Position numbers and translations under genes: made by a program. Under the pieces are notes generated by a model that had not been told where the DNA came from, did no database searches, and saw only the letters and a program-made list of their open reading frames with translations. Positions 1-64,000 of a stretch of 64,000 nucleotides of DNA are shown piece after piece. Positions within the stretch are counted from its first letter, which is position 1. Every line of letters begins with the position of its first letter. Source of the DNA: Planktothrix tepida (GTDB lineage Bacteria; Cyanobacteriota; Cyanobacteriia; Cyanobacteriales; Microcoleaceae); the NCBI RefSeq assembly GCF_904830955.1, contig NZ_LR882970.1, one strand, 5' to 3'.

Positions 1-19
1 GTAATGTTGTTTACTTACG

Positions 20-763
20 TTATGCTTGCAATTCCACATCAACAAAAACGCCGTTATGATCGCTCATGGTTACATTGCTATCGGAAATATTTTCCCAAAA
101 GCCAACTTGGCAATAGGGTTGCAATTCATAACTGACACAGATGTGGTCAATATTATGTCGTTCTTTGGGCTTAACTTCATCAGTTAAACAAACGAGATTG
201 TTACGTTTTAGCTCCTGCGTTAATAAAGTAATTCCTTTTTGAGTTCCATACCAACGTGAACCATCTCTGGCTTGATTGAAATCTCCGACAGTTATGAGTT
301 TGCAATCAGAGTTGGTTTTCACCAGATGCTCCCAATCATTTCCATGTTGTTCAATTGATCGGTAATGTTCTTCCCAGTTTTTTGATTTTCCATCTATTCC
401 GCGATCACCGTGCCAGGTAATAATTGTCCCATAAATTAACAGGTTGTAACCTTGTAAATTGACTTTGATACAGACAGCTAGAATGGGATCAAATGTTGTG
501 AGCATTTCAGTAGGAGCCTGTATTCTTGACCAGATTGTGGTGTAAGCATTTTGCTCCAATCTTTTATCTTGATATTCAATTGATGAGAACTTGAAGTAGC
601 CCTGTTTTGATAAATCAACAGCAAGATTATTGGTTTCCGTCAAGATCCAAACATCAGCATTTATAGTTTGAATTTGATCTAATACTGCTGGTGTCTTTTT
701 CCAGCTTTTTGGTTTTGGATGCTCCAAATTCCAAGTAACGATCCTGAGTCTTTGGGTCATCAT
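20..763 (-). CDS. endonuclease/exonuclease/phosphatase (EEP) family protein
   Basis: 247-aa ORF. The N-terminus RIVTWNLEH with a later DFN..D pattern and a C-terminal SDH are typical of the EEP (DNase I-like) fold. Confidence 0.65.
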   Translation of the reverse strand: MMTQRLRIVTWNLEHPKPKSWKKTPAVLDQIQTINADVWILTETNNLAVDLSKQGYFKFSSIEYQDKRLEQNAYTTIWSRIQAPTEMLTTFDPILAVCIKVNLQGYNLLIYGTIITWHGDRGIDGKSKNWEEHYRSIEQHGNDWEHLVKTNSDCKLITVGDFNQARDGSRWYGTQKGITLLTQELKRNNLVCLTDEVKPKERHNIDHICVSYELQPYCQVGFWENISDSNVTMSDHNGVFVDVELQA

Positions 764-929
764 ATAGCAATCCTATTTGAAAATATAATTAACGATAAAA
801 GGCAAGTATAAATCTTGACAACCGTAGTTTTTCGGGTCAAACAGGATTCCAAAAGGAACAATACAGCAATTCTATCGACTTTAGGTTATATAAGGATGAA
901 TCCAAATCTCAAGAACAAATAAGGATGTT

Positions 930-1583
930 GTGTTTATGTTCAGTTCTCAATTTTCGCGTTCAGGATTGTCAATTTTCCTAGCATTCGGTTTAACAACGGC
1001 GGTGGCTATACCTTTACTGCCCGGAATTCCAGCCACGGCTCAATCCTTTCCCAATACCTTACAACGGGATAGAATCTTAGCAGGAACTGTAATTTCAGTA
1101 GAGTATCCAGAAGCTGAAAAAATTGTGGTGATGCCGAATGAAACCGTTCCTTTAACGATGACGGTAGCACAAAATGTTGTGACCAGCCAAGGACGGGTCT
1201 GGATTCCCGCAGGTGCTGAAATTGTCGGACAATTAAAACCCGCTTCCGGGGGATCTCAATTTGTGGCTAATGAAGTTATTATTAGTGCCAGCCAAAGGTT
1301 CCGTTTAGATGCTAATTCTCAAGTTGTGACTCGCACTGAAACCATTCGCAAAGGAGCTTCAGCCCGGTCTATTCTAGGGGGAGCAGCTATTGGAGCAGCC
1401 GCAGCGACGGCGATTAGTGCCGTTGTGGGGGATAATGCGATCGCTACTGAAGAAGTGTTAGGCGGTGCGGGACTCGGTGCCATTACCGGAGTATTCGTTG
1501 GACGTCGGAAAGTTGATGTTGTGGTGGTTCGTCCCAGTGAAGACCTGAATTTAACCTTACAATCGGATATTCTTTTCCGGTAA
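930..1583 (+). CDS. hypothetical secreted/membrane protein with C-terminal glycine-zipper segment
   Basis: Hydrophobic N-terminal signal-like segment. The C-terminal Gly/Ala-rich stretch GGAAIGAAAATAISAVVG..GGAGLGAITGVFVG resembles a glycine-zipper TM motif. Confidence 0.45.
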   Translation: MFMFSSQFSRSGLSIFLAFGLTTAVAIPLLPGIPATAQSFPNTLQRDRILAGTVISVEYPEAEKIVVMPNETVPLTMTVAQNVVTSQGRVWIPAGAEIVGQLKPASGGSQFVANEVIISASQRFRLDANSQVVTRTETIRKGASARSILGGAAIGAAAATAISAVVGDNAIATEEVLGGAGLGAITGVFVGRRKVDVVVVRPSEDLNLTLQSDILFR

Positions 1584-1608
1584 ATTATAAATTCAATCCT
1601 AGAAATTA

Positions 1609-2715
1609 ATGAGGATATCAAACGCTAAAAAATACGGGGTCGCATTCTTCCTGACTTTGGGGTTAATGGTCTTAGTCAGTTGTTGGAGTCCGAATGTCAC
1701 ACAAACGGCTGAGTCTTCTCTGCAACACGCTCAGACCCTGGCGGAAGGGATGACCCAACAACTGATTACCCAAACGCCTCAAACCCCCCGTTTTGGTCAA
1801 CCCATTGATTGCCAACTGGGTGAAGATTGCTTTATTTTGTTATACCCAGATCGAGATCCTAGTCCCAATGCCGTTGATTTTGGCTGTGGACGGCAAACCT
1901 ATGATGGTCATCAAGGCACGGATTTTGCCATACCAGACGAACAAGCCATGGCCAGAGGGGTTCCGGTGGTGGCGTCGGCGGCGGGGACGGTGTTACGAGT
2001 CCGGGATGGGGTGGTTGACAAACGCATTGCACAGGAAGCGGATAAAACCGCCGTAGAAGGCACAGAATGTGGCAATGGGGTTGTTATTGACCATCGCTCT
2101 GTGCCCAATGGTGCGGGGTGGGAAACTCAATATTGTCATTTGCGACAGGGAAGCCTGCGGGTTAAACCGGGGGATACCGTTGAGAAAGGGACAATTTTAG
2201 GATCAGTTGGCGCTTCTGGGTTAGCATCCTTTCCCCATGTTCATCTCACCATTCGTTATAACGGGGAAGTGATTGATCCCTTTGTGGGGCCAGGAGCAAC
2301 GGCGGGATGTAACGTCAGTCGTAACCCCATTTGGGAACAATCTTTAGCTTATATTCCAACGGGGTTAATTCGGGCTGGATTTTCGACCCAACCTCCGACA
2401 ATGGATGAATTATGGCAGGGTAAATTTAACGAAACTATTTTACCCCAAGATAGTCCAGCATTGTTATTTTGGGTACAGGTTTATGGGGTATTAACAGGAG
2501 ATAAAATGATTTTTAATCTTTATGATTCCCAGGGAATAAAAGTTGTTAATAATGAAAGTTTTGTGAATGAATCGAGTAAAACTTGGATTGGTTATGTGGG
2601 GAAAAAAAATAATCCTCAATCCCCTTTAACCCCCGGAACTTGGAAGGCTGAATATCAATTAATCAGAGGCGATCGCACTTTAGTTAAAGTTCAACGACAA
2701 CTGCAATTGGAATAG
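1609..2715 (+). CDS. M23 family metallopeptidase (LytM-like)
   Basis: N-terminal signal/TM segment. H-x-G-x-D motif (GHQGTDFAI) and a downstream HxH (PHVHLTIRYNGEVIDP) are characteristic of peptidase M23. Confidence 0.75.
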   Translation: MRISNAKKYGVAFFLTLGLMVLVSCWSPNVTQTAESSLQHAQTLAEGMTQQLITQTPQTPRFGQPIDCQLGEDCFILLYPDRDPSPNAVDFGCGRQTYDGHQGTDFAIPDEQAMARGVPVVASAAGTVLRVRDGVVDKRIAQEADKTAVEGTECGNGVVIDHRSVPNGAGWETQYCHLRQGSLRVKPGDTVEKGTILGSVGASGLASFPHVHLTIRYNGEVIDPFVGPGATAGCNVSRNPIWEQSLAYIPTGLIRAGFSTQPPTMDELWQGKFNETILPQDSPALLFWVQVYGVLTGDKMIFNLYDSQGIKVVNNESFVNESSKTWIGYVGKKNNPQSPLTPGTWKAEYQLIRGDRTLVKVQRQLQLE

Positions 2716-2800
2716 GGAATTACGAATTATGAATTTGAACTTGGGAAAGGCGGATTTAGGGGGATCTGCAAATCGACTATTATCGAGAATTTTCGGCGGA

Positions 2801-4420
2801 TTACCAATCAGGACGATCAACCGTATTTCCCTCATCCCAATCTTCTATATAACGCTTTAATAAAGGTTCTGGATTCACTTCCATCTCCAATTCTTCCTCT
2901 TCTGCTTCTGGCGTTAAATTCAGGGGTTCAATAATTTTAGCAAAGGCATCTTGAACAAATTGTTTTACAAATTCATCCCGGCGAGTTAACTGAAATTGTC
3001 GTTGTACTACTTCGGTCATTCCTCCATCTCCCCAATCTTGATCATGACGGAAATATTCAATAAAACTTTTACCAGCAATCCGCGTTAAATAAGCGGCACT
3101 CACCGCTTGAATAGCACGTCCGACTACCAAGGTTGCAATATTTAATTGTAACGCCGTTGAGACTAACTGAATCACTCCTTTCACCACTCCTAAACTGCCT
3201 AAAGTTTTGGCTAAAGATAATGCTAATTCTCGACCCCGATCTATATTTAATTCACAGCCATATATTTTACCAATTTCTATCACCATTTGGGTATTGACTG
3301 CTGCTGTTGCAATTAAATCAATTACAGGTAAAGGCGTTACAGCAATGACTCCTGCACCAATCCATTGAAATCGCTCCACAATTTTTTCAGCTTCCCGTTT
3401 TCTTTGGCTATCAATTAATCGTCGTGCTTCTTCTCCTAATCGCTGAGATTGTAGTAAAATATTATCAGCAATTAATTCTTCTCCTTCTGCTCTTAAAATC
3501 ATTGCCATTCGTCGAATTAAGGGCATAATATCTGGTTCTGGTTGTATCATTTCTTCCGTTTCTAATTGAATTGATTGCGGATTTGCAGCTACAGCAATAA
3601 CATCACTGGGATCTAAAAACGTCTTGACTCGCTCTCGAAGTTTAGCTAAAATCAGGGTTTTATCGCTTTCAGGATATAAATCAGTTTTATTTAAAAGAAT
3701 CAGCGATCGCTTGCCAATTTCAACTAATGCTTGTAAGGAATGATATTCTGATTGTCTTAAATCATTATCCACAACAAAGATTAATAAATTAGCATCCGTT
3801 GCTAACGAACGTGCTAATGTTCCTCGTTCAGAACCCCCCATTCCCGCTTCTAAAATTCCAGGGGTATCTGTAATTAAAATTTCCCGTTCAATTTCTTCTA
3901 ATTGTAAATGATAGGTTTCTCCAACTTCTGTGGTTCCCATGGGTGCGTTAACTTTTCCCACCATTCGACCCATTAAAGCATTCACTAAAGAAGTTTTTCC
4001 CGCCGAACCTGTTCCAAATACGACCACTTGAATATTCCCTTTCGCTAATTCGGAAGCGATATCTTGAGAACGACTTAATAACGCTTGTTTGGCAACTTCA
4101 TCTTGAATTTGAGTCACCTGTTGTCTTAACGATTTAAGAGATTCTTCCGCCGCTTCGGTTTTATCTAAAGGAATTTTTAAAGGTCGCCGTTTTTTGGTAG
4201 ATTTTCCTGATTTTTGGAATAATCGAGTATAATAAAAAAAGGCAAAAATAGCCAATCCTAATAATACAATTAATAATAAGAGCAGCAAATTGGCTAAAAT
4301 CGGATTCGCTGACCAAATTACCTGAGTATAAAGAGCCGATAGGGAACTAATCAGCCAAATCATTAACCCTAAAATCAAGCAAATCCCAAAAATTAACAGT
4401 AAATAGCGAGAAATAGGCAT
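2801..4420 (-). CDS. GTP-binding protein with C-terminal DUF697-type membrane-associated domain (YcjF-like)
   Basis: Walker A GTGSAGKTSLVNALMG with a DTPG switch motif and an NKTD G4 motif. N-terminal TM helices and basic stretch. Confidence 0.7.
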   Translation of the reverse strand: MPISRYLLLIFGICLILGLMIWLISSLSALYTQVIWSANPILANLLLLLLIVLLGLAIFAFFYYTRLFQKSGKSTKKRRPLKIPLDKTEAAEESLKSLRQQVTQIQDEVAKQALLSRSQDIASELAKGNIQVVVFGTGSAGKTSLVNALMGRMVGKVNAPMGTTEVGETYHLQLEEIEREILITDTPGILEAGMGGSERGTLARSLATDANLLIFVVDNDLRQSEYHSLQALVEIGKRSLILLNKTDLYPESDKTLILAKLRERVKTFLDPSDVIAVAANPQSIQLETEEMIQPEPDIMPLIRRMAMILRAEGEELIADNILLQSQRLGEEARRLIDSQRKREAEKIVERFQWIGAGVIAVTPLPVIDLIATAAVNTQMVIEIGKIYGCELNIDRGRELALSLAKTLGSLGVVKGVIQLVSTALQLNIATLVVGRAIQAVSAAYLTRIAGKSFIEYFRHDQDWGDGGMTEVVQRQFQLTRRDEFVKQFVQDAFAKIIEPLNLTPEAEEEELEMEVNPEPLLKRYIEDWDEGNTVDRPDW

Positions 4421-4539
4421 ACTGCGATCACTTTAACCTCAAATGAACTAATTTTATAGATGCCTTTCTATAGTAACTAACTCAGGAGATAAATTCATCC
4501 CCCCTAAGTTCCCCTACCTCCTCACATTCTGAGATTAAT

Positions 4540-5607
4540 CTAAAGTTTACAAGTATCAACTCGTGCAAAAAATAAAGTTCTTGCTTTAATTTCTTGAGAA
4601 GACAAGGGAAGCGCATTGGGAGAAAAAAGCTGATAATTGGATTCCATTTTCATTCCTTTCTCAAGTTGATTTAGACGAGGAAGATGGCCTTCTGGTGCTT
4701 CTAAAGAAAAAGTTAATTCATTATAATTTTTCCATTTCTCCTTGCCATTTTTTCCCGATTCAATCCATCGAACTAAATCCGTAAAATGAATATAAGCATT
4801 GGGATCATATCGGTTTAAAGCATCCTCCTTTAATTGATTTTCGGTTTCCACGAAAATTCGCTTTTGAACACTAAATCCAAATAACCCTCCTGAGTATTTT
4901 TTCCATAACTGATCAATCGTTCTTAAATAGGAACAAGACATTTTTTGAATAGCATCTTCATCCAAATAACCAACACTTTCTCGATTCGTAATTTTCAGTA
5001 AAACCTGATTTGTTTTTTGATCGGCGGCTTTCCACTTTTTCTGCTCTAGGAGTTTTTCTAACTCTTGAATATATTTAGGTTTCCTCACACAATTTTGTTC
5101 TTCATTGAGTAGATTAATTTCAATTTGTGCTAATTGATTTTCAGGAGTGACAACTTCAATAGACCCAAACCCATCACTAATAATTTGATTGATTCGCTGT
5201 TTAAATAAATTAAATTCTGTATCTTGAGCAGAATTTTGTTGACCAATCACCTCAACAGGAGGTAAAACTTGTACACGATCTCCTTCAGAAATAGCAGATT
5301 CACAAATAGAATTTGGCAAAACATGAATGATTAATGTATTGGGATTTACACTAATATTAAGCTTTTCAATATATCCTCTATATTGTTTGTTTTGTTCTGA
5401 TATATCATTAGATAACCCCAATAATTGTTGATAGAAATTCAGGATATTAGGATCAGCATTCAGATGGCTTAATAAATCAATCTGAGTCAAAGTTCCATAA
5501 ACCGTGATCAGTGATCCAGTAAAAAATCCGATAATAAAAGTAGGAAATTGATCTATTACTTTTCCAACCCAGGTATCGGTTCTGGAAGGCGATCGAGAAT
5601 TTTTCAT
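4540..5607 (-). CDS. GUN4 domain-containing protein (N-terminal TM)
   Basis: The C-terminal segment LWKKYSGGLFGFSVQKRIF matches the GUN4 signature (W..S.G.FGFSVQ). N-terminal hydrophobic helix. Confidence 0.5.
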   Translation of the reverse strand: MKNSRSPSRTDTWVGKVIDQFPTFIIGFFTGSLITVYGTLTQIDLLSHLNADPNILNFYQQLLGLSNDISEQNKQYRGYIEKLNISVNPNTLIIHVLPNSICESAISEGDRVQVLPPVEVIGQQNSAQDTEFNLFKQRINQIISDGFGSIEVVTPENQLAQIEINLLNEEQNCVRKPKYIQELEKLLEQKKWKAADQKTNQVLLKITNRESVGYLDEDAIQKMSCSYLRTIDQLWKKYSGGLFGFSVQKRIFVETENQLKEDALNRYDPNAYIHFTDLVRWIESGKNGKEKWKNYNELTFSLEAPEGHLPRLNQLEKGMKMESNYQLFSPNALPLSSQEIKARTLFFARVDTCKL

Positions 5608-6255
5608 GTTAAACGGGGGTAGATGCGATATCCATTACCGTCAGGAATAAAAGCCAAACAACTGAAATTCAAAAAAAGGATAATAAACCGATGAAATTTT
5701 GGGGAAATTACAAAACCTAAATTTTGTAGAAGCTCAAATCTAAAAGAGATAATGCTTCCAAAAATTTACAGTCTGATTTCCTGATCTGATAGTTTTAGAT
5801 GAGATTGGTTTAAAAATCGTTTTCTTACACTTATTTGGCTGTCTTAGGTTTGATTTCCTGAATTGTCTCACCTCCTTACACCCAATGAGTAGCAGTTCTG
5901 CAATCAAGATAGCCTTGAAAAACTGACCCTGCTAGGAGTCAATTCTAGCATCATATCCTCGAAAATAAACGGTTTTATAGCTATATAAACTCATCAATTT
6001 CACGATTAAAAGTTGTTAAAATTACAAAGATTGATCCTTTGATTCTTATTCTTCAACAGTATGAATAATCTGAAATAACCATGAGGATTATCCTCAACCC
6101 AAATCTGATTTTTGATCAGAGTTTTTTATTTGCGGTATGTTTTTATACAGAGGGTTTGATTGGGGAATTCTATCGATTGAATATGAATCTTTAATGTTTT
6201 TCAGAAATTATGTCTTTAAAACCTTATTAATCTGGATTTAGGGCTAAAGCCCTCA

Positions 6256-6840
6256 CTACGAAGCTTGAAGAATTTGAGCAATCATTGATACTTTTTGGTC
6301 GTAGTCTTTTTGAGTTAAAACAGGAACTTTATTGTCTAATGAAATCGGTTGCTGTAAATCAATCCAAGAACGACATCCGCCATAACTAGGATGATAAGGA
6401 ATTTCATGAACTTGAGAAAGTTTATAGGTTCTCAATAATAGAATATAAAGAGGCTGTTGAGGTTTAAATTGGATGCGATCGCGCACAAAGGTTTCATTCC
6501 AAATATGAAACTTGATTAATGAATGAATCAAAGACTCATCTTGAGAATTATTCCATGATAAAATATGAGTAATTTCTGCAAAACTACTAATTTTAACGGT
6601 TTCAGGATGCCAACCCGAAGAAACAGATTTTACAAGATGAGCATATTCAGGTTTTAATAAAGTGGGTTTTTGATGTTCAAAGGTGGGATAGAGCAGAATT
6701 TTGTTCTGATCAACCTTGAATTTCCCGTTGTGTTCCCGAATTCCTCCTTTTCTCAATAACATAATTGTTTCACCTTGTTCTAAGGCTTGAATGGTAATAT
6801 TCCATTCTTTAAGAGCATGATTTGTTACAGTTTTCATCAT
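6256..6840 (-). CDS. conserved hypothetical protein (DUF1802-like)
   Basis: The N-terminus ALKEWNITIQALEQGETIMLLRKGGIRE resembles the DUF1802 family start. No catalytic motif recognised. Confidence 0.4.
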   Translation of the reverse strand: MMKTVTNHALKEWNITIQALEQGETIMLLRKGGIREHNGKFKVDQNKILLYPTFEHQKPTLLKPEYAHLVKSVSSGWHPETVKISSFAEITHILSWNNSQDESLIHSLIKFHIWNETFVRDRIQFKPQQPLYILLLRTYKLSQVHEIPYHPSYGGCRSWIDLQQPISLDNKVPVLTQKDYDQKVSMIAQILQAS

Positions 6841-6907
6841 TATAATTATAGATGCTGATTTTCTATTATATTATATATAATAATAACCTGAAACTAGGAA
6901 ACTCAAT

Positions 6908-7870
6908 ATGGAAAAACGAACTCTAGGTCAATCTGATATTCTAATTACTCCCCTTTTAATCGGAACTTGGCAAGCCGGAAAACGAATGTGGGTAGGAATT
7001 GAAGATGCAGAAACCATTAAAGCAATTCGTGCTGGTTTTGAGGCGGGAATTACAACCATTGATACAGCAGAAGTCTATGGAGAAGGGCACTCGGAACAAA
7101 TTGTAGCCCAAGCTTTATCTGATGTCCGAGATCAAGTCGTTTATGCAAGTAAAGTATTTGCTAATCATTTGAAATATGATCAAGTGATTGCAGCTTGTGA
7201 ACAATCTTTAAAAAATCTGAATACCGATTATATTGATTTATATCAAATACACTGGCCATCAGGCTCTTTCAATTCAGAAATAGTCCCGATTGAAGAAACA
7301 ATGAAAGCCTTAAATCACTTAAAAGAACAAGGAAAAATTCGAGGGATTGGGGTTTCTAATTTTTCCCGAACACAATTGGAAGAAGCCAGCCAATATGGAA
7401 GAATTGAAAGTTTACAGCCACCCTATTCTTTATTCTGGCGAAAGGTCGAACAAGATGCCATGTCTTATTGTATTGAACAGAAGATTTCAATTTTAGCTTA
7501 TTCTCCCCTAGCTCAAGGATTATTAACGGGAAAATTCGGCCCCAATCATCAATTTGCGGAAGGAGATCATCGATCTAAAAATAAATTATTTGCGAATAAA
7601 GACCATTATCAACGGGTACAAAATGCCTTAGAACAATTGCGACCCATTGCAGAACGTTATCAATGTACATTAGGGCAATTAGCGATCGCTTGGTTAATTT
7701 CCCAACCCCAAACTCATGCAATTGTCGGGTTTAGAAATGCAGAACAAGCTGAACAAAATACTCATGCTGGTACTATTAAAATCACCCCCGAAGATTTAGC
7801 AAAAATCGACAAAATTGGGCGGACTGTTACAGATCATTTAGATGATAATCCGGTGATGTGGGATTTTTAG
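6908..7870 (+). CDS. aldo/keto reductase family oxidoreductase
   Basis: GTWQ.. start, IDTAEVYG, YQIHWP and GVSNF motifs typical of the AKR superfamily. Clean divergent arrangement with the upstream gene. Confidence 0.85.
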   Translation: MEKRTLGQSDILITPLLIGTWQAGKRMWVGIEDAETIKAIRAGFEAGITTIDTAEVYGEGHSEQIVAQALSDVRDQVVYASKVFANHLKYDQVIAACEQSLKNLNTDYIDLYQIHWPSGSFNSEIVPIEETMKALNHLKEQGKIRGIGVSNFSRTQLEEASQYGRIESLQPPYSLFWRKVEQDAMSYCIEQKISILAYSPLAQGLLTGKFGPNHQFAEGDHRSKNKLFANKDHYQRVQNALEQLRPIAERYQCTLGQLAIAWLISQPQTHAIVGFRNAEQAEQNTHAGTIKITPEDLAKIDKIGRTVTDHLDDNPVMWDF

Positions 7871-7956
7871 AAACAGGAATTAATAGGAAAATATTGATTT
7901 TCCTAACTCTTAATCCATCAATTCCCCCCTTTTTTAGGGGGGTTTGGGAGATATTT

Positions 7957-9630
7957 TTAAAACGGGGCTGGAATTAATTGTAATGGCCCTAAACCTAACT
8001 CTTGAGAAGGAATAGAACGAACTTCTAACAATGCCATCATATCTTTAAATTGAGGTTGACCCCGTGAAGCTCCGGTTAATCCCATCGCAATAATTAAACC
8101 ACACCAACCTTTGGTTTTTTTACACCGTTGTTCCCATTTTTTGCGCGCTTCTTGATGAACGGGATCATCTTCGATAAACTCTCCAAATAAATGTAAATCT
8201 CCATCTTCGGTTTTCAAAATTCCTAAATCATAATTGCGTCCCGCCATGGGGTCTTCACCCGGATTAAAACAAATACCTTCGAGTCCTCCCGCTTCTTGTA
8301 AACTGCGAATCAACAGTTCTGCTTTGGGTTTAGAGGTTTGAATAACAACCACTGGTAAACCATCTCCAATTTCAGGAATTTCCCCCTCGGCGGCTTGATG
8401 AAATTGGGTATTACTTCGTAAATATTTGGCAGTTTCCCAAGGAACAACACCTAAACTTAAGAACGATTTAGGAGGAACTAAATCATCGCGTAACCGAGGA
8501 ACTTCTACCTCTAGTTCTTCTTCTTCTGATTCGTCATCAGAGGTCATTGCAGCTAATTCATCGGCAATATCAGGTAAGGTTTCCACCTTCACCGATACCT
8601 GTTTTTTCTCCCCATCGGGTAAATTAATCGGAATCCGATACCGACGGTTAAGACTGGGGAATTGATATCGAACTAATTTTTGAGTATTATCGCGTAAAAA
8701 TCGATGTAGTGCTTCTAATGCCACTAAAACAACAGCCGCTTCTTCATCATACAAAATTGAACGTAATCCTTCTAAGGGATGAAGATTACCAAAATTCGGT
8801 TGAATTTCCGATAAAGGTAAGCTGGCGAGGTTAATAAAATCATCTTCATCTTCGTCTTCATCCAAATCATCTTCTCGATCAAAGGTGACAAATAAACAAT
8901 CTTGAGTTAAAAAAGCTTCTTCTAAATTATCATAGGATTTATTTTTCACAACTCGCTCTCGAAACCGTTTTAACGAGTCCAAAGAACGATACATTAATAC
9001 CCCATAATCCATCCCCAGTTTACCCAAGGTAGAGATATATAAGGTATCAATTCCAAAGAGATTCAATTCAATGGAAATAATTTGATGTTCTCCTAAGCGT
9101 TCCCAAGGCGCATCTTTCCAAATCTGATAAGCTTTTTCTGTAACAATTTCCGCATATTGCAGAGGGAGTTGAGGGGGGCGACTTTCCGCCACTTCTTGCA
9201 ACCCCCGAAAAATTTCATCAATTAGAGGTAAATCCGGGACATATTCAATCACAATTTCTAAATCTTGCAGAACACCCCGCAGGAAAAATTGAATTTCGCG
9301 ATCTTTAACGACTATTTTTTGAGGACGAGCGACAGGTGCGGGACTTTGGGGATGTTCCATTGCTCGTAATAACGTCCGCACAATTGCTTCTGGCCCCATA
9401 TCCGTTGGAACCATATCCATTGCTCGCACCATCCCCTGAGAACCGTCCACCCAAATAATACATTCGCCCGGTGCTTCGGAGTCTGCATCAATACTAGGAT
9501 TCGTATCCGTCGCCATGGGACGTCGATCCCCTTCCCACACACTGGGAATTTGGGGTAAATTTTGAAGCCGACGAAGGGTTGAGTGATTGAGACGTGCCAT
9601 CAAATTAATCTTCTTGTTGGGTAGTTTCAC
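7957..9630 (-). CDS. conserved hypothetical acidic protein
   Basis: 557-aa ORF with long acidic runs (DEDEDEDD, DDESEEEELE). No recognised catalytic motif. The true start may be an internal Met (MARLNH or MATDTNPS). Confidence 0.45.
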   Translation of the reverse strand: MKLPNKKINLMARLNHSTLRRLQNLPQIPSVWEGDRRPMATDTNPSIDADSEAPGECIIWVDGSQGMVRAMDMVPTDMGPEAIVRTLLRAMEHPQSPAPVARPQKIVVKDREIQFFLRGVLQDLEIVIEYVPDLPLIDEIFRGLQEVAESRPPQLPLQYAEIVTEKAYQIWKDAPWERLGEHQIISIELNLFGIDTLYISTLGKLGMDYGVLMYRSLDSLKRFRERVVKNKSYDNLEEAFLTQDCLFVTFDREDDLDEDEDEDDFINLASLPLSEIQPNFGNLHPLEGLRSILYDEEAAVVLVALEALHRFLRDNTQKLVRYQFPSLNRRYRIPINLPDGEKKQVSVKVETLPDIADELAAMTSDDESEEEELEVEVPRLRDDLVPPKSFLSLGVVPWETAKYLRSNTQFHQAAEGEIPEIGDGLPVVVIQTSKPKAELLIRSLQEAGGLEGICFNPGEDPMAGRNYDLGILKTEDGDLHLFGEFIEDDPVHQEARKKWEQRCKKTKGWCGLIIAMGLTGASRGQPQFKDMMALLEVRSIPSQELGLGPLQLIPAPF

Positions 9631-9764
9631 CAGTTATGATGATGCCGCACAACCAATGGCTGAACCTGCCATATTGTAATGCAATGCTTTCTCCATCTTA
9701 TAAGAAAAATTCCTGAAAACTCCGTCACTTTAGGCCAGGAGAGCCAAAATCTTACACCACACCC

Positions 9765-9920
9765 TTACCAAGGACTCCCAACGATTGTAAACCCTGACCA
9801 ATAGTAGGGATGGGAAAAATCTCGGTTCATGTCAGGTAACTGAATCGGAGACTTTTCATCCACTTGTATATAATATCCTTGTAACGCCTCAAGTTCAATG
9901 TTGGCTTGACCTTGAATCAT
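9765..9920 (-). pseudogene. remnant of CHAT-domain protein C-terminus
   Basis: A minus-strand 52-codon frame ends ..NRDFSHPYYWSGFTIVGSPW*, matching the characteristic C-terminal HPYYWA.F.L.G motif of CHAT (caspase-like) domain proteins. No upstream N-terminal domains are present. It sits in a 750-bp otherwise non-coding gap. Confidence 0.45.
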
Positions 9921-10384
9921 CGAAATTTGCGCCTGTCTTAAAAATTTAGGGTAGATGGTAGAGTTAATATCCCTACCGTCTTATTGTATGGGCGGCGGGT
10001 TCGGAATCGGAGAGGTTTCCTATTTTTGAAATACTTTGTTAAAGCAATGGGATAATACTATCATTTTTTTGAATAAACTCAATAATGGCATTAACGTTTT
10101 TTACAGTAAAGTTGTCTAAAAGCTTATTAATTTTTCTTTTTAATCGGCTATCTAGCAGGGCTTCAGACATATAGAAGATTTTTATAAGTGATATTTACTA
10201 TAATAACGATTCGAGAATTCAGCACAACTAATGAGGGAAAGTCTCCAAACCGATTTATCCCTAATTAGAGATCCATTACCCGGCAACGGTGGTCTGCGAT
10301 AAAATATCAGGAATACAGAAGCCGGATCAAAACACCATTATTTTTTGATCAGTTAAAACTTTACAAAAGGAGTCAGGCCAACCC

Positions 10385-10741
10385 ATGACACAAGCGACTC
10401 AAACCCCAACGCAAGGGGTTCAGATGACGGAATCAGCGATTAAGCAAGTTCAATTTCTGCGCGAAAAGCAAGGAAAAGATCTTTGTCTGCGCGTGGGAGT
10501 CCGCCAAGGCGGTTGTTCTGGAATGTCATATTTAATGGATTTTGCTGACCCTAGCACCATTCGAGAGGATGATGAAGTCTTTGATTATGAAGGGTTTCAG
10601 GTGGTTTGCGATCGCAAAAGCTTACTCTACATTTACGGCCTAGTCCTCGATTATACAGATGCTTTGATTGGGGGTGGGTTCCAGTTTACAAATCCTCAAG
10701 CCACTCAAACCTGTGGTTGTGGTAAATCCTTTGCGACCTAA
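10385..10741 (+). CDS. HesB/IscA family iron-sulfur cluster insertion protein
   Basis: GGCSGMSY and a C-terminal CGCGKSF: the three conserved cysteines of the IscA/SufA/HesB family. Good SD (AAAGGAG) upstream. Confidence 0.85.
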   Translation: MTQATQTPTQGVQMTESAIKQVQFLREKQGKDLCLRVGVRQGGCSGMSYLMDFADPSTIREDDEVFDYEGFQVVCDRKSLLYIYGLVLDYTDALIGGGFQFTNPQATQTCGCGKSFAT

Positions 10742-10748
10742 GAGTTAA

Positions 10749-10775
10749 GAAACCGGGTTTCTAGCAGTTGTTGTT
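10749..10775 (+). terminator. putative intrinsic terminator after iscA-like gene
   Basis: Palindrome GAAACCGGGTTTC followed by a T-rich stretch (TAGCAGTTGTTGTTTG). Confidence 0.35.
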
Positions 10776-10959
10776 TGATGAGCATCAACCTTTCTGATTC
10801 AGAAACCCAGTTTCTGTCTGAGTCATCAAAATTTTTATAGATTGCTTTCGCGTTTTAGATTATAATTAAAGATTGGCAATTAGCGATAGGTCATGAATCC
10901 GGCAGAAATCAACCGGTTTAACCTATCGCTATATTTTGAATGTACAACGACTCTTGACA

Positions 10960-11330
10960 CACCTCGCCCTATAAGTGCGAGGATTCTTTAGAAGGAGATA
11001 ACCCGATGGTCATTGCTCGAACCACAACTCCCAAAACCCTTCTTAGGCGTGTTCTAGTGTCGTGCGACAGGCGATGCCAATTGCCTCTACTCTCTCGCCC
11101 CGCAGGGTCTGAGCCTACTTTTAAGTCGTTTTTCACTCACTCGCTTAATCGTTTCTGCTTGTGGGGGCTAGAACTAGAGTGTCAACACCGGTTCAACCAT
11201 TTCGGTTAAACGCCCTTTAACTAGAGCGTCCCACCACTGGGAATCTCACCCGTCAATTAAGGTCATCGTGGCTTTAATTATTCTAATCCTAGTTCAAATT
11301 AACGTAAAGCCGTCCTTCTAGGACGGGGTT
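10960..11330 (+). other. unassigned about 370-nt region: small basic ORF with strong SD and/or structured RNA, ending in a hairpin terminator
   Basis: TTGACA-like element at about 10955. Perfect SD (AAGGAGA) 7 nt before the ATG at 11006 (67-aa Arg-rich ORF of unconvincing composition). Several long-range complementary segments (GTTCTAG/CTAGAAC; direct repeat AACTAGAG(T/C)GTC). Terminal hairpin CCGTCCTTCTAGGACGG plus TTTCT at about 11296-11325. Confidence 0.25.
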
Positions 11331-11347
11331 TCTACCCAAAATTTTCG

Positions 11348-11767
11348 ATGACAACTCCAGAAGAATTATTTAAGGAAGGTTTTGAACGGTATCAAGCGGG
11401 TGAAGACCCAGAAACATTGATTCCGGTGTTTAAAGAAATTTGTAATCAGGCTCCTAAAAATAGTAATGCTTGGACAAGTTTAGCGTGGTTATATTTGTTA
11501 GCAGATAAACCCAAATTAGCTTATAACGCGGCAAAATCAGCCGTTAAACTCAATCCCCATGATCCTCAAGCCAGAGTGAATTTAGCGACGGCGATGTTGG
11601 AGTTAGGGAAAACGGGGGTGCGTTCCCACGTTGAACTTGCGAGTCAACTGGTATTAGTCGATACGGATTGGCAGCAGGAAATCACTAAAAATTTTGAAGA
11701 TGGATTAACTCGCAAACCAAATTGGAAATCCTTAATAAAAGTTAAACAATGGTTGTTTGGAGGTTAA
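11348..11767 (+). CDS. TPR repeat-containing protein
   Basis: 139-aa helical protein. The W..LA.LY / A...KA..LNP pattern repeats like tetratricopeptide motifs. Confidence 0.5.
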   Translation: MTTPEELFKEGFERYQAGEDPETLIPVFKEICNQAPKNSNAWTSLAWLYLLADKPKLAYNAAKSAVKLNPHDPQARVNLATAMLELGKTGVRSHVELASQLVLVDTDWQQEITKNFEDGLTRKPNWKSLIKVKQWLFGG

Positions 11768-12060
11768 GGAACTTTTACCTATTTTTGTGCATCTGATGAA
11801 ATAATCTAGGTAATTATGCACAGAAACTCAGGCAATATTTGAGAAATTTCGGTTGCGGTGAATTGGGGGAAAATGGCTGTTAATGACTGAAAAGGGCTAA
11901 AAATCCAGGAACTCTTAGGAAGTATTGAGAAAATGTAACAAAAAATTACATAAATTCATAAACAAAAGCAAAAAACAGTGATAGTATTTGGTAACTTCAG
12001 TCATTAACAATCATAATCAACCGTTCACAAAAAACTTGATAGTTAAATTAAGGAGATGAG

Positions 12061-12258
12061 ATGACTATGGATAGCCAAGTTTTTGTCAAACCCGAAACCC
12101 GTAATCACAAAGGCTTTTTTGTTAAACAAGGAGCCTATAAATTGAAAACTATTGATGAATCGGGCTGGGCCTTGATCTGCGTTGATGATACCGTTTGTTA
12201 TTACGTTGATCCTGATAACTTAGATACAGAAGTTTCGGAGGAAACCGTAGAATCGTGA
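12061..12258 (+). CDS. small hypothetical protein
   Basis: 65-aa ORF with excellent SD (TAAGGAGATGAG) immediately upstream. No recognisable domain. Confidence 0.4.
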   Translation: MTMDSQVFVKPETRNHKGFFVKQGAYKLKTIDESGWALICVDDTVCYYVDPDNLDTEVSEETVES

Positions 12259-12440
12259 TTCAAGCCATCTTATGTGAGCTTAGAATAAAAACCCTATCTA
12301 AATTACAGCGTTCTTGACTCCCGCTATACCCACTAGGGTTAGCGGGAGATAATTTTAGGGTAAAAAACAGTGTTTTAATCAAAATTTAAAAAGTAGAAAT
12401 TCTTATATTAAATCCTGAAATCGATGCTACAGATTATTAT

Positions 12441-12600
12441 CCTATAGCGCTACGCGCAAGGGAACAGGAAACAGGGAACAGGGAACAGTAAGAAGTGAAA
12501 GGGTTTGAGAATTCATAAATGTCCTAACCGTAATGCGTAGTGCTATAAACCTTTGTAGAGACGCGCCATGGCACGTCTCTACAGCGACTAGATGCGTAGC
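12441..12600. repeat. modular intergenic repeat element (inverted TATAGCRCTACGC arms, (GGGAACA)n, GTCCTAACCGTAATGCGTAGTGCTATA module, GTAGAGACGCGCC/GGCACGTCTCTAC palindrome)
   Basis: Same modules recur at 15570-15673, 16568-16680, 28044-28105, 30561-30590, 49441-49575, 53186-53212 and 61229-61280. Confidence 0.8.
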
Positions 12601-12701
12601 AAACATTTAAGGATTTAATATTAATTTTCAAAGCTGTCCCACTTAATCGAAGACAGCTATTTTTTTAGGGAATGATGAAGAAGGGAAATGTTCTGATTTG
12701 G

Positions 12702-13577
12702 TTAACGTTGATTGCGAAGACGAGGATTAAGAAAATCATTTAATCCTTCTCCTAATAGAGATAAACCAACGACCATAATTGTTAACGCCAAACCCGGAAA
12801 TAAGGTTGTCCACCAAATTCCAGTGGGTAACGCTTCTAAGGCGATTCTTAAATCATGACCCCATTCGGGAACTTCATCCGGTAAACCTAACCCTAAAAAT
12901 CCTAATCCGCCTAATGTTAAAATTGCATCCGCCGCATTCAATGTAAATAATACCGGAACACTTTGGATTACATTTAAAAATAAATAACGAGTTAAAATTG
13001 TCCAAGTATTAGCCCCTAATGCTTGGGCGGCTTCAATAAATAACTCGGTTTTAACCGAAGTCGTATGATTACGAACCACTCGATAATATTGAGGCACATA
13101 AGCGACACTTAAAGCCAGCGCTGCATTCAAAACCCCTTTGCCAACAACAAATGCTAAAGTAATGGAAAGTAATAATCCAGGTAACGTATAAATCGTATCC
13201 ATTAAAAATAATAAAACCCGATCTATTTTTCCTCCTAAATATCCACTCACCATTCCCAAAGGAACCCCAATTCCCACACTCAAAAGCGTTGCTAATAACA
13301 CCACTTGCCAAGCCACTTGAGTTCCAAATAACGTCCGAGAAAAGACATCATATCCTAAGCGACTGGTTCCAAACCAATGTTGCGGAGAAGGCGGTTGATG
13401 GATAGGATTAGACAGAAATTCTGTAGGACTTTGTATCCATCCCCAAGTTGAAAATAACGGGGATAATACTGCGATTAATAAAAATAAAACGGTCAGGACT
13501 AATCCACAAAAAGTCATAGCCGTTGACACAGAAGGAACCTGAAACCCCCTCAAAGGGCGAAAAGATGTAACACTCAT
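12702..13577 (-). CDS. ABC transporter permease (DppC/OppC/NikC-type)
   Basis: Six predicted TM segments. EAA-like loop (IEAAQALGANTWTILTRY). C-terminus GEGLNDFLNPRLR is typical of oligopeptide/nickel permease subunit C. Confidence 0.8.
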   Translation of the reverse strand: MSVTSFRPLRGFQVPSVSTAMTFCGLVLTVLFLLIAVLSPLFSTWGWIQSPTEFLSNPIHQPPSPQHWFGTSRLGYDVFSRTLFGTQVAWQVVLLATLLSVGIGVPLGMVSGYLGGKIDRVLLFLMDTIYTLPGLLLSITLAFVVGKGVLNAALALSVAYVPQYYRVVRNHTTSVKTELFIEAAQALGANTWTILTRYLFLNVIQSVPVLFTLNAADAILTLGGLGFLGLGLPDEVPEWGHDLRIALEALPTGIWWTTLFPGLALTIMVVGLSLLGEGLNDFLNPRLRNQR

Positions 13578-13910
13578 TAACTTTAAGATGTTGTGTTTGA
13601 CATTAGATTACCAAAAACAGAGCCAGGGAAGCAGGGTGAGAAAAGCAGAAGCAGAGGGAGGGGAAATCATTAACTTAAGTTTCGTTGAGCGGTACAAATA
13701 ATGTGATAATGCTTAGTGAACGAAGATCGGGCTTGCCGTTGTCAAGCGGAGTGAGTCAGGTTTTCCAGTCAATCAGATGCAATCCTTTTTGTGATTGATC
13801 TCCGTATCTCTTTCGATCTACCCCTGAAAAAGGGGACGCAGTTGAAAAACTGCAAATAATACTTCCTCCGCGAGTTAAAATCGCGGTTTCCGTTCTCCAG
13901 TAAGGTTGAG

Positions 13911-14453
13911 ATGACTCAAATTTCAGGAACCTCGGATGCTCCAAGCATGGGGCGTCGTCAATTCATGAACTTACTAACCTTCGGTTCAGTCACAGGCGTT
14001 GCTGTCGGTGCACTGTATCCGGTGGTCAAATATTTTCTACCTCCCGCTAGTGGTGCCGCAGGTGGTGGCGTTACGGCTAAAGATGCTCTGGGTAACGATG
14101 TTATCGTCAGTGAATTTTTATCCACCCATAAACCCGGTGATCGCGTTTTAGCCCAAGGCTTGAAAGGCGATCCAACCTACATGGTGGTTGAAAAGGATTC
14201 CTCCTTAGCGGACTATGGAATCAATGCGGTTTGTACCCACTTAGGTTGTGTGGTGCCTTGGAACGCCAGCGAAAATAAATTTATGTGTCCCTGTCACGGC
14301 TCTCAATATAACGACACAGGTAAAGTTGTTCGTGGGCCAGCACCGTTATCCTTAGCATTGGTTCACGCCACCGTTACGGATGACGACAAATTGAACTTTA
14401 CTCCTTGGACAGAAACCGACTTCCGCACGGGTGAAAATCCCTGGTGGTCTTAA
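13911..14453 (+). CDS. petC: cytochrome b6-f complex Rieske iron-sulfur subunit
   Basis: [10 protein letters not shown] and CPCHGSQY Rieske boxes. Twin-arginine-like N-terminus (RRQFMN) and single TM helix. Followed by petA. Confidence 0.9.
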
Positions 14454-14525
14454 TAAATTTTAGGCTTTAGATTTGGGCTTGGGTTTCTAAAATCTGGAAT
14501 CTAAATCTAAATATGAAACAGTAGG

Positions 14526-15539
14526 TTGACTTTGAGAGAGATAGAACAATCTTTTATGCGACAAATTGATCAATGCCTAACTGTACGCCGTTCTAGGCTG
14601 TGGAAGTTAGTGTGGGTTGCTGTTGCTGCCGTCGCTTTCTTCTTTGGGGGTGATTTTGCTCTACCCCAGTCTGCTGCGGCTTATCCCTTTTGGGCGCAAG
14701 AAACAGCACCCCTGACCCCCCGTGAACCGACGGGACGAATTGTTTGTGCGAACTGCCATTTAGCGTCCAAGCCGACAGAAATTGAAGTCCCCCATTCTGT
14801 TTTACCGGATACTGTTTTTAAAGCGGTTGTTAAAGTTCCTTACGATACCAATGTTCAGCAAGTGCTTGGAGATGGTAGCAAAGGAGGTTTAAACGTCGGT
14901 GCGGTGTTAATGCTGCCCGAAGGCTTTAAGATTGCTCCTGAAGATCGCATTCCTGAAGAATGGAAAGAGGAAATTGGGGATCTTTATTTCCAACCCTATC
15001 GCGAAGATCAAGAAAATGTGGTCATTGTGGGGCCGTTACCTGGGGAAGAACATCAGGAAATTATCTTCCCGGTGTTGTCTCCTGACCCAGCAACGGATAA
15101 ATCTGTTCACTATGGTAAATTTGCGATTCATGTCGGAGGAAACCGGGGTCGCGGTCAAGTCTATCCGGCTGGAAATTCTAGCAATAATACGCTTTATAAA
15201 GCTTCCGTTGCTGGAACCGTTACCCAAGTGACCACCGAAGAGGGAGCGGGTTCCCAGGTGACGATTCAAACGGCGGACGGTCAAACCGTTGTGGATGAAA
15301 TTCCTCCTGGCCCTTCTGTGATAGTGTCTGAAGGCCAAACTGTTGCCGCCGGTGATGCTTTAACCAATAACCCCAACGTCGGTGGCTTTGGTCAACATGA
15401 TACCGAAATCGTTCTGCAAAGTTCCACTCGTGTTACTGGGTTAATTGCTTTTATCGCCTTGGTGATGTTAGCTCAAGTAATGCTGGTGATGAAGAAGAAA
15501 CAGATTGAGAAAGTTCAAGCGGCTGAAATGAACTTCTAA
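14526..15539 (+). CDS. petA: apocytochrome f
   Basis: Mature N-terminus [28 protein letters not shown] (heme-binding CxxCH) after a signal peptide. C-terminal TM anchor. The true start is probably the internal Met at 14556. Confidence 0.9.
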
Positions 15540-15569
15540 ATTTTGATTCATTTTCATGATTTCAACCTG

Positions 15570-15673
15570 TGTAGAGACGTTGAATCCAGCGTCTCTACAG
15601 CTGTTTTGGGGAAGGGAACAGGGAACAGGGAATAGGGAATTACGAATTACGAATTACGAATTACGAATTACGA
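15570..15673. repeat. modular repeat: GTAGAGACG..CGTCTCTAC palindrome, (GGGAACA)n and (AATTACG)x5 heptamer microsatellite
   Basis: Palindrome at 15570-15599 directly after the petA stop (likely doubles as terminator). GGGAACA tandem at 15613-15640, then five perfect AATTACG copies. Confidence 0.8.
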
Positions 15674-15717
15674 ATAGGCAATAGGTAATTTAATTTAATT
15701 TAGGGTTTAAAACTATC

Positions 15718-16563
15718 ATGTCAATTACTAAAAATGAGATTAAAGTTGGATCTTTAGAGTGGTTTTATCGGGAAACAAATCCGGAAAATACTGATAAAAT
15801 TCCTGTGGTGTTTTTGCATGGATTAGTTTCTCAGAGTTATAGTTGGTTGGTGGTGATGGATGAATTAGAAAAACAAGGATATAAAGCGATCGCACCGGAC
15901 TGGATTGGATCGGGATATTCAGGAAAACCGGATAAACGAGATTTTGCTTATACTCCTGATGCCTTTATTCAAGGGTTAGAGGAATTTTTAAAACAATTAA
16001 AAGTAGAAAAATTTTCTTTAGTTGTGCAAGGCTTTTTAGGTTCAATGGGATTACAATATGCGCTCCGTCATCCTGAACAAATTGAAAAATTAATTATTCT
16101 CAATACTCCGATTTCAACTTCTGCTAAACTTCCCTGGAAATTACAACAAATGGCGTTACCGTTTGTGGGAGATATGATGACTCAAGATCCGTTATTAGTG
16201 GATCGTACTTTGGAAGGTGGCAGTAAATATGTGATTGAGGATAAAGTTTTAGAAGTTTATAGGAGTCCCTTTTTAAAAGCATCTGCTGCGGGGCGATCGC
16301 TCTTAGCAACCTTAAAAAATTTACGGTTAAAAGATGCCCTAACTGAAATTGAATCTGGGTTTAAAAATTGGCATCATCCAACTCAAATTATTTGGGGATT
16401 AATCGATCCTTGGTTAGAGTTTACCGATGTTAAAACCTTTGCAAACGGAATTTCTGGGGCTGAAATTGTGACATTAGAAAAAGCCGGACATTATCCCCAA
16501 GAACATTGGCCTCAAGAAATCAGTGAAGCTTTAATCTTATTTTTGCGGAAAACGGTGGTTTAG
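15718..16563 (+). CDS. alpha/beta hydrolase fold protein
   Basis: VVFLHGL..SW oxyanion/HG motif. A nucleophile-elbow-like GFLGS and a C-terminal GHYP (catalytic His) segment. Confidence 0.7.
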   Translation: MSITKNEIKVGSLEWFYRETNPENTDKIPVVFLHGLVSQSYSWLVVMDELEKQGYKAIAPDWIGSGYSGKPDKRDFAYTPDAFIQGLEEFLKQLKVEKFSLVVQGFLGSMGLQYALRHPEQIEKLIILNTPISTSAKLPWKLQQMALPFVGDMMTQDPLLVDRTLEGGSKYVIEDKVLEVYRSPFLKASAAGRSLLATLKNLRLKDALTEIESGFKNWHHPTQIIWGLIDPWLEFTDVKTFANGISGAEIVTLEKAGHYPQEHWPQEISEALILFLRKTVV

Positions 16564-16567
16564 AGAA

Positions 16568-16680
16568 GAGAACAGGGAACAGGCAACAGGGAATAGGATT
16601 TAAAAGTGTCCTAACTGTAATGCGTATTGCTATATAATTTTTTTCAGAAAAAACTAGCTTGAAATTCCCTGTTCTACCGC
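16568..16680. repeat. modular repeat: (GGGAACA)-like tandem, GTCCTAACTGTAATGCGTATTGCTATATAA module, inverted CCCTGTTC
   Basis: Shares modules with 12441-12600. Confidence 0.7.
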
Positions 16681-16687
16681 CTTACCT

Positions 16688-17845
16688 TCAATTCGGAGGT
16701 TCATCGTGGGTCGAAACAGAACGGAGGCGGCTTAATCGATTGGTTGCCCATTTAGCTAGTTCTTTAACTTCAGGATCAGGATCATCCATAGCTCGCTGTA
16801 AGATTTGATTCATTTGTGTTGCTAAATCATAAATTCGGGTTAAATCTCGAATAGCATTTTTTCTAACTTCGGCATTTTCATCTTGGAGAGACAAACTTAA
16901 GGCGCGGCTCAGGGGTTTTAACGTGCGAGTTCCAATTTCTGAGAGGGCAGCTAAAACTAAACTGCGTTGATTAGAATCAGAATAGATTAATAACTCTAAT
17001 AACGGTTGAATGGCTCTCGAATCTCCTGCTTGTGCCAGTTCCCAAATTGCATTACTTCTAATATCAGGACTGGTCTGTTTTAAATCATTAATCCATCGTT
17101 CCTGGGGATCAAGCCTCAGTCCATAGGAGGGTGGGTGAAGATTGACCGTATCCGTTACAGGGATATTCGCTCCTAGGGGGTTTTCAGAGGTCGTCGGTTG
17201 ATCGGATGGGGTATCGGGGGTAGAAACCTGTAATGTCGCGTCTCGATAACCATTCTGTTCTACAGGAGCCGGAGGCTGTGACCGTTGGAGAACGGTGGGA
17301 GAAACTTGCATCTGTCCCTGGGTAATGGCTTTAACCTGTACCGATGGTGGGGGAGATGGTATTTTTGGGGGTTCAGGGAGATTTTCTGGAACCGTTTGCG
17401 CCTCAATATCCACCACTGTACCTTCATCCTCATTAGGAGGACTGATCAGCCGAATTAAGATTAAAATGGCTCCGACCGTAATCACTAAAGCTCCTACCCC
17501 TAGGATTAACATCCGTGAGGGGAAGCGGAAAGATGATTTTTTAGGGGGCTGTTTTTGAGGCTTTTTGGCTGGTGGTTTTTCAGGGTTGCTTTGGGCAATT
17601 TGCCAGGATAAAGCAGAACGCTCTAAATCTGACCCAGCCGTGAGGGGTCGGGTAAAGAGATGGCTGTTTGTGTCTGTGAGATGTTGGGTTTCGTTCTCAA
17701 CCTTCGCAACCGCACTCCCACTGAAGCAGAACGTTCCACCACAGTAGGCAATACAAGCGAATACAAATAAGGTCAGGCGATAAAAAGGAGCCATGAGACT
17801 CAATTGAGTTTGTGATCGACGCTTAGTGGATATCAGGTAAAACAA
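16688..17845 (-). CDS. HEAT-repeat (PBS lyase-like) protein with N-terminal TM and Pro-rich linker
   Basis: The C-terminal half carries repeated ...VR..A..ALG.IG / DPDPEVKELAKWA motifs. Central Pro-rich region PEPPKIPSPPPS. Hydrophobic helix near residue 115. Confidence 0.55.
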   Translation of the reverse strand: MFYLISTKRRSQTQLSLMAPFYRLTLFVFACIAYCGGTFCFSGSAVAKVENETQHLTDTNSHLFTRPLTAGSDLERSALSWQIAQSNPEKPPAKKPQKQPPKKSSFRFPSRMLILGVGALVITVGAILILIRLISPPNEDEGTVVDIEAQTVPENLPEPPKIPSPPPSVQVKAITQGQMQVSPTVLQRSQPPAPVEQNGYRDATLQVSTPDTPSDQPTTSENPLGANIPVTDTVNLHPPSYGLRLDPQERWINDLKQTSPDIRSNAIWELAQAGDSRAIQPLLELLIYSDSNQRSLVLAALSEIGTRTLKPLSRALSLSLQDENAEVRKNAIRDLTRIYDLATQMNQILQRAMDDPDPEVKELAKWATNRLSRLRSVSTHDEPPN

Positions 17846-18031
17846 AGTTAACAGAGGTTGAGATAAGTTGACACTCTGAGGAAGGTCAAAACCTAGATCA
17901 TCAGAATGGTGTCAGAAACAATTTTAGGGTGAATAGTAAAGATGTCCTGTTGTTGCAAGAGTTTTGCTCCTAGTTATTATCTTCCAAAAAATCACTTTTT
18001 TCCTTAGATTTTAAGGTAGAACTAGGGAGGG

Positions 18032-20941
18032 TTGAGGGTTGACTGTTGTTGGTGTGGGCGAGTCGCGCTGATGCACCCTACTCCTTGTCTCCTCCTTTCC
18101 TCTGTTCCCAACACCCTAAAAATAATGGGAGAATCTTTGTCCCCAGATCGTAAATTTATTACTACTGAACCCCTGTTTATGGCAGGAGAAAAAGCCGAAT
18201 CTCAAGTCTGGATGGCGATTTGTCAAAGCTTTGAGCCACGAGATTGTATTGCCTATTGGCGTTATCCGATTTTCTCAAAATTGGGAACCTTTCGGAAAGA
18301 ACCGGATATTTTAATCGTAGATGCAGAATTGGGATTAATTATTATTGAGGTGAAATCAATAACGATTGAGCAAATTCTGGGAATTACAGGTCATCGTTGG
18401 GAACTCCAAGAATTTTATACGACCCAGGCGAACCCCTATCAACAGGCAGAACATCAACTCTTTGCCCTACTGGACTATTGCAATTTAGAAGAGATTCTGC
18501 ATCAGAAGGTTCCGGGTCGTGTCCTCGTCGCCTTACCTCGCATTCTTCACTCTCAATGGCAATACCGGGGATTTGATCGGTTGCCGAGTTCTCCTCCTAT
18601 TCTATTTCAAGAGGATCTGGGGTTTAAGGGGGTCGAATCTTCGATCACAGCAAACACACCCTTTTTCTCGGAACCGTCACCTGTCAACGGTCAAGATTCC
18701 AGTTTAATTGAAAAAATTGAGAATGCACCGTTAGTCACGCGGGGAAGTGAACTTTCTGAGGAACAATGGGGACTGTTAAAGGCGGTCATTAGTGGAACAC
18801 CGTTATTTCGTCCACCGACTCGTCGCTTTTTTTTCAGCCAAACGGATGATTTAGAAACCGCTTTAACCCGCAGTGCGGTCTTAGCTATTGCTAGACAACG
18901 TATTTCTGAACTGGATTTACAACAGGAACAAATTGCCAAAGTGATCCCCCCAGGGCCACAACGAATTCGGGGAATTGCGGGTTCAGGAAAAACGGTGTTA
19001 CTGTGTCAAAAAGCAGCACAAATGCACCTGAAAAATCCTGAATGGGATATTGCGTTTGTATTTTTTAGTCGGAGTTTATATGATCCAATTTTACAACAAA
19101 TTGATCAATGGTTAAGGCGATTTAGTTGCAATCAAATCAGGTATGATCCCCAGAATTCTAAATTAAAAGTTCTTCATGCTTGGGGGGCAAAGGATCAACC
19201 CGGTTTTTATCGCACCATTTGTCAAGCTGCGGGAGTTTGGAGCCAAAGTGTTCAACAAACAACTCGTTCAAACGCGAATGAAGCCTTAGCAGAAGCTTGT
19301 TATCATTTATTAGCATCGGCAACGATTCCCGCTATTTTTGATGCTATTTTAATTGATGAAGGTCAGGATTTTATTGTTGAGGAAGATCTAAAATTTGAGG
19401 GAAAACAGCCCTTTTATTGGATGGCGTATCAAGCCTTACGTCCTGTTCATCGGGAAGAAGACAATAATTCTGAAATTCCTCAAAAACGCTTGATTTGGGC
19501 TTATGATGAAGTTCAAAGTTTAGAAAGTTTAAAAGTGCCGACGGCGAGTGAATTATTTGGAGATGAGTGGGGACAATTAGTTACGGGAGAATATGGCAAC
19601 GGAATTAAAAAAACAGAGATTATGTCTCGATGTTATCGGATTCCAGCCCCGATTTTAACGGCGGCTCATGGGATTGGTTTGGGGTTATTGCGTCCGCAAG
19701 GATTATTAACCGGAATGAAGTGGGCAGAAGATTGGGAAACGATGGGGTATAAAGTCATATTAACAAATTTGAAAGAACCAGAAAATGATCCCCACAATTC
19801 TCCTTTAAAATTGGGCGAAACGATTACCCTTTATCGTCCTGAACACAATTCACCTAATCCTGTATCAGCGTTATGGAAAAAACCTTTAATTGAATTTGAA
19901 GCTTATCGTTCTCGTTCCGAAGAATTAACCGCCTTAAGCGATCGCATTCTATATAACTTAAAAATTGATGGCTTGCGTCCCAGTCGAGAAATTTTAGTCA
20001 TTGTTTTAGGAATGGGATGGGAAGCGATAGAACTTGAAACCAAGATTGCTAACTTTTTAATGCAGCAAGGAATTGATATTTTTATCCCTGGAACACCGGA
20101 CTGTAATATTCTCAAACCGACTTCTAATAATGCCCATGCGAATCAATTTTGGTGTGAAGGCGGGGTAACTATTTCTCGTATTCATCGAGCGAAAGGACAT
20201 GAAGCTGATATGGTTTATTTGGTGGGTTTAGATCAAATTGCGGTTGCTGAAAATAATCTTAATTTCCGTAATCAATTATTTGTGGCGATGACTCGTTCAC
20301 GGGGTTGGCTGAGGTTAAGCGGTTTAGGTTCCTATCCTTTTTATGAAGAATTAGCACGAGTCATTGAAAGCGGAAATACTTTAACGTTTCGTTTACGGTT
20401 TCCCCCCCAACGGGATATTAGCATCACCGATGGCGGAGAACTGCTGCGAAGATATAAGAATGGCGATCGCAATTTTCAAGGCGCAAATCTATCCGCTCTC
20501 GATTTAACGGGGGTGAATTTAAGTCATGCTAATTTAATTGGAGCGAATCTTCAACAAACCAACCTCACCCATGCTAACTTAAATTACGCTAAATTAGTAG
20601 TGGCGAATTTAAGCCAAGCTAACATGACAGGTGCTAATCTACAGCGAGTCAAATGTGTTGGCACTAATTTACAACAGACTCGATTGAATTCTTGTGATTT
20701 GAGTCGTGCAGATCTCAGTCATGCTGATTTGAGTCAGGCGCAATTGGTTCGTGCTAATTTGAAGGATGCTAATTTGAGTGGGACAAATTTAACACAGGCT
20801 GATCTTTCCTATGCTACTCTTCAGGGTGCTGTTGTTAATGAGGCCAACGGCACAGAAGTAATCCTAACAGGGGCAATATTACCCGATGGTTGGATATTTG
20901 CAGGGGCTATCGGACGACCCTCACTGAATCAATTATCATGA
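18032..20941 (+). CDS. NERD domain / superfamily-1 (UvrD-like) helicase / pentapeptide-repeat fusion protein
   Basis: NERD-like N-terminus (PDILIVDAELGLIIIEVKS). Walker A GIAGSGKTVLL, Walker B ILIDEGQDF, and a UvrD motif VI-like TISRIHRAKGHEADMV. The C-terminal about 150 aa are tandem A(N/D)LSxA(N/D)LxxA pentapeptide repeats. The likely true start is the Met at 18125. Confidence 0.7.
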   Translation: MRVDCCWCGRVALMHPTPCLLLSSVPNTLKIMGESLSPDRKFITTEPLFMAGEKAESQVWMAICQSFEPRDCIAYWRYPIFSKLGTFRKEPDILIVDAELGLIIIEVKSITIEQILGITGHRWELQEFYTTQANPYQQAEHQLFALLDYCNLEEILHQKVPGRVLVALPRILHSQWQYRGFDRLPSSPPILFQEDLGFKGVESSITANTPFFSEPSPVNGQDSSLIEKIENAPLVTRGSELSEEQWGLLKAVISGTPLFRPPTRRFFFSQTDDLETALTRSAVLAIARQRISELDLQQEQIAKVIPPGPQRIRGIAGSGKTVLLCQKAAQMHLKNPEWDIAFVFFSRSLYDPILQQIDQWLRRFSCNQIRYDPQNSKLKVLHAWGAKDQPGFYRTICQAAGVWSQSVQQTTRSNANEALAEACYHLLASATIPAIFDAILIDEGQDFIVEEDLKFEGKQPFYWMAYQALRPVHREEDNNSEIPQKRLIWAYDEVQSLESLKVPTASELFGDEWGQLVTGEYGNGIKKTEIMSRCYRIPAPILTAAHGIGLGLLRPQGLLTGMKWAEDWETMGYKVILTNLKEPENDPHNSPLKLGETITLYRPEHNSPNPVSALWKKPLIEFEAYRSRSEELTALSDRILYNLKIDGLRPSREILVIVLGMGWEAIELETKIANFLMQQGIDIFIPGTPDCNILKPTSNNAHANQFWCEGGVTISRIHRAKGHEADMVYLVGLDQIAVAENNLNFRNQLFVAMTRSRGWLRLSGLGSYPFYEELARVIESGNTLTFRLRFPPQRDISITDGGELLRRYKNGDRNFQGANLSALDLTGVNLSHANLIGANLQQTNLTHANLNYAKLVVANLSQANMTGANLQRVKCVGTNLQQTRLNSCDLSRADLSHADLSQAQLVRANLKDANLSGTNLTQADLSYATLQGAVVNEANGTEVILTGAILPDGWIFAGAIGRPSLNQLS

Positions 20942-21135
20942 AAAGAGTTGAGGATGTTGAGCGCTGAGAGTTGACCGTTGTATGTTCTGACACCCGCTAC
21001 CTCCACCCGCCACCGCGTACTCAACAAACCGCTTCGTAACTTGCCTTTCTGATGTGAAGGAGTGAGGTGTTAATCACCACACGTCCTATTTCCAGATGAC
21101 ACCCTTTCCCGGTTTCGATAAACAAGAACCCCGCT

Positions 21136-24100
21136 ATGATCACTTTACCTGGCTATCAGATTCTTAACCCGATCTATAATGGTTCGAGAACACTGGTTTA
21201 TCGTGGGATTCGTTTGTCTGATGGTTACCCGGTTGTGATTAAACTATTACGCAGTGAATATCCAACCGTACCCTCTTTGATTGAATTTAGAAATCAATAT
21301 CGCATTGCCAAAGCTCTTAATATATCCGGTATTGTTCCGATTCTGGATTTGGAACCCTATTGTAATGGGTTTGCCTTGATTATGGCTGATCAAGGCTATA
21401 TTTCACTAGCCGATTATTTAGTACAGCGAGAACTAACCTTAAGTGAATTATTAAAAATTGCCATTGAAATTACTCAAATTTTAGAACAATTGTATCAACA
21501 TCGGGTGATTCATAAAGATGTTAAACTGCAAAATATTTTAATTCACCCGGAAACTTTGAAAGTTCAACTGATTGATTTTAGTATTTCTATTCAACTGAAT
21601 CATTCCCATCAAGAAGTTGTTAATTCTCAAGGATTAGAAGGAACTTTAGCTTATATGTCTCCCGAACAAACCGGACGAACCCATCGGGGTATTGATTATC
21701 GCACAGATTTGTATTCTTTAGGCGTAACACTTTATCAATTATTAACTCGAAAACTTCCGTTTCCATCTTCTGATCCCCTAGAATTAATTCATGCTCATTT
21801 AGCCCTGCTTCCTCAGCCTTTAAGCGAAATTAAACCGACCTTACCGATAATGCTCAATAATATTATTTTAAAATTGATGGCTAAAAATCCAGAGGAGCGT
21901 TATCAAACTCCATTAGGACTGCGCTATGATTTAGAAAATTGTTTAGAACAATGGGAAAAACTGGGGGATATTCCTCCGTTTCCTTTGGCGACGATTGACT
22001 TAAATGATCGATTTATTATTCCCAATAAATTTTATGGACGAGAGCCAGAAATTGAGCGTTTAAATTCGATTGTGAACACGGCTCAATCAGAAATTATTGT
22101 AATTACAGGTCAATCAGGAATTGGCAAGTCTTCCCTGGTTCAAGAATTCTATCAAACCGTTGCATATTGTGGAACAGGAGTTTTGCCTATAACTCATTGT
22201 GTCACCTTAGACAGTTATTTTATCACAGGCAAATTTGATCAATTTAAAACGAATACGCCTTTTTGGGGATGGGTACAAGGGATTAAACAATTAATTCAAC
22301 AAGTATTAACTGAACCTTTGGAACAGGTAGAAGCTTGGAAAAAGAAACTTTTAAATGGACTCGGAGATCAAGCCCCGGTTTTAATGGCTGTTATTCCTGA
22401 ACTGAAAGTTTTATTAAATCAACAGTCTTCCCTGACTGAATCAGAGGTTAATCTTGACCTGAATCAATTTAATCGTTTAATTCAAAAGCTAATTCAAACT
22501 TTTGCCAAACCTCATCATCCCTTAGTCATTTTTTTAGATGATTTACAATGGGCAGATGTTGAATCCTTACGATTAATTCAGGTTTTGATGAGTCCTGAAC
22601 AAAATATTTATTCTACACCTCCAACCTTAGTGCTAATTTTAGCGTATCGGGATGACGAGATCGGGGAAACACATCCTTTAATTAAAATCTTAGAAACCTT
22701 AGAAAATTCAGGAATTCCCTTACATCGAATTCCTTTAAATGCTTTAGAAGATTCTGCGATTAATCAACTAATAGCAGAAACATTAGTTTGTTCCTTAGAC
22801 CGGGCTAAACCTTTGGCAGAATTAGTCAGTCAAAAAACTCAAGGAAATCCTTTTTTTGTTCGTCAATTTCTACAAACCTTATATACAGAAGAACTAATTT
22901 GGTTTAATCCGCCTCAATCTTCCTTAAAAAATCGAAATTTATTCGGAGGTTGGCAATGTAATTTAACTCAAATTAAAACCCGTTCGATTAACTCTAATAT
23001 TTTAGATTTAATTCTTCATCAATTACAACAATTACCTCCAGACACCCAAGAAATTTTAAAAATTGCGGCTTGTTTAGGAAATCAATTTAATGCCGTAGAT
23101 TTAGCTACCGTAACTGAAAAAACTTATTTAGAAACATTAAAAGCTTTAGAAATTGCTTTACAGGCTCAATTTATTGTTATTGCTAGAGATATTTATCCCT
23201 TTTATTCCTTAGAAACTGAAGTATTTTCCCCTCCACACTTTGATCCAAATGAAACCTTACCGTTGTTACAGCCCGGTATTGATAAATACCAATTTATTCA
23301 TGACCGAGTTCAACAAGCTGCTTATCTTTTAATTCCAACTCATCAACGACAAGCGACTCATTTAAAAATCGGAAATTCGCTTTTAAATCAAATCAAAAAA
23401 CAATATTTTAATCAATCCATTAAGATTATTTTACATATAATTTCAACCGAAGTTTTATTAAATATCATTAATCAACTCAATTTAGGAGTAGGCTTAATTC
23501 AGGATCAAAAAGAACGAGATCAATTAGCCTTATTTAATTTAATAGCCGGACAAAAAGCGAAAATTGCCACCGCCTATCCGACAGCTATTGGACATTTAGC
23601 GATTGGTCTGGGGTTATTGGTAACGGAGAGTTGGGAACGAGACTATCAATTAACATTAGAATTATACACAGAAGCAGCAGAAATTGCTTATCTCAGCCAA
23701 GATTGGGAAAATTTACACAAGTGGGGAAATATTGTTTTAGAAAATGTTAAAATATTCGGGCATAAAGTAAGAATTTATGAATTAATGATTCAAGCTTATA
23801 GGAGCCAAAATCAAGATCACAATGCGGTCAATCTTGCGTTAGCTGTTTGTCAACAATTAGGGTTCACCTGGGGTGATAATTTTAGTGAAGAAAGTTGGCA
23901 GGAATTCAAGCATAATTTTATTAAAAATTTAGGGGGAAGAACACCCTTAGCATTATTAGATTTACCCGAATTATCTAATACTAATTTAGTAAATTTATTT
24001 AGAATTTTAACCTCTGCTTTTCCTTCTGCTTATCGGGTAATTCCCAAACAATTCCCATTTTGGGTTTTAAAACTGGTTCATTTATCCTATCAACAAGGAA

Positions 24101-27100
24101 ATACAACGTTATCAAGTTTTGTCTATGCTGTATTTGGATTTATTCTTTGTACGCAAGGGGAAATTGAGTTCGGAAATCAAATGGGAGAATTAGCTTTAGA
24201 ATTATCGCAAAAACAAGCAAATTTTGCAATAATTATCAAAGTTAAACAACTGGTTTATCGGTTTATTAAACCTTGGAAAACTTCCTTAAAGCAGATTTTA
24301 TCTCCTCTCAAAACTTGCTATTTACAAGCTCAAGAAGCCGGGAGAATTGATGAAGCTTATTGTCTTGCTCAAGCTTATCTTGAAATCGCTTATTTCACGG
24401 GAAACGATGTCTCTGAATTGGAGCTTGAATTGAGTCGGTGTTTAAATCAGTTACAAAATTTTAAATCTCCGTCAGAACTATTAATTTTTACAACCTATCA
24501 TCAAAGCTTGCAAATTTTAAATGGAAAATTAGAGGGAGACACCTCATTAAATTTTACGGGTCATGCTGAAAACGGGACAATAGGAACGACTGAAATTGGA
24601 TATTCTTCCCAGGAAATTCCTTTTGAACTTAGTTTAAATTTCATGGTTCTGAATTATAGATTAGATAGATTACAACAGGCGAAGGAATGGTCTCAGCAAG
24701 CTGAATGCTATTTAAACAAAGACACCTATTTTGTTTTACAACCGTTTTTTTATTGTTATCAATCTTTAATTGATTTAGCAATCTACCCGGAGTTATCGTC
24801 AGAAGACCAAGTTAAAATTTCAGAAAAAGTAACTCAAAACCAAGAAAAATTAAAAGCTTTTTCTCAGGGGACTCCGATGAACTTTTCCCATCTATTTTAT
24901 TTGGTGGAGGCAGAATTTAACCACATTCAAGGAGATTATATTAAAGCCATTGAAGCTTATGAACAAGCGATTATGCTGGCTAAAACCTATCAGTTTATTC
25001 AGGAAGAAGCTTTAGCAGAGGAATTAGCGGCTAAATTTTATTTAGATTGGGGAAAAGAAAAAATTGCCAGGGTTTATTTAATTGATGCTTATTATAGTTA
25101 TGCTCATTGGGGTGCTTTTGCCAAAGTGAAGGATTTAGAATCTCGTTATCCTCAACTTTTAAATTCTATTTTAGCACAACTTGTTATTCCCACAACAGGA
25201 ACAACAATCAGTAATAATACGACAGAAACCATTATTTCTAGTAGTCATGGAGGTTCGGCTGCTCTCGATTTAGCAACGGTGACAAAAGCTTCTCAAGCTT
25301 TATCTCAAGAAATCGATTTAGAACAACTCTTGAAACGATTAATTCAAGTGGTGATTGAAAACGCAGGAGCCGAAAAATGTTGTATTCTTTTATCTAAATC
25401 GGGAAAATTAGCGATAGAAGCAATAGCCAGTTTAAATCCGATTAACGGAGGGTCTATTGAGATTGAATCCTTATTAAAATCTGTTTCTGTAGAGCAAAGT
25501 AATGCCTTACCTTTATTGATTCTGAATACCGTGATTCAAACCCAAGAGTTTATGATTTTAGCAGATGCTCGTCAAGAATCTCGGTATCGTAATGATCCTT
25601 ATTTAATAGAACATCAATCCAAATCAATCCTCATGACTCCCATTCAAAATCGGGGGAAATTGATTGGAATTCTGTACCTTGAAAATAACTTAGCAACCGC
25701 AGTGTTTACTCCAGAACGATTAGAAGTCCTCAAAATTCTGTTTTCTCAAGCCGCGATTTCCATTGACAATGCTAAACTTTATTCTCAAGTTCGCAATAAT
25801 GAACAACAGATGACGCAATTCTTAGAAGGAATTCCGGTTGGCGTTGCTGTTTTAGACCCTACGGGTAAACCCTATTTTACCAATCAAAAAGCTCAACAAT
25901 TGCTCAAAACTAAAGTCACTCCTGGATTATTTTGTGAAGCTTTATCTAATATTTATCAAGCTTATCTCAATTGGTGTCAACAGCATCAATTTGATCAATT
26001 AACACCTTATTGTGATTTATATAATCCTACACCCGATACCACGTTTATTTTAGAAGTGAATCAGGGAGAACAAACGATATTGCTTGAAAATTGGGTGACA
26101 CCGACTTATGATGAAGAGGGGGATTTAATGTATGCGATTCTAGCGTTCCAAGATATAACAAAACGTCAGCAAACAGAACTGGCTTTAAGGCAAGCTGAAG
26201 AAAAATATCGCAGTATATTTGAAAATGCCAGTGAAGGCTTATTTCAAACCACCAGGGAGGGGCATTATATCAGTGCAAATCCTGCCTTGGCGAAGATTTT
26301 AGGTTATGATTCTCCCTGGGATTTAATGTCAACGGTGAGGAATGTTGAAGAACAAATTTATGTAGATTCTCAACGCCGATTAGATTTTATACAATTAATT
26401 GATCAACAAGGGGAAGTTTCAGGATTTGAATTTAAAGCCTACCGCAAAGATGGCAGCATTATTTGGATTTCAGAAAATGCACGGGCTGTCTTTAATGATA
26501 AAAATGAATTACTTTATTATGAAGGGTTTGTCGTTGATATTACAGAACGAAAAACTGCCGAAGAAGAACGCTTACAATTTATGGCAAAACTTTCAGAATT
26601 GAATCATCATTTAGATGAAGCGTTAGATTCGGAATTTGAACTGACGGATGCAGCGGCGCGATTTGTTCCCCATGAATTTTTATCTTTTTTAGGTTATGAA
26701 AGTATTGTGGAAGTTCAGTTAGGGGCAGCAGTTCAAAAAGAAATGTCGATTTTATTTGCTGATATTCGGGATTTTACCAGTCTTTCTGAAGATATGACTC
26801 CTGAAGATAATTTTAAATTTATTAATGCGTTTTTAAGCCGTATGGAACCTGCCATCGTCGAAAATTATGGTTTTATTGATAAATATATTGGGGATGAAAT
26901 TATGGCATTATTTGGCGGGTCTGCTGATGATGCAGTTCGGGCTGGGATTTCAATGATTAGCCGACTGAATGAGTATAATGAAACCCGACAACGCCCCGAA
27001 CGTCCTCCGATTAAAATTGGGATTGGTATTAATACCGGAGGATTAATGTTAGGAATTGTGGGGGGTAAAAATCGACTGGATAGTACGGTTATTAGTGATT

Positions 27101-27462
27101 CGGTCAATGTCGCTTCTCGCATTGAGAATTTAACAAAAAATTATGGGGTGTCTTTATTAATTACCCATCCCACTTTTATGGCTTTAGAAAATGCCAACGA
27201 GTATGCAATTCGGATTATTGATCGAGTCAAAGTCAAAGGAAAATCCGATGCGGTAACGGTATATGAAGTATTTGATTCAGATTTGCCGGAAATAAAAGCT
27301 GGAAAACTTCGGACAAAAACCACCTTTGAATATGGATTAATGCAATATTATTTAGAACGTTACTCAGAGGCTGCCAGATTATTCCAAGAATGCCTACATC
27401 ACCTCCCTATGGATAAAGTTGCTCAAATTTATTTAGAACGCTGTTTATCTAAAATGTTCTAA
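21136..27462 (+). CDS. multidomain signalling protein: Ser/Thr kinase-like domain, AAA_16 (STAND) ATPase, TPR-like helical region, GAF, PAS, class III adenylate/guanylate cyclase
   Basis: Kinase subdomains VVIKLL, HKDVKLQNILI, DFS, SPEQ. The P-loop is GQSGIGKSS and the Walker B is FLDDLQWAD. GAF region around LEQLLKRLIQVV..ILYLEN. PAS around EEKYRSIFENASEGLF. Cyclase motifs FADIRDFTSL, KYIGDEIMALFG, IGINTGGLMLGIVGG, SVNVASRIE. Confidence 0.8.
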   Translation: MITLPGYQILNPIYNGSRTLVYRGIRLSDGYPVVIKLLRSEYPTVPSLIEFRNQYRIAKALNISGIVPILDLEPYCNGFALIMADQGYISLADYLVQRELTLSELLKIAIEITQILEQLYQHRVIHKDVKLQNILIHPETLKVQLIDFSISIQLNHSHQEVVNSQGLEGTLAYMSPEQTGRTHRGIDYRTDLYSLGVTLYQLLTRKLPFPSSDPLELIHAHLALLPQPLSEIKPTLPIMLNNIILKLMAKNPEERYQTPLGLRYDLENCLEQWEKLGDIPPFPLATIDLNDRFIIPNKFYGREPEIERLNSIVNTAQSEIIVITGQSGIGKSSLVQEFYQTVAYCGTGVLPITHCVTLDSYFITGKFDQFKTNTPFWGWVQGIKQLIQQVLTEPLEQVEAWKKKLLNGLGDQAPVLMAVIPELKVLLNQQSSLTESEVNLDLNQFNRLIQKLIQTFAKPHHPLVIFLDDLQWADVESLRLIQVLMSPEQNIYSTPPTLVLILAYRDDEIGETHPLIKILETLENSGIPLHRIPLNALEDSAINQLIAETLVCSLDRAKPLAELVSQKTQGNPFFVRQFLQTLYTEELIWFNPPQSSLKNRNLFGGWQCNLTQIKTRSINSNILDLILHQLQQLPPDTQEILKIAACLGNQFNAVDLATVTEKTYLETLKALEIALQAQFIVIARDIYPFYSLETEVFSPPHFDPNETLPLLQPGIDKYQFIHDRVQQAAYLLIPTHQRQATHLKIGNSLLNQIKKQYFNQSIKIILHIISTEVLLNIINQLNLGVGLIQDQKERDQLALFNLIAGQKAKIATAYPTAIGHLAIGLGLLVTESWERDYQLTLELYTEAAEIAYLSQDWENLHKWGNIVLENVKIFGHKVRIYELMIQAYRSQNQDHNAVNLALAVCQQLGFTWGDNFSEESWQEFKHNFIKNLGGRTPLALLDLPELSNTNLVNLFRILTSAFPSAYRVIPKQFPFWVLKLVHLSYQQGNTTLSSFVYAVFGFILCTQGEIEFGNQMGELALELSQKQANFAIIIKVKQLVYRFIKPWKTSLKQILSPLKTCYLQAQEAGRIDEAYCLAQAYLEIAYFTGNDVSELELELSRCLNQLQNFKSPSELLIFTTYHQSLQILNGKLEGDTSLNFTGHAENGTIGTTEIGYSSQEIPFELSLNFMVLNYRLDRLQQAKEWSQQAECYLNKDTYFVLQPFFYCYQSLIDLAIYPELSSEDQVKISEKVTQNQEKLKAFSQGTPMNFSHLFYLVEAEFNHIQGDYIKAIEAYEQAIMLAKTYQFIQEEALAEELAAKFYLDWGKEKIARVYLIDAYYSYAHWGAFAKVKDLESRYPQLLNSILAQLVIPTTGTTISNNTTETIISSSHGGSAALDLATVTKASQALSQEIDLEQLLKRLIQVVIENAGAEKCCILLSKSGKLAIEAIASLNPINGGSIEIESLLKSVSVEQSNALPLLILNTVIQTQEFMILADARQESRYRNDPYLIEHQSKSILMTPIQNRGKLIGILYLENNLATAVFTPERLEVLKILFSQAAISIDNAKLYSQVRNNEQQMTQFLEGIPVGVAVLDPTGKPYFTNQKAQQLLKTKVTPGLFCEALSNIYQAYLNWCQQHQFDQLTPYCDLYNPTPDTTFILEVNQGEQTILLENWVTPTYDEEGDLMYAILAFQDITKRQQTELALRQAEEKYRSIFENASEGLFQTTREGHYISANPALAKILGYDSPWDLMSTVRNVEEQIYVDSQRRLDFIQLIDQQGEVSGFEFKAYRKDGSIIWISENARAVFNDKNELLYYEGFVVDITERKTAEEERLQFMAKLSELNHHLDEALDSEFELTDAAARFVPHEFLSFLGYESIVEVQLGAAVQKEMSILFADIRDFTSLSEDMTPEDNFKFINAFLSRMEPAIVENYGFIDKYIGDEIMALFGGSADDAVRAGISMISRLNEYNETRQRPERPPIKIGIGINTGGLMLGIVGGKNRLDSTVISDSVNVASRIENLTKNYGVSLLITHPTFMALENANEYAIRIIDRVKVKGKSDAVTVYEVFDSDLPEIKAGKLRTKTTFEYGLMQYYLERYSEAARLFQECLHHLPMDKVAQIYLERCLSKMF

Positions 27463-27476
27463 GTCTTTGATATGAT

Positions 27477-28016
27477 TTGAACAATCCTTTGTGTGTTGAA
27501 CGATTACCCAGTATGAGCGATCTGTATATTTCAGCGACGGAATACCACCACAAAATTGAAACCTTAGCCGTAAAAATTTATCAGTCTCAATGGCAATTTA
27601 ATCAAATTGTCTGTTTAGCGAGGGGAGGGTTACGAGTCGGGGATATTCTTTCTCGGATTTTTGAACAACCGATGGCGATTTTAGCGACATCATCTTATCA
27701 TGGGCTAGGGGGAAAAGTTCGAGGCGCGATCAAAATTGCTGAACACTTAACTATGACCACAGACACCTTGGGAAGTCACGTTTTATTAGTGGATGATTTA
27801 GTCGATTCTGGGATTAGTTTACAAGAATCTATCCGGTGGTTGAAATCCCGTTATCCTCAAATCCAAGAGATGAAAACGGCTGTTCTCTGGTATAAAAGTT
27901 GTTCAGTAATGGCTCCCGATTATTTTGTGGATTATCTGGCGGATAACCCTTGGATTCATCAACCCTTTGAATGTTATGAAAACATGAATTTAGCCGAGTT
28001 GGAACAGCCGGGTTAA
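27477..28016 (+). CDS. gpt: xanthine-guanine phosphoribosyltransferase-like (type I PRTase)
   Basis: ARGGLRVG..ILATSSYH..VLLVDDLVDSGISL..PWIHQPFE is colinear with the E. coli Gpt PRPP-binding and hood regions as I recall them. It starts 15 bp after the megaprotein stop. Confidence 0.65.
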   Translation: MNNPLCVERLPSMSDLYISATEYHHKIETLAVKIYQSQWQFNQIVCLARGGLRVGDILSRIFEQPMAILATSSYHGLGGKVRGAIKIAEHLTMTTDTLGSHVLLVDDLVDSGISLQESIRWLKSRYPQIQEMKTAVLWYKSCSVMAPDYFVDYLADNPWIHQPFECYENMNLAELEQPG

Positions 28017-28043
28017 ACAAGATGACTAATCGCTTTTTCTCAC

Positions 28044-28105
28044 CCCCTGTTCCCTATTTTCTTTTCCCTTCTGTTCCCTGTTCCCAGTTAAGCTGTTCCC
28101 TCTTC
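28044..28105. repeat. (GGGAACA)n-family tandem repeat (reverse orientation: CCCTGTTCC)
   Basis: CCCCCTGTTCCCTATTTTCTTTTCCCTTCTGTTCCCTGTTCCCAG..GCTGTTCCCTCTTCC. Confidence 0.7.
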
Positions 28106-28259
28106 CTCTCGATAGATTGTAAAATCTTAATTTTATCGATGTAAAATATTTGATTTTCTTAACATCTGGGGAACACACAATTTAAAAATCCTGTGTTATC
28201 TTAAAAAGCGTAAACACTGAACGCATTAAACCGTTTAGGGAGCCAAGGAGGTGATGCCC

Positions 28260-28331
28260 ATGATTGAAAGTAGTAAACGCATGGGTCGCCGGATTGGAAA
28301 ATGCCGACTGTGCGCCGGGGCTGTCATCTAG
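28260..28331 (+). other. candidate 23-codon small ORF / leader with strong SD upstream of phhB
   Basis: AAGGAGG at 28245-28251, 8 nt before ATG 28260. Encodes MIESSKRMGRRIGKCRLCAGAVI*. Lies in a 500-bp 5' region that also has extensive pairing potential. Confidence 0.25.
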
Positions 28332-38356: not shown

Positions 38357-39811
38357 TTAGACGTTAAAACTGAATCCCAGAACAAATAATATGCCTAATA
38401 GCGTTACACTGAAAATGAACAAACGTTGGTTTGTGCGTTGGTTTTGATGCCAAATTTCTTGATAACTGAGTTGATAATCTTGAATCATCAAAAATGCAGG
38501 AGGGCTGAAAAAGAAAGGCAAAAACCGATTCAGAAGCAGTCCGATTAAAAAGTTGATATCCCATAACTTTCGACGGAACCAATTTTGGTTATATTGCCAA
38601 GGAAATGTTGTTTGAGCTAAATGAATTAACGCTTCAATATCTCCAGAACGTCGAGCTTCATATAGGGGTAAAGCCAATAACAGATCATCCTGGGTTTCTT
38701 CGAGAACTTGCTGTAAAATATAAACATCTTCTAACGCTGAGTTGACCCCTTGACCAATATCGGGGGGAAAACAATGGACTGCATCTCCTAATAAGAGGAT
38801 GGCAGAGAAAGTTTGATCAGATTTCAATAAAAAGTGTAATCCCGAACAAAATTGAGGAACAGGAAAAACACCGCCTTGACTGTTGACAAATCGTGTAATT
38901 TCAGACTCAGAAATAATATCACGAATGGATAATTGAGGGAAAGATTGTTCTAAAAAGCGATATAATTCTTCATTCGTTTTTAAAGTCCAAATTTTATGAT
39001 TAGGATAAGTAATAATATTAGCGGTTCGAGGTTCATCGGGATTTTTCATGGGTAATAAACCCAAAGAAATTTTCTTCTGACCTTCTACGGTTTTACCCCG
39101 AATTGCATAAGCCATGGTACAAACAGATTGATCATCTAGTTGGTTTGAAAGCGGAAATTGAGGCGGTAAGGTTAATACTTGATAGCGCAGTCCTGAACTA
39201 GCGGAGGGAAAATACTGCATTTCAAAGCGATGATGATCAGGTTTTTCCCAGTCGTTTAGGGTTTGACGAACAATAGAATTTAAACCATCACAACCAACTA
39301 CAAAACCAGGTGTAAAACTCATTAATTCACTATTTTTTGATTCAACAATTACCTGCAATTGTTCCTGTTTTTGCTTTAATTCAATACATTTTGCTTCAAA
39401 TAAAACGGTGATTTGCTGTTGCCAATTGCGTTCAATTTCTTCATAAAGTAGAGAAACAAAGGTTCTTCGAGGCAACCAATAAGCTGTTTTTCGATTAGGA
39501 TTAATAAAGGGTAATTTTATCGTTTTTCGCTTTCCATTGGGTTGAATTAACGTTAAGTAAAATTCTTGGCTGGAAACACTTATTTCTGCTAAATTTGGAG
39601 TTAATCCCAGCCAATCTAATAATTTTTGACCTCGACCATCAATTTGATAGTTAAACGCTTTATCGGGTTCGTAATAGTCAGCCGTTTTTCGTTTTTCTAA
39701 AACAGTAATTTCTGTCCAGCCCCGTTTTGCTAACATTAAAGCGATCGCCAATCCCGATGGGCCGCCCCCAACAATTACAACATTTCGACATCCAGATTTA
39801 TCAGTTAACAT
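38357..39811 (-). CDS. FAD-dependent monooxygenase (kynurenine 3-monooxygenase-like) with C-terminal TM
   Basis: Rossmann GxGxxG (VVIVGGGPSGLAIA). DG motif (GCDGLNSIVR). GDAVHCFPPDIGQGVNSALEDV flavin-binding motif. C-terminal hydrophobic anchor as in KMO. Confidence 0.7.
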   Translation of the reverse strand: MLTDKSGCRNVVIVGGGPSGLAIALMLAKRGWTEITVLEKRKTADYYEPDKAFNYQIDGRGQKLLDWLGLTPNLAEISVSSQEFYLTLIQPNGKRKTIKLPFINPNRKTAYWLPRRTFVSLLYEEIERNWQQQITVLFEAKCIELKQKQEQLQVIVESKNSELMSFTPGFVVGCDGLNSIVRQTLNDWEKPDHHRFEMQYFPSASSGLRYQVLTLPPQFPLSNQLDDQSVCTMAYAIRGKTVEGQKKISLGLLPMKNPDEPRTANIITYPNHKIWTLKTNEELYRFLEQSFPQLSIRDIISESEITRFVNSQGGVFPVPQFCSGLHFLLKSDQTFSAILLLGDAVHCFPPDIGQGVNSALEDVYILQQVLEETQDDLLLALPLYEARRSGDIEALIHLAQTTFPWQYNQNWFRRKLWDINFLIGLLLNRFLPFFFSPPAFLMIQDYQLSYQEIWHQNQRTNQRLFIFSVTLLGILFVLGFSFNV

Positions 39812-39849
39812 CGGTAGAACTTGAATTCAATTGTGTTTATAATCATCTA

Positions 39850-40917
39850 TTATCGTTGCAGACTCCGAGGATCAAGGGCATCTCTTAACCCATCTCCTAA
39901 TAAATTAAAAGCTAATACCGTTAAAATAATTAAAATTGCAGGAGGCCAAATTAACCAAGGTTGTAACACTAAAATTGAAGCGTTTGTTGCCGAAGACAGT
40001 AAATTTCCCCAAGAGGGATCGGGTTGTTGAATTCCTAAGCCAATCAAACTTAAAACCGATTCTGCAATAATAAAACCGGGAATTGATAATGTTGCTGAAA
40101 TAATCAGATAGGTTGCAGTTTGGGGTAGAACATGACGAGCAATAATATATAAAGAATTAGCTCCAATAGCCCGTGAAGCTTGAACAAATTGTTGTTCTTT
40201 AATAGATAAAACTTGTCCTCGAATCACTCGTGCTAACCCAGCCCAACTAATAAAAGAAATAATCACCACAATCAATAGAAAACGCTGGCTACTGGTTATT
40301 TGTGGGGGTAATACGGCGGCTAAGGCTACTAATAAATATAATCCTGGAATCGTCATTAATACTTCAACAATTCGCATGGTAAAAGTATCTAGCCATCCGC
40401 CAAAATAACCGGAAATTCCGCCAATAATCATTCCTAACGGGAACGAAATTAGAATTCCAACTAATCCTATACTGAGACTAATTCGACCTCCAAAAACAAT
40501 CCGACTAAATTGATCTCTGGCTTGTTCATCGGTTCCCAGTAGGTTAATTTGTCCAGCCCCGACTGTTCCAAATAAATGACGATCAAATGGGATAATTCCT
40601 AATATTTTATAGGGTTCTCCCTGAACGAAAAATCGGACAGGACTGGGTTGACTTTTATCAACATTAAGTTGACGAATTCCCGTTTCAATATCCACCGGGC
40701 CTTGAGTTGTAGGGTAAACATGGGGGCCAATCCATTGCCCTTTTTGGTTATACCAATAAATTTGAGTCGGTGGCAATAATGAAGCGTTCAGTTGCGACTG
40801 ATAAGGACTATAAGGCGCAACAAAATCTGCTGCAATGACGATCAGATAAAATAATAATAAAATTCCGGCTCCAAATTGAGCTAAAGGATTCGTTTTAAGT
40901 CGTTGCCACCATTTCAT
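39850..40917 (-). CDS. ABC transporter permease (DppC/OppC-type)
   Basis: N-terminal helix plus long periplasmic loop. EAA-like region QASRAIGANSLYIIARHVLPQ. C-terminus GDGLRDALDPR. Confidence 0.8.
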   Translation of the reverse strand: MKWWQRLKTNPLAQFGAGILLLFYLIVIAADFVAPYSPYQSQLNASLLPPTQIYWYNQKGQWIGPHVYPTTQGPVDIETGIRQLNVDKSQPSPVRFFVQGEPYKILGIIPFDRHLFGTVGAGQINLLGTDEQARDQFSRIVFGGRISLSIGLVGILISFPLGMIIGGISGYFGGWLDTFTMRIVEVLMTIPGLYLLVALAAVLPPQITSSQRFLLIVVIISFISWAGLARVIRGQVLSIKEQQFVQASRAIGANSLYIIARHVLPQTATYLIISATLSIPGFIIAESVLSLIGLGIQQPDPSWGNLLSSATNASILVLQPWLIWPPAILIILTVLAFNLLGDGLRDALDPRSLQR

Positions 40918-40983
40918 AGTTCAGATTTTTCACTCAAAGAATTGTTGAAAAACTTGTAGAGTTGTGTCTCTATTTTTTTTATT

Positions 40984-42126
40984 TTACACCTTTAAGCGTT
41001 CCTGTTCGGCTAGAGATAAAGTTTCCGTTGGTGTTAAGTCACTTTTTGAATCTAAAGGATTATAAAAAAAGGAACCAGTTTGAGGGGGTAAAGTGGGATC
41101 AACAACCACTTCAATAATACTTTTAATCACCCCTGCCATGGGAATTGCCAGAATAAATCCTAATAATCCTCCTATTTTTCCTCCTAATAATAAAGCACTA
41201 AAAATAATCACAGGGCTTAATCCGGTTAAATCTCCCATAATTCGAGGAGCAACAATATTATCCTTAACTTGTTGAATGGCAACGGCAACGGCTAACACTT
41301 GTAAAGCCAGCCACCAATCAATAAAAGCCACAATAATCGTAACAGTTCCAATCCCTAATGTGGCTCCCACAAAGGGGATAATTTCCAATAATCCAATCAC
41401 AACAGCAAATAATAGGAAATAGGGAACTTTTAACATTAAAAAGGCAACGGTTAAGGTGACAGCCATAAAAATTCCCTGCAAGGTTTGTCCTAAGACAAAT
41501 TTTTTCAAATTCCGTTCTAGTGAAAAGGTTAAAACCTCGCGAATTTGGGGGGATAAAATAGTGATTAGGAGGTTCCATAACCGTTCCCCATCTAATAACA
41601 TATAAAAGGCAATGACCAAAATAAAAATTAAGTCAAAAAACCAATTAAAGGTTCCTAGCACTAAACCTAAACTTCCGGTGAGAATCGGTTCAATGGTTCC
41701 TTGAATTCGAGACAAAAGTTGCTGTTGTAAAATTCCGACATCAAAGGGTAAATTTCGGTCAGCACTCCAAACTTGAAATTCCGCTAACTGTTGCCGTCCT
41801 GATTCTATTAATTCGGGTAATCGAGTAATTAATTGTCGTCCTTGATTAAAGACAGGTGGGACAAGAGTTAAGGCAATAATTACAAAGGTTACAATCGCAA
41901 TTAAATACACTAAAGCGGCGGCAATTCCTCGCGGAATAAAGCGTTCTAATTTTGCCACAGCGTAGTTCAGAAGAAAGGCAATTAATCCAGAGGTAACTAA
42001 TATACTGATTAATTCGCCAACATAACCTAAAAATTGAAAGCTTAACCAACTCACGACTAAAATCAGTAAACCCGTGAGTAAACGACTTTGTAAAGGCGAA
42101 AAAACAGAATTCGTCATGGAACTCAT
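40984..42126 (-). CDS. AI-2E family transporter (PerM/UPF0118)
   Basis: Eight-TM profile. Conserved motifs in the IGLLEIIPFVGATLG region and the C-terminus GFILAIPMAGVIK are typical of UPF0118 permeases. Confidence 0.75.
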   Translation of the reverse strand: MSSMTNSVFSPLQSRLLTGLLILVVSWLSFQFLGYVGELISILVTSGLIAFLLNYAVAKLERFIPRGIAAALVYLIAIVTFVIIALTLVPPVFNQGRQLITRLPELIESGRQQLAEFQVWSADRNLPFDVGILQQQLLSRIQGTIEPILTGSLGLVLGTFNWFFDLIFILVIAFYMLLDGERLWNLLITILSPQIREVLTFSLERNLKKFVLGQTLQGIFMAVTLTVAFLMLKVPYFLLFAVVIGLLEIIPFVGATLGIGTVTIIVAFIDWWLALQVLAVAVAIQQVKDNIVAPRIMGDLTGLSPVIIFSALLLGGKIGGLLGFILAIPMAGVIKSIIEVVVDPTLPPQTGSFFYNPLDSKSDLTPTETLSLAEQERLKV

Positions 42127-42216
42127 AGAAAATTTAAAATATAAAGTAGTTTACCCTATTTTGGGATAGATGACCTGATGGAACATTAAAATTTTATCCT
42201 TCAACGATTAAACAGA

Positions 42217-43071
42217 TTAAACCATGACGACCTCCTTGATGGTTTCCTCATGTTCAACCAGGAAGACATTGGCGTGCAGGTTAGCAATAATTTGTTGGCC
42301 TTGCTGAGTTAAAGATAAGTACCGTAGACTATCTTTAATATAGGGATACACTTTATGCCAATAAAATTGAGGGTAATTTCTTCGCAACTCTCCGGCATTA
42401 TGATAGCCTGCTTTTTGATTAAATCCTGTTTCTTCAAACTCATAAAATAAGGCACTAATTTTTTGAAGATATCGAGGATCACTCAATTGACCAATTAAAT
42501 CCGCCGCCCGCACTAAACCGGGATAATGTATTGTATCTTGATGATCGGATTTTTGAGGAACCGGAAATCGTGTCAGTTCAATATTAGATTGAATCACATC
42601 TGACTTAATTAAAGGATGTCCCCCAAATCGTTCTCGAATAAACAATTTAGCTCGATCAACATGATAAGGCATTAAACTCGCATCTGTACATCCAAAGGGC
42701 AAAAGTACCCTGTTTTCATCACATCCTGTAGCATAATATCCCTCTCGATCTTGGCGACAAACCCCTTTAACATAACCAATATCATGACAAACTAGAGAGA
42801 GCATAAAATGTAGCCAATCTTCGCTAGAAACCCCACCTTCGCGGATATGTTTTCCGCGTAAAATTTCTTGACCGACTAATGTAACGATAATTGTATGTTC
42901 AACATCATGATAGAGGGCATCGCTATTGGCAATATTTTCTAAAGCCATCCCTCCAGCCCAAGCGACAATATCCCCATAATGGGCATTAAATCCCCCATAG
43001 GTATGATGATATCCTGAGCGAAGTTGTTCAACAAAGTTATCAATTAAAAGTTGAGTTGCATTGAAAAACAT
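42217..43071 (-). CDS. HD domain-containing protein (metal-dependent phosphohydrolase-like)
   Basis: H..H (LYHDVEHT) and HD (LVCHDIGYV) motifs with a downstream D. Confidence 0.5.
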   Translation of the reverse strand: MFFNATQLLIDNFVEQLRSGYHHTYGGFNAHYGDIVAWAGGMALENIANSDALYHDVEHTIIVTLVGQEILRGKHIREGGVSSEDWLHFMLSLVCHDIGYVKGVCRQDREGYYATGCDENRVLLPFGCTDASLMPYHVDRAKLFIRERFGGHPLIKSDVIQSNIELTRFPVPQKSDHQDTIHYPGLVRAADLIGQLSDPRYLQKISALFYEFEETGFNQKAGYHNAGELRRNYPQFYWHKVYPYIKDSLRYLSLTQQGQQIIANLHANVFLVEHEETIKEVVMV

Positions 43072-43269
43072 AGGACATTTCCTGGCACAAATCGAGGTTT
43101 TGAGTTACAGAGAAAGCAGTGGTCAGCTTTTTCTTCCCTTGTTCATTTTTCTAGCATAGTTTATCGGAATCTGCCATTTTTCTTAAGAATGTCAATTTTG
43201 CCTGATCCTTGGTAGAATTTCTCTAATTGTAAATTAAAGTTGATTTTTAATTGAATTGTAAATAAAGGC

Positions 43270-44589
43270 GTGAAAGAACAACCCATGAATTCTCAGAAGG
43301 TGCTAACTCAACTTTTTGCTAAATTACAAGATTTTTTAACTAAAATTGCCAAGATTTGTCAATCTAATGGGATTATTTTTGCCTTAACAATGGGGGTACT
43401 GAGTCGCAGTATTATTCTGTTGACGTTTTTTGCAATTGCTTTCTTTTCTCCTGTTTCTTCTCAGTGGGGTTGGGAGGTTTTTTCAGCTTGGGATAGTCCC
43501 CTCTACCAAATTATTGCCACCTCTGGATATGAAGTCATTAATCAGACCGAACCGGGCGGAAATGTGGCATTTTTTCCATTATTTCCGTTATTAATTCGAG
43601 GATTAATGAATTTAGGTTTACCCTTTGAAGTAGCAGGCGTTTTAATTAATAATTTGGCTTTTTTTGGAGCTTTAATTTTACTCTATCAATGGGTGGAAAT
43701 AACCAATAATTCTCAAGCTGCCCGTTGGGCAACAGCTATATTAGCTTGGTGTCCTTTATCGATTTTTGGCACTGTTATTTATACGGAAGGTTTATTTTTA
43801 TTTTTGAGTATTGCTGCTTTAAAAGCTTTTGATTTAGAAAAGTATCCTCAAGTAATTTTGTGGGGGAGTTTAGCCACGGCAACGCGCATTACTGGAATCG
43901 CTTTAATTCCAGCTTTTCTAATTACAGCTTGGCAAAAACGAAAACCTGCGATCGCTTATTTATCCGGTTTATTAAGTGGCTGTGGTTTATTATTCTATAG
44001 TCTCTATTGTTGGATAAAATTTAATAATCCCATTGCCTTTATTACCGTTCAACACACCCAATGGCAACGCCAAACCGGATTTGATAGTCAAGGCTGGTTG
44101 AAAATGATCATGCAAATTTTAATCGGTTCTCAAAATTGGAAAAAAGGTACAATTGTTGATCCTTGGCATCCTTTCCTGGTTATAATTCTTGCTATCATAG
44201 GTTATCTACTTTGGCGATATCGTGATCAATTAGGAGAGGTAAAATTTGACTATAGTTTCTGTTTTTTACTGTTTATTTTATGGTTAATTGCAGGTGATCC
44301 CTTACTCAATACATCGATTATTTTAGGGAGTGGTTATTTACTGTGGTATTTACGTTATGAACTCAGTTTAGTTGCAGTAAATTATGGCTTCTGTGCGTTA
44401 GGTTTATTGTTAGCGTCTGGCGGTACAATTTCCCTCAGTCGTTTAGCGTATGGGATTGTTTCTGTTAGTTTAGCTTTAGGGGTAATGCTATCTCATCATC
44501 GTCGTTGGGGTTATGTGACCTTGGGATTTTTCACCCTGTTACTGATTAGTTTTTCAGTTCGCTTTGCTCAACATCTTTGGGTAGCTTAA
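43270..44589 (+). CDS. polytopic membrane protein, glycosyltransferase-like (DUF2029/mannosyltransferase-type)
   Basis: About 12 TM segments. Loop motif in the FFPLFPLLIRG region resembles GT-C family membrane glycosyltransferases. Confidence 0.4.
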   Translation: MKEQPMNSQKVLTQLFAKLQDFLTKIAKICQSNGIIFALTMGVLSRSIILLTFFAIAFFSPVSSQWGWEVFSAWDSPLYQIIATSGYEVINQTEPGGNVAFFPLFPLLIRGLMNLGLPFEVAGVLINNLAFFGALILLYQWVEITNNSQAARWATAILAWCPLSIFGTVIYTEGLFLFLSIAALKAFDLEKYPQVILWGSLATATRITGIALIPAFLITAWQKRKPAIAYLSGLLSGCGLLFYSLYCWIKFNNPIAFITVQHTQWQRQTGFDSQGWLKMIMQILIGSQNWKKGTIVDPWHPFLVIILAIIGYLLWRYRDQLGEVKFDYSFCFLLFILWLIAGDPLLNTSIILGSGYLLWYLRYELSLVAVNYGFCALGLLLASGGTISLSRLAYGIVSVSLALGVMLSHHRRWGYVTLGFFTLLLISFSVRFAQHLWVA

Positions 44590-44627
44590 GGGTTTATAGT
44601 ATGAAAAAATAATGATATAATATCAAT

Positions 44628-45395
44628 TTGAGCAAATTACAATGGAAAAAGATGATCAGCACCCAAAATCAACAAAAAAGTCCATTTCTTGTCCGTTTAT
44701 TCCTAACGTCTACATTATTAACTTTAACATCAGCCCTTAATATTATTCCTCCCGTCCTCGCACAACGAGAAATAGATTTTGCTACCCAAGGTTGTCGCGG
44801 TGTTCCCCAGGAAGCATATTTTATGACAGAGAATTATCACATTAATATTTGTCAAGGACAATCGGGTTTATTCATGGCGGTAAGTTATCGTAATGGACAA
44901 CTATTTGATCGGTTTTCTGTACAACAACAGCGAGAGGGTTATGCAGGAAATTCTCAAAAAGCATCCTATCAAGTGAACTCCAGAACCTTCACAATTCAAC
45001 CGAATAATAATCAAAGACCAATTACAGAACGGGTACTGAGAACCCAAGGAAATCAAAGACCCCAAGAATCAAAAGTAACTGGAACAATTACTTACCGTCA
45101 ACGCATTGCATTACCTCCGAATTCAACTGTTGTTGTTACATTACAAGATACAACCAGTCCAAATCGTGCACCTCGAAATATTACTCAACAAACTATTCCA
45201 TTACGGGGTCAACAGGTTCCGGTTCCCTTTTCTTTGATTTATAATCCCGCCCAAATTCAACAGAATGGGATTTATAGAATTCGGGCAGAAATTTATGTTG
45301 ATGGTCGATTAACTTGGGCAAATATGGGTCAAGATCGGGTGATTACGGGGGGAAATCCGAATAATATAGAAGTCATTGTACAACAGCTTAATTAG
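44628..45395 (+). CDS. secreted protein with C-terminal YbaY-like domain
   Basis: Signal peptide. The C-terminus ITYRQRIALPPNSTVVVTLQDTTSPNRAP...FSLIYNPAQIQQNGIYRIRAEIYVDGRLTWANM follows the YbaY/DUF pattern (graded response to D/S-A). Two Cys form a CRG..C pair near the N-terminus. Confidence 0.45.
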   Translation: MSKLQWKKMISTQNQQKSPFLVRLFLTSTLLTLTSALNIIPPVLAQREIDFATQGCRGVPQEAYFMTENYHINICQGQSGLFMAVSYRNGQLFDRFSVQQQREGYAGNSQKASYQVNSRTFTIQPNNNQRPITERVLRTQGNQRPQESKVTGTITYRQRIALPPNSTVVVTLQDTTSPNRAPRNITQQTIPLRGQQVPVPFSLIYNPAQIQQNGIYRIRAEIYVDGRLTWANMGQDRVITGGNPNNIEVIVQQLN

Positions 45396-45410
45396 ATTTT
45401 TTAGGGTGTT

Positions 45411-46187
45411 ATGAGGAAGTATATTCTCCTAAATTTTGATGTAGAAGAATTTGATGCTCCCCTGAAATATGGAGAAAAAATAAAACCTTCTGTCCAGTTT
45501 GATATCTCGTTAATGGGATTAAGAAATATTCTGTCTTTACTGGAACATTTAAAGATTCGGGCGACATTTTTTGTAACGGCAAATTTTGCCTTACACCATC
45601 CTGAATTAATTGAAGCGATCGCGAGAACCCATGAAATCGCTTCTCACGGTTTTTATCATTCTAAATTTTCCCCGGAAGATTTGTGGAAATCTAAACAAGT
45701 GTTAGAAGAAATTTCGGGACAAACGGTTTCTGGGTTCCGTATGGGGGAACAGCAAATTATTAATGAACAAGCGATTTTAGCATCAGGATATCAATACCAT
45801 TCTTCCTTCAATTCTAATTATTATCAGGGTAAACGTCGCACAGTTCATTATTGTGATCATTTACTCAATCTTCCCATCTCCGTAACACCCTTTGTCCGCT
45901 TTCCCCTCTTCGGGTTAAGTTTCAAAAATCTTCCCTTTCCTTTAATTCAGTTCGCCTCTCAAATTACCCTCGATAGCGATCGCTATCTCAATCTCAATTT
46001 TCATCCTTGGGAATTTACCGATATTTCTAAATTTAAACTTCCCAATTCCGTGAAACGTTTATCAGGAATTCATTTATTAAATCGACTAGAAAAGTATTTA
46101 ATTTGGCTGAAAAAACAAGCCGAATTTTCAACGATTTCCGACTGGATCAACCGCATTAAACATCAGAAATATGATATTCTTGGATAA
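45411..46187 (+). CDS. polysaccharide deacetylase-like (DUF3473/NodB-fold) protein
   Basis: LLNFDVEEFD metal-binding DxE-like start and HG.YH in EIASHGFYH, as in the carbohydrate esterase 4-like family. Confidence 0.5.
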   Translation: MRKYILLNFDVEEFDAPLKYGEKIKPSVQFDISLMGLRNILSLLEHLKIRATFFVTANFALHHPELIEAIARTHEIASHGFYHSKFSPEDLWKSKQVLEEISGQTVSGFRMGEQQIINEQAILASGYQYHSSFNSNYYQGKRRTVHYCDHLLNLPISVTPFVRFPLFGLSFKNLPFPLIQFASQITLDSDRYLNLNFHPWEFTDISKFKLPNSVKRLSGIHLLNRLEKYLIWLKKQAEFSTISDWINRIKHQKYDILG

Positions 46188-47577
46188 AAATCCCTTTAAA
46201 CTTCATCCGGTATTAACCGCAATTTTCATCAGTAGCTTGATTTTATTTGCTTGTAGCAGTTTACGTCATGCTTTATTTCAATCTAATGCTTATGATTTAG
46301 GAATTTTTGATAATGGTATTTATTTAATAAGTCAAGGACAAGAACCCTTTGTCTCTTTTCGAGGATTACATATTTTAGGAGATCATGCTGCCTATATTCT
46401 ATATATTATTGCTTTATTTTATAAAGTTTATCCTGATGTTCATTGGTTATTTGCGATTCAAGCTTTTTCCCTTTCCTTGGGTGCATTACCGACTTATCAG
46501 CTATCGTTACAAGCAGGTTTAAAGGAAACCCAAGCTCAAACCTTAGCTTTTGTGTATTTATTATATCCATTAATTTTTAATGTTAATTTATTTGATTTTC
46601 ACCCTGAAGTAATTGCTTTACCTGCAATTTTATATGCAGTTTTGTTTGCTAGAAGCAATAAGATTTTAGGATTTATTTTCACAATTTTTATTATTTTAGG
46701 TTGCAAAGAAGTTTTATCTTTATTATTAATCGCAATGGGAGTTTGGTTATTCATCTTTGAGAAAAAAACCCGTTATGCTATTGTCTCAATCATTTTAGGA
46801 CTCTTCTGGTTTTTCCTATCTACAGAATTCATTATCCCCCACTTTTCCCAAGCCCCTCCTATCGCCGTTGGCGTTTATAGTTTCCTCGGTAATTCTCTCG
46901 GAGAAATTACTTTAAATATTATCTTAAAACCGGGATTAGTATTAAGTAAAATTTTCACCTTAGCCAATTTAGAATACTTAATTTTACTTCTAATTCCCCT
47001 AATTTGGGGCCTATGGGGACGACATTTAACCCCCCTAATTTCTGCCACACCAATTTTATTTTTAAATCTGTTAGCTGAAAATCTGCAAATGAAGAACTTA
47101 ACGCAACAATATTCCTTGGCGATTTTACCCTTTCTGATGTTAGCAGTTATTGAGAATTTGGCGCACGGTGAAGGATGGTTTAAACAGAAAAAATGGATAA
47201 TTTTATGGTCTTTAATTGCCTTTTTTGCTTTAGCAAAATATGGTTATTTTACCTCTAAATATTTAACAACCCTGGATAATTGGCAAGCAACACGGGAAGC
47301 CCTCGGCTATATTAAAACGAAGGATAATATCTTAACAACCGATAAAATTGCCCCCCATCTCACCCATCGTCCCCATTTAGAACTCGCTATTCAAGGACGA
47401 GAAAAACTTGATTTAGAACCCTTTCAATACGTCTTATTAAACCAACGTCACCCCGGATGGCCGAGTTCTCCTGAATTAATCATTGGGTTAGTAAAACGTT
47501 TGCAAAATAACCCTAATTTTCAATTAAAATATTATCGAGATGAGGTTTTGTTGTTTGAAAAATTTTCTAGGGAATAA
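46171..47577 (+). CDS. DUF2079 domain membrane protein
   Basis: The N-terminus RHALFQSNAYDLGIFDNGIYLISQG and a polytopic TM profile match the DUF2079 family. Overlaps the upstream gene by 17 nt (operon). Confidence 0.55.
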   Translation: MIFLDKNPFKLHPVLTAIFISSLILFACSSLRHALFQSNAYDLGIFDNGIYLISQGQEPFVSFRGLHILGDHAAYILYIIALFYKVYPDVHWLFAIQAFSLSLGALPTYQLSLQAGLKETQAQTLAFVYLLYPLIFNVNLFDFHPEVIALPAILYAVLFARSNKILGFIFTIFIILGCKEVLSLLLIAMGVWLFIFEKKTRYAIVSIILGLFWFFLSTEFIIPHFSQAPPIAVGVYSFLGNSLGEITLNIILKPGLVLSKIFTLANLEYLILLLIPLIWGLWGRHLTPLISATPILFLNLLAENLQMKNLTQQYSLAILPFLMLAVIENLAHGEGWFKQKKWIILWSLIAFFALAKYGYFTSKYLTTLDNWQATREALGYIKTKDNILTTDKIAPHLTHRPHLELAIQGREKLDLEPFQYVLLNQRHPGWPSSPELIIGLVKRLQNNPNFQLKYYRDEVLLFEKFSRE

Positions 47578-47956
47578 ACAAATTGAATAACGACCACAGA
47601 TGGTGGCTTTCAAAAATTAAAGCTACTGCCCAAATTAAAATACTGATGCCAACAGCAGCAGCAGAAATGTCTTTGATAGCGCGAATTCTCTCATCATACT
47701 GTTGTTCCAAAAAATCACATAAACCTTCAATGCTACTATTGAATAATTCAGCGATTAACATTAGGCCTGTAGCTAGAAAAATCAACATTAGATCCTGCCA
47801 TTGACTAAAAATCACAGCAATGACTAAGACGACGACAGATACAATGACTTTGTAAGCAACACTAAACTCCGTTGCGATCGCAATATGAAGACCTGCTAAG
47901 ATTACTTTTAGCTTGCGAATCGGATGATAACCAGATTGGCGGAACTTGCTAGCCAT
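47567..47956 (-). CDS. dgkA: diacylglycerol kinase family protein
   Basis: SGYHPIRKLKVILAGL..ATEFSVAYKVIV..AELFNSSIEGLCD fits prokaryotic DgkA with three TM helices. The ORF-track start (48037) is probably an upstream extension. Confidence 0.65.
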   Translation of the reverse strand: MASKFRQSGYHPIRKLKVILAGLHIAIATEFSVAYKVIVSVVVLVIAVIFSQWQDLMLIFLATGLMLIAELFNSSIEGLCDFLEQQYDERIRAIKDISAAAVGISILIWAVALIFESHHLWSLFNLFIP

Positions 47957-48076
47957 AAATTTTATCTGTAGCGCCCCTTTAAGGATTTCATCTTCAATTT
48001 TCGTAGAATTTTCACAGAAAATGTTATCATTAATCATTAAGGGCGAGTGTTCCCGCCCCTATATTCTCGCTTCTAA

Positions 48077-49363
48077 TTATTTAGATTGAGCTTGGGTTCC
48101 TTGTTTTGTTTTAGCAATTTCACCCTTGAGAATTTCTAACCCTTTAACATATTGAGGATCATCCGTTGTTCCTACTTTTGTCCGATCTTTTCTTAACTCA
48201 TCTCGTTGGGCTTCGGTGAGTTCAACTTTAATATCTGGTTGAATTCCTTCATGGTTAATATCTCGACCACTGGGAGTAAAATATTTCGCAATGGTTACGG
48301 CTAAACCTGAACCATTTCCCACCCCTCGGACAGATTGAACTAACCCTTTCCCAAAGGTTTTTGTTCCCACTAAAACCGCCCGTTTGTTATCTTGTAAAGC
48401 ACCGGATAAAATTTCACTGGCGCTGGCTGAACCTCCATCTACTAAAACCACTAAAGGTTTATTGGTTAAAGCGCGATTATTTGCTTTTTGACGGTCTGTT
48501 TCCCCTTGACGATCAACCGTAGAAACAATATCGCCTTGATTTAACCACATCCGAGCAATTTCAATGCTAGAATACAGTAATCCCCCTGGATTTGAACGTA
48601 AATCAAGGATATAACCCGCCACATTTTGTTTCTCTAAATCATTAATGGCTTCGCGCATTTCTTCGGCGGCATTAGCGCTAAAAGTATTTAAGCGAATATA
48701 ACCAATTTCTCCCGCCGAACTGGGATTTTTAGACGAACGAACCGGATGAATTTCAATGCGATCGCGAGTAATATTAAAATCTAAAGGTTTATCTCCCCGT
48801 AATATTTTAATATTAACTTTTGTTCCCACCGGCCCCCGAATTAAACTCACCGCTTCATTAATATCCATTCCCTCAGTGGTGCGACCATCAATTTCACTAA
48901 TAATATCTTGAGCTTGAACTCCGGCGGTAAAGGCGGGAGAACCTTCAATGGGAGAAATCACCACTAACTTTTTCGTCTTTTCATCTTGGGTTAATTGAAT
49001 GCCGACCCCGGTTAATTCCCCAGAAGTATCAATTTGCATATTTTTGAATTCTTCGGGGTTCATGAAGCGCGTGTAGGGGTCGTCGAGCTTCTTCAACATT
49101 TCCCGAATAGCGGTGTAGGCTTGTTCGTCGCTGGTGTAGTTGCGGTTTAAATATTCAGTGCGAACAGCCGTCCAGTCCACTTGATTAAAGGTTCCATCGA
49201 CATAACTTTTATGGATCACCTGCCAAACTTCGTCAATTAACTCCTTGGGACTTTCCCGAAAGGATGCTTGACTCGAAAGATGAATTCCCGCCCCTGCAAC
49301 CGCTACAGCCGTTAACATCACTGCCGTTGCACCAAGAACAAGCCCACTTCTTGAAATAACCAT
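48077..49363 (-). CDS. ctpA: carboxyl-terminal processing protease (S41)
   Basis: Signal/TM N-terminus. PDZ region (GVGIQLTQDEKTKKLVVISPIEGSPA), then the catalytic region LVVLVDGGSASASEILSGAL with GTKTFGKG. Confidence 0.85.
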   Translation of the reverse strand: MVISRSGLVLGATAVMLTAVAVAGAGIHLSSQASFRESPKELIDEVWQVIHKSYVDGTFNQVDWTAVRTEYLNRNYTSDEQAYTAIREMLKKLDDPYTRFMNPEEFKNMQIDTSGELTGVGIQLTQDEKTKKLVVISPIEGSPAFTAGVQAQDIISEIDGRTTEGMDINEAVSLIRGPVGTKVNIKILRGDKPLDFNITRDRIEIHPVRSSKNPSSAGEIGYIRLNTFSANAAEEMREAINDLEKQNVAGYILDLRSNPGGLLYSSIEIARMWLNQGDIVSTVDRQGETDRQKANNRALTNKPLVVLVDGGSASASEILSGALQDNKRAVLVGTKTFGKGLVQSVRGVGNGSGLAVTIAKYFTPSGRDINHEGIQPDIKVELTEAQRDELRKDRTKVGTTDDPQYVKGLEILKGEIAKTKQGTQAQSK

Positions 49364-49440
49364 CTGTTTGTTGAACCAGAAAATATAAATTTCAATATCA
49401 ATACGCCCAATGTAGCACAGGTTTCAGTTGACTGTTGACC

Positions 49441-49575
49441 GTTATAGCGCGTAGAGCTAGGGAACTGTGAACTGGGAACAGGATTTAGTAGAGACGTGCC
49501 AAAAGCCTACGGCATGGCTGGGCCCAGGCGCGTCTCTACATGAATTAAATTGTCTCTACATGAATTAAATTAAGG
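49441..49575. repeat. modular repeat element plus 19-bp tandem duplication (TCTCTACATGAATTAAATT x2) at its boundary
   Basis: TTATAGCGCGTAG arm, GGGAAC-like units, palindrome GTAGAGACGTGCCAAAAGCCTACGGCATGGCTGGGCCCAGGCGCGTCTCTAC (the same core as at 61229-61280), then a perfect 19-bp direct duplication abutting the ispG stop. Confidence 0.75.
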
Positions 49576-50790
49576 ATCAACCCAACGGCCATCCGCTTTA
49601 ATTAAGTTAATTAATTCTTCTACCCCTTGGGTTTCAGGGACTTTTTTAATCTCTTCTCGACCGCGATAAAGAGAAATAAAACCGGGTTGTTTACCCACAT
49701 AACCATAGTCTGCATCGGCCATTTCTCCGGGGCCATTGACAATACATCCCATCACCGCAATATCTAACCCGGTTAAATGTTTTGTGGCTTCGCGGACTTG
49801 ATGTAAAACTTCTTCTAAGTTAAATAAAGTGCGACCGCAGGACGGACAAGCGACATATTCCACCATCGTTTTCCGCAGCCCTAACGCTTGCAGAATACTA
49901 TAACAAACGGGAATTTCTTTTTCAGGTGCTTCGGTTAAAGAAACCCGAATGGTATCGCCAATTCCTCCAGCTAATAATGTACCAATTCCAGCCGTTGATT
50001 TAATCCGACCATATTCTCCATCTCCGGCTTCTGTCACCCCTAAATGTAAGGGATAATCCATCCCTAATTCATCCATCCGTTTGACCATTAAACGGTTCGC
50101 TGCGACCATCACCGGAACCCGTGACGCCTTGAGGGAAATCACAATATTTTGAAAATCCAAAGATTCACATATTTTAATAAATTCTAACGCCGATTCCACC
50201 ATGCCTTCGGGAGTATCGCCATAAGTAAATAACATTCGTTCTGCTAAAGAACCATGATTCACACCAATTCGCATGGCTTTTCCTTGATCACGCAAAGAAA
50301 CCACTAAAGGTTCTAAGGTTTGCCTAATTTTATCGCCAATTTCATCAAATTCAGATTGAGTATATTCGGTGCGATCGCTTTTCGGTTTTTCAAACACATA
50401 TAACCCTGGATTAATTCGCACTTTATCGACATATTTTGCCACTTCCAGGGCGATTTTCATGCCATTGTGATGAACATCCGCCACTAAGGGAACAGGTTGA
50501 TATGTTTCGGCTAATTTCTGTTTAATTTTGCCAACAGCCGTCGCATGACCCACACTCGGAACCGTCACCCGCACAATTTCACACCCAATTTCATGCAAAC
50601 GACGTACCGCCGCCGTCGCCCCATCAATATCCATCGTATCTTCATTAATCATCGATTGGACAACAACCGGATGACCTCCCCCAATGGTCACAGTTCCCAC
50701 CTGGACAGGACGAGTCTTGCGGCGGTGAATCATCGTATCCACCGGAGTTTGATCGGATGTCGGTTGAGTTGGAACAGGTAAAGTTTGCAT
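49570..50790 (-). CDS. ispG: 4-hydroxy-3-methylbut-2-en-1-yl diphosphate synthase (flavodoxin/ferredoxin)
   Basis: [25 protein letters not shown]-terminus. Plant/cyanobacterial-type insertion (406 aa). C-terminal CPSCGR and GC.VNGPGE Fe-S motifs. Confidence 0.9.
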
Positions 50791-51025
50791 AGTTAATAAT
50801 AGATTTCTGTCAATCAGCGATCAGAATAGTGTCTCCTATTAACTAATAGATTGCCATAAAAGGGGCATTTGGGGAATGACCCGGGCGGATACTGAAGGGG
50901 TTAGGGAGGAAAGACAGAATTTATTTTACAATTTAAACTACGCTTAACTTTATTTTTTATTTATAACCTTAATCAATTAAAATCACACTAGGGATTGCAC
51001 CAATTCAGAAGGAATCACAAGACCT

Positions 51026-52864
51026 ATGTACATGAATGATTATCTTAAAGACAAACAAGCTGAGTTTATTCATCGCCTCAAAAATGGATTAAATAGTTTA
51101 CTCTTTTATGAAAGACCGGGAATTTATGGAGAGATTAAAACCCTTTCGGGTCAGGACTTAAACCCCATTCGTCAACACGCTTGGGATATGGTTAGAAAAT
51201 ATCGGAAAGCTGACCCTCAAGTGGTTTTCAGAAATACGATGATGGGAAAACTGGGAGAAGAAATCGTTAAGAAATATTTAGGAGATTTTGTCGGTAATAT
51301 TAACTATGAAATTATCCCAGAAACTGGCGATGGTCTGATCGATCTCCGTATTAGTACGGATTATTCGATTGGAATTCAAGTGAAAACTCGCTATAGTTCT
51401 CCAACAATGGCGCAATGGTGGGTGAGTTGGGAAGAAATTACTAAAAATCAAGCTATTGTTTGTATCTTAATTTATTCTAATTCTCAGACTATTGTTAAAT
51501 TTGATGAGTTTAAATCCGAATATTCTGCTATTATTGCTGGGTTTCTTCCCGCTCGTTTACTTCAAAAGCGCATTGAACAAAAAGAAATCAGTTTAGAATA
51601 TTATCAAAATCACAGTATTGTTAAATTGCAGATTAATGACTTACATTATGGCGACGGTCTAAGGAATTTCTTAAAAGGCTTAACCAATAATCCTGATTTT
51701 TACCTAGAATCTGGGTTAAATTGTGCTGAACAACAGGGAGATTATCAAACCGCCATTAAAAATTATACGAAAGCATTACAACTACAACCTACTTATGCAG
51801 ATGCCTATCGTTATCGCGGAATAGCTTATTTTAAAATAGGTCAAAAACAGGCAGCCATTGATAATTTATTAGATGCTTCCGATTTATATTCTAAACAAGG
51901 GAATATTAAGGCAGTTCAAGAAATTAATTTCATGATTCGAGATGTTCAAAAAATCAATGAACCTCTCTCAACAGTCGAAAAATGGAATTGTATCCAAACT
52001 CTAAAACTCCATTCCGCTAATATTTTTTGCTGTACTATCAGCACCAACGGTCAAATTTTAGTCACCGGAAGTAAAGATAAAACCGTTAAGGTTTTAAATC
52101 CTCAAACTGGAGAACTATTGCACAGTTTTATCGGACATCACGATCATATTTATGCCGTTGCTATTAGTCCCAATTCTTCTATAATTGCCAGTGGGAGTTG
52201 TGATAATACTATAAAACTCTGGAATTTACAAACCGGAGCATTAATCAAAACTATTAAGCTTAATTCCCATTATATTACCAGTTTAAAATTTACTCCCGAT
52301 GGCGAAAACTTAATTAGTGGCTGTTGGGATTATAGCGTGCAGTTATGGAAAGTCGCCACTGGAGAAAACCTCAGAACCCTTTATAAACATTCTGGGGGTG
52401 TTGATTGTGTCGATATGACTTCCAATTGGGATTTTATTGTTAGTGGGGGAAGGGATAGAAAAGTGATTATTTGGGACTTGAGAAATATGAAAATTTGCCG
52501 AACTTTAATTCAACGATTTTATATTCGATCTTTAGCTATTAGTCCCGATAATCAATTTATTGTCACCAGTAGCGATGACGGTAAACTCTTTATTTGGAAT
52601 CTGCAAAAAGGTCAACTTATTCGCACGTTAAATCATCATAAAAATTGGGTTTATACCGTTGCAATTAGTCCCGATGGCAATAGAATTGTCAGTGGTAGCG
52701 CTGATCAAACCCTGAATATCTGGAATCTACACACTGGAGAATTAATCGAGAGTTTAAACCCTCAAGGCGGTGCAATTTATTCCGTTACTTTTATTACCCC
52801 CGATGGTCATACTTTCGCTAGTAGTCATGGAGATGGAAGCATTAAAATTTGGAAACAGAGTTAG
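51026..52864 (+). CDS. Mrr-like PD-(D/E)xK nuclease domain / TPR / WD40-repeat protein
   Basis: The N-terminus carries GDGLIDL....IQVK, matching the Mrr_cat D-GIDG...QxK signature. Middle TPR (YADAYRYRGIAYFKIGQ). Seven WD40 blades (GHHDHIYAVAISP..GS.D.T.K.WNL). Confidence 0.65.
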   Translation: MYMNDYLKDKQAEFIHRLKNGLNSLLFYERPGIYGEIKTLSGQDLNPIRQHAWDMVRKYRKADPQVVFRNTMMGKLGEEIVKKYLGDFVGNINYEIIPETGDGLIDLRISTDYSIGIQVKTRYSSPTMAQWWVSWEEITKNQAIVCILIYSNSQTIVKFDEFKSEYSAIIAGFLPARLLQKRIEQKEISLEYYQNHSIVKLQINDLHYGDGLRNFLKGLTNNPDFYLESGLNCAEQQGDYQTAIKNYTKALQLQPTYADAYRYRGIAYFKIGQKQAAIDNLLDASDLYSKQGNIKAVQEINFMIRDVQKINEPLSTVEKWNCIQTLKLHSANIFCCTISTNGQILVTGSKDKTVKVLNPQTGELLHSFIGHHDHIYAVAISPNSSIIASGSCDNTIKLWNLQTGALIKTIKLNSHYITSLKFTPDGENLISGCWDYSVQLWKVATGENLRTLYKHSGGVDCVDMTSNWDFIVSGGRDRKVIIWDLRNMKICRTLIQRFYIRSLAISPDNQFIVTSSDDGKLFIWNLQKGQLIRTLNHHKNWVYTVAISPDGNRIVSGSADQTLNIWNLHTGELIESLNPQGGAIYSVTFITPDGHTFASSHGDGSIKIWKQS

Positions 52865-52905
52865 AGAATAGCTAGAGATTTCGTTATTATGATTAAAAGA
52901 CAACC

Positions 52906-53229
52906 TTAAATCGCAGCACCCACCATTGCAATTTTCCGGTATTCTTCGGCTGCATTTTGGCAAGCTGTAGCACAGCTTTGACAGTGAGTATTATTGTGTT
53001 TTTGACATTCTTTAGCGCAAGCTTCACAAATTTCTAAACAAGTCCGACACAGAGGCGCAATAAAGCGGGAACCACGACTCATAAACCCTGCAATTGTCCA
53101 ACATAGTTGTCCAATAGAAATAAACATTACTAAAACTACTATAGCAATCCTATTTGAGTTGTATCCAAAATTTCTGCTCAAAAGGGAACAGGGAACAGGG
53201 AACAGGGGTAATACTTCTAGCTGTTTCAT
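52906..53229 (-). CDS. Cys-rich four-helix-bundle copper-binding protein (DUF326/Csp-like)
   Basis: Nine Cys in 60 aa, arranged C..C...C..C...C (CRTCLEICEACAKECQKHNNTHCQSCATACQ). The ORF 5' end reads through a (GGGAACA)n repeat (53186-53212), so the true start is probably an internal Met (about 53127). Confidence 0.55.
   Translation of the reverse strand: MKQLEVLPLFPVPCSLLSRNFGYNSNRIAIVVLVMFISIGQLCWTIAGFMSRGSRFIAPLCRTCLEICEACAKECQKHNNTHCQSCATACQNAAEEYRKIAMVGAAI
53186..53212. repeat. (GGGAACA)x3-4 tandem repeat
   Basis: AAAAGGGAACAGGGAACAGGGAACAGGGG. Confidence 0.7.
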
Positions 53230-53440
53230 ATCAGTTTTAAATTATCACAACCTATTTGGGATTGCTATATTATCAAAAAAAATATTGTTCTCCTCTTTCT
53301 TCAGGAATAGATTATGACAAATATCGAGATATTTTTCCATCAGGAGGTATAAACTTAATCCGGTTCTCTACCTAAATATAGATACAACAGTTTGAGCCAA
53401 TTTCATACAATATCCTAAACCCAGACTGAGGATAATTTGA

Positions 53441-54187
53441 GTGAGTCAGAAAGACAATGGTTTAGGAGAACAAGCTTTAAGCAAACTAGCAGAAATGACT
53501 CTAGCTAGTCAATTAGATGAAGTTGAAGAACTGGATGTCAATGTTAATACTGATCCGATTAAGTTAGTTCAGGGTCAAGTTGACTCAGCCACAATTTCAG
53601 GAACGGGAATGGTGATGAAAAGCGACTTGAGAATGGAAAAAATAGAGATGAAAACTTCTGCAATTTCTATTAATCCCTTGAGTGTTGCTTTCGGACAAAT
53701 TGAACTTAAACATCCGACCCAAGCAACGGCTGAAGTTGTGTTAACAGAAGTTGATATTAATCGCGCTTTTAATTCTGATTATATTCTCAAAAAACTGCAA
53801 GGTTTAGAAATAGCAGTTGAGGGAAATCAGAACACCATTGATACTCAAGCTGTTGAATTCAAACTCCCTGGAGATGGTCGATTTTTTCTCCAAGCTTATC
53901 TGATTTCACGCCCCAAGGGAGAATCCTCAAAAATTGCATTTACAGCTTTACCGGAGGTCAGTTTAGATCGCAAAACGATTCAACTTAAGGATATTCAATA
54001 TTCTCAAGGAGAGAAGGTTTCTCCTGAATTAACTCAGGCGTTAATTGAGGAATCTAGCGAACTCTTAAATTTAGATAATTTTAACTTGAAAGGGGTAAAT
54101 CTTCGCATTCAACGCTTAAATTTAGAGCATCAAAAAATCACCTTGTTAGCAGAAGCCGATGTTGAGTCTTTTCCATCCGCTAGTTAG
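53441..54187 (+). CDS. hypothetical protein (DUF2993-like)
   Basis: 248 aa, soluble. Start is GTG. Pattern resembles DUF2993 (LmeA-like) proteins. No catalytic motif. Confidence 0.35.
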   Translation: MSQKDNGLGEQALSKLAEMTLASQLDEVEELDVNVNTDPIKLVQGQVDSATISGTGMVMKSDLRMEKIEMKTSAISINPLSVAFGQIELKHPTQATAEVVLTEVDINRAFNSDYILKKLQGLEIAVEGNQNTIDTQAVEFKLPGDGRFFLQAYLISRPKGESSKIAFTALPEVSLDRKTIQLKDIQYSQGEKVSPELTQALIEESSELLNLDNFNLKGVNLRIQRLNLEHQKITLLAEADVESFPSAS

Positions 54188-54193
54188 TTTTGG

Positions 54194-54772
54194 TTGAAGT
54201 TTCTGCTCAACCTCAGACATTTACCTACATTTTCAATTGGAGATCAACTCATGACCCGCATTACTCATTTAGAACCTTTAATTGAAGGCAACGAACGGGA
54301 ATATTATGATAGTGGAATTCCTAGCACTGTGGCGATTTTAGGACATCCTCTGCATCCTCTTATTGTCACCTTTCCCGTTGCATTTTTAACAACAGCTTTA
54401 TTGACAGATATTCTATTTTTATTCACCCATTCCTCATTTTGGGCAACCGCATCATTTTGGTTAATTGTAGGTGGCATTATAACCGGGCTTTTAGCCGGAT
54501 TAACAGGAATGTTAGATTTCTTTAAAATTCATCGAGTCCGAGAACATAAAGCAGGATGGATTCACATGGTCGGTAATATTGCTGCTTTAGTATTATCAGG
54601 AATTAGTTTATTTTTACGGTGGGATAATGTTATTGATAGTATTGCTCCTTGGGGAATTATTCTGTCTTTAGTTGTAGCTGGACTTTTAGGAATTACAGGA
54701 TGGTATGGAGGTGAATTAGTCTATCGCCATAAAATTGCTGTTATTGGGGATGGAAATCCTCACCAAGCTTAA
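54194..54772 (+). CDS. DUF2231-like membrane protein
   Basis: Four predicted TM helices with His-rich loops (HPLHPLIVTFPVAFL). Confidence 0.4.
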   Translation: MKFLLNLRHLPTFSIGDQLMTRITHLEPLIEGNEREYYDSGIPSTVAILGHPLHPLIVTFPVAFLTTALLTDILFLFTHSSFWATASFWLIVGGIITGLLAGLTGMLDFFKIHRVREHKAGWIHMVGNIAALVLSGISLFLRWDNVIDSIAPWGIILSLVVAGLLGITGWYGGELVYRHKIAVIGDGNPHQA

Positions 54773-54860
54773 ATATTTTTTCGGACTAGGGGTGCATTTT
54801 TTTAGAGTCTTAATGCCCCCTATAATTCTATCAAAAAACTTCAACACAAAGATATTAATC

Positions 54861-56552
54861 ATGGAAACTTACGACGTTATTATTATTGGAGCAGGTCACA
54901 ACGGTTTAACTTGTGCTTCCTATCTTTTAAAAGCAGGATACAGTGTTTTATTACTCGAAAAACGTTCTGTTCCTGGGGGAGCAGCTACCACAGAAGAAGC
55001 CCTTCCCCAAGAAGCTCCAGGGTTTAAATTTAATCTGTGTGCGATTGATCATGAATTTATTCATTTAGGGCCAGTAGTGGAGGAATTAGAACTGCATAAA
55101 TATGGCTTAGAATATTTATTTTGTGATCCGATTGTATTTTGTCCTCATCCTGATGGCAAATACTTTTTAGCTCATAAATCCATTGAAGAAACCTGTGCTG
55201 AAATTGGACGATATAACTCCAGAGATGCCGCTAAATATCGAGATTTTGTCGGATTTTGGCAACGGTTTATTAATGCTGCGATTCCAATTTTTAGCGCTCC
55301 TCCTCAATCTGTTATTGATATTGCTGGAAATTACAATATTAGTAAACTGAAAGATTTGTTTTCTGTTCTGGGTTCTCCCGAAAAAGCTCTGGATTTTGCT
55401 CGAACCATGTTAACCAGTGCTGAGGACTTATTAAATGAATGGTTTGATGAGGAATTTCTCAAAGCACCTTTAGCTCGGTTAGCCTCAGAATTAGGAACGC
55501 CTCCTTCACAAAAAAATCTCGCCGTCGGTGCGATGATGATGACCATGCGACACCATCCAGGAATGGCAAGACCCAAAGGCGGAACAGGAGCATTAGTTCA
55601 AGCCTTATTAAATTTAATTCAAGCTCATGGCGGTATGATTTTAACGGATCAACACGTTGAAAAAGTATTAGTTGATGATGGAAAAGCGATAGGAGTTAGA
55701 GTCGCCAATGGCAAAGAATATCGAGCGAATAAAGGGGTAATTTCTAATATTGATGCTAAACGCTTGTTTTTGAATTTAATGGATGCTGCGGATGTCGATG
55801 ATGCAGATTCTGAATTGCGAGAACGGTTAGAACGGCGGATTGTTAATAATAATGAAACTATTCTTAAAATTGATTGTGCATTATCGGAACCTTTGCGTTT
55901 TGAACATCATGATCATCGAGACGAATATTTGATAGGTTCTGTATTAATTGCAGACTCCGTTAAACAGGTGGAAATTGCTCACCATGATACTACTTTAGGC
56001 AAAATTCCTGATGCTGATCCTTCGATGTATGTTGTGGTTCCAACAATGCTTGATCCAACGATGGCTCCTGAAGGAAAACATACCCTTTGGATTGAATTTT
56101 TTGCCCCTTATAAAATTGAGGGAGCCGAAGGAACGGGATTAAAAGGAACAGGTTGGACAGATGAATTAAAGAATAAAGTGGCGGATCGAGTTTTAGATAA
56201 ATTAGCGGACTATTCTCCGAATTTAAAACAATCAATTATTGCTCGTCGAGTTGAAAGTCCGGCAGAATTAGGAGAAAGATTAGGAGCTTTTAATGGCAAT
56301 TATTATCACATTGATATGACTTTAGAACAAATGATGTTCTTCCGCCCTTTACCCGAAATCGCTAATTATCACACTCCCATTAAAGGGCTATTTTTAACCG
56401 GAGCAGGAACCCATCCAGGTGGTTCAATTTCTGGCTTACCGGGTCGCAATTGTGCCAGAGTATTTTTACACCATCAGCAACCCGTTTCTCAAACTTTGAC
56501 AGAAGCTTATCAATCGCTTAAATCCATTACAAATTCGGTATTAGGAAGTTAA
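54861..56552 (+). CDS. phytoene desaturase-family FAD-dependent oxidoreductase (CrtI/CrtD/carotenoid isomerase-like)
   Basis: Dinucleotide-binding fold YDVIIIGAGHNGLTCASYLLKAGYSVLLLEKR..GGAA. C-terminal GAGTHPGG motif typical of CrtI-family enzymes. The ORF-track start (54735) is an upstream extension. Confidence 0.75.
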   Translation: METYDVIIIGAGHNGLTCASYLLKAGYSVLLLEKRSVPGGAATTEEALPQEAPGFKFNLCAIDHEFIHLGPVVEELELHKYGLEYLFCDPIVFCPHPDGKYFLAHKSIEETCAEIGRYNSRDAAKYRDFVGFWQRFINAAIPIFSAPPQSVIDIAGNYNISKLKDLFSVLGSPEKALDFARTMLTSAEDLLNEWFDEEFLKAPLARLASELGTPPSQKNLAVGAMMMTMRHHPGMARPKGGTGALVQALLNLIQAHGGMILTDQHVEKVLVDDGKAIGVRVANGKEYRANKGVISNIDAKRLFLNLMDAADVDDADSELRERLERRIVNNNETILKIDCALSEPLRFEHHDHRDEYLIGSVLIADSVKQVEIAHHDTTLGKIPDADPSMYVVVPTMLDPTMAPEGKHTLWIEFFAPYKIEGAEGTGLKGTGWTDELKNKVADRVLDKLADYSPNLKQSIIARRVESPAELGERLGAFNGNYYHIDMTLEQMMFFRPLPEIANYHTPIKGLFLTGAGTHPGGSISGLPGRNCARVFLHHQQPVSQTLTEAYQSLKSITNSVLGS

Positions 56553-56576
56553 AGTTTGTGAGAGTCTATTAATTAT

Positions 56577-56615
56577 AAAAACCCGGTTTCTTGAAGAAAT
56601 CGGGTTTTTGATTTT
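56577..56615 (+). terminator. intrinsic terminator
   Basis: AAACCCGGTTTC..GAAATCGGGTTT stem followed by TTTTGATTTT. Confidence 0.7.
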
Positions 56616-56752
56616 CACGTTTGATCTCCAAACCTCAATTTTTGCTCAATAATTGTAGAACTTGTTTAGGTTATTCCTAGGGAAAGATGAAGGTTAGAGG
56701 TAGGACTAATTAAAGTATAAATAGGTTTAAAAATTATATAAGGAGATTTAAA

Positions 56753-57115
56753 ATGAATCGTGATTCTGAACCTAGAGCGAATTTAAAAGAATTTGAACAA
56801 CCGATGAATGCTCAGGAAGTTGATCCTCAACAAAAACGTTGGCAAAAGGAAGAGTTAGAAAAAAATGGAAAAACACTCACAGCTAATCCTGGAGACCGGA
56901 TTGATGAGTCTAAAACCTTAGCTGAAAAAGCTAAACAAGTTGCGGTGGATGCTCCAGATATTACCGGAGATCATATTGTTGTTCCGACTTATTTTATGGT
57001 TGAATATCCTGATGGAGAAAGAAAAGCTCTTCATCATGTTAGAGATGCGGAAGAAATTTCTGATGTTATTCGTCAAGCTAGGATGGATGAAAATGGAAAT
57101 CGAATTTGGTGGTAA
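56753..57115 (+). CDS. hypothetical protein
   Basis: 120-aa acidic ORF with good SD (AAGGAGA). No domain recognised. Confidence 0.4.
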   Translation: MNRDSEPRANLKEFEQPMNAQEVDPQQKRWQKEELEKNGKTLTANPGDRIDESKTLAEKAKQVAVDAPDITGDHIVVPTYFMVEYPDGERKALHHVRDAEEISDVIRQARMDENGNRIWW

Positions 57116-57198
57116 ATAGTGTTTATTTTAGGAAGAGAAGGGGGAATTAATGCCCTATCAAAGTTTAGAAGAATTACCTGATGCCATCAAATCTCATT

Positions 57199-57543
57199 TT
57201 ACCAAGTTCGCATCTTCTCGATCTCACGGGTTTGACTGTCTTTGATGAATTGGGCAAGGGTAAGGATTTCGGGATGCTGCGATCGCTGAAGTGCTAGGTC
57301 TGCCATTGCGATCGCTCCTTCGTGATGGGGAATCATCATCACGGTGAAGTGTTGATCCGGTTGCCCCATCATCCCCCCCATCCCAGGAACGGCTTGAGGA
57401 AATTGAGTCGATGGAGAAGGAATCGGTGAGGCTTGAGAAGTCTGAGAAAAGGTCTTAAAGGCGAGGACTAAGGCTAAAGTTGTGGCAGTACCACCCGTTA
57501 GAAGTTCAATCATCAATGTGTAGAAAATAGACTTACGATTCAT
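57199..57543 (-). CDS. DUF305 family protein (metal-resistance associated)
   Basis: Signal-like N-terminus. Met/Gly-rich segment (MGGMMGQPD) and HHEGAIAMA motif are typical of DUF305. Confidence 0.5.
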   Translation of the reverse strand: MNRKSIFYTLMIELLTGGTATTLALVLAFKTFSQTSQASPIPSPSTQFPQAVPGMGGMMGQPDQHFTVMMIPHHEGAIAMADLALQRSQHPEILTLAQFIKDSQTREIEKMRTW

Positions 57544-57756
57544 AATTTCACCTCACAACGTTCTCTGATGTAGAGCTTTCATTGGCTCAACATTATTGAC
57601 CTAGACGTTAGTTTAATTATAACTAATTCCTATCAATGTAATTGATTGACCTAAGCAGCTTAGAATGAGAATCATTTTTATTAGAAAAAAACGGCTCAGA
57701 TCTTTCAAGAATTTGACTACAATGCTGATCATTACGATTAATTCAGCAAACGAGCA

Positions 57757-59901
57757 ATGACTCAAACTCCTTCGGTGAAAACTCAACAGATGCAGGTCGG
57801 TGGTATGGATTGCGGTAGCTGTGCAGCCAAGATCGAGGCAGGTGTACAGAAAATACCGGGTGTGGCACATATATCTGTGAGTGTGGCGACGGAACGTTTA
57901 AGTGTGACCTATGACCCAAAGCAGGTGAGTGAACAGGAAATCCGTGATCGCGTCATCTCTCTAGGCTTCACCATCATCAGCCCAGAGGCTCATGACCATA
58001 ACCATAACCATGACCATGACCACAGCCATCATCACGGCTCAGGGGAGTTTAACCTGAAACAAGAACTGATTCCCGTGCTCGGAGTAGTTGTCCTGCTTGT
58101 GCTAGGAATAGTCTTTGAACAGCCACTTCACCATACACCCTACAGCATTGCTGAGTATGCCGTGTTCATTCCCGCTTATTTGATCAGTGGCTCAACAGTA
58201 TTAAAAGCGGCGGGACGGAACATTCTCCGGGGACAGGTGTTTGATGAGAACTTTTTGATGACCATTGCGACGGTCGGGGCGATCGCCATTCATCAACTTC
58301 CTGAAGCCGTCGCCGTTATGCTGTTTTTCCGCATCGGAGAATTGTTTCAAGAATACGCAGTGGGTCGTTCTCGTCGTTCTATCAAATCTGTGCTGGAAGT
58401 TCGCCCCGACACGGCTAATCTGAAACTCAATGGCACTCTCAAAGCAGTCTCCCCAGAAATTGTTAATGTGGGGGATATTATTATTGTCAAACCTGGAGAA
58501 AAGATTCCCTTAGATGGTGAAATTCTCGAAGGCTATTCTCAAATCGATACTTCAGCATTAACCGGAGAATCCGTTCCCCGGACAGTGAAGGTCGGAGAAG
58601 TCGTTCTTGCAGGAATGATTAATCAAACGGGTGTGCTGACTGTACAAGTCACCAAACCCTTTGGGGAATCTTCCATTGCTAAAATTCTCGATTTAGTTGA
58701 AAACGCGACTAGCAAAAAAGCAGAAACTGAGAAATTTATTACCCAATTTGCTCGTTATTACACCCCCGTTGTCGTTGTTCTGTCCCTAGCTGTAGCCCTT
58801 CTACCGCCACTCTTCATTCCCAGTGCAACTCACACGGAATGGGTTTACCGCGCCCTAATTCTGCTGGTAATTTCCTGCCCCTGCGGACTCGTTATTAGTA
58901 TTCCTTTGGGTTACTTTGGTGGTATTGGAGGCGCTGCTAAACGAGGAATTTTAGTTAAAGGTTCGATATTTCTGGATATTCTAACAGCAGTTAAAACCGT
59001 TGTTTTTGATAAAACTGGAACCTTAACTAAAGGTGTGTTTAAAGTGGCGAAAATTGTAACTCAAAACAATTTTTCCGAATTAGAACTGCTGAAGATAGCG
59101 GCTCAAACTGAATCCCATTCTAGCCACCCAATTGCAGAATCAATTCGAGAAGCTTATGGTCAACCCATTGATGATGCCGATGTCACGAACTATGAAGAAA
59201 TTGCGGGTTATGGCATTCGGGCGACGGTGAACAATCAAGTTGTTCTCGCCGGAAATGATCGGCTTTTGCATCGAGAAAACATTGACCACGATACCTGCAA
59301 TGTTGAGGGTACTGTTGTTCATCTCGCTGTTGAGGGACGCTATGCAGGCTATATTTTAATTGCCGATGAAATTAAGGACGATGCCGTTAAAGCAATTCAA
59401 GACCTTAAAGCTGTTGGTGTTGAACATACAGTGATGCTGACGGGTGACAACGGCATTGTTGCTAAAAGCATTGCAGAGCAGTTGGGTGTAGATTCCTATA
59501 AGGCTGAATTGTTACCCGAAGGAAAAGTAGAGGCAATTGAGGCTTTGCTGAGTCGATCTGGAAACAGCAAAGTTGCGTTTGTCGGGGATGGCATCAACGA
59601 TACGCCTGTGATTGCTAGGGCGGATATCGGTATGGCGATGGGAGGATTGGGATCAGATGCAGCAATTGAAACGGCGGATGTGGTGATTATGACGGATGCT
59701 CCGTCTAAAGTAGCGGAGGCGATTCAAGTTGCTAAAAAGACTCGCCAGATTGTGGTGCAGAATATTGTACTGGCAATGGGAATTAAAGGGTTGTTTATCG
59801 GTTTGGGTGTGATTGGGATAGCAACCTTGTGGGAGGCAGTATTTGCTGATGTGGGAGTGGCACTACTGGCAATCTTTAATGCAACCAGAGTGCTCAAGTA
59901 A
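57757..59901 (+). CDS. heavy-metal translocating P1B-type ATPase (Zn/Cd/Co-type) with N-terminal HMA domain and His-rich stretch
   Basis: GMDCGSCAAKIE metal-binding domain. HDHNHNHDHDHSHHHG run. TM CPC motif (ISCPCGLV). DKTGTLT phosphorylation site. GDGINDTP hinge. Confidence 0.85.
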   Translation: MTQTPSVKTQQMQVGGMDCGSCAAKIEAGVQKIPGVAHISVSVATERLSVTYDPKQVSEQEIRDRVISLGFTIISPEAHDHNHNHDHDHSHHHGSGEFNLKQELIPVLGVVVLLVLGIVFEQPLHHTPYSIAEYAVFIPAYLISGSTVLKAAGRNILRGQVFDENFLMTIATVGAIAIHQLPEAVAVMLFFRIGELFQEYAVGRSRRSIKSVLEVRPDTANLKLNGTLKAVSPEIVNVGDIIIVKPGEKIPLDGEILEGYSQIDTSALTGESVPRTVKVGEVVLAGMINQTGVLTVQVTKPFGESSIAKILDLVENATSKKAETEKFITQFARYYTPVVVVLSLAVALLPPLFIPSATHTEWVYRALILLVISCPCGLVISIPLGYFGGIGGAAKRGILVKGSIFLDILTAVKTVVFDKTGTLTKGVFKVAKIVTQNNFSELELLKIAAQTESHSSHPIAESIREAYGQPIDDADVTNYEEIAGYGIRATVNNQVVLAGNDRLLHRENIDHDTCNVEGTVVHLAVEGRYAGYILIADEIKDDAVKAIQDLKAVGVEHTVMLTGDNGIVAKSIAEQLGVDSYKAELLPEGKVEAIEALLSRSGNSKVAFVGDGINDTPVIARADIGMAMGGLGSDAAIETADVVIMTDAPSKVAEAIQVAKKTRQIVVQNIVLAMGIKGLFIGLGVIGIATLWEAVFADVGVALLAIFNATRVLK

Positions 59902-60125
59902 CAAGGGAAGGGGTAATGGGCAGTTATTAGTTATCTGTTGGGAAATTACGAAATATTGAAGGATTTTATCTGAAAATCTGATTTCGGTTGTTATTTAAAA
60001 CAAACTGAACAATCCATTTGTAAAAACTTGAACATTAGATCTGCCTTATGGATGAGGAATTCCTTTTTTTTCTATGCAAAATTAGAATCTATGAAAATGA
60101 AATTTAGAAGTTTGGAGAACACAAC

Positions 60126-61160
60126 ATGGTAACGACTTTAACGGATGCAAAACGGGAAGCAATTGGTCAAAAACTGGCAACCATGAAATCTGTCCAACAA
60201 CTGTTAATCGAAACAGAACAGATGTTTATTCGGGAGTGTAATGTTCCTGAAATTCGTCAACAATTCCAAGAAATGTTAGATGATGACAACAAAAATATTG
60301 GCATCATTGATACCGTTATTACCCAATATGGCATTCAATCTCAACCGAAAGAACAAGCCACGAAAATGATTGATCTCGCCAAAGAGATGATGAACAAATC
60401 TGACTTAACTTTCTATGAAAAAGTGGCTCAACATGAACTGCTGAAGCATGGACAAGTCATGTCTGGTTTATTGGTTCATAAAGCGGCTCAAGTGGTCGGT
60501 GCTGATGTGGAAGCTGCTATTACACCTTTAAATACAGTTAACTTTGAAAACCGCGCTCATCAAGAAAAACTCAAAGGAATTTTAGAATATTTAGGAACCC
60601 AAGAATTAACGGGTCAAGCTCCTGATCAAAGTATTTGGGGACGAGTTCAAGATGCGATTGCAGCCTTATCTGGGGTGATGGGAAGTGCTGTTACCCAAAG
60701 TTCTGATAAGTCCGATATGAATATTCAAGATGTAATTCGGATGGATCATCAGAAGGCTAAAACGTTAATTGCTGAAATTGAAAATTGCAATGATTCTCAA
60801 AAAATTCAAGAATATTTCGGACAATTATACAAAGATTTAAGTGTCCATTCCGAAGCTGAAGAACAAGTCCTTTATCCTCAAGTTCGTTCTTTCTATGATG
60901 ATACTCAAAATCTGTATAATGAACAAGCTGAGTTGAAAGTGGTTTTAGAAGAACTTAAATCTTTGAGTCCAACGTCCGCACTGTTCAAAGATAAAATTAA
61001 ACAAGTCAAAGATATGGTAAATCACCATACTCGTGAGGAAGAAAATGATGTCTTTGCTGTAATTCGGCGCAATTTCTCAACCAGTGAACAAGAGCAGTTA
61101 GCGACTCAGTTCAAAGAAGCTAAAAAACAACTGCAAACTCAAATGGCTTCTCAAAAATAA
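60126..61160 (+). CDS. hemerythrin HHE cation-binding domain protein with N-terminal helical domain
   Basis: The C-terminal half carries H..K...I.E and HSEAEEQVLYP .. HHTREEENDVF, matching hemerythrin-like H/E ligand spacing. Confidence 0.45.
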   Translation: MVTTLTDAKREAIGQKLATMKSVQQLLIETEQMFIRECNVPEIRQQFQEMLDDDNKNIGIIDTVITQYGIQSQPKEQATKMIDLAKEMMNKSDLTFYEKVAQHELLKHGQVMSGLLVHKAAQVVGADVEAAITPLNTVNFENRAHQEKLKGILEYLGTQELTGQAPDQSIWGRVQDAIAALSGVMGSAVTQSSDKSDMNIQDVIRMDHQKAKTLIAEIENCNDSQKIQEYFGQLYKDLSVHSEAEEQVLYPQVRSFYDDTQNLYNEQAELKVVLEELKSLSPTSALFKDKIKQVKDMVNHHTREEENDVFAVIRRNFSTSEQEQLATQFKEAKKQLQTQMASQK

Positions 61161-61228
61161 ACGCTTAAAATCCCAAGCTATTCAGGATTTTCATCTCATT
61201 TAACTCGCATTTTCACACAATAGGTTCT

Positions 61229-61280
61229 TGTAGAGACGCGCCAAAAGCCTACGGCATGGCTCCGCCCAGGCACGTCTCTA
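61229..61280. repeat. palindromic repeat GTAGAGACGCGCCAAAAGCCTACGGCATGGCTCCGCCCAGGCACGTCTCTAC
   Basis: Near-identical to the palindrome at 49490-49539. Shares GTAGAGACG/CGTCTCTAC arms with 12554-12583 and 15570-15599. Confidence 0.8.
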
Positions 61281-61291
61281 CTTTATGTCTA

Positions 61292-62194
61292 TTAACGCGA
61301 ACCAAAATCACGAGTTCCAGGATATCCTGAAACCTCTGCTAACTTTTCTAAACTTTGGACTCCTGAATACATTTGACCCTTAACTTCCCAGGTCGGATAG
61401 CCTTGAATATTCTTAGATTTACACAAATCAGGCTGAGGATTTTTCCCCCCTTTCTCACATTCAATATAAGGCAATTTTTCCACCGCTTGTTTACCAAATA
61501 ATTCTTTTTGTTCATGACAGTGACCGCACCAAAATGCCCCATACATTTTTGCTCCAGACTGCGTTAAATATTGAGCCAGTTCGATATTTGCCGGGTTAGA
61601 AGTGGTTGTGATATTAAAGGGACTTTTTTCAGCACGAGGGCTATTAATGGGGGAATAAACGGCTAAGGTTCCAATTAATGTGATCATTCCCACAACAACG
61701 GTAATAAAAAAGAGTTGACCTCGATCTTCCCAATCTCGACCTAATAAAGCTAAAACGAATAAACTGATTGAACAAACAGCAGAAGCAATACAATAAATAC
61801 ATAAAGATTTAATGACAAATGCCATTAAATACATGAGATAGCAACTGAAAACCATCATGGCGGACGCTTGAGCAAATATCAACAGCCATGTCCAATCTTC
61901 GGTTTTTGTTCTTAAACTTTTGTGCGTTTCTGGGTTAATTAACCAAGGCGAAACAGCCATCCCAGCCATGATTGTATACGCTAAAAATCCAAACAAAGCT
62001 AGAGGTAAACCAAAGACAACCGCATAGGGACTTTCCAGAACTTTATCACAACCTGTGACGGGACAAGCCGCAGTTCCCCCTGTTAGTTTAACAAAGGTTA
62101 AATAGGCAGTAATTACTGCACCAAAGGCTCCGAGACTAGCAATGATAAATCTGGATTTTTGCTGAATCCAAGGGGTTGAACGTCGGCGAATCAT
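61292..62194 (-). CDS. vitamin K epoxide reductase (VKOR) family protein fused to thioredoxin-like domain
   Basis: Five TM segments with the CPVTGC..CIYC VKOR active-site pattern. The C-terminal domain carries WCGHC. Confidence 0.8.
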   Translation of the reverse strand: MIRRRSTPWIQQKSRFIIASLGAFGAVITAYLTFVKLTGGTAACPVTGCDKVLESPYAVVFGLPLALFGFLAYTIMAGMAVSPWLINPETHKSLRTKTEDWTWLLIFAQASAMMVFSCYLMYLMAFVIKSLCIYCIASAVCSISLFVLALLGRDWEDRGQLFFITVVVGMITLIGTLAVYSPINSPRAEKSPFNITTTSNPANIELAQYLTQSGAKMYGAFWCGHCHEQKELFGKQAVEKLPYIECEKGGKNPQPDLCKSKNIQGYPTWEVKGQMYSGVQSLEKLAEVSGYPGTRDFGSR

Positions 62195-62254
62195 AACACT
62201 ATTCTTGTGGGTTATACTGGAAAAAATTTTATATCCTTTTAGGGATTGTAACCC

Positions 62255-62956
62255 ATGAGAATTTTATTAGTGGAAGATGAGCCCGATTTAGGAGAAGCGA
62301 TTAAACGCATATTAACCCAAAAAGCCTACGTTGTAGATTGGGTTCAGGATGGGATAGAAGCTTGGGATTATTTAGAAAATCAATGGACACAATACACTTT
62401 AGCGATTTTTGATTGGTTATTACCGGGGTTATCGGGAATTGAATTGTGTCAAAAAATTCGACACAAAGGTAGTTTTATTCCGATTTTAATTTTAACAGCA
62501 AAAGATACGGAAGCGGATAAAATTATGGGGTTAGATGCTGGGGCGGATGATTATTTAGTGAAACCTTTTGGTATGGGAGAATTATTAGCTCGTTTACGCG
62601 CTTTACAACGGCGTTCTCCTCAACTTCAACCCCAAAAATTACAATTAAATCATTTTATCTTAGATTATCAATTTTATACATTTTCTGATCACAAAAATCC
62701 TGCTCATCCTTTAACCATTAGTTTAACGAATAAAGAATTTCAACTGTTAGACTATTTTATGCGACATCCGAACCAAATTGTTACTCGTGATCAACTTTTG
62801 GGTCAACTTTGGGAAGTCGGATCTGAACCGGAAAGTAATGTTGTAGCGGCTCAAATTCGCTTACTAAGACGGAAACTTTCAGAAATCGGTTGTGATCATT
62901 TGATTGAAACGGTTTATGGTTTAGGATATCGGTTTTTAATTGATAATGATTCATGA
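62255..62956 (+). CDS. OmpR-family two-component response regulator
   Basis: MRILLVEDEPDLGEAI receiver start with phospho-acceptor D. C-terminal winged helix (YGLGYRF). Confidence 0.85.
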   Translation: MRILLVEDEPDLGEAIKRILTQKAYVVDWVQDGIEAWDYLENQWTQYTLAIFDWLLPGLSGIELCQKIRHKGSFIPILILTAKDTEADKIMGLDAGADDYLVKPFGMGELLARLRALQRRSPQLQPQKLQLNHFILDYQFYTFSDHKNPAHPLTISLTNKEFQLLDYFMRHPNQIVTRDQLLGQLWEVGSEPESNVVAAQIRLLRRKLSEIGCDHLIETVYGLGYRFLIDNDS

Positions 62957-64000
62957 ATCAAAACTCACTGTTTAAACGGACAAAACTACGCTTAACTTGT
63001 TACTATGCTGGGGTGATGGGAGTGATTCTTAGTATTTGCGGTTTAGGAGTTTATGAAGCGATCGCCCATGCTCATTGGATTACCTTAGATCGAGAAATAG
63101 AATCCGTTGCTGGCGCATTACATGATAGTTTAGAAACGGTTTTAAAACAACCCGGACAGTTAGAACCGGATGTTTTAAGAATTATTCCCGATTTATGTTT
63201 TATAGACTCTAAAAAAAGTGATAATATTCAGTTTATTTTTACTTATTATCCCCATAATAAATCCAATAAAAATGATATTTTAACTTATCCAAACTCAGAA
63301 GTTAATTGCTTACCTATTCTTGATGAAAAGGGCAAAGAGTTTCATCGGTTAGCTCCCTATCATAATCATTATTATTTAATTCATTTATTTAATAATTCAG
63401 GGGATTTAGTCGCCTTTACCGGAACCCATCACCTCGATGTATCGCCCCATGTTAGGGGAGAAGTTTGGCAAACCTTTACAGATCAAAAAGGAATTCGCTA
63501 TCGTCAATATTCGTTGATTTTACATACTCGAAATCAGCAAAATTGGGGAATTTTACAATTAGGGCGATCGCTACAAGATTTTGATCAATATATGAATGTT
63601 GTAACCTTAATTTTAGTCATAGGTTTACCTTTAGCGTTAATATTAGTAGGGTTTGCAAGTTTGAAATTAGCTGGAATAGCCATGCAACCTATCTATTCTT
63701 CTTACCAACAAATTCAACAATTTACCGCCGATGCAGCCCACGAATTAAGAACACCTTTAGCCGCTATTTGTGCGACCGTAGAATCCACAATCAAACTCGA
63801 ACCTTTGACCGAAACCGAAGCCAAAGAAACGTTAAAAACCGTAGAACGGCAAAATCATCGATTATCTAAATTAGTTCAAGATCTTTTATTATTATCTCGG
63901 ATGGATCAAGAAAACATATCCCTCTCTAAAAAATTATGCTGTTTAAATGATTTAATCAGTGATGCTCAAGAAGAACTTGCTGCAATGGTATTAAATGCAG
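62953..64000 (+). CDS. sensor histidine kinase (partial, runs off window end)
   Basis: Start overlaps the response-regulator stop (ATGA). Two TM segments flank a periplasmic domain. H-box FTADAAHELRTPLAAI at about 63720. Confidence 0.75.
   Translation, partial: MNQNSLFKRTKLRLTCYYAGVMGVILSICGLGVYEAIAHAHWITLDREIESVAGALHDSLETVLKQPGQLEPDVLRIIPDLCFIDSKKSDNIQFIFTYYPHNKSNKNDILTYPNSEVNCLPILDEKGKEFHRLAPYHNHYYLIHLFNNSGDLVAFTGTHHLDVSPHVRGEVWQTFTDQKGIRYRQYSLILHTRNQQNWGILQLGRSLQDFDQYMNVVTLILVIGLPLALILVGFASLKLAGIAMQPIYSSYQQIQQFTADAAHELRTPLAAICATVESTIKLEPLTETEAKETLKTVERQNHRLSKLVQDLLLLSRMDQENISLSKKLCCLNDLISDAQEELAAMVLNA

What the first reader, a model, noticed from the sequence alone, without database searches (positions are those of the whole stretch)
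18032..20941. NERD nuclease-related domain fused to SF1 helicase and a DNA-mimic-like pentapeptide-repeat tail
One 969-aa ORF combines a NERD-like N-terminal module, a UvrD/Rep-type helicase core (GSGKT, IDEGQDF, motif VI RAKGHEAD) and about 30 consecutive pentapeptide repeats (A(N/D)LSxA(N/D)L...). Pentapeptide-repeat proteins (Qnr/MfpA type) fold as DNA-mimicking beta-helices. Fusion to a NERD-helicase is an unusual architecture that could function in DNA surveillance or defence. It sits directly upstream of the kinase-cyclase megaprotein.
Basis: partly seen in the sequence, partly recalled or inferred. Interest (0 to 1): 0.55.

Follow-up and report, generated by a model that had tools for sequence, protein, structure and literature searches.

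The report
NERD nuclease-helicase with pentapeptide-repeat tail
This Planktothrix gene encodes one protein that joins a DNA-cutting domain, a UvrD-type DNA motor and a rigid pentapeptide-repeat rod; it is a cyanobacterial, chromosomally fixed offshoot of a nuclease-helicase family that otherwise travels on plasmids and is related to a known anti-phage helicase, so it is a moderately interesting variant, not a new kind of system.

Summary
The real CDS is 18125..20941 (938 aa; the TTG at 18032 is only the first possible start). It has three parts:
- an N-terminal NERD PD-(D/E)xK nuclease with an intact D..ExK motif;
- a complete UvrD/Rep-like SF1A helicase;
- a C-terminal beta-solenoid of 27-29 pentapeptide repeats.

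The AlphaFold2 model is confident (pLDDT 89.9, pTM 0.90).

The NERD-helicase core belongs to a sizeable family (408 clusters at E<1e-30). Most members are about 720 aa, tail-less and standalone, and sit on plasmids or beside transposases in bacteria and archaea. Its helicase core is a sister of the helicase in the validated Helicase+DUF2290 anti-phage system, but no DUF2290 partner is present here.

The repeat tail was gained once, in a single clade of mainly filamentous cyanobacteria, where about 50 of the species-representative genomes scanned carry a copy. There the gene is syntenic and diverges at about the rate of its neighbours.

The tail is nearly uncharged (median -2) and scores far below the Qnr/MfpA cut-offs, so DNA mimicry is doubtful. 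The adjacency to the kinase-cyclase gene is found only in Planktothrix.

Most likely function: a single-chain ATP-driven nuclease-helicase for surveillance of foreign or aberrant DNA, with the repeat rod as a docked accessory or regulatory module. This is a new variant of a known kind.

The parts
18125..20941 (+). Complete CDS (938 aa plus stop) of the NERD / SF1A helicase / pentapeptide-repeat protein. The longest ORF begins at TTG 18032, but orthologues support ATG 18125.
   Evidence: (100% identical to NCBI 'pentapeptide repeat-containing protein [Planktothrix pseudagardhii]', 938 aa).
18125..18619 (+). NERD (PD-(D/E)xK) nuclease domain, aa 1-165. Catalytic D61 is at 18305-18307, and E75-x-K77 is at 18347-18355.
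   Evidence: PF08378 E=3.9e-8, 34.2 bits > GA 22.1 on the isolated domain. PADLOC RTasNERD-Hel 2.5e-7. D/E/K conserved in 61/51/50 of 70 relatives. Alpha/beta fold with pLDDT mostly above 90.
18620..18874 (+). Poorly conserved linker region, aa 166-250, with two low-confidence stretches.
   Evidence: 32% mean identity among distant orthologues, against 59-64% for the flanking domains. pLDDT 51-54 at aa 170-190 and 236-244.
18875..20419 (+). UvrD/Rep-like SF1A helicase core, aa 251-765. Motif I GIAGSGKT (18971-18994), II LIDEGQDF (19349-19372), III AYDEVQS, IV CYRIP, V HRAKGHEAD (20183-20209), VI VAMTRSRG (20282-20305).
20468..20899 (+). Pentapeptide-repeat right-handed beta-solenoid, aa 782-925, 27-29 repeats (about 7 coils). 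It is preceded by a capping helix at aa 769-778.
   Evidence: PF00805 4.8e-34. PDB sequence hits to HetL/All3740 and Np275/276. Regular strand every 5 residues with pLDDT 91-98. Foldseek top hits 3du1 and 2j8k. Register and face conservation.
16688..17845 (-). Divergently transcribed HEAT-repeat protein. It is the only neighbour conserved beyond the genus (15 loci). No functional link has been shown.
21136..27462 (+). Ser/Thr kinase / AAA_16 / TPR / GAF / PAS / adenylate-guanylate cyclase protein (2108 aa). It is adjacent only in Planktothrix and is not considered part of the system.

Best explanation
**What the gene encodes.** It encodes a self-contained, ATP-driven nuclease-helicase.
- A UvrD/Rep-type SF1A motor is expected to load on single-stranded DNA or DNA ends and translocate 3'->5'.
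- An N-terminal NERD PD-(D/E)xK nuclease is expected to cut the DNA that the motor feeds or exposes.
- This resembles AddAB, AdnAB and RecB in logic, but in one chain and with the nuclease at the N-terminus.

**Where it comes from.** The NERD-helicase core belongs to a family that is mostly a standalone, horizontally mobile gene on plasmids and beside transposons. Its helicase is a sister of the helicase in the Helicase+DUF2290 anti-phage system. In that system the N-terminal domain has lost the ExK residues and a separate DUF2290 protein is required.

**The C-terminal slot.** The C-terminus of the family is variable. It carries nothing in most members, an S24 LexA-like peptidase or a MIT_C/PLD-like domain in single sampled members, and pentapeptide repeats in this clade.
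- In one cyanobacterial clade this slot acquired, once, a seven-coil pentapeptide-repeat solenoid.
- The gene then became a fixed, vertically inherited chromosomal gene.
- The solenoid is most likely a rigid accessory module whose first coils dock on the enzyme through a conserved hydrophobic/lysine face.
- Its distal coils would be free to bind a partner or to regulate access to DNA.
- It is unlikely to be a free acidic DNA mimic of the Qnr/MfpA type.

**Shown versus inferred.**
- Shown: domain identities, intact catalytic motifs, phylogenetic origin, synteny, and absence of a partner gene.
- Inferred: polarity, substrate, defence versus repair role, and the role of the tail.
For: **Domains and motifs.**

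**Structure.** The model is confident, including domain arrangement (pLDDT 89.9, pTM 0.90). Structural neighbours are AdnB, Rep, UvrD1, AddAB and HelD.

**Family size and shape.** 408 50%-identity clusters at E<1e-30; most of the near-complete ones listed are 700-750 aa and tail-less.

**Mobile context of tail-less relatives.**
- They occur on plasmids of Deinococcus, Nostoc, Leptolyngbya and haloarchaea, named by PGAP 'nuclease-related domain-containing DEAD/DEAH box helicase'.
- They sit next to IS elements, integrases, a Mu-type transposase with AAA_22, DUF790 with a helicase, an exonuclease and WYL. No partner gene is conserved.

**Link to Helicase+DUF2290.**
- Relatives at about 30% identity are followed by a DUF2290 gene.
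- They hit PDLC03002 over its full length (2.1e-294 and 3.7e-168).
- The query and the Deinococcus NERD-helicase hit only the core (260-268 bits).
- That system blocks phage T7 (PMC9122126).

**Variable terminal fusions.** Peptidase_S24, MIT_C, DUF4145.

**Tail origin and behaviour.**
- All tailed proteins form one clade on the NERD+helicase tree.
- Exterior residues on face 4 are the most conserved (0.75 against 0.59-0.65), with I/V/K in coils 1-3.

**Defence-type flank.** In Coleofasciculaceae the downstream flank is a variable region containing GmrSD, C5 methylase, AAA_15/21, DUF2442, DUF433 and Uma2.
Against: **Against a typical defence gene.**
- The tailed clade does not look like one. 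It is syntenic within families: HEAT upstream and PRTase downstream in the Planktothrix/Lyngbya group, and SAH hydrolase, ExoD and VTT upstream in Coleofasciculaceae.
- It diverges at a rate between its two neighbours.
- The window itself has no recognisable defence genes next to it.
- PADLOC would not call a system from this protein alone.
- No phage record carries a homologue.
- The lactococcal Helicase+DUF2290 homologue gave no protection in one test (PMC11381338).

**Limits on the tail inference.**
- The docking of the tail is inferred from conservation and pTM only. Coordinates and PAE were not available.
- No experimental data exist for any member of the NERD-helicase family.
Confidence: 0.5

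Rival explanations
1. Housekeeping DNA-repair or recombination enzyme. After domestication, the tailed protein would act as a chromosomal end-resection or stalled-fork-processing nuclease-helicase, a functional analogue of AddAB/AdnAB/RecBCD. The repeat solenoid would mediate dimerisation or contact with a replisome or repair partner.
For: - Conserved chromosomal position and vertical inheritance; divergence comparable to flanking genes.
- The closest structural neighbours are repair helicase-nucleases AdnB, AddAB, UvrD1 and Rep.
- A family member carries a LexA-like S24 peptidase, which points to DNA-damage signalling.
- No mobile elements lie next to the tailed copies in Planktothrix.
Against: - In the scan the tailed gene turned up only in one cyanobacterial clade, and the Nostoc hits were tail-less. 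The scan used a few exact peptide patterns, so this is a lower bound.
- The wider family is plasmid- and transposon-borne and patchy across bacteria and archaea.
- Its nearest characterised relative is an anti-phage helicase.
- In Coleofasciculaceae it borders a restriction-type variable region.
Confidence: 0.3
2. The pentapeptide tail would be a Qnr/MfpA-like DNA mimic. It would either plug the enzyme's own DNA-binding groove (cis auto-inhibition released by real substrate) or target the enzyme to gyrase or topoisomerase complexes.
For: - The fold class is the same as MfpA, Qnr and AlbG (Foldseek hits 2bm5, 2xtx, 2xt2).
- Weak sequence hits to Qnr/MfpA models.
- The high pTM suggests a fixed position beside the motor.
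Against: - Net charge of the tail is +1 here, with a median of -2 over 93 orthologues. DNA mimics are strongly acidic (established knowledge of MfpA, Ocr and ArdA).
- Scores of 32-36 bits fall far short of family cut-offs of 240-460.
- The best matches are ordinary cyanobacterial Rfr-type proteins, HetL and Np275/276.
- The most conserved exterior face is hydrophobic/lysine, not acidic.
Confidence: 0.12
3. Functional module with the downstream kinase / AAA_16 / GAF / PAS / cyclase megaprotein. Nucleotide signalling would be coupled to a nuclease-helicase effector.
For: - Same strand, 195-bp gap, and no terminator-like site found between the two genes.
- The adjacency is kept in 6 Planktothrix-group loci.
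Against: - The adjacency is absent outside Planktothrix. In Lyngbya, Limnoraphis and Capilliphycus an alpha-2-macroglobulin gene follows the helicase, one Planktothrix MAG lacks the kinase gene, and other lineages have unrelated genes there.
- The terminator scan gives no more sites than shuffled sequence, so its silence is uninformative.
Confidence: 0.03

Closest known systems
Tail-less 'nuclease-related domain-containing DEAD/DEAH box helicase' family (PGAP name; NERD + UvrD-like helicase, about 720 aa)
   Same: Collinear homology over NERD, linker and helicase at 40-50% identity. It has the same catalytic motifs, is a single-gene module, and is the phylogenetic parent of the tailed clade.
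   Different: It has no C-terminal solenoid. It is plasmid- or transposon-associated and patchy across Deinococcus, Nostoc, Leptolyngbya and haloarchaea, whereas the tailed clade is chromosomal and syntenic (against 17, 35).
Helicase of the Helicase+DUF2290 anti-phage system (Rousset et al. 2022; PADLOC PDLC03002)
   Same: Homologous SF1A helicase core: about 30% identity over aa 248-759, PADLOC E=8.6e-78.
   Different: Only profile positions 173-643 of 707 match (260 bits against 559-976 for true members). Its N-terminal domain is at best a degenerate NERD lacking ExK. It needs an adjacent DUF2290 gene, which is absent from the window and from all 59 related loci. It has no repeat tail.
AddAB / AdnAB / RecB helicase-nucleases
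   Different: In those enzymes the nuclease is C-terminal and of the RecB family, and they work as heterodimers or trimers. Here the nuclease is an N-terminal NERD in a single chain. Sequence identity is only 12-21%.
Qnr / MfpA / AlbG pentapeptide-repeat DNA mimics
   Same: The same right-handed quadrilateral beta-helix fold.
   Different: Those are standalone proteins of about 200 aa and (from the literature) acidic dimers that bind gyrase. This tail is fused, near neutral, and scores far below their family cut-offs.
Cyanobacterial Rfr-type pentapeptide proteins (HetL/All3740, Np275/276)
   Same: These are the closest sequence and structure matches of the tail, at 31-40% identity. This suggests the tail was recruited from the large cyanobacterial pool of such proteins.
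   Different: Those are standalone proteins. HetL equivalog score is 93 bits against a cut-off of 260.
Gabija GajB and other defence UvrD-like helicases; RT-associated NERD-helicase (PADLOC RTasNERD-Hel, C3a187 'NERD+UvrD')
   Same: Same general domain classes. The NERD+UvrD architecture is already catalogued among defence candidates (PMC9226505).
   Different: Matches are weak and partial (GajB 1.7e-8 on the C-terminal 55 aa; C3a187 3.5e-17 on aa 284-448). No GajA/OLD protein or reverse transcriptase was seen among the neighbours scanned.

Membership tests
NERD (PF08378) PD-(D/E)xK nuclease | Profile match above the Pfam gathering score | tested here: met
   The isolated aa 1-175 gives E=3.9e-8, 34.2 bits against GA 22.1, covering 2-106 of 111 profile positions. 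9 of 10 diverse family N-termini also hit. The match was missed in the full-length scan.
NERD (PF08378) PD-(D/E)xK nuclease | Catalytic D ... (D/E)-x-K residues | tested here: met
   D61, E75 and K77 lie in 'EPDILIVD...IIIEVKS'. They are conserved in 61, 51 and 50 of 70 relatives.
NERD (PF08378) PD-(D/E)xK nuclease | Metal-dependent nuclease activity | not testable with these tools
   Needs biochemistry.
SF1A UvrD/Rep-like helicase | Helicase motifs I, II, III, IV, V, VI | tested here: met
   GIAGSGKT, LIDEGQDF, AYDEVQS, CYRIP, HRAKGHEAD and VAMTRSRG are present. The key residues are invariant in 70 sequences.
SF1A UvrD/Rep-like helicase | Pfam UvrD-family domain above gathering score | tested here: met
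   UvrD_C_2 gives 42.5 bits against GA 27.4. PF00580 (UvrD N-terminal) did not hit the query, although it hits relatives P0124 and P0232.
SF1A UvrD/Rep-like helicase | Fold closest to UvrD/Rep/PcrA rather than SF1B or SF2 | tested here: met
Pentapeptide-repeat family (PF00805) | Tandem A(D/N)LXX repeats forming a right-handed quadrilateral beta-helix | tested here: met
   PF00805 4.8e-34. 27 in-register repeats. Predicted solenoid with pLDDT 91-98. HetL and Np275/276 are the top fold matches.
Qnr/MfpA-type DNA-mimic pentapeptide proteins | Score above the NCBIfam family cut-off | tested here: not met
   Qnr gives 35.9 bits against 240; MfpA gives 32.2 against 360; the QnrA/B/S/C/D/VC/E models give 22-35 bits against cut-offs of 425-500.
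Qnr/MfpA-type DNA-mimic pentapeptide proteins | Strongly negative, DNA-like surface | tested here: not met
   Only net charge was computed, not a surface map. It is +1 for this tail, with a median of -2 (range -8..+3) in 93 orthologues.
Qnr/MfpA-type DNA-mimic pentapeptide proteins | Binding and protection of DNA gyrase/topoisomerase | not testable with these tools
   Needs pull-down or gyrase assays.
Helicase+DUF2290 anti-phage system | Full-length match to the system's helicase model (PADLOC PDLC03002) | tested here: not met
   The query matches profile positions 173-643 of 707 only (260 bits). Genuine members match 1-702 with 559-976 bits.
Helicase+DUF2290 anti-phage system | Adjacent DUF2290 gene | tested here: not met
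   phmmer with two DUF2290 proteins found nothing at E<=1 against six-frame ORFs of the window and of 59 related loci.
Gabija (GajA+GajB) | GajB-like helicase with an adjacent OLD/TOPRIM GajA | tested here: not met
   The GajB models hit only about 55 C-terminal residues (best 1.7e-8). No OLD/TOPRIM protein is among the neighbours.
STM2767 family helicase (NF053713) | Score above the equivalog cut-off | tested here: not met
   83.6 bits against a cut-off of 550.
Tail-less NERD-helicase family (PGAP 'nuclease-related domain-containing DEAD/DEAH box helicase') | Collinear NERD + helicase homology over the whole core | tested here: met
   40-50% identity over query aa 10-766 to Nostoc, Leptolyngbya, Deinococcus and Phormidium proteins. 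The NERD HMM built here hits the Deinococcus protein at 3.2e-41. The tailed clade nests inside this family.
Tail-less NERD-helicase family (PGAP 'nuclease-related domain-containing DEAD/DEAH box helicase') | Protein ends after helicase domain 2A (about 700-750 aa) | tested here: not met
   The query carries about 170 extra residues of cap helix plus pentapeptide solenoid.

The most novel reading that the evidence does not exclude
The pentapeptide solenoid would be a built-in regulator or sensor that tamed a mobile, potentially self-toxic nuclease-helicase. That would have allowed the gene to be fixed in the chromosome of mainly filamentous cyanobacteria. The solenoid could gate the DNA-binding groove until a phage- or damage-derived cue displaces it, or it could recognise an invader or topoisomerase protein. 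If so, this would be the first assigned function for a fused pentapeptide-repeat domain in a nucleic-acid enzyme, and a possible single-chain immune sensor.
Probability: 0.15. Interest if true: 0.65.

Novelty: new variant of a known kind. Interest (0 to 1): 0.38.

Why it matters
- **Pentapeptide-repeat proteins.** They are very abundant in cyanobacteria, yet few have a known function. A clade in which the solenoid is welded, once and stably, to a nuclease-helicase with intact catalytic motifs offers a tractable handle on what such a domain does, by comparing ATPase, unwinding and cleavage with and without the tail.
- **Domestication of a mobile module.** This appears to be a plasmid- or transposon-borne, defence-type nuclease-helicase that became a fixed chromosomal gene.
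- **Helicase+DUF2290 system.** The finding places that system's helicase in a wider family in which an active NERD domain in cis may replace the DUF2290 partner. That suggests a testable idea for the unknown mechanism of the system.
- **Limits.** None of this is surprising enough to change current views. NERD+UvrD architectures and pentapeptide fusions in conflict systems are both already catalogued.

Tried and rejected
- **Full-length Pfam scan.** It gave no NERD hit. Re-scanning the isolated domain resolved this.
- **Conserved partner gene.**
  - Clustering ORFs from 59 loci found only lineage-level synteny.
  - Plasmid contexts of tail-less relatives share no neighbour.
  - A DUF2290 search was negative.
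- **Kinase-cyclase link.** Rejected because the synteny is genus-restricted.
- **Phage origin.** tblastn against 50,697 phage records found nothing.
- **Close solved homologue.**
  - The PDB sequence search hit only the repeat tail.
  - Foldseek full-length hits (SLFN11, RecD, Dna2, UvrD) have TM of 0.33 or less.
- **Literature.**
  - Searches for pentapeptide + NERD + helicase, and for pentapeptide + helicase + cyanobacteria, found no description of this fusion.
  - The STM2767 papers only mention a Salmonella deletion marker.
  - The Druantia and ZwsA papers were opened and are not about this family.
- **Individual loci.**
  - A look-up of tail-less P0123 gave only a 2.5-kb contig with no context.
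  - The Chondrocystis plasmid hit annotated 'pentapeptide repeat protein' is a truncated 535-aa copy without a tail. The name is an annotation transfer.
- **Scans and failed jobs.**
  - The promoter/terminator scan gave no more sites than shuffled sequence.
  - One MAFFT run timed out and was rerun with faster settings.
- **Not done.** Electrostatic surface, PAE and inter-domain contacts could not be examined, because model coordinates are not exposed.


Full report
**1. The observation**

The window has one long ORF at 18032..20941 on the + strand (969 codons from a TTG). The first ATG is at 18125 and gives a 938-aa product. That product is 100% identical to an NCBI protein named 'pentapeptide repeat-containing protein [Planktothrix pseudagardhii]'. 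Orthologue N-termini align from this ATG, so I take 18125..20941 as the CDS. Residue numbers below use the 938-aa numbering.

**2. Domains**

*Scan of the full protein.*
- Pfam gave Pentapeptide (4.8e-34), Pentapeptide_4 and UvrD_C_2 (5.7e-11, above gathering), but no NERD.
- PADLOC gave 'Helicase' PDLC03002 at 8.6e-78 over the helicase core, 'C3a187 NERD+UvrD' at 3.5e-17, and 'RTasNERD-Hel' at 2.5e-7 on the N-terminal region. The GajB hits were weak and C-terminal only.
- NCBIfam gave only sub-threshold hits: Alr5209, HetL, PipB, Qnr and MfpA pentapeptide models, and the STM2767 helicase at 83.6 bits against a cut-off of 550.

*NERD domain.* When the N-terminal 175 residues were scanned alone, NERD (PF08378) passed with E=3.9e-8 and 34.2 bits against a gathering score of 22.1. 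Eight of nine other diverse family N-termini also hit. The catalytic PD-(D/E)xK signature D61...E75-x-K77 is present, and it is conserved in 61, 51 and 50 of 70 relatives.

*Helicase motifs.* All six SF1 motifs are intact and their key residues are invariant or nearly invariant:

| Motif | Sequence |
|---|---|
| I | GIAGSGKT |
| II | LIDEGQDF |
| III | AYDEVQS |
| IV | CYRIP |
| V | HRAKGHEAD |
| VI | VAMTRSRG |

**3. Structure**

An AlphaFold2 model built from a 70-sequence alignment is confident: mean pLDDT 89.9 and pTM 0.90. Its layout is:
- an alpha/beta NERD fold (aa 1-165);
- a weakly predicted linker;
- the helicase (aa 251-765);
- a cap helix (aa 769-778);
- a perfectly regular solenoid with one short strand every five residues (aa 783-924).

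In register I count 27 pentapeptides from aa 787, and 29 strand positions overall.

**4. Family and origin**

*The tailed protein.* Full-length homologues at 53-84% identity occur in about 50 of the species-representative genomes scanned, nearly all labelled as cyanobacteria. The genera include Planktothrix, Kamptonema, Tychonema, Microcoleus, Limnoraphis, Lyngbya, Capilliphycus, Coleofasciculus, Symploca, Allocoleopsis, Argonema, Trichocoleus, Cyanosarcina, Waterburya and Stenomitos.

*The wider family.*
- A HMMER search of 1.84 billion cluster representatives with only NERD+helicase (aa 1-764) found 408 clusters at E<1e-30 and 886 at E<1e-10.
- Most of the near-complete proteins among the best 150 listed are 700-750 aa and lack a repeat tail. 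Many of the others are shorter fragments.
- Only P0062, P0121, P0122, P0132 and a few fragments have a tail.
- On a neighbour-joining tree of the core, all tailed proteins form one clade nested among tail-less ones. The tail was therefore gained once.

*Other terminal additions.* Other members carry Peptidase_S24 or MIT_C at the C-terminus, DUF4145 or a second NERD at the N-terminus, or a second UvrD helicase. The termini of this family are variable slots.

**5. Context of tail-less relatives**

- tblastn against 72,556 plasmids found 58 records. Full-length NERD-helicases at 27-46% identity lie on plasmids of Nostoc, Leptolyngbya, Calothrix, Deinococcus, Gloeocapsopsis and haloarchaea. PGAP names most of them 'nuclease-related domain-containing DEAD/DEAH box helicase'.
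- Their neighbours differ from case to case: IS21, IS4 and IS1595 transposases, DUF790 with a DEAD helicase, a 3'-5' exonuclease, and WYL. No partner is shared.
- Chromosomal tail-less copies in Nostoc and Phormidium sit beside tyrosine integrases, an IS4/5 transposase, and a Mu-type transposase with an AAA_22 ATPase.
- No phage record has a homologue.

**6. Link to a validated defence system**

More distant plasmid hits (about 30% identity over aa 248-759, in Acinetobacter, Lactococcus, E. coli and others) are about 712-aa proteins followed immediately by a DUF2290 gene.

| Protein | Match to PADLOC PDLC03002 | Score |
|---|---|---|
| Acinetobacter helicase (DUF2290 neighbour) | full length, 1-702 of 707 | 2.1e-294, 976 bits |
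| Lactococcus helicase (DUF2290 neighbour) | nearly full length, 27-699 of 707 | 3.7e-168, 559 bits |
| This protein | core only, 173-643 of 707 | 8.6e-78, 260 bits |
| Deinococcus NERD-helicase | core only, 194-646 of 707 | 3.8e-80, 268 bits |

The Lactococcus neighbour scanned matches the PADLOC DUF2290 models. PDLC03002 is therefore the helicase of the Helicase+DUF2290 system, which inhibits phage T7 (Rousset et al. 2022, PMC9122126). A lactococcal homologue gave no protection in one screen (PMC11381338).

The N-terminal domain of the DUF2290-type helicases matches my NERD HMM only faintly (9 bits) and lacks the ExK residues. No DUF2290 gene exists in the window or in the 59 related loci. 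This protein is therefore a sister of that helicase, not a member of that system.

**7. Context of the tailed gene**

*In the window.* The neighbours are petC/petA, an alpha/beta hydrolase, a divergent HEAT-repeat gene, then the target, then the kinase/AAA_16/GAF/PAS/cyclase gene, a phosphoribosyltransferase, a pterin dehydratase, a GAF-HD protein and a major-vault-protein homologue.

*Across loci.*
- HEAT (15 loci) and PRTase (14 loci) are the conserved neighbours in the Planktothrix/Limnoraphis/Lyngbya/Kamptonema group.
- The kinase-cyclase gene is present only in 6 Planktothrix-group loci.
- In Lyngbya, Limnoraphis and Capilliphycus a 1916-aa alpha-2-macroglobulin follows the helicase and the (repositioned) PRTase.
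- In Coleofasciculaceae and allies the upstream side is conserved: MscS, SAH hydrolase, ExoD, VTT/DedA, and YflT- and BON-domain proteins.
- The downstream side there is variable. In several loci it holds GmrSD type IV restriction enzymes, C5 cytosine methylases, AAA_15/AAA_21 ATPases, DUF2442, DUF433 and Uma2.

*Rate of divergence.* Identity of the target between genera (58-61% to the Lyngbya group) lies between that of HEAT (28-47%) and PRTase (67-70%). This fits vertical descent with its neighbours.

*Conclusion.* The tailed gene behaves as a fixed chromosomal gene. In one lineage it borders a restriction-type variable region.

**8. The tail**

- Its best sequence and fold matches are ordinary cyanobacterial Rfr-type proteins (HetL/All3740, Np275/276 and designs derived from them).
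- Net charge is +1 here, with a median of -2 (range -8..+3) in 93 orthologues. The core is -16.
- Among distant orthologues the tail is less conserved (44%) than NERD (59%) or the helicase (64%).
- One of its four faces has clearly more conserved exterior residues (0.75 against 0.59-0.65). These include I/V and K in coils 1-3, next to the helicase.
- Together with pTM 0.90, this suggests that the proximal coils pack against the enzyme, or against a second copy, while the distal coils stay free.
- This argues against a free acidic DNA mimic of the MfpA/Qnr kind. It is compatible with a scaffold, oligomerisation or regulatory role.
- The literature I could search describes pentapeptide repeats as variable modules in conflict systems (PMC7159879, PMC10853773). 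It does not describe this fusion.

**9. Interpretation**

*Most likely (about 0.5).* This is a single-chain ATP-dependent nuclease-helicase derived from a mobile, defence-type family. It has been kept in the chromosome of one cyanobacterial clade, with a docked pentapeptide solenoid as an accessory or regulatory module. Its target would be foreign or aberrant DNA.

*Main rival (about 0.3).* After fixation it serves DNA repair or recombination. The evidence for this is its synteny, its clock-like divergence, and AdnAB/AddAB being its nearest folds.

*Minor possibilities.* The DNA-mimic reading (about 0.12) and coupling to the kinase-cyclase gene (about 0.03).

*What is shown.* Domain identities, intact motifs, single origin of the tail, lack of a partner gene, and the synteny patterns.

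*What is inferred.* Polarity, substrate, biological role and the function of the tail.

**10. Novelty and score**

NERD+UvrD architectures are already listed among defence candidates (PADLOC C3a187; the RT-associated NERD-helicase in PMC9226505). PGAP already names the core family, and NCBI already annotates the protein itself.

What has not been described, as far as the searchable literature shows, is threefold:
- the stable pentapeptide-solenoid fusion;
- its single origin and chromosomal fixation;
- its sister relationship to the Helicase+DUF2290 helicase.

I rate it a new variant of a known kind, with interest 0.38.

Noticed in passing
window 30686-33304 (-): An 872-aa protein has strong matches to eukaryote-type Major Vault Protein domains (Vault 2.3e-66, MVP_shoulder 1.1e-53, Vault_2/3/4). 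Bacterial and cyanobacterial MVP homologues are already reported (bioRxiv 10.1101/872010; PMC3762200).
   Followed up: partly
window 21136-27462 (+): A 2108-aa Ser/Thr kinase / AAA_16 (STAND-like) / TPR / GAF / PAS / adenylate-guanylate cyclase protein. At this position it occurs only in Planktothrix-group loci. In Lyngbya and Limnoraphis a 1916-aa bacterial alpha-2-macroglobulin follows the helicase instead, so the DNA just downstream of the helicase gene looks like a variable insertion slot.
   Followed up: partly
window 27477-30560 (+): A phosphoribosyltransferase (27477-28016), a pterin-4a-carbinolamine dehydratase (28534-28815) and a GAF + HD/HD_5 (HD-GYP-like) protein (28917-30560) follow the kinase-cyclase gene. 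All three are syntenic across Planktothrix.
   Followed up: no
L019 12179-13512 and L030 12648-13675 (Coleofasciculus MAGs): A Uma2-family putative restriction endonuclease gene on the opposite strand abuts the 3' end of the orthologue. In L019 a separate 202-aa pentapeptide-repeat ORF follows it; in L030 the tblastn match to the tail also continues beyond it. This looks like an insertion into, or duplication of, the tail-coding region.
   Followed up: partly
L052 9995-12489 (Endozoicomonas MAG): A tail-less NERD-helicase 43% identical to the cyanobacterial protein lies in a gammaproteobacterial symbiont. It is split into two ORFs of 474 and 346 aa, so it is probably a frameshifted pseudogene and evidence of horizontal transfer.
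   Followed up: no
L051 12899-15961 and L046 12523-14347 (Nostoc): Tail-less paralogues sit directly beside a Mu-type transposase plus AAA_22 ATPase (Tn7-like pair), or beside two tyrosine integrases. This suggests they travel as cargo of transposons or integrative elements.
   Followed up: partly
L064 1842-3980 and L065 2603-4750 (Acinetobacter and Lactococcus plasmids): The N-terminal domain of the Helicase+DUF2290 helicases aligns faintly with the NERD profile built here (9 bits). It keeps the first aspartate but lacks the ExK residues. It may be a degenerate NERD whose function moved to the DUF2290 partner.
   Followed up: partly
P0155, P0192, P0124 (family members): Other members of the NERD-helicase family carry a C-terminal LexA-like Peptidase_S24, a C-terminal MIT_C (PLD-like) domain, or an N-terminal DUF4145. 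This pattern of variable accessory domains is typical of conflict systems.
   Followed up: no
L011 12779-14461, L012 4779-6461, L014 12826-14511: A GmrSD-type (DUF262/DUF1524) type IV restriction enzyme lies immediately downstream of the orthologue in three Coleofasciculaceae-group loci. It hits PADLOC 'Orf5' at E=9.6e-225.
   Followed up: partly
window 18125-20941; plasmid records AP018319.1, AP018205.1, AP018291.1, AP018283.1: Two annotation artefacts. First, a full-length Pfam scan misses the NERD domain that the isolated domain passes. Second, the matches in several plasmid records end with the helicase (the Chondrocystis one is truncated), yet the genes are labelled 'pentapeptide repeat protein', probably by name transfer from tailed homologues; the query lacked the tail, so only the truncated Chondrocystis copy was inspected directly.
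   Followed up: yes

What the first reader, a model, noticed from the sequence alone, without database searches (positions are those of the whole stretch)
21136..28016. 2108-aa kinase-STAND-GAF-PAS-nucleotide cyclase megaprotein with atypical kinase motifs, followed by a Gpt-like PRTase
The domain order is Ser/Thr-kinase-like, AAA_16 (P-loop GQSGIGKSS, Walker B FLDDLQWAD), helical repeats, GAF, PAS, then a class III cyclase (FADIRDFT, KYIGDEIMALFG, SVNVASRIE). It resembles the PknK/MalT-type STAND proteins of actinomycetes and the HstK family of cyanobacteria, but with a cyclase rather than a histidine-kinase output. The kinase has HKD instead of HRD, DFS instead of DFG, and a degenerate Gly loop, so it may be a pseudokinase scaffold. 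The cyclase retains the Lys of the K..GD motif and the N...R transition-state pair. Its purine versus pyrimidine specificity (compare Pycsar cCMP/cUMP cyclases) cannot be read off reliably. A Gpt-like purine phosphoribosyltransferase starts 15 bp downstream, likely co-transcribed. That is an odd pairing of a nucleotide-second-messenger enzyme with a purine salvage enzyme.
Basis: partly seen in the sequence, partly recalled or inferred. Interest (0 to 1): 0.5.

Follow-up and report, generated by a model that had tools for sequence, protein, structure and literature searches.

The report
Kinase-STAND sensor adenylyl cyclase gene
This is a giant cyanobacterial signalling protein that joins a kinase-like domain, an ATP-driven switch module, small-molecule sensor domains and an ordinary cAMP-making enzyme; it belongs to a very large family catalogued since 2007-2010, and the phosphoribosyltransferase gene next to it is a neighbour only in one genus, not a conserved partner.

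Summary
The 2108-aa ORF (21136..27462, +) is real. Its domain order and every quoted motif check out: Ser/Thr kinase, AAA_16 STAND NTPase, TPR-like solenoid, GAF, two PAS domains, signalling helix, class III cyclase, short helical tail.

It is not new. The same architecture was described for Arthrospira NIES39_A07100 in 2010 ([quoted passage not shown]) and listed for Trichodesmium Tery_2857 in 2007. The scaffold has thousands of relatives.

The cyclase specificity can be read. Both metal Asp, Lys, Thr, Asn and Arg are all present, and all except Thr (82/85) are invariant in 85 homologs. That makes it a canonical class IIIb (Lys/Thr) adenylyl cyclase, not a Pycsar or guanylyl type.

The unusual kinase motifs are lineage-wide. 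HKD is shared across the sampled family; DFS and Gln at the alpha-C position define this protein's lineage. No homolog has GxGxxG. The three residues that define an active kinase are invariant, so "pseudokinase" is not supported, though activity is untested.

The PRTase starts at ATG 27513, 50 bp downstream rather than 15. It falls below NCBIfam's cut-offs for its Hpt and xanthine-PRTase models. The megaprotein lies upstream of it only in Planktothrix-clade loci; more distant orthologous loci and 73 other cyanobacterial PRTase loci lack the pairing.

Verdict: an ordinary, uncharacterised member of a known family. Low interest.

The parts
21136..27462 (+). Whole 2108-aa kinase-STAND-GAF-PAS-PAS-adenylyl cyclase gene
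   Evidence: ORF list and translation. 76-96% identical full-length orthologs in Planktothrix-group genomes.
21157..21906 (+). Ser/Thr protein-kinase domain (aa 8-257). Beta3 Lys36, HKD Asp128, Asn133, DFS Asp147 and SPE are present. The Gly loop is reduced to one Gly, and Gln54 sits at the alpha-C Glu position.
   Evidence: Pfam Pkinase 1.8e-30. Alignment to PknB 3f69, 6e-31. Motif census over 116 homologs.
22027..22605 (+). STAND P-loop NTPase core (AAA_16, aa 298-490). Walker A is G325-Q-S-G-I-G-K331; Walker B is D468-D469.
   Evidence: Pfam AAA_16 2.2e-31. Walker residues invariant in 32 sequences. Alpha/beta core in the AlphaFold model.
22606..23337 (+). Helical and winged-helix-like part of the nucleotide-binding oligomerisation module (aa 491-734)
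   Evidence: AlphaFold model, pLDDT 79.6. Foldseek hits to STAND PH0952 (6mfv) and to Cdc6/Orc1.
23338..25182 (+). Long TPR-like alpha-solenoid, the putative STAND sensor arm (aa 735-1349)
   Evidence: About 30 consecutive helices in the model. Foldseek hits to 6mfv and TPR proteins. Pfam TPR_2 trace at 1264-1284. Together with aa 491-734, this stretch finds 6,743 cluster representatives at E<=1e-30.
25315..25764 (+). GAF domain (aa 1394-1543), ligand unknown
   Evidence: Pfam GAF 8e-16. Only weak matches to solved GAFs. By my own reading of the translation, there is no cNMP-type NKFDE motif and no bilin-type motif.
25822..26169 (+). First PAS domain (aa 1563-1678)
   Evidence: Pfam PAS_4, weak at 2e-7. 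The same family is precomputed on most homologs.
26200..26541 (+). Second PAS domain (aa 1689-1802)
   Evidence: Pfam PAS 1e-10 and TIGR00229 2.5e-25. PAS fold in the model.
26542..26694 (+). 39-residue signalling helix (aa 1803-1841) followed by a conserved RFVPxxFLxxL element (aa 1842-1853) that leads into the cyclase
   Evidence: Helices at fragment residues 124-162 and 167-172 in the model. F, V, P, F, L and L are invariant and R nearly so in 27 sequences. The whole module resembles sensor-helix-cyclase enzymes such as OaPAC, bPAC, 6fht and sGC.
26737..27258 (+). Class IIIb adenylyl cyclase catalytic domain (aa 1868-2041): D1876, K1916, D1920, R1980, T1984, N1991, R1995
   Evidence: Pfam Guanylate_cyc 2.2e-18. 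Alignments to CyaB 3r5g at 7e-24 and to Cya2 2w01. Residue census over 85 homologs. Foldseek TM-score 0.75 to 3r5g.
27286..27456 (+). C-terminal three-helix TPR-like tail (aa 2051-2107)
   Evidence: Helices at fragment residues 372-393, 397-410 and 415-428 with pLDDT above 94. Conserved in homologs.
27513..28016 (+). Neighbouring 167-aa type I phosphoribosyltransferase. It is not part of the signalling protein's conserved system; the real start is ATG 27513.
   Evidence: Pfam Pribosyltran 1.4e-28. Identical to WP_072719433.1. Start-codon conservation. Linkage survey.

Best explanation
The gene encodes a cytoplasmic, multi-input signalling adenylyl cyclase of the cyanobacterial HstK-like kinase-STAND family. 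In this family one conserved scaffold (N-terminal Ser/Thr kinase domain, AAA_16 STAND NTPase, TPR-like solenoid, GAF) carries interchangeable C-terminal outputs: histidine kinase, PP2C phosphatase, GGDEF or class III cyclase. Here the output is a canonical homodimeric class IIIb (Lys/Thr) adenylyl cyclase that makes cAMP from ATP.

Proposed mechanism, all inferred:
- Signals sensed by the TPR arm, GAF and two PAS domains change the nucleotide state or oligomeric state of the STAND module.
- Those signals also change the register of the PAS-to-cyclase signalling helix and its conserved RFVPxxFLxxL element.
- This sets the geometry of the cyclase dimer and hence cAMP output.
- The kinase domain keeps all residues needed to bind Mg-ATP and transfer phosphate. 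It most likely auto-phosphorylates or phosphorylates a partner as a second output or as a feedback input.

Shown here: the domain identities, the catalytic residues, the family relationships and the gene neighbourhoods. Not shown: ligands, kinase activity, oligomerisation and co-transcription.

The downstream phosphoribosyltransferase is a separately conserved cyanobacterial enzyme. It sits beside this gene through genus-level synteny, not through a functional coupling.
For: Domains.

Cyclase:
- Sequence alignment to P. aeruginosa CyaB (7e-24), photoactivated adenylyl cyclases and Spirulina CyaC.
- Lys1916 and Thr1984 sit where the guanylyl cyclase Cya2 has Glu and Gly.
- D, K, D, N and R are invariant in 85/85 homologs, the gamma-phosphate Arg in 84/85 and Thr in 82/85.
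- The predicted PAS-helix-cyclase module matches OaPAC, bPAC, the phytochrome-cyclase fusion 6fht, sGC, CyaB (TM-score 0.75) and CyaC.

STAND module:
- Walker A and Walker B are invariant.
- The model (pLDDT 79.6) has PH0952 STAND-TPR 6mfv as its best PDB hit (E 1.2e-9), followed by Cdc6/Orc1 and TPR proteins.

Family:
- 85 of the best 120 homologs share Pkinase-AAA_16-GAF-(PAS)-Guanylate_cyc. Siblings carry HisKA/HATPase or SpoIIE outputs, and one carries GGDEF.
- 6,743 cluster representatives match the scaffold-specific helical region at E<=1e-30.
- The architecture is published: PMC2853384 and PMC2176072.

Kinase:
- Lys36, Asp128, Asn133 and Asp147 are invariant in 116 homologs.
- HKD is found in 113/116, and the Limnospira/Lyngbya orthologs have HRD.

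PRTase linkage:
- The megaprotein is upstream of the PRTase only in L001 and L005-L011, all Planktothrix clade.
- The 42-43% identical orthologs in L002, L003 and L085 keep the upstream HEAT and helicase-pentapeptide genes but have no PRTase downstream.
- L020, L024 and L033 have helicase-pentapeptide followed directly by the PRTase, with no megaprotein.
- The other 70 PRTase loci (68-77% identical PRTase) show no megaprotein within up to 8 kb.
- The spacer is 149-248 bp in three Planktothrix-clade loci, and heptamer repeats fill it in two of them.
Against: - No member of the cyclase-output branch has been characterised biochemically in any paper I could find, so cAMP synthesis and kinase activity rest on residue conservation.
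- The kinase lacks a canonical Gly-rich loop. In this lineage it also has Gln at the alpha-C Glu position and DFS for DFG, which could reduce or abolish phosphotransfer.
- The ligands of the TPR, GAF and PAS modules are unknown.
- The megaprotein and PRTase are on the same strand, 50 bp apart, with no predicted terminator between them. Co-transcription in Planktothrix is therefore not excluded.
Confidence: 0.8

Rival explanations
1. The kinase-like domain is catalytically dead. It would act only as an ATP-binding or scaffolding regulatory module for the cyclase, analogous to the kinase-homology domain of animal receptor guanylyl cyclases.
For: No GxGxxG loop in any of 116 homologs. Gln replaces the alpha-C Glu and DFS replaces DFG throughout this lineage (50 of 116). 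The sister lineage has Asn in place of the catalytic-loop Lys.
Against: The three residues whose loss defines a pseudokinase (beta3 Lys, catalytic Asp, DFx Asp), plus the catalytic-loop Asn and the SPE motif, are invariant across 116 homologs (definition from PMC13519141). HKD to HRD is a conservative change and is reversed in orthologs. The second Gly of the loop is kept in this lineage.
Confidence: 0.25
2. The megaprotein and the PRTase form a functional operon. It would couple cyclic-nucleotide signalling to purine salvage, for example through supply or sensing of purine nucleotides.
For: Same strand, 50-bp spacer, no predicted terminator in the spacer. The adjacency is kept in 8 Planktothrix-clade loci.
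Against: The adjacency is absent from the orthologous loci L002, L003 and L085, which still share the upstream synteny. The PRTase is 68-77% conserved in 73 other cyanobacterial loci with no such neighbour, and in three genomes it follows the helicase-pentapeptide gene directly. Paralog loci lack it. The spacer expands to 149-248 bp in some Planktothrix loci. The PRTase does not reach the cut-offs of NCBIfam's Hpt and xanthine-PRTase models.
Confidence: 0.06
3. It is an anti-phage or NLR-like defence cyclase, either Pycsar-like (making cCMP or cUMP) or a STAND immune sensor. The upstream NERD-like helicase might belong to the same system.
For: STAND architecture. PADLOC hits to kinase defence models (PD-T4-6, mad6) and to PycC at 56 bits. 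The upstream gene hits the PADLOC 'Helicase' model at 8.6e-78.
Against: The PADLOC hits are generic domain-level matches. PycC at 56 bits scores below Pfam's generic cyclase model at 67 bits. The specificity residues are the adenylyl-cyclase Lys/Thr pair. No cNMP-activated effector gene is adjacent. The scaffold has thousands of diverged relatives. GAF and PAS inputs and swappable HK, PP2C and GGDEF outputs are typical of housekeeping signal transduction.
Confidence: 0.04
4. The cyclase domain makes cGMP, or is a dual-specificity enzyme, rather than making cAMP.
For: The Pfam family covers both enzyme types. The guanylyl cyclase Cya2 (2w01) is among the best sequence and fold matches.
Against: Lys1916 and Thr1984 align with Glu and Gly of Cya2 and match the adenylyl cyclase CyaB. 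Lys is invariant in 85/85 homologs.
Confidence: 0.05

Closest known systems
Arthrospira platensis NIES39_A07100 (Fujisawa et al. 2010, PMC2853384) and Trichodesmium Tery_2857 (Zhang et al. 2007, PMC2176072)
   Same: Same architecture: N-terminal Ser/Thr kinase, GAF, PAS, C-terminal adenylate cyclase. The paper explicitly describes it as HstK-like with the histidine kinase replaced by a cyclase. Limnospira-type homologs (P0015, P0016) are 42-43% identical over 100% of the length. The P0015 loci and the Lyngbya P0017 locus share the upstream HEAT and helicase-pentapeptide synteny.
   Different: Those papers did not mention the AAA_16/STAND-TPR module. The Limnospira/Lyngbya orthologs have HRD where Planktothrix has HKD, and they lack the PRTase neighbour. 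I did not retrieve the NIES39_A07100 or Tery_2857 sequences themselves, so identity with P0015/P0016 is inferred from taxonomy and architecture. None has been characterised experimentally.
HstK family / cbSTKIII 'dual protein kinases' of filamentous cyanobacteria
   Same: The N-terminal kinase has the same signature (xxGSRTxVY loop, alpha-C Gln, HKDxKxxN, DFS), and the AAA_16, helical region and GAF are shared. 33 of the 49 sampled homologs with this kinase signature lack a cyclase and carry other outputs such as HisKA/HATPase or SpoIIE.
   Different: No HisKA or HATPase_c domain. The output is a class III cyclase reached through two PAS domains and a signalling helix.
STAND NTPases with TPR sensor arms (PH0952, PDB 6mfv; the MalT and PknK type)
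   Same: P-loop NTPase with invariant Walker A and B, a helical/winged-helix module and a long TPR-like solenoid. 6mfv is the best fold match. From my own knowledge, PknK also has an N-terminal Ser/Thr kinase.
   Different: Adds GAF, PAS, PAS and cyclase after the solenoid. TM-score to 6mfv is only about 0.5. MalT and PknK themselves were not compared directly.
Class IIIb soluble adenylyl cyclases with sensor-helix-cyclase layout (P. aeruginosa CyaB 3r5g, Spirulina CyaC 1wc0, OaPAC 4yus, bPAC 5m2a, phytochrome-cyclase 6fht)
   Same: Catalytic fold and the full residue set with the Lys/Thr specificity pair. A sensor domain joins the cyclase through a long helix. In sAC-like enzymes the Thr is thought to predict bicarbonate regulation (PMC3383692).
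   Different: About 1,800 extra N-terminal residues (kinase, STAND, TPR, GAF, PAS) and a three-helix C-terminal tail.
Animal receptor guanylyl cyclases (kinase-homology domain, then coiled coil, then cyclase)
   Same: A kinase-fold domain and a class III cyclase in one polypeptide. The cyclase domain of NPR-A is a detectable sequence match (9bcv, 6.7e-9).
   Different: This is analogy only. Here the kinase domain keeps its catalytic Asp, about 1,600 residues separate it from the cyclase, and the product is predicted to be cAMP.
Pycsar pyrimidine cyclases (PycC)
   Same: Class III cyclase fold, with a domain-level PADLOC hit of 56 bits.
   Different: It has purine (adenine) specificity residues, no adjacent effector gene, and a far larger multi-sensor architecture.

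Membership tests
Class III nucleotidyl cyclase, subclass IIIb adenylyl cyclase | Two metal-binding Asp residues | tested here: met
   D1876 (FADIRDFT) and D1920 (KYIGD) align with those of CyaB 3r5g. Both are invariant in 85/85 homologs.
Class III nucleotidyl cyclase, subclass IIIb adenylyl cyclase | Adenine-specifying Lys, with Thr in place of the class IIIa Asp at the second specificity position | tested here: met
   K1916 and T1984 match CyaB. The guanylyl cyclase Cya2 (2w01) has Glu and Gly at these columns. Lys is found in 85/85 and Thr in 82/85 homologs. The subclass definition comes from established knowledge (Linder and Schultz classification); the Thr is also noted in PMC3383692.
Class III nucleotidyl cyclase, subclass IIIb adenylyl cyclase | Transition-state Asn and Arg | tested here: met
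   N1991 and R1995 in VNVASR are invariant in 85/85 homologs.
Class III nucleotidyl cyclase, subclass IIIb adenylyl cyclase | Makes cAMP from ATP as a head-to-tail homodimer | not testable with these tools
   Needs an enzyme assay and an oligomer analysis.
STAND NTPase | P-loop NTPase with Walker A GxxGxGK[ST] and Walker B hhhhDD | tested here: met
   GQSGIGKS at aa 325 and FLDD at aa 466. Pfam AAA_16 2.2e-31. Invariant in 32 sequences.
STAND NTPase | Helical and winged-helix domains after the NTPase, followed by a repeat-type sensor arm | tested here: met
   AlphaFold model with pLDDT 79.6. The best PDB match is STAND-TPR PH0952 6mfv (E 1.2e-9, TM-score 0.51), followed by Cdc6/Orc1 and TPR proteins.
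STAND NTPase | Nucleotide-dependent oligomerisation switch | not testable with these tools
   Needs biochemistry.
HstK family / cbSTKIII dual protein kinases | N-terminal Ser/Thr kinase domain followed by at least one GAF domain | tested here: met
   The kinase signature is shared with homologs that lack a cyclase and carry other outputs such as HisKA/HATPase. Definition from PMC2176072.
HstK family / cbSTKIII dual protein kinases | C-terminal HisKA and HATPase_c histidine kinase | tested here: not met
   No HisKA or HATPase_c hit in Pfam. A Guanylate_cyc domain is present instead.
Active eukaryotic-like Ser/Thr protein kinase (as opposed to pseudokinase) | Beta3 Lys, catalytic-loop Asp and DFG Asp all present | tested here: met
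   K36, D128 and D147 are invariant in 116/116 homologs. Definition from PMC13519141.
Active eukaryotic-like Ser/Thr protein kinase (as opposed to pseudokinase) | Canonical GxGxxG loop and alpha-C Glu forming the Lys-Glu pair | tested here: not met
   The loop is YNGSRTLV, with one Gly. Gln54 aligns with PknB Glu59. This is lineage-wide.
Active eukaryotic-like Ser/Thr protein kinase (as opposed to pseudokinase) | Phosphotransfer activity | not testable with these tools
   Needs an in vitro kinase assay.
Pycsar cyclase (PycC) | Pyrimidine-specific cyclase encoded next to a cNMP-activated effector gene | tested here: not met
   Only a generic 56-bit PADLOC hit. Adenine-type Lys/Thr residues. The neighbours are a PRTase, a pterin dehydratase and a GAF-HD-GYP protein.
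TOMM system kinase/cyclase fusion (TIGR03903) | Whole-protein score above the curated cut-off | tested here: not met
   71.9 bits against a cut-off of 705.75, and only the AAA_16 region matches.
NCBIfam Hpt (HGPRTase) and xanthine-PRTase purine phosphoribosyltransferase models, for the downstream gene | Score above the NCBIfam equivalog cut-off | tested here: not met
   HGPRTase 49.8 bits against 150. Xanthine PRTase 46.1 against 138. Sources name it only 'phosphoribosyltransferase family protein'.
Type I phosphoribosyltransferase fold, for the downstream gene | Pribosyltran domain with the acidic PRPP-binding loop | tested here: met
   Pfam 1.4e-28. The VLLVDDLVDSG motif is in the translation. 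The best solved relative is Sulfolobus purine PRTase GpT-1, 4trb.

The most novel reading that the evidence does not exclude
The STAND module may work like an NLR. Ligand binding to the TPR, GAF or PAS sensors plus ATP exchange would drive oligomerisation, bringing the obligately dimeric cyclase domains together (induced-proximity activation of cAMP synthesis). In this reading the atypical kinase domain (no Gly-rich loop, alpha-C Gln, DFS) would act mainly as an ATP-sensing regulatory module. That would make it a bacterial counterpart of the kinase-homology domain of animal receptor guanylyl cyclases. My evidence neither shows nor excludes this.
Probability: 0.2. Interest if true: 0.5.

Novelty: new member of a known kind. 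Interest (0 to 1): 0.15.

Why it matters
It matters little beyond annotation. The result gives a more exact label for a gene that genome records call 'AAA family ATPase' or 'multi-sensor signal transduction multi-kinase': an HstK-like kinase-STAND protein with a class IIIb adenylyl cyclase output. It also removes a tempting but unsupported link between cyclic-nucleotide signalling and purine salvage.

The wider family has thousands of diverged members with swappable outputs, and I found no published biochemical characterisation of it. Whether its conserved but atypical kinase domain is active remains a fair open question. That question concerns the whole family, not this locus.

Tried and rejected
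- PADLOC scan for defence-system membership. It returned only generic kinase, cyclase and helicase domain hits, so a defence reading was rejected.
- TIGR03903 'TOMM kinase/cyclase fusion'. The score is far below the cut-off. One paralog (P0013) does sit beside a YcaO cluster, but the window gene does not.
- Search for a cNMP-binding or bilin-binding GAF. There are only weak generic GAF matches in the PDB, so the ligand is left unknown.
- Promoter and terminator scans of the region. Promoter-like sites were no more frequent than in shuffled sequence, and terminator-like sites only slightly more (about 1 sd). None lies in the 50-bp spacer, so the scan does not settle co-transcription.
- Literature search for biochemical work on kinase-STAND-cyclase or HstK kinase activity. 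Nothing relevant was found, and the original HstK paper (PMC1222267) is not held.
- The idea that the GAF-HD-GYP gene two genes downstream is a cognate phosphodiesterase. Rejected because it has HD-GYP motifs, which from my own knowledge mark c-di-GMP-type enzymes, and it is syntenic only in the Planktothrix clade.
- The helicase-pentapeptide gene as an obligatory partner. Rejected because three genomes keep it next to the PRTase without the megaprotein.

Full report
**Observation**

The window holds an uninterrupted ORF at 21136..27462 (+) of 2108 aa. Pfam and NCBIfam place these domains:
- Pkinase, aa 8-257
- AAA_16, aa 298-490
- a TPR trace near aa 1264
- GAF, aa 1394-1543
- a weak PAS_4, aa 1563-1678
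- PAS, aa 1689-1802
- Guanylate_cyc, aa 1868-2041

Full-length genes 76-96% identical occur in other Planktothrix-group genomes. The downstream PRTase is 100% identical to a Planktothrix tepida PCC 9214 protein. The window is therefore from that organism or a very close relative, and the gene is a conserved one.

**The downstream gene**

- Across 11 related loci, conservation begins exactly at Met-Ser-Asp-Leu. Several relatives have in-frame stops just upstream of it.
- The 167-aa product from ATG 27513 is the annotated protein.
- The spacer is 50 bp, with no predicted terminator in it.
- The protein is a clear type I phosphoribosyltransferase (Pfam 1.4e-28). It falls far below the NCBIfam cut-offs for HGPRTase (49.8 against 150) and xanthine PRTase (46.1 against 138).
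- Its best solved relative is a Sulfolobus purine PRTase at 3.9e-9.

'Purine-PRTase-like, specificity unknown' is the defensible label.

**The cyclase**

Its best sequence matches are all soluble bacterial cyclases:
- P. aeruginosa CyaB (3r5g, 7e-24)
- Synechocystis Cya2 (2w01)
- the photoactivated cyclases OaPAC and bPAC
- Spirulina CyaC

The printed alignments show both metal Asp residues (D1876, D1920), the gamma-phosphate Arg (R1980) and the transition-state Asn and Arg (N1991, R1995). The specificity pair is Lys1916/Thr1984. This pair is identical to CyaB. It contrasts with Glu and Gly at the same columns of the guanylyl cyclase Cya2.

Lys with Thr (instead of Asp) is the hallmark of class IIIb adenylyl cyclases (established classification). 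The Thr is also cited as predictive of bicarbonate regulation in sAC-like enzymes (PMC3383692).

Across 85 homologs, D, K, D, N and R are invariant, the gamma-phosphate Arg is found in 84/85 and Thr in 82/85. The specificity can therefore be read: this is an ordinary adenylyl cyclase.

PADLOC's PycC models hit at only 56 bits, less than Pfam's generic model, and no effector gene is adjacent. Pycsar membership fails.

**The C-terminal module**

An AlphaFold model of aa 1680-2108 (pLDDT 81.3) shows, in order:
- a PAS fold
- a 39-residue helix
- a short helix over an RFVPxxFLxxL element whose F, V, P, F, L and L are invariant and whose R is nearly so in 27 sequences
- the cyclase fold
- a confident three-helix tail

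Foldseek matches it to sensor-helix-cyclase enzymes: OaPAC, bPAC, the phytochrome-cyclase fusion 6fht and soluble guanylyl cyclase. It also matches the isolated catalytic domains of CyaB and CyaC with TM-score about 0.75. This is the familiar way class III cyclase dimers are controlled by N-terminal sensors through a helical linker.

**The STAND module**

Walker A (GxSGxGK) and Walker B (DD) are invariant in 32 sequences. An AlphaFold model of aa 280-1390 (pLDDT 79.6, pTM 0.72) has an alpha/beta NTPase core, a helical and winged-helix-like region, and about 600 residues of alpha-solenoid. Its best PDB match is the archaeal STAND-TPR protein PH0952 (6mfv, E 1.2e-9, TM-score 0.51), followed by Cdc6/Orc1 and many TPR proteins.

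**The kinase**

Aligned to PknB (6e-31), it keeps:
- the beta3 Lys (K36)
- the catalytic-loop Asp, Lys and Asn (HKDVKLQN)
- the Mg-binding Asp (DFS)
- the SPE motif

It has only one Gly in the Gly-rich loop, and Gln where PknB has the alpha-C Glu.

A census of 116 homologs shows these are lineage traits, not decay.
- HKD is found in 113/116. The Limnospira/Lyngbya orthologs have HRD.
- No canonical GxGxxG loop occurs in any homolog.
- There are two lineages. One has DFS, alpha-C Gln and HKDxK (about 50 sequences, including this protein); its members carry cyclase, histidine-kinase or PP2C outputs. The other has DFG, alpha-C Glu and HKDxN (about 66 sequences); all sampled members carry cyclase outputs.
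- K36, D128, N133 and D147 are invariant in all 116.

By the standard sequence definition, a pseudokinase lacks the VAIK Lys, the HRD Asp or the DFG Asp (PMC13519141). By that definition this is not a pseudokinase. Whether it transfers phosphate is untested. I put about 0.25 on it being catalytically inactive.

**Family and prior knowledge**

- The best 120 homologs are all 1,650-2,180-aa cyanobacterial proteins with Pkinase-AAA_16-GAF. 85 of them end in a class III cyclase; the others end in HisKA/HATPase or SpoIIE. A GGDEF-output member lies next to a cyclase paralog in Phormidium ambiguum.
- The scaffold-specific helical region alone (aa 491-1349) finds 6,743 50%-identity cluster representatives at E<=1e-30. 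The best 150 are mostly aligned end to end.
- The architecture is in the literature. Zhang et al. 2007 list Tery_2857 as an STK with 'GAF, CYCc' that clusters with the dual kinases (PMC2176072).
- Fujisawa et al. [quoted passage not shown]
- I found no biochemical study of the cyclase-output branch.

**The PRTase pairing**

I fetched 80 genome loci around PRTase orthologs (68-88% identical). I also fetched the loci of several megaprotein homologs. I then searched all of them with the window's seven neighbouring proteins.

| Loci | Arrangement |
|---|---|
| L001, L005-L011 (Planktothrix clade) | Megaprotein directly upstream of the PRTase |
| L002, L003 (Limnospira-like), L085 (Lyngbya CCY1209); 42-43% identical, full-length orthologs | Keep the upstream HEAT-repeat and helicase-pentapeptide genes; followed by an opposite-strand polysaccharide-synthesis gene, no PRTase |
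| L020 (Capilliphycus), L024, L033 (Lyngbya) | HEAT, helicase-pentapeptide, then PRTase, with no megaprotein |
| The other 70 PRTase loci (Microcoleus, Nostoc, Anabaena, Trichodesmium, Okeania and others) | No megaprotein-like sequence within up to 8 kb |
| Paralog loci L004, L086, L087 | No PRTase |

Even within the Planktothrix clade the spacer grows to 149-248 bp in three loci, and heptamer repeats fill it in two of them.

The simplest reading is an old synteny block (HEAT, helicase-pentapeptide, megaprotein, PRTase) that has been differentially eroded. It is not an operon-level functional pairing. Co-transcription in Planktothrix itself is possible but unshown.

**How it most likely works**

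Shown: the domain identities, the catalytic residues, the family relationships and the gene neighbourhoods.

Inferred:
- The protein integrates inputs through the TPR arm, GAF and two PAS domains.
- The STAND NTPase acts as a nucleotide-dependent conformational or oligomerisation switch.
- The PAS-proximal signalling helix and the conserved RFVP element set the geometry of a homodimeric class IIIb cyclase, which makes cAMP.
- The kinase domain provides a second output or a feedback input.
- Bicarbonate or CO2 responsiveness is possible, given the Thr.

**Verdict**

The HstK-like family call and the atypical kinase motifs are right. The claims of unreadable cyclase specificity and an 'odd pairing' with a Gpt-like enzyme are not supported. 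This is a new member of a known, catalogued but biochemically unstudied family. Interest is low.

Noticed in passing
window 30686..33304 (-): An 872-aa protein with the full Major Vault Protein architecture (Vault repeats, Vault_2, Vault_3, Vault_4 and the MVP shoulder). It is 90% identical in a related Oscillatoriales MAG (L008). Bacterial, including cyanobacterial, MVP homologs have already been reported (bioRxiv 10.1101/872010).
   Followed up: partly
window 18032..20941 (+): A 969-aa fusion of a weak NERD-like N-terminus, an SF1/UvrD-type helicase and a C-terminal pentapeptide-repeat domain. The PADLOC 'Helicase' model PDLC03002 hits at 8.6e-78. It is conserved together with the divergent HEAT-repeat gene (16688..17845, -) in Planktothrix, Limnospira-like, Lyngbya and Capilliphycus loci. 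Function unknown.
   Followed up: partly
window 28917..30560 (+): A 547-aa GAF plus HD-GYP protein, with HDFGK and HHEKLDGTGYP motifs and a long insertion between the two halves of the HD domain. It is syntenic with the megaprotein only in the Planktothrix clade.
   Followed up: partly
window 28534..28815 (+): Pterin-4a-carbinolamine dehydratase (Pfam 6.6e-29; above the NCBIfam cut-off). It lies between the PRTase and the GAF-HD-GYP gene, 517 bp after the PRTase.
   Followed up: no
homologs P0001-P0120 (kinase domains): The kinase-STAND scaffold splits into two conserved kinase signatures. One has DFS, alpha-C Gln and HKDxK, with mixed outputs. The other has DFG, alpha-C Glu and HKDxN, with Asn replacing the catalytic-loop Lys, and only cyclase outputs in this sample. 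Neither has a GxGxxG loop.
   Followed up: partly
L004 12103..17781: A Trichormus variabilis paralog (P0013) sits immediately upstream of a RiPP-type cluster with NHase-alpha-like leader peptides, YcaO and a ThcOx-type oxidase. This recalls NCBIfam's 'TOMM system kinase/cyclase fusion protein' family.
   Followed up: no
L086 3768..14551: In Phormidium ambiguum IAM M-71, a cyclase-output family member is followed 138 bp later by a Pkinase-AAA_16-GAF-GGDEF member. The pair forms a tandem with cAMP and c-di-GMP outputs.
   Followed up: no
L005 7753..8000; L006 7795..8000; L010 5786..5837: In some Planktothrix-clade genomes the megaprotein-PRTase spacer is filled with tandem heptanucleotide repeats (GAATTAC, GGGTAAT, CTGATAA types), expanding it from about 50 to 206-248 bp in L005 and L006.
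   Followed up: no
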